DNA of 32,000 nt from Massilicoli timonensis (GTDB taxonomy: Bacteria; Bacillota_I; Bacilli_A; Erysipelotrichales; Erysipelotrichaceae): assembly GCF_900199515.1 (NCBI RefSeq), contig NZ_LT963433.1, forward strand, positions 240,001 through 272,000, read 5' to 3'. This document shows, piece after piece, positions 1-32,000 of the stretch. Position 1 is the first letter of the stretch, and each line of letters opens with the position of its first letter. A program made the translations under genes and the position numbers. The notes beneath the pieces are model-generated. The model saw only the letters and a list, made by a program, of their open reading frames with translations, was not told where the DNA came from and searched no databases.

Positions 1-2615
1 TTATATAACTGCTGCAATTCATCAAAGCTCTCTTGGAACACTTGCACGAATGCCATAAACTTCGTAGTTTGTTCCACTTTTTCTTTTTCCTTTTCCGTAT
101 TGGTTACCAATCGTTCGATCAAACAACTGATATGCATGTTTAAGCCGATGATCAGACGATTGCTGAAAGTGAGCTGTAAATGCTGCTGCAGCTTATAAAT
201 ACTGCTCTCCACGGCATTTAACAGCTTCTCCGGATTGAGGATCGTCAAATAGCCGATGATGTTCAGCAAAGCAAAATTCTTTACAAGATTCTTGTTAAAC
301 TGCTTGATTCCCGCACTGTCAAGATATTCTGACAAGATGGAATTAACCAAAGAGATGTTTTCATTGGCAATGATATCCTCCAGCGCAATAAAGGGGATTC
401 CTTCCAGCATCGGATTGAGCGATCCGATCAGCAGTAATACCTCATGTTCCTGTAACAGCACCTCGCATTGCGCACTGTGATCAAGATCTTCATAGGCAAA
501 ATATAGAAAATCAAGATCCATTTTATTCGGCAGACTTTTCACAAACAGATCAATGACCCGTTTTGTCGCTTCTATGCCGTTTTCCGCAGAAAAGACAATG
601 GCCTTGCGCTTGCGATTGCTTTTGATCAGCTGATAAGAAATCTGCGATTCCTCGCATACTTCCTTTAAGATCGTCCTGAGGTCTTGATTTTGTAAGATCT
701 TCATACCGGCTGACAGCGCTACCTTCGTGGAAATATTATTTAGGACGCCGATATTAAGATTGGCGATTTCCGAAAGTGAGCTGCCGATATCTTCTAAAGA
801 TCCCATATCTACTAAGAGCAGCACCTGTTGCGCTGATTTCTGCTGCACAAATTTACGTAACGGGGAAACGATGCTTTCCACCGATGTATCTAATGGCATA
901 TCGATTGCCTCAAAGACATGCTTGCCGAGCATACGATTGACCGCATCGGTAATGGAACTGGCAGTGGAATAGCCATGCGATAAAATAACACCGGTGATAC
1001 GTGATGTATCGATCTTTTTATTATAGAAGCTGATATAGATACAGATAAACAGCATATTGACATCATCAATGGAAAGATCTAACAAAGATTTGATCGTCTG
1101 CCGCAGTTCCTTAGCAATCATCATTTCTTTTTCAAGACGACGGTCAAACAGTGTATAGATTTCTTTTGCCCGTTCTTTGTCCTGCCTGCTTTCAGCACTT
1201 TGATCACTCATCATCAACATATAGAGAATACGTGATAAAACGATGGAAAAATTAGCCGATAAATAAATCTGATACGTTTCGGCGATCTGTCTTACGATAT
1301 GAGAAACCATCGTTTCTAAAGTTTTCAGTTCTTCGCTCTGACAGCGAATCTTATAAATATGATAATCAAAGTAACTGTTTGTTTCATTAGAAGCGCGATA
1401 TAAAAATTCATCAAAGCGCATCGCACCGCGAACATACGCCGCATAATCATCAAACAGCGCCTGTGCATAAGCATTTGCTTTTGCTTCTGTGCGTTCCTCA
1501 TAAAAATGGGCAAGTGGGAAATAAACGCCGGCTTCTTTTTCTTCCATCATATTTTTCACTGACAACGTACGGACGATCGAAGCAGGCAGATCGAGCGGCT
1601 TGATCGTAACGATACCGCTGTCATTGCGATCAGCGGCGGCATTCGCGCAGGTCCAGCGGACGATGCTTTTTAACTGATCGATATTTTCCTCGTAGTGATA
1701 TTTGAGCAGTGCCCCAAAAGATAACGGATTGAGATACAGGCGACATTGCAGCTGCTGTTCTTCTTTTTTCAGAAAATGCAGCAAGAGATCTCTTTTATCC
1801 GATAAAAAGCGGCTTTCCAGATCCGGGATCTGTACTTGCACCGGTATGACGTCAAGCAGTTCTTTGTCAATGCTTTCCAAAGGCTGCGTGGTCGATAAAA
1901 CAAATCGACACGATGCTTTGTCTTTTCTCGCCTCGATCTGGCAATGATGCAGAATGGCAATCAAAGCGCTTTGATCTTCCTTTTTTAAGCATTCGATCTC
2001 ACTGATATAGACAAAGCCCTCCTGTTCTTTTAAGCTGTCCTGGATCATCTTCTTGCTATGATCTCCCTTCTGGCAGGAAACGCTGAAGAAGGAAGCATTG
2101 GCGTCAATGATGTGATTCGAGAGCGCATATTCATACATGCAGCGCGCCATCAGTTGCCGTCCGCTGCCCTTTTGTCCGCATAAAAGAAGTGGTAAGCCGT
2201 TTGGCGGATAATTGATTGCCATCACGCACTGATGTACACAATATTTCAAACTGGTGCTATGACCGATCAGTTTCAAAAAATCGTTTTTCTTTCCATTTTG
2301 GTCCCGCAAAAGCGCTGAAAACTCATCGACATCTTCAAACACGGTCTTTGAAAAACGCATTGATAAACCGGTCTCGATCGTCTGACGATCTAAAAAATAG
2401 ACCGGTCTTGAGATGATCTTGATGATCTTTCCTTCTTTGGTTAAATGGTTCAAATACAAGGAAGCAAGTGAGCGTGAGATATAAAGCTGCTCTTTGACCG
2501 ACTGTGCCGTACAGGTCAATACGCCCTGTTCACAATACTGTTTACTGCATGTGATGACGATCTGATGGATCGCCTCGATCGTTTTCTGTTCCTTTTCCGC
2601 ATATACGTGTGCCAT
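1..2615 (-). CDS. LevR-type PTS-operon transcriptional regulator (AAA+ / PRD-like / EIIA-Man-like modules); the C-terminal end runs off the window start
   Basis: It is absent from the ORF track because no stop codon lies in the window. I translated the minus strand from ATG 2615..2613 (MAHVYAEKEQKTIEAIHQIV...LLLCGQKGSGRQLMARCMYEYA...GVILSHGYSTASSITDAVNRMLG...). The frame stays open to base 3 (...FDELQQLY). RBS: agaggtgatcagATG. Confidence 0.85.
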   Translation of the reverse strand, partial: MAHVYAEKEQKTIEAIHQIVITCSKQYCEQGVLTCTAQSVKEQLYISRSLASLYLNHLTKEGKIIKIISRPVYFLDRQTIETGLSMRFSKTVFEDVDEFSALLRDQNGKKNDFLKLIGHSTSLKYCVHQCVMAINYPPNGLPLLLCGQKGSGRQLMARCMYEYALSNHIIDANASFFSVSCQKGDHSKKMIQDSLKEQEGFVYISEIECLKKEDQSALIAILHHCQIEARKDKASCRFVLSTTQPLESIDKELLDVIPVQVQIPDLESRFLSDKRDLLLHFLKKEEQQLQCRLYLNPLSFGALLKYHYEENIDQLKSIVRWTCANAAADRNDSGIVTIKPLDLPASIVRTLSVKNMMEEKEAGVYFPLAHFYEERTEAKANAYAQALFDDYAAYVRGAMRFDEFLYRASNETNSYFDYHIYKIRCQSEELKTLETMVSHIVRQIAETYQIYLSANFSIVLSRILYMLMMSDQSAESRQDKERAKEIYTLFDRRLEKEMMIAKELRQTIKSLLDLSIDDVNMLFICIYISFYNKKIDTSRITGVILSHGYSTASSITDAVNRMLGKHVFEAIDMPLDTSVESIVSPLRKFVQQKSAQQVLLLVDMGSLEDIGSSLSEIANLNIGVLNNISTKVALSAGMKILQNQDLRTILKEVCEESQISYQLIKSNRKRKAIVFSAENGIEATKRVIDLFVKSLPNKMDLDFLYFAYEDLDHSAQCEVLLQEHEVLLLIGSLNPMLEGIPFIALEDIIANENISLVNSILSEYLDSAGIKQFNKNLVKNFALLNIIGYLTILNPEKLLNAVESSIYKLQQHLQLTFSNRLIIGLNMHISCLIERLVTNTEKEKEKVEQTTKFMAFVQVFQESFDELQQLY

Positions 2616-2713
2616 CTGATCACCTCTTTTCTGCCTATACAGACAACGGCACAAACGAGTGAGCGCTGCCGATCACCCGTTTGCCTTATTATGTGCCTGT
2701 CATCTGTTCATCA

Positions 2714-3271
2714 TCAACGATTGTCTTTCCAAATGATCTTGCCGTCTTGCTTAAAGCAGCGTACCGGGAAACCCACTTCCTTGATACGATCGTACTTTGC
2801 ACCGCCAGTCGCTGAGTCCACTGCCAAAAAGATCAGTTCTTCTTCTCCGGTATTGATGACGCGATGGGCGTATTTCCCTTCAATGTAATGCAGGCTGCCC
2901 TGTTTCATTTCTTCGGCAAAACATGTTTCATCGCCATCCCATTTCAACAGATAGCCATTGCCTTTTACACATAAGTAATATTCCATATATTTTGGTTCAT
3001 CATGGAAATGCCCCTTTGTCATATTGCACTCCCCGTCGATCAGCAGCGGCTGAATCGTGGTAGTACCATAGTAGAGATCGGTCATCGTACGATTGCCGAT
3101 CGCATAGCAGACGCGATAACTCTCCTGATGTCCCCGTGCCTGCGCGGCGTTCGCATTTGCATAATAGTCTGCCACTTCATCAAAATAAGTCGTATTGTGA
3201 ATCAGATCTTCTCCTTCCATATAAGCAGAACCGCTTAGATCTAAATGATATTTTGCCGGAATGATTTTCAT
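2714..3271 (-). CDS. cupin-type sugar-phosphate isomerase (archaeal-type glucose-6-phosphate isomerase-like)
   Basis: This is ORF 2714..3319 trimmed to the internal ATG at 3271 (MKIIPAKY...), which is preceded by GAGGTG. The motif TKGHFHDEPKYMEYY fits the cupin PGI signature TxGHxHxxxxxxExY as I recall it. It is the last gene of the PTS operon. Confidence 0.6.
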   Translation of the reverse strand: MKIIPAKYHLDLSGSAYMEGEDLIHNTTYFDEVADYYANANAAQARGHQESYRVCYAIGNRTMTDLYYGTTTIQPLLIDGECNMTKGHFHDEPKYMEYYLCVKGNGYLLKWDGDETCFAEEMKQGSLHYIEGKYAHRVINTGEEELIFLAVDSATGGAKYDRIKEVGFPVRCFKQDGKIIWKDNR

Positions 3272-3284
3272 AATTTCACCTCTT

Positions 3285-4115
3285 TTACGCACCCAGAATA
3301 CCGAAATAAGCACAAACAAGCGAGAATGCGAACATGAGCAGCATCAACACGACATTGTTTAGCTTCTTCTTAAATATGAGCCACCAGCAAAGCCACAGCA
3401 TACCCATGCTCAGGATATTCGGTGTAACCGAATCTAAGATCGACTGCAGTGTCTGTTCCGCCTCTCCTACTCCAAACGACAAGGTTACATTGACATACAC
3501 CCATTCACAGGTCATACTTCCAAATACCATCATGGCGATCACACTGGTCGCATAACGGAATTTATCCATCAATCCGCTTTCCAGCGCCGAATCAATGAAT
3601 TTTGCACCTAGATCATAGCCGAGGAAAGCCCCCTTGTACTTGCAATAGAAATTCGGTACATCGAAGATCAATAAGAATACCAATATGCCAAGCGGATTAC
3701 CGTCTAAGGCAAAACTGGTACCGATCGCAGTGGCAATGATACGAATGGTATTTAAGAAGATCGCATCAAAGATGCCCGCTGCCGGACCGATCAATGCGGT
3801 CTTGACACCGGTAATCATCGAAACATCATAATCATCTGATTTGGCATTTTCTTCTTCCATCGAAAGAATCATCCCCTGAATAAAAGGAATCGGCTGCATA
3901 GCGGTATTAAAAAACTCATTGGTATGACGATACAGCGCATCGCGATACTTCTGTGCATCATGCGCATAGATTTTCTTTAATGCCGGGATCAAGGCAATCG
4001 CATAGCCCAGATTATTGCCGCGGGCATGATCCCATGCGCCTTCATTGCTGAAATTTAATAAAAATACTTTACGTAGATCTTTTTTATTCAAAACCTTGTC
4101 AGAAATCTGTGTCAT
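3285..4115 (-). CDS. PTS mannose/fructose/sorbose-family EIID component
   Basis: The sequence MTQISDKVLNKKDLRKVFLLNFSNEGAWDHARGNNLGYAIALIPALKKIY... is typical of an EIID N-terminus. The start at 4115 follows GGAAAGGAGG and overlaps the end of the IIC gene. Confidence 0.9.
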   Translation of the reverse strand: MTQISDKVLNKKDLRKVFLLNFSNEGAWDHARGNNLGYAIALIPALKKIYAHDAQKYRDALYRHTNEFFNTAMQPIPFIQGMILSMEEENAKSDDYDVSMITGVKTALIGPAAGIFDAIFLNTIRIIATAIGTSFALDGNPLGILVFLLIFDVPNFYCKYKGAFLGYDLGAKFIDSALESGLMDKFRYATSVIAMMVFGSMTCEWVYVNVTLSFGVGEAEQTLQSILDSVTPNILSMGMLWLCWWLIFKKKLNNVVLMLLMFAFSLVCAYFGILGA

Positions 4116-4860
4116 CTGCCATAGCCTCCTTTCCATGATCAGACCAGTTTACTGTCAAAAGCACGATGATGATACTAAGCGCCAGCACCCCTAACATCGA
4201 CATGCCTAAATAAGAGGAAAGAATGAAACCTAAAAACAGATACGGCAGTGTCTTGGTATTAAACACCATATTCAGCAGCATCGCAAAGCCGACTGCCGGC
4301 AGGATGCCGGAAACGATGCTGAAGCTCGTCGTTACCCAATCCGGCAGTTCCGATAAAACGGAAGAAACCGCTTCGGATCCGAAATAATACATCGCAAAGG
4401 CAATAAAGAAACGATAGATGAACAGTAAGAATGCCGTTGTGAAATGGGCGATGTAGATTCCTTTCTCATTGCCTTTGGCAGCAGAGCGGATGCCATAGTT
4501 TTTAATGATCGGACTCAGCGTTACATAAATGATATTTTTGAACCCGGAAGAAATGACTGCGATCGGTGTCGCAACCACCAGTGCCGCTCCCAGATCCATA
4601 CCGCTGTGGATCACGAATGCAGTTGCAATCGCCGTTCCCAGTGATGCGTCAGGAGGCACATAAGAGCCCATGCTGATTGCGCCGATGAATACCAGCTCCA
4701 AACTGGCGCCGGTCATGACGCCGGTAGGAATATCGCCAAGTGCCAAACCGATCAAAAAGCCGATGCAGAGCGGACGATAGGTATAACTGCTCCACAAAAA
4801 CGCTTCATCGATAATCTGCCAGCCGGCGATGATTCCAACTAGAATCGCCTGTAATAACAT
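4099..4860 (-). CDS. PTS mannose/fructose/sorbose-family EIIC component
   Basis: It is a polytopic membrane protein (MLLQAILVGIIAGWQIIDEAF...). The start at 4860 follows GAGAGGGA. It lies between the IIB and IID genes. Confidence 0.9.
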   Translation of the reverse strand: MLLQAILVGIIAGWQIIDEAFLWSSYTYRPLCIGFLIGLALGDIPTGVMTGASLELVFIGAISMGSYVPPDASLGTAIATAFVIHSGMDLGAALVVATPIAVISSGFKNIIYVTLSPIIKNYGIRSAAKGNEKGIYIAHFTTAFLLFIYRFFIAFAMYYFGSEAVSSVLSELPDWVTTSFSIVSGILPAVGFAMLLNMVFNTKTLPYLFLGFILSSYLGMSMLGVLALSIIIVLLTVNWSDHGKEAMADDTDF

Positions 4861-4990
4861 AAAAATCCCTCTCTTTCTTTTTTTCTCCCTTTCAGATCGC
4901 AAGAAATCAGTATGTGCTTACCGATCCTTGATCGATCTTACCCATATCGCTCCCCTTTTCGCTAAAGATCAGATGCGTTTGTCCTTTCTG

Positions 4991-5461
4991 CTACAGCTTT
5001 TCTCTCACATCCACTTTGGCGGTCGTCGGCAGCTTCTGCAAATACAATTCATACCCTTCATCGACCATTTTACGGATGCTTGCCAGTTCGTCATCAGATG
5101 CCGCAAAAGCTTCATTCAACATATGCGTACGTTCCTTTGTCGGCATCATACTGCCCAAATTGCACGACTTGATGCCACAGCCGCGCATCAGGGCAAAGGC
5201 ATACTCGTTGTCCTCGGTAATGATAAACAGCTTGTATTTATCCGTAACCCCGGAATTGATGACCCGAATCGAATCCGCTACATTTTTAATGACTAGCTTT
5301 ACGCCCATCGGCTTGCTTAATTTTACTGCGGATAATCGAACCGGATCCTGCAATAAACGATCGGAACAAATGAGGATACAGTCAGCATGCAGGTGTGCCG
5401 TCCAGAATACGCCTGTCTGTCCATGGATCAGACGATGATCGACTCTAAGCAATTCAATCAT
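4991..5461 (-). CDS. PTS sorbose/mannose-family EIIB component
   Basis: MIELLRVDHRLIHGQTGVFW carries the EIIB-Man signature R(I/V)DxRLIHGQ. The start at 5461 follows AAGGAGGG. The ORF-track start at 5545 is probably too far upstream. Confidence 0.9.
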   Translation of the reverse strand: MIELLRVDHRLIHGQTGVFWTAHLHADCILICSDRLLQDPVRLSAVKLSKPMGVKLVIKNVADSIRVINSGVTDKYKLFIITEDNEYAFALMRGCGIKSCNLGSMMPTKERTHMLNEAFAASDDELASIRKMVDEGYELYLQKLPTTAKVDVREKL

Positions 5462-5788
5462 GCTGTCCCTCCTTTCTGCTCTCATCTTAATCAATTTCCG
5501 AAAAAAGAGGGAAAAGCACCCTTCTTTTTCACACTGCACGATCATTTTTCAACACTATCCTTCCGCATTGCCGTAAAATGCGCATCCAAACGGATAAAAA
5601 CGGCAGTGTGAAAGAAATGTGATGATCCTTTGAGAAACAGCGCATATACAAGAGCTGTTTTATAAAGTTTACAGGAAGCGATCTTTATTAAGATGTGTTA
5701 AAAAAAACAAAGCAGTGTCAAGGATCCATGACAATCTGCTTTTGCTTCTTTTTTTATGATAGAGTATGGTCAAGAAAGAAGGGATATT

Positions 5789-6622
5789 ATGCAGCTTGGA
5801 ATTTTCTCAAAAACCTATGAAGGAACATTAGAACACGTCTTTCAGAAAATGGAACAGGATCAACTTACCTGCACACAATTTAATCTTTCCTCTGCCGGTA
5901 TGGAAAGTATGCCGCTTACCTATGATCGCGCGGTGTTAGATAAGATCAAAGATGCTGCCAGACGACATCACATTGAATTGGTCGCTTTATCCGGCACCTT
6001 TAATATGATCGATCCGGATGAAGAAAAGCGGCAAGACGGTATTCAACGCTTCGCCGTATTGTGCGAAATTGCCGCTTATTTAGAAATCCCGATCATTACC
6101 TTATGCACCGGTTCAAAAAATCGTGAAAGCAAATGGAAATGGCACGATGACAATGATTCAAACGACGCGTGGGAGGATCTGCTTGAAACTACGAAACAGC
6201 TATTGCCGATGGCGGAAGCGCATCATCTCACATTGGGAATAGAGGTGGAGGCAAGCAATGTCATTCATTCTCCGGCTTTGGCGCGCAAGTATTTGGATCT
6301 ATTTCAAAACGACCATCTCAAGATCGTTATGGACGGCGCAAATCTGTTTCATCCAAAGCAGATCGAGACGATGCAGGCTACTTTAAGCGAAGCGTTTGCG
6401 CTGTTGGGAAATGATATCTGTCTTGCACATGCCAAGGATCTGGCATCTGATCAGGATATTCAATTTGTAGCGGCGGGGACCGGGATCCTTGATTATGACA
6501 CCTATCTGCAGTTATTAAAGAATTATCATTATGAAGGGGCGCTGATCATACATGGACTAACGGAAGCACAGGTTGCGGAAAGTAAAACTTTTCTGGAAAG
6601 GAAGTTGTCGTATGCCTTATAA
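5789..6622 (+). CDS. sugar phosphate isomerase/epimerase (xylose isomerase-like TIM barrel)
   Basis: MQLGIFSKTYEG...ELVALSGTFNMIDPDEEKR...LGIEVEASNV...MDGANLF shows the typical pattern of this family. The internal ATG at 5789 follows a purine-rich RBS. Confidence 0.75.
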   Translation: MQLGIFSKTYEGTLEHVFQKMEQDQLTCTQFNLSSAGMESMPLTYDRAVLDKIKDAARRHHIELVALSGTFNMIDPDEEKRQDGIQRFAVLCEIAAYLEIPIITLCTGSKNRESKWKWHDDNDSNDAWEDLLETTKQLLPMAEAHHLTLGIEVEASNVIHSPALARKYLDLFQNDHLKIVMDGANLFHPKQIETMQATLSEAFALLGNDICLAHAKDLASDQDIQFVAAGTGILDYDTYLQLLKNYHYEGALIIHGLTEAQVAESKTFLERKLSYAL

Positions 6623-7388
6623 GCAAAGAAATGGATGTGCGCTTTATTATGAAGTGCAGGGACAAGGCGAACCACTGATCTTTTTACATGGGTTGGGCGG
6701 CAGTATGGAGCAGGTACAGGCACTCTTTCCCCAGCTTGATCATATTCAGCTGATCCTCATTGACCAAAGAGGTCATGGAAAAAGCACAGGCAGTTTCACT
6801 TCATATACTTTTGCCGATCTGGCAGAAGATGTGCTTGCCATTGCTGATGAATTACATCTTGCACAGTTTTCGATTGCCGGTATCTCGATGGGTGCAGCAG
6901 TCAGCGTATATCTTTTGTTACATGCGCCGAAACGGATCAAAAAAACGCTTCTGATCAGAAACGCCTGGATCAATGAAGCGATGTCGCCCTCATTTCGCTC
7001 ACTTTACGCTTTGCTTGCGGACTGCCTGAAAAAAAAGGAGAAAGCCCGTTTCCAAGCAAACGCATACTTTTGTGAATTGCAGATGGCTGCACCGGCTGCC
7101 GCTGCCTCTTTGCTGCAGTGCTTCGATGATCCGGCCGCACGCCGATACCCTGAAAAATTTATCGAAATCCCCAAACAGAAACCATTCCAAGACCTTTTCG
7201 ATCTGCATCAAATCAAACAGCCGGTCATGATCTTGGCAAATCACCGCGATCCGATCCATCCGTTCGCATTCGGGCAGTGCCTGCATGCGCATATTCCGCA
7301 TTCTTCCTTTTATGAAATTATCAGCAAGAGTGAAAACGCCGCAAAACAGGCAGAACAGATCGCTTTTTATCTACACGCCTTTTTATAA
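6612..7388 (+). CDS. alpha/beta-fold hydrolase
   Basis: PLIFLHGLGGS provides the oxyanion region and IAGISMGA the GxSxG nucleophile elbow. The ATG at 6612 overlaps the upstream stop codon, suggesting translational coupling. Confidence 0.8.
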   Translation: MPYKQRNGCALYYEVQGQGEPLIFLHGLGGSMEQVQALFPQLDHIQLILIDQRGHGKSTGSFTSYTFADLAEDVLAIADELHLAQFSIAGISMGAAVSVYLLLHAPKRIKKTLLIRNAWINEAMSPSFRSLYALLADCLKKKEKARFQANAYFCELQMAAPAAAASLLQCFDDPAARRYPEKFIEIPKQKPFQDLFDLHQIKQPVMILANHRDPIHPFAFGQCLHAHIPHSSFYEIISKSENAAKQAEQIAFYLHAFL

Positions 7389-7389
7389 G

Positions 7390-7452
7390 AAAAAGACCGC
7401 AAGCCGCAAGGGTCAAACACGGATGTACCCATCTAAGATTTCGGTCTTTTTT
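7390..7452. terminator. putative bidirectional terminator between convergent genes
   Basis: AAAAAGACCG...CGGTCTTTTTT outer stem, with an A-run and a T-run on either side and an inner GGGT..ACCC helix. The loop is long, so confidence is modest. Confidence 0.4.
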
Positions 7453-7474
7453 AATTGTTATAAGCGCTTCATTT

Positions 7475-9910
7475 TTACCATTTTGCCTGAAAACGGCGTA
7501 AGCGCAGCGCATTGGAAACAACGGAAATCGAACTGAATGCCATTGCCGCTCCGGCGAAAACCGGACTCAGCAGCGGTCCGCCGAAGAAATAAAGCAGGCC
7601 TGCCGCAATCGGAATGCCCAAACTATTATAGAAAAATGCCCAAAACAAATTCTGTTTGATATTGCGAATGACCGCATTGGCAAGTTCATAAGCAACTACG
7701 ACATCTTTCATCTCATCTTTTACCAGCACCACATCTGCGCTTTCCACCGCAACATCGCTGCCGCTGCCGATCGCGATACCTACATCTGCCAGGGTCAAAG
7801 CATATGCGTCATTGATTCCATCTCCGACCATTGCCACCTTTTTCCCGTTCTTTTGGAAAGAGGCGATGACATCGCCTTTTTGATCCGGCAGCACCTGTGC
7901 GATCACATGCGTGATGCCCGCTTCTTCCCCGATCGCTTTGGCGGCGATCTCATTATCACCGGTAAGCATTACCACATCAATGCCCAGGCTGCGCAGCTTC
8001 TTCATCGTAACAGCACTATCTGCCTTTAATTCATCACGAATCGCACATACGCCTAACAAATGTCCATCATATCCGGCAAATACCAACGTGTTGCCTTTTT
8101 TCAGCAGTTTATGATATGCTTCCTGCTCTTCCTTGATCGCATAGCCTTTTTCTTTCAAAAATTTGGCATTGCCGACGACAATTTCTTTGCCTTCGATGCG
8201 TGCCTGCACCCCTAAGCCGTGCATGCTCACAACTTCACTTGCCGTATATTTCGGTGCATCGATCTTCTGCGCATGATCGACGATCGCTTTCGAAAGAGGA
8301 TGATTGGAACCCGCCTCTGCCGCTGCCATATAGGCAAATGCCTGCGGTGCATCATCACCGATAAAATCACTTACGACAGGCTTGCCGATGGTAAGGGTGC
8401 CGGTCTTATCAAAGATCATCGTATCAATATGCGCAAATCGTTCCAGCGCTTCCCCGCTTTTTAAGAAAATACCGTTCTGCGCCGCTTTGCCGGTACCGAC
8501 CATAATCGCGGTAGGCGTTGCCAAACCCAGCGCACAAGGACAGGCAATGACCATGACACTGACAAATACCGTCAAAGAAAACGTAAAATCCTGTTCCATC
8601 ACATACCAGAAAATGCCCGCAAGTACGGCAATGACCATCACTGCCGGTACAAAAACCGACGCTACCTGATCTGCCACCTTCGCGATCGGCGCCTTTTTGC
8701 CCTGCGCATTTTCCACCATGCGGATCATCTTGGTCAAGACACTGTTATCCATATTGGCGCTTACCGAAACCAGCAGCCTTCCACTTAAATTCAGCGTACC
8801 TCCTACTACCGCATCACCGATTTCCTTATCTACCGGCATGCTTTCTCCGCTTAACATTGATTCATCTACCGAACTGCTTCCTTCGATGATCGTACCGTCC
8901 ATTGCAATCTGATCACCTGCTTTGACAACGATCTGATCGCCGATTGCTACTTCTTCCAGTGAGACCGTGATTTCTTCTCCTTCTTTATACAGCGTCGCCG
9001 TAGAAGGACGAAGCTTCATCAGTGATCGGATCGCGTCAAACGTCTTGCGCTTGCTGCGCGCTTCTAAATGCTTGCCCAGCATGACCAGCGCCACGACCAC
9101 GCCGGCGGATTCAAAATACAGATGATGCACATACATAAGATTTCCCTGCATGATCTGGACCAGTGCATACAAACTGTAAAGATACGCACTGCCGGTACCG
9201 ATGCACACCAAGGAATCCATATTCGGCGCACCATGCAGCAGTGCTTTGCTGCCGCGGATAAAAAAGGCATTTCCGATCAAAATGATCAGTGTTGCCAAAA
9301 CAAACTGAATGAGTGCGAAATTGAGCGGATGTGTTTCATAATGAATGATCTGCGGCAAAGGCAAGGCAATCGGCAACATGTGGCTCATGCCGATATATAA
9401 AAGCACAAAAGCCAATACCAAAGCGATCGGAATATGCCATCGCTCATAGAAAGAGGGCTTTTCTTCGACCTTTTGCTGCTGATCTAAGATCACACTGCCC
9501 TCATATCCACCCTTTTGTAACGCATGCAGCAGTTCTCCCAGCTTTACTTTACGCTTATCATAAGTAACGCTTGCCTGATTCGTCAAAAGATTCACACTTG
9601 CTTCCTTTACCCCGTTTTGCCCTTTTAAGATCTTCTCACAGGCATTTGCGCATGAAGCACAATGCATGCCCTTGATCGTTAGATTCACCGTTACATATTC
9701 CGCTAACGGCAAGATCGCAAATTCAGCCTTTTGTAAAGCCTGATTCGCCGCTTCCAGATCCAGTTCTTCATTAGCAACGATCACTGCCTGATTCATGATC
9801 AAATTCACTTCCACGCTTTCCACCTGCGGCTGCTTCTTTAAGATGCGTTCGACTGCCGCCGCACAGGCAGCGCAGTGCATGCCTTCGATTCGATAAGTTT
9901 CTTTTATCAT
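7475..9910 (-). CDS. copA: copper-translocating P1B-type ATPase with two N-terminal HMA domains
   Basis: It has two GMHCAxC metal-binding motifs, the CPC transmembrane motif, the DKTGTLT phosphorylation site and GDGINDAYAL. The start at 9910 follows AAAGGAGG. Confidence 0.95.
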   Translation of the reverse strand: MIKETYRIEGMHCAACAAAVERILKKQPQVESVEVNLIMNQAVIVANEELDLEAANQALQKAEFAILPLAEYVTVNLTIKGMHCASCANACEKILKGQNGVKEASVNLLTNQASVTYDKRKVKLGELLHALQKGGYEGSVILDQQQKVEEKPSFYERWHIPIALVLAFVLLYIGMSHMLPIALPLPQIIHYETHPLNFALIQFVLATLIILIGNAFFIRGSKALLHGAPNMDSLVCIGTGSAYLYSLYALVQIMQGNLMYVHHLYFESAGVVVALVMLGKHLEARSKRKTFDAIRSLMKLRPSTATLYKEGEEITVSLEEVAIGDQIVVKAGDQIAMDGTIIEGSSSVDESMLSGESMPVDKEIGDAVVGGTLNLSGRLLVSVSANMDNSVLTKMIRMVENAQGKKAPIAKVADQVASVFVPAVMVIAVLAGIFWYVMEQDFTFSLTVFVSVMVIACPCALGLATPTAIMVGTGKAAQNGIFLKSGEALERFAHIDTMIFDKTGTLTIGKPVVSDFIGDDAPQAFAYMAAAEAGSNHPLSKAIVDHAQKIDAPKYTASEVVSMHGLGVQARIEGKEIVVGNAKFLKEKGYAIKEEQEAYHKLLKKGNTLVFAGYDGHLLGVCAIRDELKADSAVTMKKLRSLGIDVVMLTGDNEIAAKAIGEEAGITHVIAQVLPDQKGDVIASFQKNGKKVAMVGDGINDAYALTLADVGIAIGSGSDVAVESADVVLVKDEMKDVVVAYELANAVIRNIKQNLFWAFFYNSLGIPIAAGLLYFFGGPLLSPVFAGAAMAFSSISVVSNALRLRRFQAKW

Positions 9911-9940
9911 AAAAACCTCCTTTTTGCGCACATCGACAGA

Positions 9941-10213
9941 TTATTTCGTCATCTTTGTCAAAGTATGACGCAGCTCCTCCAGTTTTTCTTCTACTCCATC
10001 TCCGCTGACCATCGCATCTTTTACACAGGTTTTCAGATGTCCGTGCAAGATTTCCACATTTGCTTTGCGCATCAAAGCTTCGCTTGCCAATATCTGATTG
10101 GAAATATCAATACAATAGCGATCCTCTTCGATCATTTTCAAGATTCCTTCGATCTGCCCTTTTGCCATATTCAAATATTTGATCGCATAGCGTCTGTTAT
10201 CATTCATTTTCAT
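9941..10213 (-). CDS. csoR: CsoR-family copper-sensing repressor
   Basis: This 90-aa protein (YLNMAKGQIEGILKMIEEDRYCIDISNQILASEALMRKANVEILHGHLKTC) shows the CsoR/RcnR (DUF156) pattern with the Cys and His ligands. It lies directly upstream of copA. Confidence 0.9.
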   Translation of the reverse strand: MKMNDNRRYAIKYLNMAKGQIEGILKMIEEDRYCIDISNQILASEALMRKANVEILHGHLKTCVKDAMVSGDGVEEKLEELRHTLTKMTK

Positions 10214-10220
10214 TACCTCC

Positions 10221-10237
10221 TATACCCCGTATGGGTG
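10221..10237 (-). promoter_or_regulatory. candidate CsoR operator
   Basis: TATACCCCGTATGGGTG contains a GC-tract pseudo-palindrome (ACCC-N-GGGT) of the type bound by CsoR repressors. It lies between the promoter -10 and the csoR RBS. Confidence 0.5.
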
Positions 10238-10246
10238 TTTATGCAC

Positions 10247-10275
10247 ATTATAGATTGTTATTTTATATTTGTCAA
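10247..10275 (-). promoter_or_regulatory. sigma-A promoter of the csoR-copA operon
   Basis: The minus strand reads TTGACA, a 17-nt spacer, then TATAAT. Both hexamers match the consensus. Confidence 0.65.
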
Positions 10276-10368
10276 TGCGGACGCTTTTTTGATTTCAAAA
10301 GCAAAAGCATGCCTTTTGCCACAAAACAGTGTGTTTATGCTATACTGAAAAAAGAAAGAAGGATGTAT

Positions 10369-10773
10369 ATGAAAGAATTGATCGTTGTCTGCGGAATCAT
10401 AAAAATACAAGATACTTACCTGATCGCCAGAAGAAGCGGCGCCATTGATGCGGGGTATTGGGAATTTCCCGGCGGTAAGGTCGAAGCAGGTGAAACGCTG
10501 GAACAGGCGATCGCAAGAGAACTGTATGAAGAATTGCATGTTCAGGTAAAAGCGGAGAAAAAATTATGTCAGATCGTAGATCAGCGTCCTGATGTCGTCC
10601 TGCAGGTACATGCTTTTCTCTGCACGCTGTTAAACGGCACACCGCGCATGCACGTACATGATGCGCTTCGTTATGTCAAAGCCGAAGAGCTTTCAAACTA
10701 TCGCTTTCAGCCGGCTGATCAGCCGATCCTAGACGCCTTGCAAAATAAAAAAGAAGAAACGGCTTTTCCTTGA
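10369..10773 (+). CDS. NUDIX hydrolase (MutT/8-oxo-dGTP diphosphatase-like)
   Basis: It carries a Nudix box (GGKVEAGETLEQAIARELYEELHV). The start is taken at ATG 10369 (MKELIVV), after AGAAGGA. An ATG at 10363 is an alternative start. Confidence 0.85.
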   Translation: MKELIVVCGIIKIQDTYLIARRSGAIDAGYWEFPGGKVEAGETLEQAIARELYEELHVQVKAEKKLCQIVDQRPDVVLQVHAFLCTLLNGTPRMHVHDALRYVKAEELSNYRFQPADQPILDALQNKKEETAFP

Positions 10774-10818
10774 TCAAGCAGATCGCTTGTCTTTTGCCTA
10801 CATTTCTTCCCTTTGATC

Positions 10819-10843
10819 ACGCAGTCCTCATCTGCGTTTTTTT
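10819..10843 (+). terminator. rho-independent terminator after the NUDIX gene
   Basis: ACGCAG-tcctcat-CTGCGT followed by TTTTTTT. Confidence 0.6.
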
Positions 10844-11780
10844 ATGGTTTCTTTTTATGAACCTGCACCTGTTTTTTCAACGCTTCCACCGTTTCGCGAT
10901 CGCCGCATGCGCTTTCTTCGCACATCAGTGCAGAAGCAGCGGCCGCCATGCTCAGCTTGACCAGCTCTTCCATCGGATATTGACGCTGTAACGCCAAAGC
11001 TGCGGCAGCGCACATCGCATCTCCGGCACCGACCGCAGAAACGATCGGCACCGACAGGGCATCGGCTTCCATGCGTGCATCACGGCTCACAAACACCGCT
11101 CCCTGCGCACCTAGTGACAAGATGACCAAAGCAATGCCATCATCCACCAGCCTCTGACATGCCTCGATCAGTTCTTCCTTTGTCACCGTCTGCTCCTCTG
11201 CCCCCAGATAACGGCATAATTCCTCACGATTTGGTTTTATGACATGCGGCTTTGCCTCTATGCCATAGCGAAGCAAATCGCCATCCGCATCCAGCACCAC
11301 CGATACTTGTTTTTCCTTCAGTTTTTCACAAAGGCTTTGATAGATCGTAACCGGTACATTGGAAGGCACACTGCCGGACAGCACCACGACATCTTGTGCC
11401 TGTGCAAGGCGCATCAGCTTCATCTCCAGTTCGAGCAACGCGACCTCGTCGATTTTCGGGCCGTCTTCATTGAATTCACTCAAATTATGGTCTTGATCGA
11501 TCAGCTTTAGATTCGTGCGCGTATTGCCTTGCACCCGTACCATATCATTGGAAATTCCCAGCTGATCCAGCTCCTGTATGATTTCTAAACCAACGCTGCC
11601 GCCGATCAAGCCGATCGCCAAAGAACGGCCGCCTAAACGTGCGATCGAGCGGGAAACATTGATGCCTTTGCCGCCGGCATGGGAACGAATCTCCTGTAAA
11701 CGGTTCAACCCGCCGTAATGAAATGTCTTTAGTTTCGCAAACTTATCCAACGCCGGATTCATCGTAACTGTAATGATCAT
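10842..11780 (-). CDS. PfkB-family sugar-phosphate kinase (1-phosphofructokinase / tagatose-6-phosphate kinase type)
   Basis: MIITVTMNPALDKF...GGKGINVSR...AVGAGDAM is the 1-PFK/LacC subfamily pattern. Confidence 0.85.
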   Translation of the reverse strand: MIITVTMNPALDKFAKLKTFHYGGLNRLQEIRSHAGGKGINVSRSIARLGGRSLAIGLIGGSVGLEIIQELDQLGISNDMVRVQGNTRTNLKLIDQDHNLSEFNEDGPKIDEVALLELEMKLMRLAQAQDVVVLSGSVPSNVPVTIYQSLCEKLKEKQVSVVLDADGDLLRYGIEAKPHVIKPNREELCRYLGAEEQTVTKEELIEACQRLVDDGIALVILSLGAQGAVFVSRDARMEADALSVPIVSAVGAGDAMCAAAALALQRQYPMEELVKLSMAAAASALMCEESACGDRETVEALKKQVQVHKKKP

Positions 11781-11888
11781 ACCATCACCTCATATTTAGA
11801 TTACCCTGCTTTCCTTTGCTTAAACCATGCAGGGCCATTTCTTTTCCTCTTTTTCCACCCTTTTATCCATAAGCCGCAAAATAGCACC

Positions 11889-13205
11889 TCACCGTTTTCG
11901 CTTCAAATGTACGATTGCTTCGATTGCGGCTGTCTGTGAAAACAGATCGATCGGAATGATCGTTTTCACTTCATAGCGCTGCTGCAGCAGATCCAGATTT
12001 TTGCCCAGTGTCGCCGGATTACAGGAGATATAAATGATCTCTTGGATCTTGCTTTGCAACAGTGTTCCAAGCATCGCATAATCAAGACCGCTGCGCGGCG
12101 GATCGACTACCAATAGATCGATCTTGCCTTTCTTTGAAAGATAAGTCAGTTCTTCAGCCGCATCGCCGCACACAAATTTAACATTGTCAATGTGATTGAG
12201 CGAAGCGATCGCATGCGCATTCTGCACCGCATCCGCTATGCTTTCAATACCGATTACCTGATCCGCATGTCCATGCAGAAACAAAGAGATCGCCCCGATG
12301 CCGCTGTAAGCCTCCACGATCGTACCATAGCGCTTTCCCGTTAACAAAGAAGCCGCCTTTTGATACAAGACCTCTGCCTGTTTCGTATTCAACTGGAAAA
12401 AAGAACGGGGATTTATCTGCATGCGATAACCGCCGAATAAAAATCTCAACTGCTTCGCCCCGCCAAGAAAGATCATCTTTTTCCCAAATACATCGACGCT
12501 TTTTTTCACCGTATTGATGCTTTGCCAAAGCGAAACGATCGCTTCACAATCAAGCAGATCGGCGATCAGCTCCTGTGTGAGCACATCCTCGCCGCTTACC
12601 AGCGTTACCTGACATTTCCCCTGAAATGTCCGGATGATCAAAGAACGCATGCCGCTTTTCTTATGGTAGTCATAAGCTTTGATCCCATGCTTGTTCAAAA
12701 TATGTAACACTTCCTTGCGTACCGTTTCGATCAGCGGATCATGGATCACACAGTTTTTCACCGAAGCAAAATAATTGCTTCCCGGCAAATACATGCCGCT
12801 GCACAGCTTGCCTTGTTCCATCTGCAACGGCAGTTTACATTGATTGCGATAATGCAAAGGCTGCTCATTGGCAATGATTTCCTCTATGCGGCTTGGCTCG
12901 ATCTTGGCATATTTCATCAGCGTCTGCGCCAAAATATCCCTTTTTGCCTTTAACTGCTTTTCATATGCCAAATGCATCATCGAACAGGCACGACAGCGAT
13001 GGGCAAAAGCACAGGCCGGTCTTATCCGATCACGGCTTTCCTTCACGATCTTTTCGATCCGTGCCTTATAATAAGTGCCATATCCTTGCAGATCTTTGAT
13101 CTCCACTAATTCCTGCGGCAGCGCCCCTTCGATGAACACCGGCTTCTTCTGATAATACGCAATGCCTTCCCCGTTGATTCCCATCTTTTCGATCTTCAAT
13201 CTCAT
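11889..13205 (-). CDS. 23S rRNA (uracil-C5)-methyltransferase, RlmCD/RumA-like
   Basis: It has an N-terminal TRAM-like segment, a Cys cluster (CAFAHRCRAC) and a C-terminal SAM-methyltransferase motif with the catalytic Cys (DPPRSGL...ISCNPATL). Confidence 0.85.
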   Translation of the reverse strand: MRLKIEKMGINGEGIAYYQKKPVFIEGALPQELVEIKDLQGYGTYYKARIEKIVKESRDRIRPACAFAHRCRACSMMHLAYEKQLKAKRDILAQTLMKYAKIEPSRIEEIIANEQPLHYRNQCKLPLQMEQGKLCSGMYLPGSNYFASVKNCVIHDPLIETVRKEVLHILNKHGIKAYDYHKKSGMRSLIIRTFQGKCQVTLVSGEDVLTQELIADLLDCEAIVSLWQSINTVKKSVDVFGKKMIFLGGAKQLRFLFGGYRMQINPRSFFQLNTKQAEVLYQKAASLLTGKRYGTIVEAYSGIGAISLFLHGHADQVIGIESIADAVQNAHAIASLNHIDNVKFVCGDAAEELTYLSKKGKIDLLVVDPPRSGLDYAMLGTLLQSKIQEIIYISCNPATLGKNLDLLQQRYEVKTIIPIDLFSQTAAIEAIVHLKRKR

Positions 13206-13228
13206 ATCTGTTTTCCTTTCCTAAAACA

Positions 13229-14065
13229 TCACTTTCTTTGTGATCGTTTCCTTCTTTTACACTTCTTTATGATCCGTTCCACCAGTGTTTCGCAGAACGT
13301 GAAATAAGCTTCGTGCTTCATCGGCAGTAAATGCTCTTTCTGATAATAATCCGACAGTACGATATTCAAACAAAAGCCGAAATACAAAATACCGGCGATG
13401 ATATAGATTGCCAAGAGCAATGTAACCAAGGATCCAAGCGGACCGTAAATCGTATCATAGTGAAAAAAGGTATCAATGATATATAAATACAGATAAGCGA
13501 CGGCCAAGATGCCGGCAGTCGCAAACATTGCCCCGATCAATCCGAATAAAGGCGCACGCTTTCGATAAGAAAGCACGCGGTAAAGCATGGTAAACAAAAT
13601 TACCATCGCCATCGAAGATACAAGCGGCAAATATGCTTTTAAGTATGTGCCGATCATAATCGCGGCCACGACTCCTACTGCCGCTATGACAAACAAGATG
13701 ATCGACTGTAAACGAATCGCAAACTTGGGAACATCGACTTCTTCATGATTGGCGGAAATCATTAAAAAAGAGTAAATGCTGCGGCTTGCCATCCAGAAGG
13801 AAGGGATCATCGTCGTAATGGCCGGAATCACATTGGTTTCCGAGGCCAAAAAAGAGGCAAGCATCGGAATCGTCGTCCCTTCCGGCAAATATTCAAAGAA
13901 AAAGCGGATCGCATCATCTAAATCCAAATAGGCAAAGCGAAACAGCAAAGCAAAAATAATCAAAGAAGGCGCGATCGCCAGCAGCAGGGAAAAAGAAAGC
14001 GCATAGCGAAATAAACTGCCTTCCGATGAGGAAAACTCTTGATACAATGCTTTGATCTTGCTCAT
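13229..14065 (-). CDS. YihY/BrkB-family membrane protein
   Basis: It is a multi-pass membrane protein whose N-terminus (YQEFSSSEGSLFRYALSFSLLLAIAPSLII) is typical of the YihY family. Confidence 0.75.
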   Translation of the reverse strand: MSKIKALYQEFSSSEGSLFRYALSFSLLLAIAPSLIIFALLFRFAYLDLDDAIRFFFEYLPEGTTIPMLASFLASETNVIPAITTMIPSFWMASRSIYSFLMISANHEEVDVPKFAIRLQSIILFVIAAVGVVAAIMIGTYLKAYLPLVSSMAMVILFTMLYRVLSYRKRAPLFGLIGAMFATAGILAVAYLYLYIIDTFFHYDTIYGPLGSLVTLLLAIYIIAGILYFGFCLNIVLSDYYQKEHLLPMKHEAYFTFCETLVERIIKKCKRRKRSQRK

Positions 14066-14078
14066 CCTCTCACCTCAT

Positions 14079-14528
14079 TTAAGAATCATACGCCTCTATT
14101 GCTTTTTTTATTTTACCACAATCCGGCGCAACAATCACGACATCTTGACTGCCGCAGGCATAAACTTTCCCCTTCAGTGTGATCTTTTTTTCTTCTTGTA
14201 CCTTTTGACAGTAGACGTTGATGTGTTTTGCCAGCGTTTCTCTTTCACTTTCCTTTTTCCAAGTAATGACGGCGATAAAAGAGGGATCCTGCACAAGCAT
14301 GGATTCATAAAGGGTAATTGCCGCAACCTCATTTGCTTCCAGTGACAGTTTCGCAAGTGCGCTTTTACGATCTAATGAGACTTCATAATACAAGGTCTGC
14401 TGCTCATTTGCCGCTCTGCCGTTGATCGCCGCCAAAAGTTGTTTTTCATCGATCGTTTCACCATCACAAAGCGCTCTACCACACCCAAACAGGCAAAGCG
14501 CCGCAATCAGAAAAAAATATTTTTTCAT
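14079..14528 (-). CDS. lipoprotein of unknown function (possibly DUF4358-like)
   Basis: A signal peptide with a lipobox (MKKYFFLIAALCLFGC) and a good RBS (GGGAGG). It is tightly packed with the downstream yihY-like gene. Confidence 0.7.
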   Translation of the reverse strand: MKKYFFLIAALCLFGCGRALCDGETIDEKQLLAAINGRAANEQQTLYYEVSLDRKSALAKLSLEANEVAAITLYESMLVQDPSFIAVITWKKESERETLAKHINVYCQKVQEEKKITLKGKVYACGSQDVVIVAPDCGKIKKAIEAYDS

Positions 14529-14710
14529 AGCGTCCTCCCATTCATTCCCTTCTCTTTTCTACTGTATGTGAAAAAAAGTCGAATCATGCCATGGAAAAAT
14601 ATCATGCAAACAGCCAGAAAAAAATCATCTCTTACAAGTAAATGACAAATCACGCCATACCGTCTTGAAATGATCAATTCCTTGCGAGATGATTGAATCG
14701 TTGAGTCTTT

Positions 14711-15109
14711 TTAGTCGTTTTGCGCCCATTCCGGCACATCATTGCCACGATGAATCAAGACCGCTTTTTGAAACTGTGTCTGATTTAAGAAACTCATGAT
14801 CTCATATTCTTCTTCTTCACTGCATCCGATCAGCAGCTTTACTTCACAGTCCTTTTTTAAGATGTCGGCGCTGATGGCAACGGCGCTGACCTGTGTACCG
14901 CCCATGCTGCCGCGGAATACATCTACCGGCGGCTGCTGCTCTTTCGACTGCGGTGTCGGATCAGCCAAATAGCCATAATCAACCGGATACACCAGATTGG
15001 AATATTTATAATGACAGGTGTTTTTCGGTCGATCGATCACCAGCTTGCTGGAAAGTACGATCGTGTCGAGCTTCTGCCAAAAAAACGCGTTATTTTCAAA
15101 TTGCTTCAT
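14711..15109 (-). CDS. hypothetical protein (about 133 aa)
   Basis: This is ORF 14711..15193 trimmed to ATG 15109 (MKQFENNAFF...), which follows GGAGGAAG. It lies 26 nt downstream of the FMN-enzyme gene. I cannot assign a family. Confidence 0.5.
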   Translation of the reverse strand: MKQFENNAFFWQKLDTIVLSSKLVIDRPKNTCHYKYSNLVYPVDYGYLADPTPQSKEQQPPVDVFRGSMGGTQVSAVAISADILKKDCEVKLLIGCSEEEEYEIMSFLNQTQFQKAVLIHRGNDVPEWAQND

Positions 15110-15135
15110 AGTTCTTCCTCCTAATAGGTATGTTA

Positions 15136-16161
15136 CTAAAACAGGACCTTTACATGTTCTCTGCTGATTTCCGAGATCTTTTTGACGCCGCACATCGCCA
15201 TCGTTTCTCTTAACTCTAAAGCGATCTTCTCTAAATAGATCTTGACGCCCTCCGCACCATCGCCGATCACTGCCAGCGAAAGCGGTCTGCCGATCAATAC
15301 GCCATCAGCTCCTAACGCCAATGCTTTGAATACATCTAAACCGCTGCGAAAACCTCCGTCTACCAAGATGCGCATACCGCTGCCTTTCAGCGCATCGACA
15401 ATTTCCGGCAGCACTTCAATGCCCGACAAGCATTCATCTAATACACGCCCCCCATGATTAGATACAATGATCGCATCGGCCCCGGCCTCTTTTGCTTTCA
15501 AAGCGCCTTTTACCGATAAGATCCCTTTCACGATCAGCGGTCGATTCGCCAATTTCTTGAGTGCCCGCAGTCCTTCCACATCCTTAAAGCCGACCGGTGT
15601 CACACTATTGCGTAGATTCGTAAGTCCGCTCGCATCGACATCGGTAGCAATCGCTAAAACACCAGCTTCGCATGCCGCCTCTGCCCGCCACTGAAAATCT
15701 TTTTCCTGCCACGGCTTGATCGTCGCTACACCACGGCCATTTCGCTTGGCAAGCGCCGCTAATGGATCTAAAAACATTGCGTCATACATGCCATCACCGG
15801 TAAACGCGATCGTTCCTGCCTGTAAACAGCCTTCCACCAGCATTTCAGTATATGCGCCGTCTTCCAGATCCGCACCATAATTCTGTCTGATGCCGCTGAT
15901 CGGCGCCGCATAGACCGGCAAAGATACCCGATGTCCGAAAAAATCCGCAGAAGTGTCGATCTCCTCATTGGTCGTAATGGTGTCCAGCACCAAAAGCACA
16001 TCACGCAGTTTTTCATAATTGCGCACAAACGCTTCACCACTGCCCTTTCCACCTACGCCCGGTGTTTCCCCACGGCATGCTTTCCCATTACAGATCTTAC
16101 AGCAATGACATTTTTCTGCCTTGACTTTTGCGGCTTCCAGCACCTCGCTCCACTGTTCCAT
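15136..16161 (-). CDS. FMN-dependent alpha-hydroxy-acid oxidising/dehydrogenase family protein with a Cys-rich N-terminus
   Basis: TIM-barrel FMN-enzyme pattern (...ATIKPW...IVKGILS...GADAIIVSNHGGR...VDGGFRSG.DVFKALALGADGVLIGRP). The start at 16161 follows GGGAGA. Confidence 0.8.
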   Translation of the reverse strand: MEQWSEVLEAAKVKAEKCHCCKICNGKACRGETPGVGGKGSGEAFVRNYEKLRDVLLVLDTITTNEEIDTSADFFGHRVSLPVYAAPISGIRQNYGADLEDGAYTEMLVEGCLQAGTIAFTGDGMYDAMFLDPLAALAKRNGRGVATIKPWQEKDFQWRAEAACEAGVLAIATDVDASGLTNLRNSVTPVGFKDVEGLRALKKLANRPLIVKGILSVKGALKAKEAGADAIIVSNHGGRVLDECLSGIEVLPEIVDALKGSGMRILVDGGFRSGLDVFKALALGADGVLIGRPLSLAVIGDGAEGVKIYLEKIALELRETMAMCGVKKISEISREHVKVLF

Positions 16162-16198
16162 TCTCCCGACACTCCTTCCATACACGACTTATGATATA

Positions 16199-16227
16199 TT
16201 ATACAATTTATGAAAATGATAATCAAC
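16199..16227 (-). promoter_or_regulatory. sigma-A promoter for the 16161..14711 gene pair
   Basis: The minus strand reads TTGATT, a 17-nt spacer, then TATAAT, about 35 nt upstream of the start codon. Confidence 0.5.
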
Positions 16228-16635
16228 ACCTAACCTATTTTTTTCATTTGTTACATGCAGAGTTGTTTCATTCTTTTTACATTCCTATCCGCTGCATCAA
16301 ATGCCCACATGAGTCAAACCGATCAGTGAAAGCAATTTGATCAACGCCCTTAAATAAGATGATCCGATCCTCTCTTATAAAATGCTCACAGCTGCCATAT
16401 CGTCTTTGCAATAAGCACATGGCAGGCAAAAGGATAGAAAGAATTGATGTAGATATACATAAAAGCTGGTATAATAACGATGAAGCGTTCCGTAATTTTA
16501 ATAAAAGGGATCATTGCGCATAAAAGATCGTGACTATGAAAAGTATGGGATCGTTAGAAAGGGCATGCGTGGTGTGCAAAATGAATGGAAGCAGCAAGCA
16601 TTTACTTGAAATAAACGCACAGGGAGGTGAAAAGG

Positions 16636-16851
16636 ATGATAAAACTGACAGACGAACAAAAAGTGTTTTTGAGAGAAAAATTTGAAAACGCGGAGGAAAT
16701 GATTTCCTCTGATGATATCAATGATATCTTAGATCCTCTTGATGATTTAATTCTTGAGGAAGGATATGATGATGACTGGGAATTTAACGATACCGGCAGA
16801 AAGTATCAGAAGATATATGATGATATTTATTGGGACAATAGGCGCAACTAA
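16636..16851 (+). CDS. small, highly acidic hypothetical protein (71 aa)
   Basis: The ATG at 16636 lies 8 nt after GGGAGG; the ORF track starts 3 codons earlier at a GTG. I counted 22 D/E versus 9 K/R. It is followed by a weak GCGC hairpin and a T-run. Confidence 0.5.
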   Translation: MIKLTDEQKVFLREKFENAEEMISSDDINDILDPLDDLILEEGYDDDWEFNDTGRKYQKIYDDIYWDNRRN

Positions 16852-16973
16852 GCGCTTTTATTTTGAAAGCTGTCATCATAAGAAGCAAGTCTTCGCTTTT
16901 TATGATTTCATTTGTTTTGTTCTCATTTCAACGATTGCAAAGAAAACAAATCATTGCCGATCGCTGCACAAGC

Positions 16974-17008
16974 ATAAAAAAACCTATCGCATCATGAACG
17001 CGAATAGG
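16974..17008 (-). terminator. rho-independent terminator after the thioredoxin-like gene
   Basis: The minus strand reads CCTATTCGC-gttcatgat-GCGATAGG followed by TTTTTTT. Confidence 0.55.
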
Positions 17009-17067
17009 CCTTCTTATCAGTTGCTTATTAGCAGGCAAAAACAATGCAAGGTGTAAAAGAACCCGCT

Positions 17068-17496
17068 TTACTCCTGTTCGTCTAATTTGTGATCACGCAC
17101 AAACTCATCAAATTCATTTGCGGTCATCGATCCGGCCTGATGCGCTTTGATCTTGCCGTTTTCAATGACATATAGATCCGGTGTTCCCTTAAATTCAGGG
17201 AAATCCTTTTGGATCTCTTCCAATGTCAAATATTTTCCATCTACCATTAACTGTGCTTCTAAAATATCGACATGATGCGTCGGCAAATACTCTTCCAGCA
17301 TTTCCTTGAGAACCTGACAATGCTGGCAATAGTCATTCGTCAATAATAAATTAAATGTTTTCCCGTCTTCAATCATCTGAAGCGCATCCTGATAAGCGAC
17401 GCTTTCCAATGATCCCGGTGTTTCATCTCTTGTATAAGAGCAGGCGCTGCACAAAAAGATCATAAGCATACAGCACAGTCCTTTTATTACTTTCAT
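17068..17496 (-). CDS. thioredoxin-fold lipoprotein
   Basis: A signal peptide with a lipobox (MIFLCSAC) and a CxxC redox motif (DYCQHCQ). The start at 17496 lies 6 nt after GGAGG. Confidence 0.75.
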   Translation of the reverse strand: MKVIKGLCCMLMIFLCSACSYTRDETPGSLESVAYQDALQMIEDGKTFNLLLTNDYCQHCQVLKEMLEEYLPTHHVDILEAQLMVDGKYLTLEEIQKDFPEFKGTPDLYVIENGKIKAHQAGSMTANEFDEFVRDHKLDEQE

Positions 17497-17557
17497 GCAC
17501 ATCCTCCTTTGGCATATTTATTATACCCAAAGCATGCGCATTACTCAAATCTTTTTT

Positions 17558-18706
17558 TTATTTATTTGGTTCGATAAGAACGGTGTGTTCCAATAGATGC
17601 ATGATCGAAAAAGCAGTTGCTTCCAGTTTGTCTTTCGCCTGTTCCAGCGCTTGCTGAAAGGTCATCGCCCGATCGGCGATCGAAAAGATACCGGCAAAGC
17701 CAAGTTCATAAAGCTCCATATAGCCAAGTCCCAAAGCTCCGCTGATTATGATACACGGTTTTTCATACTGCCTGGCGACCTTTAAGATTCCTACCGGCAC
17801 TTTGCCGTATTTCGTCTGTGCATCGCTTTGTCCTTCTCCGGTGATCACCAGATCACAGGTTTCCACCTGTTTTGGCAGATCGCTGTATTCTATCAGCAAT
17901 TCAATGCCGGGGCGCATCTTGGCATGAAGCAGCGCCTGCAATACCGCACCGATGCCGCCTGCCGCTCCGCCTCCCTCATATAAATTCATATTGATCTTCG
18001 TTACCCGGCGAATATGATAGCAGTAATTGACCATGCCTCTTTCAATGCGCGGGATCTGATTGGGATATAGACCCTTCTGCTTGCCGAATACATAAGTCGC
18101 GCCCTGTTCTCCCAGCAGATAATTTTTTACATCACAGGCGGCAATCAGTTCAATGCCCTCCATATCGGGCAGCCGACGCAGATCGAGATAGCGCACCTTT
18201 TCCAGATTCTGTGCCTGTCCCAACAATCGCTGATGCGCACTGTCATAAAACCTTGCCCCAAGCGCCATTAACATCCCCATGCCGCCGTCATTGGTGCAGC
18301 TGCCTCCCAAAGCGATGATGATCTTCTTGATGCCGCTTTCTATCAAATGCTTCAATACCAATCCCACGCCATAACTGGTCGCATACATCGGTGAACGGCG
18401 ATCTCTTGGATACAGGCTCAATCCGATGATATTGGCAACTTCCATCACAGCGGTTTTTCCATCTTCGATCAGCGCATACTGACAAAGCCGCGGTTTCATA
18501 TATGCGTCTTTTGTTTCAAATGTGATCAGTTCCCCTTTTCCGGCTGCACAAAAGGCTTCCACCGTGCCCTCGCCCCCATCCGCGATCTGAAAAGCAGATA
18601 CTTCATGCTGTGCATTTTCCCGCAAGATGCCCGCTTTGATATGGGCCGCTGCCTCTTCGCTGCTCAAACAGCCCTTGAAAGAATCACAGGCTACCACTAT
18701 TTTCAT
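17558..18706 (-). CDS. glxK: glycerate kinase
   Basis: MKIVVACDSFKGCLSSEEAA...ITGEGQSDAQTKYGKVP is the glycerate kinase family pattern. Confidence 0.9.
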   Translation of the reverse strand: MKIVVACDSFKGCLSSEEAAAHIKAGILRENAQHEVSAFQIADGGEGTVEAFCAAGKGELITFETKDAYMKPRLCQYALIEDGKTAVMEVANIIGLSLYPRDRRSPMYATSYGVGLVLKHLIESGIKKIIIALGGSCTNDGGMGMLMALGARFYDSAHQRLLGQAQNLEKVRYLDLRRLPDMEGIELIAACDVKNYLLGEQGATYVFGKQKGLYPNQIPRIERGMVNYCYHIRRVTKINMNLYEGGGAAGGIGAVLQALLHAKMRPGIELLIEYSDLPKQVETCDLVITGEGQSDAQTKYGKVPVGILKVARQYEKPCIIISGALGLGYMELYELGFAGIFSIADRAMTFQQALEQAKDKLEATAFSIMHLLEHTVLIEPNK

Positions 18707-18762
18707 ACGATCACCTACCTTACTTGCTATTATACAGGCAAGTGTTTGTGAAAAGCAATCTT

Positions 18763-20058
18763 TTATACGGCAATGATCTCTTTACGGCACAGCCAGATCG
18801 CAAAAAGATTTGGCAGCATCATCAGTGCGTTGCACGTATCCGCAATTTCCCACAGCAGATCGCTTTGTAAAAATACGCCCGCCACGCTCACACATAGAAA
18901 TAGGATGGCATATACCATACGGCTTTGGGTATAAGGAAACAGATAGCGAAGCGCCGCAAACGCATAATAGATCCAGCCGAGCATCGAGGAAAAAGCAAAA
19001 CAGACCAGTGCAAAACGAAAAAGCAGCACACCGATCATACCGAAGCCACTTTCAAAGGCAGCAGTAAAGAGCGTGATCGCACTGCCTTGATGATCAGGCA
19101 CACAAAGCAGACAGACAAAAGCAGATAAAGTCGCAAATACCATCGTATCCATAAAAACTTCGAGCACGCCCAAATAGCCTTGCGCCCGAATCTGCGTATG
19201 TGCGGCGCCCGCATGTGCAAGCGGCGCACTTCCCATCCCTGCCTCATGCGAAAATACCCCGCGGCTAATGCCGTAATGCAGCGCCTTAGCACTGAAAAAA
19301 GCAAATATGCCTCCGACTTGTGCCTGCGGCTGAAACGCATCCTGTAAAATCAGCCAAAACACCTGCGGAATCTGTTCCCGGTGCAGCAAGATCAAATAAA
19401 CGCATGCCAGTCCATATACGATGGAAAAAAGCGGCACCAGCCACGCATTCAGCTTTAAGATAAACGCAGCGCCAAAGAAAAGACAGATTCCCAAAAGCAG
19501 AAGCAGCACGATCATCATGCTTTCCTTTGACACATACGGCACCATTGCCTCTACGATCGTGGTAACCGGTACGACATTGCCGATCCCAAATGACGCAATG
19601 ATGCAAAATAAGGCAAACAGCACCCCGAAGAAGGTCAGCCGATGATCTTCCAATATATAAAACGCACCGCCTAAAAATGTCCCGTCTTTTTGTCTGCGCC
19701 GATGCTTCATCGCCGCAACGGTTTCCGCATATTTTAAGCCCATGCCGATCAGCGCGCAGACCCACATCCAAAACAGTGCGCCCGCTCCTCCGCTCATAAT
19801 CGCAGAAGCGACCCCAACGACGCTTCCTACCCCAAGAGTTGCCCCTAAAGCCGTTGATAAAGAAGCCAGTGCGGAAAGCCCATTTCCCTTTTGAAACAGC
19901 AGCTTCCCGCTTTCCTTGACGATGACCTTTAAGCGCAGCACCTTACAGCGATATAACCGAATAAAAAAATAAAGTCCGATGCCAAGCAGCAGTAAGATCA
20001 CCCCTTCTCCCCAGACGATCTGATTGATCTGCGCACTTAGATAAGCCAGCTTTTCCAT
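18763..20058 (-). CDS. alanine/glycine:cation symporter (AGCS family)
   Basis: A multi-pass membrane protein with N-terminus INQIVWGEGVILLLLGIGLYFFIRL and an internal GISRGVFSHEAGMGSAPLAHA motif. Confidence 0.9.
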   Translation of the reverse strand: MEKLAYLSAQINQIVWGEGVILLLLGIGLYFFIRLYRCKVLRLKVIVKESGKLLFQKGNGLSALASLSTALGATLGVGSVVGVASAIMSGGAGALFWMWVCALIGMGLKYAETVAAMKHRRRQKDGTFLGGAFYILEDHRLTFFGVLFALFCIIASFGIGNVVPVTTIVEAMVPYVSKESMMIVLLLLLGICLFFGAAFILKLNAWLVPLFSIVYGLACVYLILLHREQIPQVFWLILQDAFQPQAQVGGIFAFFSAKALHYGISRGVFSHEAGMGSAPLAHAGAAHTQIRAQGYLGVLEVFMDTMVFATLSAFVCLLCVPDHQGSAITLFTAAFESGFGMIGVLLFRFALVCFAFSSMLGWIYYAFAALRYLFPYTQSRMVYAILFLCVSVAGVFLQSDLLWEIADTCNALMMLPNLFAIWLCRKEIIAV

Positions 20059-20090
20059 GATTCACCTCTCACCCCAGTATATGAAAAAGC

Positions 20091-20119
20091 CAAAAGAAAA
20101 AGTCGGTCGCTGCCGACTT
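20091..20119 (-). terminator. rho-independent terminator after the cyclodeaminase-family gene
   Basis: The minus strand reads AAGTCGG-cagcga-CCGACTT followed by TTTCTTTTGG. The stem overlaps the stop codon. Confidence 0.6.
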
Positions 20120-20747
20120 ATGCAAAACGCCGCTCTACCGCTGTTTCGATCTGGGCAAACACCCTTGCGCTTTCTTGTTCCAACTGTTCGATCAATGCGT
20201 TCCAGTGCATGACCATCTGTTCTTCTTCCTGTAATAAATTGGCACGCACATTATAGATCGAAGCGCGCAGCGTCGCTTCCAGATAAATGACCCCGATCAT
20301 CAGATCGCTGATTGCCATCCGATTGCCATATGCCACCATATCATAAGCGAGCTTCATCGCATCCAAAGAGAACTCCATGCACTGATAAGGGACGCGAATC
20401 GCCTGATCACCTGCTTCTTTCAACAACCGGCGGTTTTCTTCCGTATCTGCTTTCTTCACTTCCCGATAAGCATGTAACCAGCCTTCATATGCCTCTTTAT
20501 CCGTATCGACGATCTTAAGCAGCTCCCTTTTCTTTACCTCCAGGGAAGAAAAACGTTTCAAAAACAGATACTGCTTATCTTCATCTAAGGCAAGAAATCC
20601 TTTTTTTTGAATGGACAGATGCGCATACATACGAATCAATGCGACCGCAAGCGCACCGCAGAAACCACACACGCTTCCTCCTCCCGGCGCAGCCAGAGAA
20701 CTGTCCACTTCATCCAGATAAGACTGTAAGCTTTTTTCGATCAACAT
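20118..20747 (-). CDS. cyclodeaminase/cyclohydrolase family protein (FTCD C-terminal-like)
   Basis: MLIEKSLQSYLDEVDSSLAAPGGGSVCGFCGALAVAL is the family hallmark. The start at 20747 follows GGAGAGGAAA. Confidence 0.8.
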   Translation of the reverse strand: MLIEKSLQSYLDEVDSSLAAPGGGSVCGFCGALAVALIRMYAHLSIQKKGFLALDEDKQYLFLKRFSSLEVKKRELLKIVDTDKEAYEGWLHAYREVKKADTEENRRLLKEAGDQAIRVPYQCMEFSLDAMKLAYDMVAYGNRMAISDLMIGVIYLEATLRASIYNVRANLLQEEEQMVMHWNALIEQLEQESARVFAQIETAVERRFA

Positions 20748-20828
20748 CTGTTTCCTCTCCTTCCCATGTATTCTATGTATCATACTTTTCGATTATGTGC
20801 AAGTGAAAAGTATCATGCGTCTATACAA

Positions 20829-20860
20829 AGAAAAAAATAAAAAGGTGCGCTTTTGCACCT
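20829..20860 (-). terminator. rho-independent terminator after the DUF368 gene
   Basis: The minus strand reads AGGTGC-aaaagc-GCACCT followed by TTTTTATTTTTTT. Confidence 0.65.
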
Positions 20861-20861
20861 A

Positions 20862-21704
20862 TTAACCGGCAATCTTTTCGATCCCCATGACCATCACGCC
20901 GCCAAAGGCGAAGCTGATAAAGGAAGTCAGGATCAAGTTCATGTCATAAGCCGCATCCAAAGGAATGAGCACCAGCGTCGATGCGATGATGAGTCCCAAT
21001 ATAAAAGAGATGGTTGCATCATGATTGTGCTTTAAGAAATAGCCGCACACTTTTGCACTGATGACGATTCCCAAAATAATGCCGATGCCCATGAACCCGA
21101 GCGGAATCAAAATATTCAGCTGAAACAATAAGACATTTGCCAGATAAGCACGGAACAGATAATACTCGCCTAAGATCAGCAGCACCATTGATCCGCTTAC
21201 CCCCGGCAGCAGCATAGAAGCACCCCCGATCGCCCCGATCAGCACTAACTTTACACACAGCCACACGCTCACATCCGGATATACGACATGCACATCACTC
21301 GCTTCACCCGGATTAAAGTACACAAGCGCGAAGATGATCGCCATACCGATCAAAGTAGGCAATACTTTTACCTTGCCCTTTCCCTTCACTTCTGCTTTTA
21401 GAAATACCGGAATACTGAATGCGATCAAGCCGATGAACCAATACATCGTCTGCACTTCAAATTCGCTTAACAGATAGCCGAGCACTTTCGCAAAACCGAT
21501 CAAGCCGATCGCAGCGCCCAACAGCAGTTCTCCTAAAAACAAGAGATCCGCTAAACGATTGGGATTATCGCGTTTCAATAAATTGCTGATGGCATCCATG
21601 ACCCGGTTAAACACCCCTAAGATGACCATCATCGTTCCACCGCTGACACCCGGAATAATATTCGCGATCCCGACGGCAATTCCGCCGATTATTGTTCTTA
21701 TCAT
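20862..21704 (-). CDS. DUF368-family membrane protein (PopT-like putative undecaprenyl-phosphate translocase)
   Basis: MIRTIIGGIAVGIANIIPGVSGGTMMVILG, with a second PGVSGS repeat, is the DUF368 pattern. The start at 21704 follows GGAGGT. The ORF-track N-terminal extension is read-through of the 5' region. Confidence 0.85.
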   Translation of the reverse strand: MIRTIIGGIAVGIANIIPGVSGGTMMVILGVFNRVMDAISNLLKRDNPNRLADLLFLGELLLGAAIGLIGFAKVLGYLLSEFEVQTMYWFIGLIAFSIPVFLKAEVKGKGKVKVLPTLIGMAIIFALVYFNPGEASDVHVVYPDVSVWLCVKLVLIGAIGGASMLLPGVSGSMVLLILGEYYLFRAYLANVLLFQLNILIPLGFMGIGIILGIVISAKVCGYFLKHNHDATISFILGLIIASTLVLIPLDAAYDMNLILTSFISFAFGGVMVMGIEKIAG

Positions 21705-21732
21705 TTGACATACCTCCATGTAAATCTTCTCT

Positions 21733-21761
21733 AGTATAAAGCATTCTTCCCTATTCGTAAA
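21733..21761 (-). promoter_or_regulatory. candidate promoter of the DUF368 gene
   Basis: The minus strand reads TTTACG, a 17-nt spacer, then TATACT. This places the native 5' region of the gene and therefore the left limit of the island. Confidence 0.4.
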
Positions 21762-21798
21762 CACGAAACCGAAAAAGAAATGTAAAATGCATGTAAAA

Positions 21799-21889
21799 TC
21801 ATAACCACTAGTAAACTGGTGGTATGGCTCCACCCTATAAGGGTATATTGTTACGCGTGGCCCTTCGACCACTGAGGCCTGACAGCCAC
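21799..21889. repeat. cluster of overlapping, mutually exclusive hairpins (candidate IS200-type subterminal end)
   Basis: There are four hairpin elements. (1) TCATA-A-CCACTAG-taaa-CTGGTGG-TATGG, 12 bp including two G-T pairs that pair only in a plus-strand RNA. (2) GGTGG-N7-CCACC. (3) ACCC-tataa-GGGT. (4) GTGG(C)-N-CCAC / GCCAC. The cluster lies immediately left of the IS1182 insertion point. Confidence 0.35.
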
Positions 21890-21905
21890 AACACTTTTAC
21901 CTACT

Positions 21906-23752
21906 GGGGCTGTAACAGTTGAAACAGCTCCTCAAAATAAAAAATGACAGGAAAGCGATTAAGCAGACCTGTCTTTTTTGTGTATAATATAAATATGAAC
22001 ACGAATACATATACACACCAGAATTATAAAACATATTCTGACGGAATGCAATTGTGTCTGCCGTTGGATTTATCAGTTTCTATTGACAGCGACGATCCTA
22101 TGTGGTCTTTTCTGGATGCGGTAGAAGGAGTTAATTTCAGTAAATATGTAAAGTCGATCCGCTCCAATAATACACATTCTCATGATCGCGGCATGCTGTT
22201 GAAAACTTTGCTGTTTGCCTTCATGGAAGGTCATCGTTCTTTATCTGAGATAGCTCATCTATGCAAAGTAGATACCCGCTATCTCTATCTTTCCAATCAG
22301 GAAAGGCCAAGCTTCATGGCTTTTCAGAGAATGACACAGGATCTTACGGAATCCATTGATGATATCTTCTTTGACATCAGCCAGCACATAGCACAGGATC
22401 TGATGCTATGTGATACGGATATACAATATATAGATGGTACAAAAATAGAAGCAAATGCACACAAAAATTCCTTTGTCTATAAAAAAAGAATTTTGAATGC
22501 AGAGGAAAGATTATTTCAAAGAATAAGCGAATCCATCTTTCAGCTGAATTTTCATCATGGATATGCTTATCCGCTAAAGCAGACATATACAGCACTTGAA
22601 ATTGGCTATATCTGCCAGTATCTAATGGAGACCATGGTAAATAACAATATAGAGATCAAGTATGGAACAGGACAGAGGAAAAGCGAAATACAGAGAGAAT
22701 ACGATGTTTTTCTTGGATATTATGGAAAACTGATGGAATATGAATACTGGCTGAGCATCATAGGAAAGCGAAATTCGTGTTCCAAAGTAGATCTGGATGC
22801 GACCTTCATGGCGACAAAATGGGACTACTATAATCAGAGCGGAATTACAAGAGCGTGCTATAACTGTCAGATAGCAGTAAGCGATGGAATTATTGTAAAC
22901 AGCAATGTATATCAGTCACCGGTGGATACAGCGACATGGCAGGATTTTATTGAAAGATATAAGGAAAGAACAGGAAGCTATCCAAAATGGCCGGTGGCCG
23001 ATGCAGGATATGGAAGCTATGATAATTACTTTTTCAATATCATACGAGGAATAAGGCTTGTACAGAAATATAATATGTATGGAAAGAAGGAAGATAAAAA
23101 ATTCCAAAAGAAAATCTATGATGCATTGAACCGGAAAGAAAATGAAGAAGGCTATAAGGTCTGTCCAAGCGGCAGAGTATTTGACCAGTATAATGGCGAC
23201 AGATACAGAAACACACTTCAGGACAATCTGATGATCACGCAGTTGTACAGTGAAAAGGAACAATGTGCAGGGTGTAAAAGGATAAAGGAATGTACAAGAG
23301 GAAACTATCGACAGATCGGGAAAAACATAGCAATGAATGAATTCAGGAAAGAAGTAGATAAAAATCTATCCACAGAAGAAGGAAAGGAAATGAAAAAGCA
23401 AAGAAGCATACAGGTAGAAGGAGCGTTCGGAGTCATAAAACAAGATTTCAAATTCACAAGATTCAGTAGAAGAGGAATGAAAAACGTGAAAATGGAATTT
23501 CTTTTGGTATGTCTGGGCTATAACTTAAAAAATATCATATATTCAGACAAAAACAGAATGGACAAAACCTAAGATCATAAGGAAAGTTTTCCACAATTTG
23601 AAGACAGGATAAAAAAGATGTTTTTATCATGCCAAAATTTCAATTCTGATAATCGAGAGATAATCTTAAACGTTCATTCTGATAACAAAAAAGAAAAAAG
23701 GCCGTAACAGCCTAAATGATATTTTATTAAATCACTTAACTGTTAAGACCCC
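21906..23752 (+). mobile_element. IS1182-family insertion sequence (about 1.85 kb)
   Basis: Imperfect terminal inverted repeats: left GGGGCTGTAACAGTTGA, and right (reverse complement) GGGGTCTTAACAGTTAA, matching at 13 of the first 17 positions. A single DDE transposase ORF lies inside. I found no flanking direct repeat. Confidence 0.75.
21995..23572 (+). CDS. IS1182-family (IS5-like DDE) transposase
   Basis: The N-terminus (MQLCLPLDL...LLKTLLFAFMEGHRSLSEIAHLCKVDTRYLYL...PSFMAFQRM) and C-terminus (VEGAFGVIKQDFKFTRFSRRGMKNVKMEFLLVCLGYNLKN) are typical of IS1182. The start is taken at ATG 21995. Confidence 0.85.
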   Translation: MNTNTYTHQNYKTYSDGMQLCLPLDLSVSIDSDDPMWSFLDAVEGVNFSKYVKSIRSNNTHSHDRGMLLKTLLFAFMEGHRSLSEIAHLCKVDTRYLYLSNQERPSFMAFQRMTQDLTESIDDIFFDISQHIAQDLMLCDTDIQYIDGTKIEANAHKNSFVYKKRILNAEERLFQRISESIFQLNFHHGYAYPLKQTYTALEIGYICQYLMETMVNNNIEIKYGTGQRKSEIQREYDVFLGYYGKLMEYEYWLSIIGKRNSCSKVDLDATFMATKWDYYNQSGITRACYNCQIAVSDGIIVNSNVYQSPVDTATWQDFIERYKERTGSYPKWPVADAGYGSYDNYFFNIIRGIRLVQKYNMYGKKEDKKFQKKIYDALNRKENEEGYKVCPSGRVFDQYNGDRYRNTLQDNLMITQLYSEKEQCAGCKRIKECTRGNYRQIGKNIAMNEFRKEVDKNLSTEEGKEMKKQRSIQVEGAFGVIKQDFKFTRFSRRGMKNVKMEFLLVCLGYNLKNIIYSDKNRMDKT

Positions 23753-23764
23753 TTTTTTATCACT

Positions 23765-24055
23765 TTATTTCACCGGCACACCCGTAAACGGGTCAATAAA
23801 TTCTTTCATACTCATTTGATCCGCTAGTTTATCTTCCTGCAACTGGGTGTGGATATATTCCCTGATTATCTCTTCATTCTTTCCTACTGTATCTACAAAA
23901 TATCCTCTTGCCCAGAATTTTCTGTTTCCAAATTTATATTTCATATTTGCATGCCTTTCAAATATCATGAGCGTTGATTTGCTTTTCAAATATCCTATGA
24001 ATCGAGCTACACCAAACTTTGCAAAGGGCGAAAACAGACCGTGAAACGGGCTACT
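23765..24055 (-). pseudogene. tnpA: IS200/IS605-family TnpA (Y1/HUH transposase) remnant, C-terminal ~90 codons only
   Basis: The open frame reads ...PFHGLFSPFAKFGVARFIGYLKSKSTLMIFERHANMKYKFGNRKFWARGYFVDTVGKNEEIIREYIHTQLQEDKLADQMSMKEFIDPFTGVPVK. This aligns with residues ~62-152 of Salmonella IS200 TnpA as I recall it (HIHMLLEIPPKMSVSSFMGYLKGKSSLMLYE...FWCRGYYVDTVGKN...DYIKHQLEEDK...SPFTG). An in-frame stop lies at 24056..24058 and there is no N-terminal half. Confidence 0.8.
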
Positions 24056-24071
24056 TTACTTGCAAAGTATA

Positions 24072-24400
24072 GTGTGTTATACGCTCTGTCGGCGTTGCCG
24101 TAAATGCCGTTGCCGCCAGGGAGGGCAAGGGCGTTTGAAACGGCAGGAAAACAGAGCTGTGATTGTATGACGTGAAGCCGCAAGCGCAAAACTGGTTTCA
24201 TCAGCAGACAGGACGTATATGAAAGCCCCTTCCCTCGTACTACGCTCCGACTTATGGACAAAGTGTCCCGAAGTGTAGACACACTCCCCCAACAAATAGC
24301 AGGATAGCGGGCAACTGTCAAAGCTGAAATGAATGGGTTTGAACCAGGCCTTGACCAGTGACTGGCTCGACTTACTTTGCTATCTATACCAAGAAGTTTA
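24072..24400 (+). ncRNA. group II intron-like domain I fragment A (ORF-less, no domain V seen)
   Basis: It begins GTGTG (24072). It shares GAAAACAGA (24147) and a 29-nt block (24247..24275, 23/29 identical, ungapped) with fragment B in the same orientation. GGACAAAGTGTCCCGAAGTGTAGACAC resembles the GGAAAGUGUCUGAAACCUCUAGUAC region of Ll.LtrB domain I, from memory. No protein-like ORF is present. Confidence 0.4.
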
Positions 24401-24402
24401 GA

Positions 24403-25380
24403 TTAGTTTTTCAGTTCGTCAGCGTGTTCTTCACAATGCTTCTGTACTTCTTTCAACCATGTTTCATACCAATACCATGTTTTTGATATTAGTACCCCAA
24501 AACTATATTTTGTATCTTTCGCATCTCGAGACTTCCACAATTCTGTATGCTTGTTAATTGAAAACTTATTATATCCTTTTTCCTTCATCAAAGATACAAT
24601 CTCGCTTGGCAAATACTTTCGTTTCTCTGTTTCTTTCAAAACAGCATATGTTTTCTCAATGCCCTCTGCAAGTGGAGAATCGCTTTTGATAAATTCAACG
24701 ACTTGGTCTGCCTGCCCTTTTCTTTTTGCATTTATTGGAACAAAAAGGACGCGATACGCATAGCGCGAACTTGCCAGTGCTTCCTCTGAAAGAAGACTTT
24801 CAAAATCTACAACAAAGTTTTTAACATTTGAAGTAATATGCACATTATCATGTAGCATATCACGCTGCTCTGGTGTCAATGGGGAAAACTGAATTGCAAG
24901 GGATAGTTCTTTACTAAGGTTATATTTATCCCCGAATAGTTTGCAGATGTAATAATCAAAATTTAATGCACAAGCCTGTAATTTTGCACTCAAAAACTCG
25001 TCAATCTTATCTGTCATTTGATGTTCGATCTCATGACGAACCCCAATAAGGAAACGCAAATTTGTTATCGTATCACTATCTAAAGGACAGTCCTTTTCAT
25101 TAAGACACCGTTCAAGTTCCCAATGTTTGTATGCACCATATTTGGTTTTATCATATACTTTCTTTTTCCCCACATAACGATAGTAACGATAGTCGATACC
25201 TTTGCTTCTAAAAAAGGCATGAAGTAAATAAGTCCATCCAATCACAGCCAGCGTGATAAACGTTTCTGCCTTGAATGTGACTTGCGGATTATTATATATT
25301 TGTACCGCAGCAAGCATCGCTTCGCGAGCTTTTTTTATCAGCACTGTTTTTACAGATTTTACTCGTCTTTTCCTTGGCAT
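24403..25380 (-). CDS. hypothetical protein, DUF3644-like N-terminus, with an HExxH motif
   Basis: A 325-aa ORF with a GGAGGTG RBS. The N-terminal segment KKAREAMLAAVQIYNNPQVTFKAETFITLAVIGWTYLLHA resembles what I recall of DUF3644 proteins. HEIEH is encoded at 25021..25035. The gene is AT-rich like its two upstream neighbours. Confidence 0.7.
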   Translation of the reverse strand: MPRKRRVKSVKTVLIKKAREAMLAAVQIYNNPQVTFKAETFITLAVIGWTYLLHAFFRSKGIDYRYYRYVGKKKVYDKTKYGAYKHWELERCLNEKDCPLDSDTITNLRFLIGVRHEIEHQMTDKIDEFLSAKLQACALNFDYYICKLFGDKYNLSKELSLAIQFSPLTPEQRDMLHDNVHITSNVKNFVVDFESLLSEEALASSRYAYRVLFVPINAKRKGQADQVVEFIKSDSPLAEGIEKTYAVLKETEKRKYLPSEIVSLMKEKGYNKFSINKHTELWKSRDAKDTKYSFGVLISKTWYWYETWLKEVQKHCEEHADELKN

Positions 25381-25440
25381 ACGGCACCTCCGTTCCGAGT
25401 ATAGAAAACCAACTTTTGACCTAGGTATCAGAAAATATAT

Positions 25441-26529
25441 TTAATCTTCTTCCTCTTCATCCATATTCATTTCAAGTTTATAGTAGATGTCTATATCACG
25501 AATTATTCCGTCAATGTCACTATTATTAAGCTCTGAAGTCCACAGTTGAAGTTCATTAATGGTAATAATTTCTTCAATCGCTTTATGGTATCTTTCTTCC
25601 AAAACAGTCATACCACTTGAACGCTGTTCAATATATTTTTCTAATTTATTCAAAACATTTTTCTTGTTCTGTTTAGTTTTAATTACAAAACTAATTGGGA
25701 AGTGCATGACTTTATCGATATCCAGTAGATATTTATCGTAGTTGTTTACCTCAGTCACCTGGAAGAATCTACCTATCGGCCTCATAACAAAATCGATACC
25801 ACCGTCATTTGCATTAGTCCTTCCAGTTTTGAACAATTCAAGAACTACTTCATCAATAGTATCCCTTGTATACCCGAAGAACACGGTAATATTTTTATAA
25901 TGGTTTTTCAAAATGGCATAGCTGATAATCTCAAATATACGAGCTTCGGCATCTTCTGTAAGTAAAGCATTGATTTTAGCTTTTTTCTCAGAGTAGTCTG
26001 TCAACCCTCTCAGTTCTTCCAAGATACTTATTAAGGCATGATCTTTTGCCATTAAAAGATCGATATACTTTTTAATGATTTTGCAGGAAACAAGGCTTAT
26101 GTCATGTCCCTCGACATAGATATAGTCAATATGGATAAGATACTTTCCGTTATTAACGATAATTAGGTCGTTTACAACATCCTTAATTTTGTTGTGAAAT
26201 TCGCCATTCACACGAGAGTTTAACGCGTGATTTTGTAATTTACTCCCACCATAGAGACTGCGATAGAAATTGAACAGTCGCATATAATCATATCCCTCAA
26301 ATTGGCGATATGCTTCTTTTTTGTTATAGAAATCCTTTTGATAGAAGAACAGGATAGAATAAATCGCATAAATATTTGCCAAACTTCTACGAGTTTTGCT
26401 ATTACCGTGAACTGCTTTCATTTTCTTGTCTAAATACTGAAGCAGAGGACTTTTATCATAAATCTTTTGATAATCTGTAGGATACTCTGCTTTGAGAATA
26501 TCCGAAACAAAAGTTTCTGTAATCTTCAT
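25441..26529 (-). CDS. putative restriction endonuclease (PD-(D/E)xK / Mrr-cat-like C-terminal half)
   Basis: A 362-aa ORF whose ATG lies 1 nt after the methyltransferase stop codon, with a GAGGAG RBS inside the methyltransferase 3' end. The C-terminal segment FEIISYAIL...NDGGIDFVMRPIGRFFQVTEV resembles the D...QxK core of Mrr-type nucleases. Confidence 0.55.
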   Translation of the reverse strand: MKITETFVSDILKAEYPTDYQKIYDKSPLLQYLDKKMKAVHGNSKTRRSLANIYAIYSILFFYQKDFYNKKEAYRQFEGYDYMRLFNFYRSLYGGSKLQNHALNSRVNGEFHNKIKDVVNDLIIVNNGKYLIHIDYIYVEGHDISLVSCKIIKKYIDLLMAKDHALISILEELRGLTDYSEKKAKINALLTEDAEARIFEIISYAILKNHYKNITVFFGYTRDTIDEVVLELFKTGRTNANDGGIDFVMRPIGRFFQVTEVNNYDKYLLDIDKVMHFPISFVIKTKQNKKNVLNKLEKYIEQRSSGMTVLEERYHKAIEEIITINELQLWTSELNNSDIDGIIRDIDIYYKLEMNMDEEEED

Positions 26530-26530
26530 G

Positions 26531-27505
26531 TTATTCTCCTCTTACATATTTTGATTTAGCATTTGTCTTGCGTGCTTTTATTTTTTCAAGGCTTTTTCCG
26601 TTCCTTGTCTTGGTAATGCCGGTACGTCTTAATCCCATCTCATAATATTCCTCATTCATATCAATGCCTACGCCTACTCGTCCGAGACGAACTGCCACAG
26701 CCGAAGTGGTAAATGATCCTGAAAATGGGTCGAGAACAACATCTCCAGGATTGGACGATGCTTTGATTATACGTTCCAATAGAGCTTCTGGTTTTTGTGT
26801 TGGATGATTTTCGTACTCATCCATCTTAAACCTCACTCTACTAAAATCCCAAACATTTCCGGGAACTTTTTTGGAACTGTATGGCTGAGGTGGATTTTTT
26901 CTATAATCAATCAATTTCCGTTTAGCACCTGTTTTTGCTTCGACAAGAATATCTTTGTAATTGAAAGTATAAGAAGACTTACTCGTCTTTGAAATCATTA
27001 GGATAGGTTCATAGAGAGAGCCATACATTTTCTTTGACTGTACTCCGGAACTATCGTATGACCAAATAATTCGGCATAATACGTTATATTTTTCCGATGC
27101 AAATACATCCAAATACGGCATATGTTGTGTCGCTGTCATAAAGTACATTGTTCCATTACCTGAGAGAACACGCATACATTCATCAATCCACGTTTTACAC
27201 CATTCTATGTAAGCATGAACACTTTCCCACTTATCACTGTTATTACCAAAATCCTTGCCAATGTTATATGGGGCATCAGCAAAAATAAGTTGTACGGATT
27301 TGTCTTTCATTTTTTTTAGAACAGAAAGACTATCACCAAGAATGACCATTGAATTATTGTTATTCATATTTTCTTCTGTTAATTGAGTATCGAACAATGA
27401 ATTGAAATCAAAAACTATCTCTGGATATGTTTTCTTAATTGGTTCCGAAATAGATATATCGTTATCAAATGTCAATGTCAGTTGTCCTTCGCTACAAATA
27501 TTCAT
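26531..27505 (-). CDS. beta-class N6-adenine/N4-cytosine DNA methyltransferase (N6_N4_Mtase family)
   Basis: Motif IV is IFADAPYN (DAPY at 27266..27277). It lies upstream of HPTQKPEALLERII and of motif I (VVLDPFSGSFTT). This motif order is that of the beta class. Confidence 0.9.
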   Translation of the reverse strand: MNICSEGQLTLTFDNDISISEPIKKTYPEIVFDFNSLFDTQLTEENMNNNNSMVILGDSLSVLKKMKDKSVQLIFADAPYNIGKDFGNNSDKWESVHAYIEWCKTWIDECMRVLSGNGTMYFMTATQHMPYLDVFASEKYNVLCRIIWSYDSSGVQSKKMYGSLYEPILMISKTSKSSYTFNYKDILVEAKTGAKRKLIDYRKNPPQPYSSKKVPGNVWDFSRVRFKMDEYENHPTQKPEALLERIIKASSNPGDVVLDPFSGSFTTSAVAVRLGRVGVGIDMNEEYYEMGLRRTGITKTRNGKSLEKIKARKTNAKSKYVRGE

Positions 27506-27561
27506 ATCATTTTCCTTCCTGTGCTATTTGATGATTAAAAAGAATATCTTCTTTGAATTTT

Positions 27562-28362
27562 TTATTTTCCAGCATGCTCCATCACCTTTTTTGCCAGCTT
27601 TTGAAACAGGCCTGCGGTTTCTTCGTCCATTGGCGTAAGCTGTTCTATCTGTCCGGCAATCATCGCTGTTACATCATCAATGGAAATCGTGTTTTGCTTC
27701 CGCTCCGCCAGTGCGTCCCGCATGGTCTGAAACATGGCGGCGGTCACAGTTTCCCCCGGCTGTTCTCCGTTGTTAATGTCTTTCTTAATATCCCGCAGGA
27801 TAGCAAGGAACACGCTCTTGATTTTCTCAATCTCCGCATTATGCTCCTCCATCTTCTGTACGTTCAAAAGCTGTAAATCCTGCCTTGCTTCTTTCCTGTG
27901 TTCCGCGTGTTCTTTCATCAGGTCGGACAGGGAAACCGTCGCTATCTCGATAAGCTGGTTTCTTGCGATTATCCCCTTTACCACCGTATCTTGAAAATAA
28001 ATCCGTATCAAATCTATCAGCTTCGGAAAATTCCTGTGTTCCAATAGGCGGTTAAGAATTTGCACATCAACTGTGCCCGTCATAATCCCCCTCACAGCTC
28101 CCTCGGATAAGCCCAATTCAGAAATATCATAGCTTTTGCGGACGCTCACGGTGGACAAGCCTAGTATGTAGTCCGTTGATACCTTAAATTTCTTTGCCAC
28201 ACCTATGAGAATATCACTGCTGACCGTTCTTGTTTCGCCGCTGACAATCCGGCTTAACTGGGAAGCGGAAACGCCGATCTTCTCCGCAAGTTCCTTTTGT
28301 GTGATGTGGTTTCTGTTGCATAAATCGGAAATCCGCTGTCCCGGTGTTCTGGGTAAAGCCAT
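27562..28362 (-). CDS. XRE-family helix-turn-helix regulator with a long (~200 aa) C-terminal extension
   Basis: MALPRTPGQRISDLCNRNHITQKELAEKIGVSASQLSRIVSGETRTVSSDILIGVAKKFKVSTDYILGL is an HTH_3-type domain. The start at 28362 follows GGAGGAGG. Confidence 0.85.
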   Translation of the reverse strand: MALPRTPGQRISDLCNRNHITQKELAEKIGVSASQLSRIVSGETRTVSSDILIGVAKKFKVSTDYILGLSTVSVRKSYDISELGLSEGAVRGIMTGTVDVQILNRLLEHRNFPKLIDLIRIYFQDTVVKGIIARNQLIEIATVSLSDLMKEHAEHRKEARQDLQLLNVQKMEEHNAEIEKIKSVFLAILRDIKKDINNGEQPGETVTAAMFQTMRDALAERKQNTISIDDVTAMIAGQIEQLTPMDEETAGLFQKLAKKVMEHAGK

Positions 28363-28389
28363 AGACAGGCACCTCCTCCGCATATCACC

Positions 28390-28419
28390 ATTATACAGCA
28401 TAATTGCAAAAATGCAATT
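28390..28419 (-). promoter_or_regulatory. promoter of the HTH gene overlapped by a perfect palindromic operator
   Basis: The minus strand has -10 TATAAT (28390..28395) and a -35-like TTGCAT/ATTGCA. The inverted repeat AATTGCA-aaaa-TGCAATT (28402..28419) covers the -35 and the spacer. Confidence 0.5.
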
Positions 28420-28442
28420 CTCAAAGTGTAAACTTCATCAAA

Positions 28443-28461
28443 ATGCAATTTTCGCAAAATT
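28443..28461. promoter_or_regulatory. second operator-like site
   Basis: The ATGCAATT half-site is repeated (28443..28450, also at 28412..28419). It overlaps the perfect palindrome AATTTT-cgc-AAAATT (28447..28461). Confidence 0.35.
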
Positions 28462-28480
28462 CCGGGGATTGTATTTTTTC

Positions 28481-28700
28481 GTGTAGACTTAAGGTAGTTC
28501 ATCGATAAACAGCACCTTGAAAACAGAATGACCATCCGAAAAGAAATATCCGGCGGGGAAAACACGCAGAGAGCCGACTTCCGGCCAAAGTGCCCAGAGG
28601 TGGTTTCGGGACAAGTTGTCCCGAAGTTATGGGGAACGTGCCAACGCCAGAAATCCTTTCGGGGAGAACAGCAACGGAGAACAATGGAGGGATGTATGAT
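28481..28700 (+). ncRNA. group II intron-like domain I fragment B (5' part only)
   Basis: It begins GTGTA. Three collinear 8-mers, TTAAGGTA (28489), GAAAACAG (28520) and CCGAAAAG (28537), are spaced by 22 and 9 nt here. In the 5' region of Ll.LtrB as I remember it the same 8-mers are spaced by 20 and 9 nt. Further on come CGGGGAAAACACGCAGAGAGCCG and CCAAAGTGCCCAGAGG, followed by a GGGACA-agt-TGTCCC hairpin. There is no RT ORF and no domain V before the permease terminator. Confidence 0.45.
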
Positions 28701-28714
28701 AGACAATCCATATA

Positions 28715-28736
28715 AAAAGAGGCTGCACGCCTCTTA
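28715..28736 (-). terminator. rho-independent terminator of the NCS2 permease gene
   Basis: The minus strand reads AAGAGGC-gtgca-GCCTCTT followed by TTTTA, about 10 nt after the stop codon. Confidence 0.65.
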
Positions 28737-28745
28737 TGAGATCGA

Positions 28746-30068
28746 TTAGATCAGAAATCCGAAGTAAGCGATAAAGATGATGACCAATACCCAAACGATC
28801 CAGTTCACTTCTTTGGCTTTACCGCTCGCTAACATTGCCACCGTATAAGCGATGAAGCCCAAAGCGATACCATTTGAAATGGAATAAGTCAGGATCATCG
28901 CAATTACCGTAATGAAACCGGCTGTCGCAAATACAAAATCATCCCAGTCAATACCGCCTAACTGCTGTGCCATCAGGATACCGACCACGACCAGCGCCGG
29001 TGCTGTTACCGCATTGGTCGCAAGTGATAAAATGATCGGTGAAATAAAGATCGACAATAAGAACATGATACCGGTCGTTACCGCCGTTAAACCAGTTCTG
29101 CCGCCAACCTCAACACCGGAAGTGGATTCCACAAAGGAAGTAACCGTAGAAGTACCGAGCGCCGCACCGGCAACCGTACCGATCGCATCCGCTAATAACG
29201 CCCGTTCGACATTATCCAATTCTCCTTTTTCATTTACCAGTCCAACGCGGTTCGCAACCGCAACCAGTGTACCTGCCGTATCGAAGAAATCGACAAATAA
29301 GAAGGAGAAAATAATGATAAACGCCTGTCCCGGATCCGCAAACAGTTCTCCAAAACCGTCCATAAATCCACCAACTGTATTCATTGAGAAATCAGTCGTG
29401 ATGACCCCGTCGATCGTCGGCATACCTTCCACGCCCGCAAAGCCGCAGATCAAGCCGATCAAAGCCGTGATCACCATACCGATGAAAACCGCTGCCGGCA
29501 CTTTCTTTGCCAACAGTGCAACCGTAATCAAAATACCGAAGATCGCCAGCAGTACCGTTGGTTCTTTGAAAGAGCCGATACCGACAAATGTAGATTCATT
29601 GGCAATGATGATGCCGGCATTTTTTAAGCCGACAAATGCGATAAAGAAACCGATTCCGGCGCCGATTGCCAGCTTTAACTGCTTCGGGATCGCATTGATG
29701 ATCACTTTACGGATTCCGGTAACCGAAATGATGACAAAGATCACACCGGATACAAATACCGCAGCTAATGCCGCCTGCCAGCTGAAACCGCCTACTAAGC
29801 AAACATTAAACGTAAACAGCGCGTTTACCCCCATACCTGCCGCAAGCGCAACCGGATAGTTTGCGATAAGCCCCATCAAGATCGATGCGAATGCCGCGGA
29901 AATGGCAGTTGCCATAAATACCGAATGCAGATCCATACCGGTCTGTGCCAGCATGCCCGGATTGACGCCCAAAATGTACGCCATCGCCAGGAAGGTGGTA
30001 AGTCCGGCAATGATTTCCGTTTTGACCGTCGTGTTCTTTTCTTTCAGATGAAACAACTTTTCTAACAT
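28746..30068 (-). CDS. NCS2-family purine (guanine/hypoxanthine/adenine-type, AzgA-like) permease
   Basis: MLEKLFHLKEKNTTVKTEIIAGLTTFLAMAYILGVNPGML is the characteristic N-terminus. It is a 440-aa polytopic membrane protein. Confidence 0.9.
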   Translation of the reverse strand: MLEKLFHLKEKNTTVKTEIIAGLTTFLAMAYILGVNPGMLAQTGMDLHSVFMATAISAAFASILMGLIANYPVALAAGMGVNALFTFNVCLVGGFSWQAALAAVFVSGVIFVIISVTGIRKVIINAIPKQLKLAIGAGIGFFIAFVGLKNAGIIIANESTFVGIGSFKEPTVLLAIFGILITVALLAKKVPAAVFIGMVITALIGLICGFAGVEGMPTIDGVITTDFSMNTVGGFMDGFGELFADPGQAFIIIFSFLFVDFFDTAGTLVAVANRVGLVNEKGELDNVERALLADAIGTVAGAALGTSTVTSFVESTSGVEVGGRTGLTAVTTGIMFLLSIFISPIILSLATNAVTAPALVVVGILMAQQLGGIDWDDFVFATAGFITVIAMILTYSISNGIALGFIAYTVAMLASGKAKEVNWIVWVLVIIFIAYFGFLI

Positions 30069-30126
30069 ATTCTACCTCTTTTCTGCCCTTTTCTTCTAAA
30101 ACCCCTTTGATAAAAAAGACTTTTTC

Positions 30127-30155
30127 ATTATAAAACAAATTTCACACAGTTTCAA
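30127..30155 (-). promoter_or_regulatory. sigma-A promoter of the permease gene
   Basis: The minus strand reads TTGAAA, a 17-nt spacer, then TATAAT, about 55 nt upstream of the ATG. Confidence 0.55.
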
Positions 30156-30287
30156 ATTTTTTTGAATTTTCTATGTATATTTTTTACTGCATGTTTCTGC
30201 AATTATGTGTTTTTTGTGTTTCTATTTCCGCTTTCATGGTAAAACAACAGAAAAACAGGTACAATAAGAACAAGAAATGAGGTATTT

Positions 30288-31538
30288 ATGGAAAATCAAG
30301 AAAAAGAAGCGGTGCTCGTTGTTCTCACTTCGCTGCAGGGAAAAGAAAATACAGCCTATTGGGATGAATTTTTAGAGTTGGTAAAAGCGGCGGATATGGA
30401 AGTGGTCATGCACGCCAAACAGCATATGAAAACAGTGAACAGCGCGACCTATATCGGAAGCGGCAAGGTCAAGGAAATCAAAGAGATGCTGGAAAGCACT
30501 GCGGTCGATGTCGTTTTGATCGATCATGTATTAACACCTTTACAAAGCCGCAATCTGGAAAAGGCATGGAATCGCCCGATCATGGATCGCAATGCTTTGA
30601 TACTGGAGCTTTTTGAAACAAGAGCGGTAACGGCAGAGGCCAAACTACAGATCGAAGCCGCCAAATTAAATGCGCTGCTGCCAAAACTGGTCGGTTCTAC
30701 TTCCTATTTAGGCAGACAAAGCGGCGGCAGAAACAAAGGAGCCGGAGAAAAGCAGTTGGAGCTAGATCGGCGTGTCATCAAGCGGCGCATCGGTGAAGTG
30801 CGTAATGAATTAAAGAGACTGGAAAAACAGCGTGCCGTAAGAGCGGCAAAGCGGCAGCGAAACGATCTGCCGATCGTCGCTTTGATCGGCTATACCAATG
30901 CGGGAAAATCCACGATCATGAACCAGCTGCTCGCCCGCTTTCAGAAAAAAGCAGCGAAACAAGTGCTGGAAAAGGATATGCTGTTTGCGACCTTGGATAC
31001 CAGCGTACGGCGCATTTCCCTCGACGCGCACCGGCAGTTTCTGCTCATTGATACAGTCGGTTTTGTCAGCGACCTGCCTCATGAACTCATCGAAGCATTT
31101 CATTCCACTTTAGAACAGATCAAAGAAGCGGATCTGTTGTTGCAGATCGTAGACGGCGCCAATCCCCATTATCGAGAACAGATGCAGGTAACAAGCGATA
31201 CACTGCAAAAACTGGGTGTGGAAAATATCGCGATGCTTACCGTTTTCAATAAAGCCGATCGGTTACAGGAAAAGCATCCGCGCTGTTTACGGGAAGATCG
31301 TGTCATGCTATGTGCGAAAGCGGAAAAGGACATTGATTTTCTATGTGATCTCATCAGCAAACGCCTATATCCGCTGCATCAAAAATGGAAACTGAAGATC
31401 CCTTATGATGATGCATTGCTTGCACAGCTGCGCAAACAGGGAATCTTGTCTGAGATTCACTACCTTGATGACGCGATGCTGGTGGAAATCGATGCAGATG
31501 CAGAACGCATGCGCAAATGGGAAGCCTATCTGGCATGA
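30288..31538 (+). CDS. hflX: GTPase HflX
   Basis: HflX N-terminal domain, followed by G1 (GYTNAGKST), LFATLDT, and G3/G4 (DTVGF, NKAD). Confidence 0.9.
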   Translation: MENQEKEAVLVVLTSLQGKENTAYWDEFLELVKAADMEVVMHAKQHMKTVNSATYIGSGKVKEIKEMLESTAVDVVLIDHVLTPLQSRNLEKAWNRPIMDRNALILELFETRAVTAEAKLQIEAAKLNALLPKLVGSTSYLGRQSGGRNKGAGEKQLELDRRVIKRRIGEVRNELKRLEKQRAVRAAKRQRNDLPIVALIGYTNAGKSTIMNQLLARFQKKAAKQVLEKDMLFATLDTSVRRISLDAHRQFLLIDTVGFVSDLPHELIEAFHSTLEQIKEADLLLQIVDGANPHYREQMQVTSDTLQKLGVENIAMLTVFNKADRLQEKHPRCLREDRVMLCAKAEKDIDFLCDLISKRLYPLHQKWKLKIPYDDALLAQLRKQGILSEIHYLDDAMLVEIDADAERMRKWEAYLA

Positions 31539-31571
31539 GTTTGATCTGATCAAACAAGCACTGAAATAAAA

Positions 31572-31611
31572 AGCGGTTTTCTGTTGATGATCAAAAGAAA
31601 ACTGCTTTTTC
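31572..31611 (+). terminator. rho-independent (probably bidirectional) terminator between hflX and purN
   Basis: AGCGGTTTTCT-loop-AGAAAACTGCT (11 bp, one G-T pair) followed by TTTTT, with an A-run upstream. Confidence 0.65.
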
Positions 31612-31620
31612 TATGCGAAA

Positions 31621-32000
31621 CTAACCCAAAGGAATCGTGCCGTCCGCGATCTTTGCAACGATTTCCTTTAGAAAACGATGCTCTTCTTCCAATACCCGGG
31701 CTGCCAAAGTATCGGCATTATCATCTTCTCGCACCGCTACTTTTCTGACTGCCACGATCTCGCCGCTGTCGTATTCCTCATTGACCCGATGAATGGTGAT
31801 GCCGGTTTCGGTTTCGTGATTGGCAAGTACTGCTTCATGTACATGTTTTCCATGCATGCCCTTTCCGCCATAGCGCGGCAGCAGGCCCGGATGAATATTG
31901 AATACACGCCCATGATATGCCTTTAACACGGCTTCCGGCAGTTTTTTCAAATAGCCGGCTAAAAAGATCATGTCCGTATGATGATCTGCCAGCACCTGCA
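31621..32000 (-). CDS. purN: phosphoribosylglycinamide formyltransferase (partial; N-terminus beyond the window end)
   Basis: ...IFLAGYLKKLPEAVLKAYHGRVFNIHPGLLPRYGGKGMHGKHVHEAVL...GITIHRVNEEYDSGEIV matches the PurN core. The frame is open to the window edge. Confidence 0.9.
   Translation of the reverse strand, partial: QVLADHHTDMIFLAGYLKKLPEAVLKAYHGRVFNIHPGLLPRYGGKGMHGKHVHEAVLANHETETGITIHRVNEEYDSGEIVAVRKVAVREDDNADTLAARVLEEEHRFLKEIVAKIADGTIPLG

Follow-up and report, generated by a model that had tools for sequence, protein, structure and literature searches.

The window analysed here, a stretch of 32,000 nucleotides from Massilicoli timonensis, carries three neighbouring genes that encode a DNA methyltransferase (M), a restriction endonuclease-like protein (R) and a third protein (gene 3). 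The question is whether these genes form one new defence system or a known kind of restriction-modification (R-M) pair with an unrelated neighbour. A preliminary description of the sequence had offered both readings, namely a type II R-M system with a hitch-hiking Abi-like effector, or an undescribed three-component, non-canonical defence module. The answer that we consider probable is that the cassette consists of two independent defence modules, an ordinary type II R-M pair and a separately acquired HEPN gene, which lie together on an acquired genomic island.

Organization of the cassette and its island

M, R and gene 3 are three co-oriented open reading frames on the minus strand, and their coordinates are exactly those first proposed (Table 1). 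The reported junctions were also found in the sequence. The M stop codon TAA occupies positions 26533-26531, a single base (26530) follows, and R begins with ATG at 26529, with an AGGAG ribosome-binding site (RBS) at 26540-26536 inside the M gene. The 60 nt described before the third gene are likewise present. PADLOC, which the preliminary description had suggested running on the three proteins, assigns M to MTase_II, R to REase_II and gene 3 to PDC-S19.

Table 1. Features of the cassette and the surrounding island (window coordinates)
Feature	Position	Strand	Description	Evidence
Island	21800..28708	.	Strain-specific, 6,909 bp; holds XRE, M, R, HEPN gene and IS elements	Empty-site comparison
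IS1182-family transposase	21944..23572	+	Intact	NCBIfam transpos_IS1182 1.8e-69; Pfam DDE_Tnp_1_6 2.7e-24
IS200/IS605 Y1 transposase fragment	23765..23989	-	C-terminal part only, 74 aa	Pfam Y1_Tnp 1e-10, profile 72-121 of 121
Gene 3	24403..25380	-	PDC-S19/DUF3644 protein, 325 aa; N-terminal HEPN (predicted RNase) and C-terminal alpha/beta domain	
C-terminal domain of gene 3	24406..24795	-	Residues 196-325; about 5 beta-strands and 3-4 helices	Kept across family
HEPN (DUF3644) domain	24796..25341	-	Residues 14-195	PF12358 5.5e-55
Predicted catalytic motif	25021..25038	-	R115-H-E-I-E-H120 (HEPN R-x4-H)	Conservation in relatives
Junction of R-M and HEPN modules	25381..25440	-	60-nt spacer; own GGAGG RBS of gene 3 at 25391-25387	
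R	25441..26529	-	Predicted type II restriction endonuclease, 362 aa, cognate to M	PADLOC, RefSeq, linkage
M	26531..27505	-	YhdJ-family beta-class N6-adenine DNA methyltransferase (type II), 324 aa	Pfam, NCBIfam, PADLOC
XRE gene	27562..28401	-	XRE-family HTH regulator, 279-aa ORF; true start may be internal	HTH_3 2.5e-12, residues 28-79

The AT-rich, GATC-poor signature noted earlier is confirmed. The cassette has a GC content of 35.1% against 45-47% in the flanks, and 1.3 GATC sites per kb against 12.0-13.6 in the host flanks, which is a roughly ten-fold deficit. The host is itself GATC-enriched (355 sites observed vs 157 expected). What had been called a mobile-element graveyard corresponds to an intact IS1182-family transposase gene and the C-terminal fragment of an IS200 transposase. 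All of these elements belong to the island, which replaces 84 bp of spacer between a VCA0040-like gene and a xanthine/uracil permease gene. It is absent from all eight other M. timonensis contexts of the identical permease protein. In blastn, the window is 99.6% identical to an empty-site locus (L164) up to position 21799 and 99.1% identical from position 28709, and GC content and GATC density both fall inside the island. By these comparisons, the island is horizontally acquired in M. timonensis.

The methyltransferase and restriction endonuclease

M matches the Pfam family N6_N4_Mtase (2.3e-56), the NCBIfam YhdJ equivalog NF008572 (440.7 bits vs a cut-off of 292) and PADLOC MTase_II (7.1e-122). 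Motif IV (DAPY, about residue 78), the catalytic motif of (D/S)PP(Y/F) type, precedes the AdoMet-binding motif I (DPFSGSFTT, about residue 259) when the protein is read directly, an order that agrees with the beta class first assigned to it. PDB relatives of M include M.RsrI, M.MboIIA and CcrM, and its RefSeq name is 'adenine-specific DNA-methyltransferase'. R, named 'restriction endonuclease' in RefSeq, is matched over residues 8-360 of 362 by PADLOC REase_II (PDLC03455, 2.2e-75). Its homologs on plasmids are annotated as '(type II) restriction endonuclease' and adjoin yhdJ-type methyltransferases. R had no Pfam or PDB match, hence a nuclease fold is not derived from these searches. In all 65 related loci with enough flank, the gene immediately upstream of R is an M homolog. 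Among the sites scored for avoidance, ATGCAT has an observed/expected ratio of 0.47 and ranks only fifth. The PADLOC assignments, the RefSeq names and this 65/65 linkage bear out the proposal that M and the 362-aa nuclease-like protein form an R-M operon. On this evidence, the two genes make up a conventional type II R-M pair that had been annotated before, without assignment to a named enzyme.

Related pairs are found on plasmids. On the L. plantarum plasmid NZ_CP035173, M is 68% and R 56% identical to the window proteins, the genes are annotated as yhdJ and restriction endonuclease, and the layout of M, a 1-nt gap and R is the same, but unlike the window this plasmid pair lacks the HEPN gene. 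The E. coli ColE1-type plasmid NZ_AP027820 encodes an M (annotated yhdJ) with 62% and an R with 37% identity. Its layout differs from that of the window, since it consists of a classical C.AhdI-like controller, R and a convergent M, again without the HEPN gene.

The XRE regulator that had been placed next to the cassette does adjoin it, 56 nt upstream of M, and its gene is GATC-poor as well (1.2 per kb). It occupies the slot that in related R-M loci is held by a small C protein of 81-104 aa (HTH_26, Cro/C1) upstream of M. Homologs of the XRE protein are found upstream of M only in the HEPN-bearing lineage (L081, L084, L085). The XRE protein is unrelated to the 81-104-aa C proteins of the relatives and has no similarity to the C protein of locus L086; in the PDB, it comes closest to the ICEBs1 Xre regulator and PezA. 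A controller role of this protein is therefore not supported by these comparisons.

The third gene encodes a HEPN protein

Gene 3 matches PADLOC PDC-S19 (PDLC04948, 2.9e-154) over residues 3-322, aligned to profile positions 4-323 of 325, and six more PDC-S19 models in PADLOC also match. The DUF3644-like N-terminus seen earlier is real: PF12358 scores 186.2 bits vs a gathering cut-off of 27.6 and covers profile positions 2-181 of 183. DUF3644 was placed in the HEPN superfamily, with occurrence in R-M operons, in 2013 (Anantharaman et al., PMC3710099). Given this placement and the full-length PDC-S19 match, gene 3 can no longer be called unexplained. A literature search found no published experiment or anti-phage report on PDC-S19.

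An HExxH motif had been reported in gene 3, which led to its description as a putative metalloprotein. The letters H-E-I-E-H are indeed present at residues 116-120, but they belong to the HEPN motif R115-x4-H120. Conservation was evaluated in 78 relatives with 26-67% identity, 75 of which are ungapped at the motif. R115 is kept in 73 of the 75 and H120 also in 73. The residue at 116, where the HEPN motif (R-x4-6-H) typically has a polar side chain, varies among Asn (36), His (29) and Asp (7), and Lys takes the place of E117 in 19. In an alignment of 54 sequences (A6), the only invariant columns are R115, H120, N107 and W49. The metalloprotein claim fails on these counts, and a zinc metalloprotein identity was rejected. 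A zinc metalloprotease-like accessory protein acting through HExxH has in its favour that H116-E-I-E-H120 is invariant among relatives with at least 68% identity. Against it stand the distant relatives, the Pfam family, which is a HEPN domain, and the top 50 Foldseek matches, which list HEPN proteins and no zincin; this explanation is hardly credible.

The AF2 model of gene 3 has a pLDDT of 82.9, with values of at least 85 over most of residues 11-120. The top Foldseek matches of both gene 3 models are all HEPN proteins, and those in the PDB are 2hsb (TM 0.72), 7bxo (HepT), 5yep (SO_3166), 1wol, 1ufb, 1o3u and 6tug (Csm6). The E-values are weak (0.02-2), and the assignment to the all-alpha helical-bundle HEPN fold is based on the agreement among the top matches and on target-normalised TM scores of 0.55-0.72. 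Profile match, motif conservation and structural model together identify gene 3 as a HEPN-superfamily protein with an R-x4-H motif. It would have RNase activity and a role in defence, and it is predicted to act as a stand-alone RNase of the abortive-infection type.

The C-terminal domain has conserved positions at D225, F230, K249, F273, W282 and W302, and residues 252-325 reach a pLDDT above 90 in the AF2 model. It has no Pfam family and no structural match in the PDB or BFVD. It is not a zinc ribbon because it contains a single Cys.

Linkage of the HEPN gene and the R-M pair

The preliminary description had proposed to examine the co-occurrence of the third gene with the M/R pair across genomes, and no conserved linkage was found. 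The HEPN gene follows R in 3 of 58 loci of the window's R-M family, and the window's R-M pair flanks the HEPN gene in 1 of 80 HEPN-family loci. One locus (L083) has the same R-M pair at 94-95% identity without the HEPN gene. M, R and the HEPN gene occur together with the XRE gene in one lineage, represented by the window, L005, L081, L084 and L085.

The HEPN family has its own set of neighbours. Among its 80 loci, 29 are embedded in type I R-M systems, 18 are adjacent to type I components and 8 are in BREX, so that 55 lie in or beside type I R-M or BREX. The HEPN gene is found recurrently in a tight position between hsdS and hsdR, with gaps of about -40 to +46 nt. The other 25 loci have none of the markers scored; contexts outside type I R-M and BREX include different type II modules and apparently solitary genes. 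The closest HEPN relatives (83-88% identity) adjoin unrelated type II modules, and a 52%-identical homolog on a Flavobacterium plasmid has no annotated R-M neighbour.

Homology between the window and HEPN-less R-M loci ends at 25435-25438, and homology to HEPN genes from other contexts starts at 25394. In these alignments, the breakpoints are gene-exact. No terminator-like site was found between R and the HEPN gene, and this absence by itself suggests that the two may be co-transcribed.

Comparison with known systems

The PDC-S19 entry of PADLOC (Payne et al., bioRxiv 10.1101/2024.01.29.577857) describes a single gene, as in the window, and matches gene 3 over its full length. PDCs are bioinformatic candidates by definition (10.1101/2024.01.29.577857). 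The PDC-S19 family is embedded in type I R-M and BREX systems, in keeping with the definition of PDCs by embedding in type I R-M, BREX or DISARM, whereas gene 3 of the window is appended to a type II pair and is not nested in either. The EC042_2821-type DUF3644 HEPN proteins (PMC3710099) share the R-x4-H motif and the occurrence in R-M operons. Fusions to wHTH, REase and zinc-ribbon domains are known in that family, and the window protein differs from them in its alpha/beta C-terminus of about 130 residues with one Cys. HEC-08, which consists of DUF3644 and zinc ribbons, protects against phage and requires the His of the motif (10.1101/2024.01.29.577857). HEC-08 and gene 3 share the N-terminal DUF3644 HEPN domain, and their closest PDB structures are the same, such as SO_3166 (5yep). 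They differ at the C-terminus, where HEC-08 has zinc ribbons and the last 130 residues of gene 3 hold a single Cys, and no HEC-08 model was among the PADLOC matches of gene 3 at E <=0.1.

The Ishtar HEPN proteins clear plasmid RP4 (10.64898/2026.07.06.735840). Like gene 3, Ishtar (Ist1/Ist2) is a single-gene system with an N-terminal HEPN domain (DUF4145 or DUF3644 in Ishtar), a location near defence genes and a patchy distribution. Compared by description, the C-terminus of Ishtar has 5-7 strands and 3 helices, and that of the window protein about 5 strands and 3-4 helices. A comparison of gene 3 with 12 Table S3 sequences, a set that excludes Ist1 and Ist2 themselves, detected no homology (hhalign probability 0.2%, with a shallow alignment, A1), and five signature peptides from the window's family were all missing from the Ishtar homologs of Table S3. 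In the part of that homolog table covered here, the Ishtar homologs have 164-261 aa and are shorter than the 325-aa gene 3. PrrC and RloC are HEPN-type nucleases whose genes are nested in restriction operons, with a 'second line' logic like that considered for the window. Both have an N-terminal ABC-ATPase, whereas no ATPase family was found in gene 3 by Pfam, NCBIfam and PADLOC scans. PrrC/RloC genes lie in type I R-M systems; the gene 3 family, by contrast, is also seen next to type II R-M pairs, within BREX and, apparently, on its own.

Two proposed modules and the alternatives

In the first module of the favoured explanation, the YhdJ-family beta-class N6-adenine methyltransferase would shield the host DNA, and R, translationally coupled to M through the 1-nt gap and the RBS inside M, would cleave unmethylated incoming DNA. 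The second module would be the DUF3644/HEPN protein, a single-gene candidate defence system (PADLOC PDC-S19). Its R115-x4-H120 motif is predicted to form a metal-independent RNase site, probably in a dimer, and its C-terminal domain probably has a regulatory or sensing function. The HEPN gene appears to have joined just past the R stop codon with its own RBS kept, and transcription of the R-M genes probably continues into it. Judging from the relatives that have been tested, the HEPN protein would stay silent until an invader is sensed and would then cleave RNA. This cleavage may lead to growth arrest or to clearance of the invader, as a second line behind restriction. The analysis establishes what the genes encode, the motif, the fold, where the modules meet, the absence of specific linkage and the island, and RNase activity, the trigger, co-transcription and any functional cross-talk with the R-M pair are inferred. 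Of the two initial readings, the type II R-M system with a hitch-hiking Abi-like effector is the one favoured by the R-M matches and the lack of conserved linkage (3/58 and 1/80). An ordinary M-R pair, by annotation and by 65/65 linkage, next to a third gene without conserved linkage to it is also essentially what the preliminary description had named as contrary to its proposal, and the undescribed three-component, non-canonical module is not upheld.

An integrated system, with a third protein that depends on M and/or R, for instance as an effector triggered by this particular pair, would account for the co-orientation, the tight spacing, the lack of a detected terminator and the joint movement of the three genes with the XRE gene in the window, L005, L081, L084 and L085. 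It is nevertheless improbable: the HEPN gene is present in few loci of the R-M family and missing from L083, the R-M pair is nearly absent from HEPN loci, the closest HEPN relatives lie beside unrelated type II modules, and the Flavobacterium homolog has no annotated R-M neighbour. The break of homology exactly at the gene borders points in the same direction. We consider it equally improbable that gene 3 has no defence role and helps the island or the R-M pair to persist, either as a toxin for addiction or stabilisation or as a HEPN regulator without catalytic activity. The HEPN toxins HepT and SO_3166 are among its best structural matches, HEPN domains occur in regulators such as MtlR (PMC3710099), and the island that carries the gene is mobile and has IS elements. 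However, the gene has no antitoxin-like (MNT) neighbour, the R and H of the catalytic motif are conserved, the family neighbourhood is overwhelmingly composed of defence genes, and the DUF3644 relative HEC-08 gave phage defence.

Somewhat less remote, though still unlikely, is that the HEPN protein is a general guard similar to PrrC. It would be kept inactive by a host R-M or BREX complex, or would monitor it, and would fire its RNase when a phage anti-restriction factor disables that complex. The type I R-M and BREX contexts of 55/80 loci, where the gaps to both neighbours are often 0-45 nt, fit this explanation, as do the type II modules beside the closest HEPN relatives. PrrC, with its HEPN nuclease domain, is itself almost exclusively embedded in type I R-M, and the conserved C-terminal domain could be a sensor. 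However, the host systems (type I, several type II, BREX) differ greatly in mechanism, and it is hard to see how one protein could physically partner with each. Some copies also seem solitary (the Flavobacterium plasmid and the 25/80 loci without markers), and HEC-08, the relative that was tested, is active as one gene alone. Embedding may simply come from safe places to dock and from common regulation, as 'guilt by embedding' presumes. A broader form, in which PDC-S19 proteins are R-M-agnostic guards whose C-terminal domain senses a signal common to failing restriction-type immunity, is a similarly doubtful proposition. If it were true, the common signal could be an anti-restriction protein that mimics DNA, or foreign DNA or RNA left unprocessed. 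It would also explain why, in bacteria and archaea alike, a gene for a protein of about 320 aa docks gene-exactly in or at operons of type I, several type II and BREX systems, and the window would show a type II pair that has newly gained such a partner. Since the embedding between hsdS and hsdR could mean functional coupling to R-M systems generally, the word 'independent' in the two-module explanation could be only partly true.

Significance

These results remove a false lead, as the window holds neither a new three-component system nor a metalloprotein. M and R are already named in RefSeq, and gene 3 is already listed by PADLOC as the candidate PDC-S19. The locus offers two natural comparisons for finding out what an R-M system gains from a PDC-S19 gene. 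One is between R-M pairs that are nearly identical and either have the HEPN gene (window, L081, L084) or lack it (L083), and the other is between isogenic-like M. timonensis strains that do or do not carry the 6.9-kb island. The census puts a number on the promiscuity with which the HEPN family joins restriction-type systems (55/80 loci), and bears on whether an embedded gene and its host system work together or just share an address. The trigger is most obviously to be sought in the conserved C-terminal domain, for which no fold match is known.

Organization of the cassette

Three genes on the minus strand at 24403-27505 encode a methyltransferase (M), a restriction endonuclease (R), and a third protein belonging to the HEPN superfamily. 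The coordinates and shared strand of the three open reading frames in the preliminary description were reproduced exactly, and direct sequence reading confirmed the spacing it had reported. The TAA stop codon of M occupies 26533-26531 and is followed by one base before the R start at 26529, with AGGAG inside M (26540-26536) ahead of that start. The spacer between R and the HEPN gene is 60 nt, with a separate GGAGG for the HEPN gene at 25391-25387. The AT-rich, GATC-poor signature noted earlier was also found: GC content is 35% in the cassette versus 45-47% in the flanks, and GATC density is 1.3 versus 12-13.6 sites per kb.

Features of the cassette and the surrounding island
Feature	Size	Position	Strand	Basis and remarks
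Methyltransferase M	324 aa	26531-27505	minus	ORF
Restriction endonuclease R	362 aa	25441-26529	minus	ORF
Third gene (HEPN)	325 aa	24403-25380	minus	ORF
Island	6,909 bp	21800-28708		Alignment to empty site, flanks 99.1-99.6% identical; replaces 84 bp
Palindromic hairpin motif GGACAnnnTGTCCCGAAGT, one copy		24250-24274		Downstream of HEPN gene
Hairpin motif, two copies		28583-28627		Upstream of XRE gene; one a perfect 10-bp stem TTCGGGACAAGTTGTCCCGAA

GATC occurs 355 times in the window versus 157 expected from shuffles, with an observed/expected ratio of 1.37 under a maximal-order Markov model. In the host DNA (1-21799 and 28709-32000), TTTAAA is absent (11.7 expected), as is GTGCAC (6.9 expected). 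As sequence statistics, the GATC enrichment of the host and the missing sites are a hint of Dam-type methylation and of further restriction systems in the organism.

A conventional type II restriction-modification pair

M matched Pfam N6_N4_Mtase (2.3e-56), the PADLOC type II methyltransferase model (7e-122), and the NCBIfam YhdJ-type equivalog "adenine-specific DNA-methyltransferase" (440.7 bits, cut-off 292). Its solved relatives are M.RsrI, M.MboIIA, and CcrM. DAPY (motif IV) lies ahead of DPFSGSFTT (motif I), an order that makes M a beta-class enzyme, as previously proposed. R is an end-to-end match to the PADLOC type II endonuclease model (2.2e-75) and had no sequence match in Pfam, NCBIfam, or PDB. 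RefSeq holds the exact M and R proteins from Massilicoli timonensis as "adenine-specific DNA-methyltransferase" and "restriction endonuclease".

Related pairs are found on plasmids. An L. plantarum plasmid carries a yhdJ-annotated gene, a 1-nt gap, and a "restriction endonuclease" (68% identity to M and 56% to R), and a ColE1-type plasmid of E. coli carries an HTH controller, a "type II restriction endonuclease", and a convergent yhdJ-type methyltransferase. That controller is closest to C.AhdI and only distant kin of C.Esp1396I, and Esp1396I was therefore dropped as a lead for the enterobacterial homologs. Among 80 metagenomic loci obtained with the endonuclease as seed, a methyltransferase homolog stood directly upstream of the endonuclease in all 65 with enough flank. 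Several of the endonuclease-seeded loci have a Cro/C1 HTH protein of 81-104 aa just upstream of M, the classical controller position. M and R are thus an ordinary type II pair by PADLOC, NCBIfam, RefSeq, and linkage, and the suggestion of a non-canonical module is not supported for this part of the cassette.

The YhdJ enzyme of E. coli methylates ATGCAT. This site occurs 8 times in the window versus 22 expected, and the depletion vanishes under a Markov model, TGCA being depleted in its own right. Flanking DNA of genomes with the window-type pair (457 kb) placed ATGCAT only 5th among avoided sites. ATGCAT, the candidate suggested by the YhdJ equivalog match, is not claimed as the recognition site; site-avoidance statistics lend it no clear support.

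The third gene encodes a HEPN protein

The third gene had been called unexplained and credited with a DUF3644-like N-terminus and an HExxH motif. The DUF3644 assignment was upheld by Pfam (5.5e-55, residues 14-195), and a full-length match to PADLOC family PDC-S19 (2.9e-154) gives the gene a place. DUF3644 was placed in the HEPN superfamily in 2013, overlapping the EC042_2821 family, and occurs in restriction-modification operons (PMC3710099). PDC families, for phage defence candidates, were compiled from genes embedded in type I restriction-modification, BREX, and DISARM systems (10.1101/2024.01.29.577857).

The supposed HExxH is part of the string R115-H-E-I-E-H120. Seventy-eight relatives at 26-67% identity, drawn from an exhaustive search (1,565 clusters, E <= 0.001), were aligned. 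Of the 75 ungapped sequences, 73 retain R115 and 73 retain H120. At position 116 of these 75, Asn is found 36 times, His 29 times, and Asp 7 times, and 19 have Lys at position 117. Only W49, N107, R115, and H120 are invariant in a 54-sequence alignment. This pattern is that of the HEPN R-x4-H RNase signature as read from sequence, not of a zincin motif. Modelling with AlphaFold from the diverse 54-sequence alignment gave a pLDDT of 82.9, and a model from a shallow alignment (pLDDT 65) showed the same HEPN picture in PDB matches. The best PDB matches to the model are all HEPN proteins, namely AF_0298 (TM 0.72), HepT toxins, SO_3166, ST0689, TT1696, TM0613, and Csm6; their E-values are weak, yet no competing fold appeared. 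On residue conservation and fold, the reading as an HExxH metalloprotease, and with it the putative metalloprotein of the preliminary description, is rejected.

Conservation across the family extends to the C-terminal 130 residues, which contain about five strands and 3-4 helices, modelled confidently from residue 252 on; the searches gave neither a family nor a structural match for them. Many distant relatives (P0250, P0251, P0253, P0258, P0261, and others) are about 390-430 aa long and begin with roughly 90 additional residues, an N-terminal extension absent from the window protein.

Linkage between the HEPN gene and the pair

A species-level genome scan seeded with the HEPN protein gave 393 loci from many bacterial phyla and archaea, at 52-95% full-length identity. 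Among the 80 kept, the window M and R are present only in L005, which has a copy of the same element at 95% identity. In the other loci, most immediate neighbours of the HEPN gene are type I restriction-modification genes. On the upstream side there are roughly 24 S and 26 M subunits of type I systems, and on the downstream side 17 HsdR and 4 BrxL. Two loci were checked individually: L010 has the order HsdM, HsdS, HEPN, HsdR, and L039 has PglX, a 431-aa protein, HEPN, and BrxL further on. A conservative per-locus count, based on best-family assignment, length thresholds, and BrxL as the BREX marker (the PglX model cross-matches HsdM), placed 29 copies within type I systems, 18 adjoining type I components, 8 in BREX, and 25 without any of these markers. 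The gaps to flanking hsdS and hsdR are typically -40 to +46 nt. The nearest HEPN relatives (83-88% identity) adjoin different type II modules. Beside the HEPN gene lie another endonuclease and Vsr in L001, another methyltransferase in L002, and a C5 methyltransferase and Vsr, next to a MobA/MobL relaxase, in L004. A homolog from a Flavobacterium plasmid, at 52% identity, lies next to no annotated restriction-modification gene.

In the opposite direction, only 3 of the 58 endonuclease-seeded loci with enough downstream sequence have the HEPN gene after R, all three belonging to a 94%-identical lineage. L083 carries the same pair at 94-95% identity without the HEPN gene, and the slot after R in other such loci holds unrelated genes, including Schlafen/AlbA_2, membrane protein, and LRR protein genes. 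The third gene, whose co-occurrence with the pair had been singled out for checking, therefore shows no specific linkage to it (3/58 one way, 1/80 the other). DNA homology to the HEPN-less loci ends at 25435-25438, just beyond the R stop codon, and homology to HEPN genes elsewhere covers 24403-25394, the open reading frame plus ribosome-binding site. These breaks indicate that the HEPN gene is a discrete module joined behind the pair. No terminator-like site was found in the junction, so that read-through from the R transcript is plausible from the sequence.

Neighbouring genes at related loci

At L038-L043, L049, and L068, the interval between PglX and HEPN contains a gene for a conserved protein of 429-432 aa, 2-11 nt ahead of the HEPN gene (for example, L039:6700-7992). 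These are BREX-embedded copies, except that BREX was not confirmed at L049 by the markers used. The protein had no Pfam match in the three copies scanned, and the L039 copy also had no PADLOC match. It may form a two-gene embedded module with the HEPN gene. At L021 (4673-5857) and L049 (9036-10220), a 395-aa AAA_21 ATPase (AbiEii-like/HEC-01-type) lies directly downstream of the HEPN gene. L058, L017, and L069 have downstream genes of similar size; the AAA_21 assignment covers L021 and L049. PADLOC matches among the downstream neighbours include HEC-01, PDC-S05, and PDC-S23; together with the ATPase, they indicate that several embedded candidates stack in the same restriction-modification or BREX operons.

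In a sister lineage (L086-L090, R 86% identical), a 439-aa Schlafen/AlbA_2 protein is encoded 22-27 nt downstream of R (for example, L086:7113-8429), filling the slot held by the HEPN gene in the window. In further lineages, this place is taken by an 8xMP membrane protein or by a BspA-type LRR protein. At its 3' end, the pair seems to offer a docking site to variable cargo.

The island and the XRE regulator

An intact IS1182-family transposase comes first in the island, followed by an IS200 fragment and by the HEPN, R, M, and XRE genes, XRE being an HTH regulator gene upstream of M. The flanking permease is present as an identical protein in many other assemblies, and a VCA0040-like gene directly follows it in 8/8 contexts listed.

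The XRE gene (27562-28401) is GATC-poor like the cassette, but its GC content of 47% is host-like. Its association with the cassette is confined to the HEPN-bearing lineage, and homology to L084 stops inside the gene at 28223. Its GC content, GATC density, and this break suggest a mosaic or recombinant regulator. The protein most resembles mobile-element regulators (ICEBs1 Xre, PezA). A role as controller of the pair is not supported, as the protein resembles neither the small C proteins at related loci nor any solved C protein. The exact 279-aa XRE open reading frame is absent from the protein collection, in which the three cassette proteins and HflX are present; the annotated start is probably internal, for example at Met14.

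The XRE-M-R-HEPN block lies between the hairpin copies, which may mark the ends of a transferable unit or serve as terminators; IS200/IS605-type subterminal hairpins are another possibility. The downstream copy falls within 24215-24327, a stretch common to L084, L085, and L005. This stretch and 23996-24055 are 84-87% conserved in L084 and L085, and overlapping stretches are about 80-84% conserved in L005. Between the IS200 fragment and the HEPN gene (23990-24400), only unsupported open reading frames were found (104 aa, no Pfam family), and an Rfam scan of the whole window, this region included, gave no match. The region may be the decayed 5' half of the IS200 element.

Proposed role and relation to known systems

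The cassette joins a conventional M/R pair to a separate HEPN gene with an intact catalytic signature, with no specific linkage between them. HEC-08 is likewise a DUF3644 protein; it confers phage protection, which is lost on mutation of the motif His (10.1101/2024.01.29.577857). Ishtar HEPN proteins remove plasmid RP4 at a cost to viability that is only transient (10.64898/2026.07.06.735840), and among HEPN nucleases nested in type I systems, PrrC is the classical example (PMC3710099; 10.1101/2024.01.29.577857). By analogy with these three, the most likely role is that of a single-protein, invader-triggered RNase, which would stay silent until an invader is sensed and would form a second layer behind restriction, with the C-terminal domain as candidate sensor. 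A guard model, in which the HEPN protein would monitor its own host restriction-modification system, is considered rather improbable.

HEC-08 has zinc ribbons; the window protein has none and gave no HEC-08 model match in PADLOC, and so it is not HEC-08. Homology to Ishtar was not detectable (0 signature peptides in Table S3; hhalign probability 0.2%). Lacking an ATPase domain, the protein also departs from PrrC in architecture. The gene belongs to families already catalogued, DUF3644/HEPN and PADLOC PDC-S19; a literature search found no published test of PDC-S19. The main value of the locus is a natural with/without comparison for what an embedded HEPN gene adds to a restriction-modification system.
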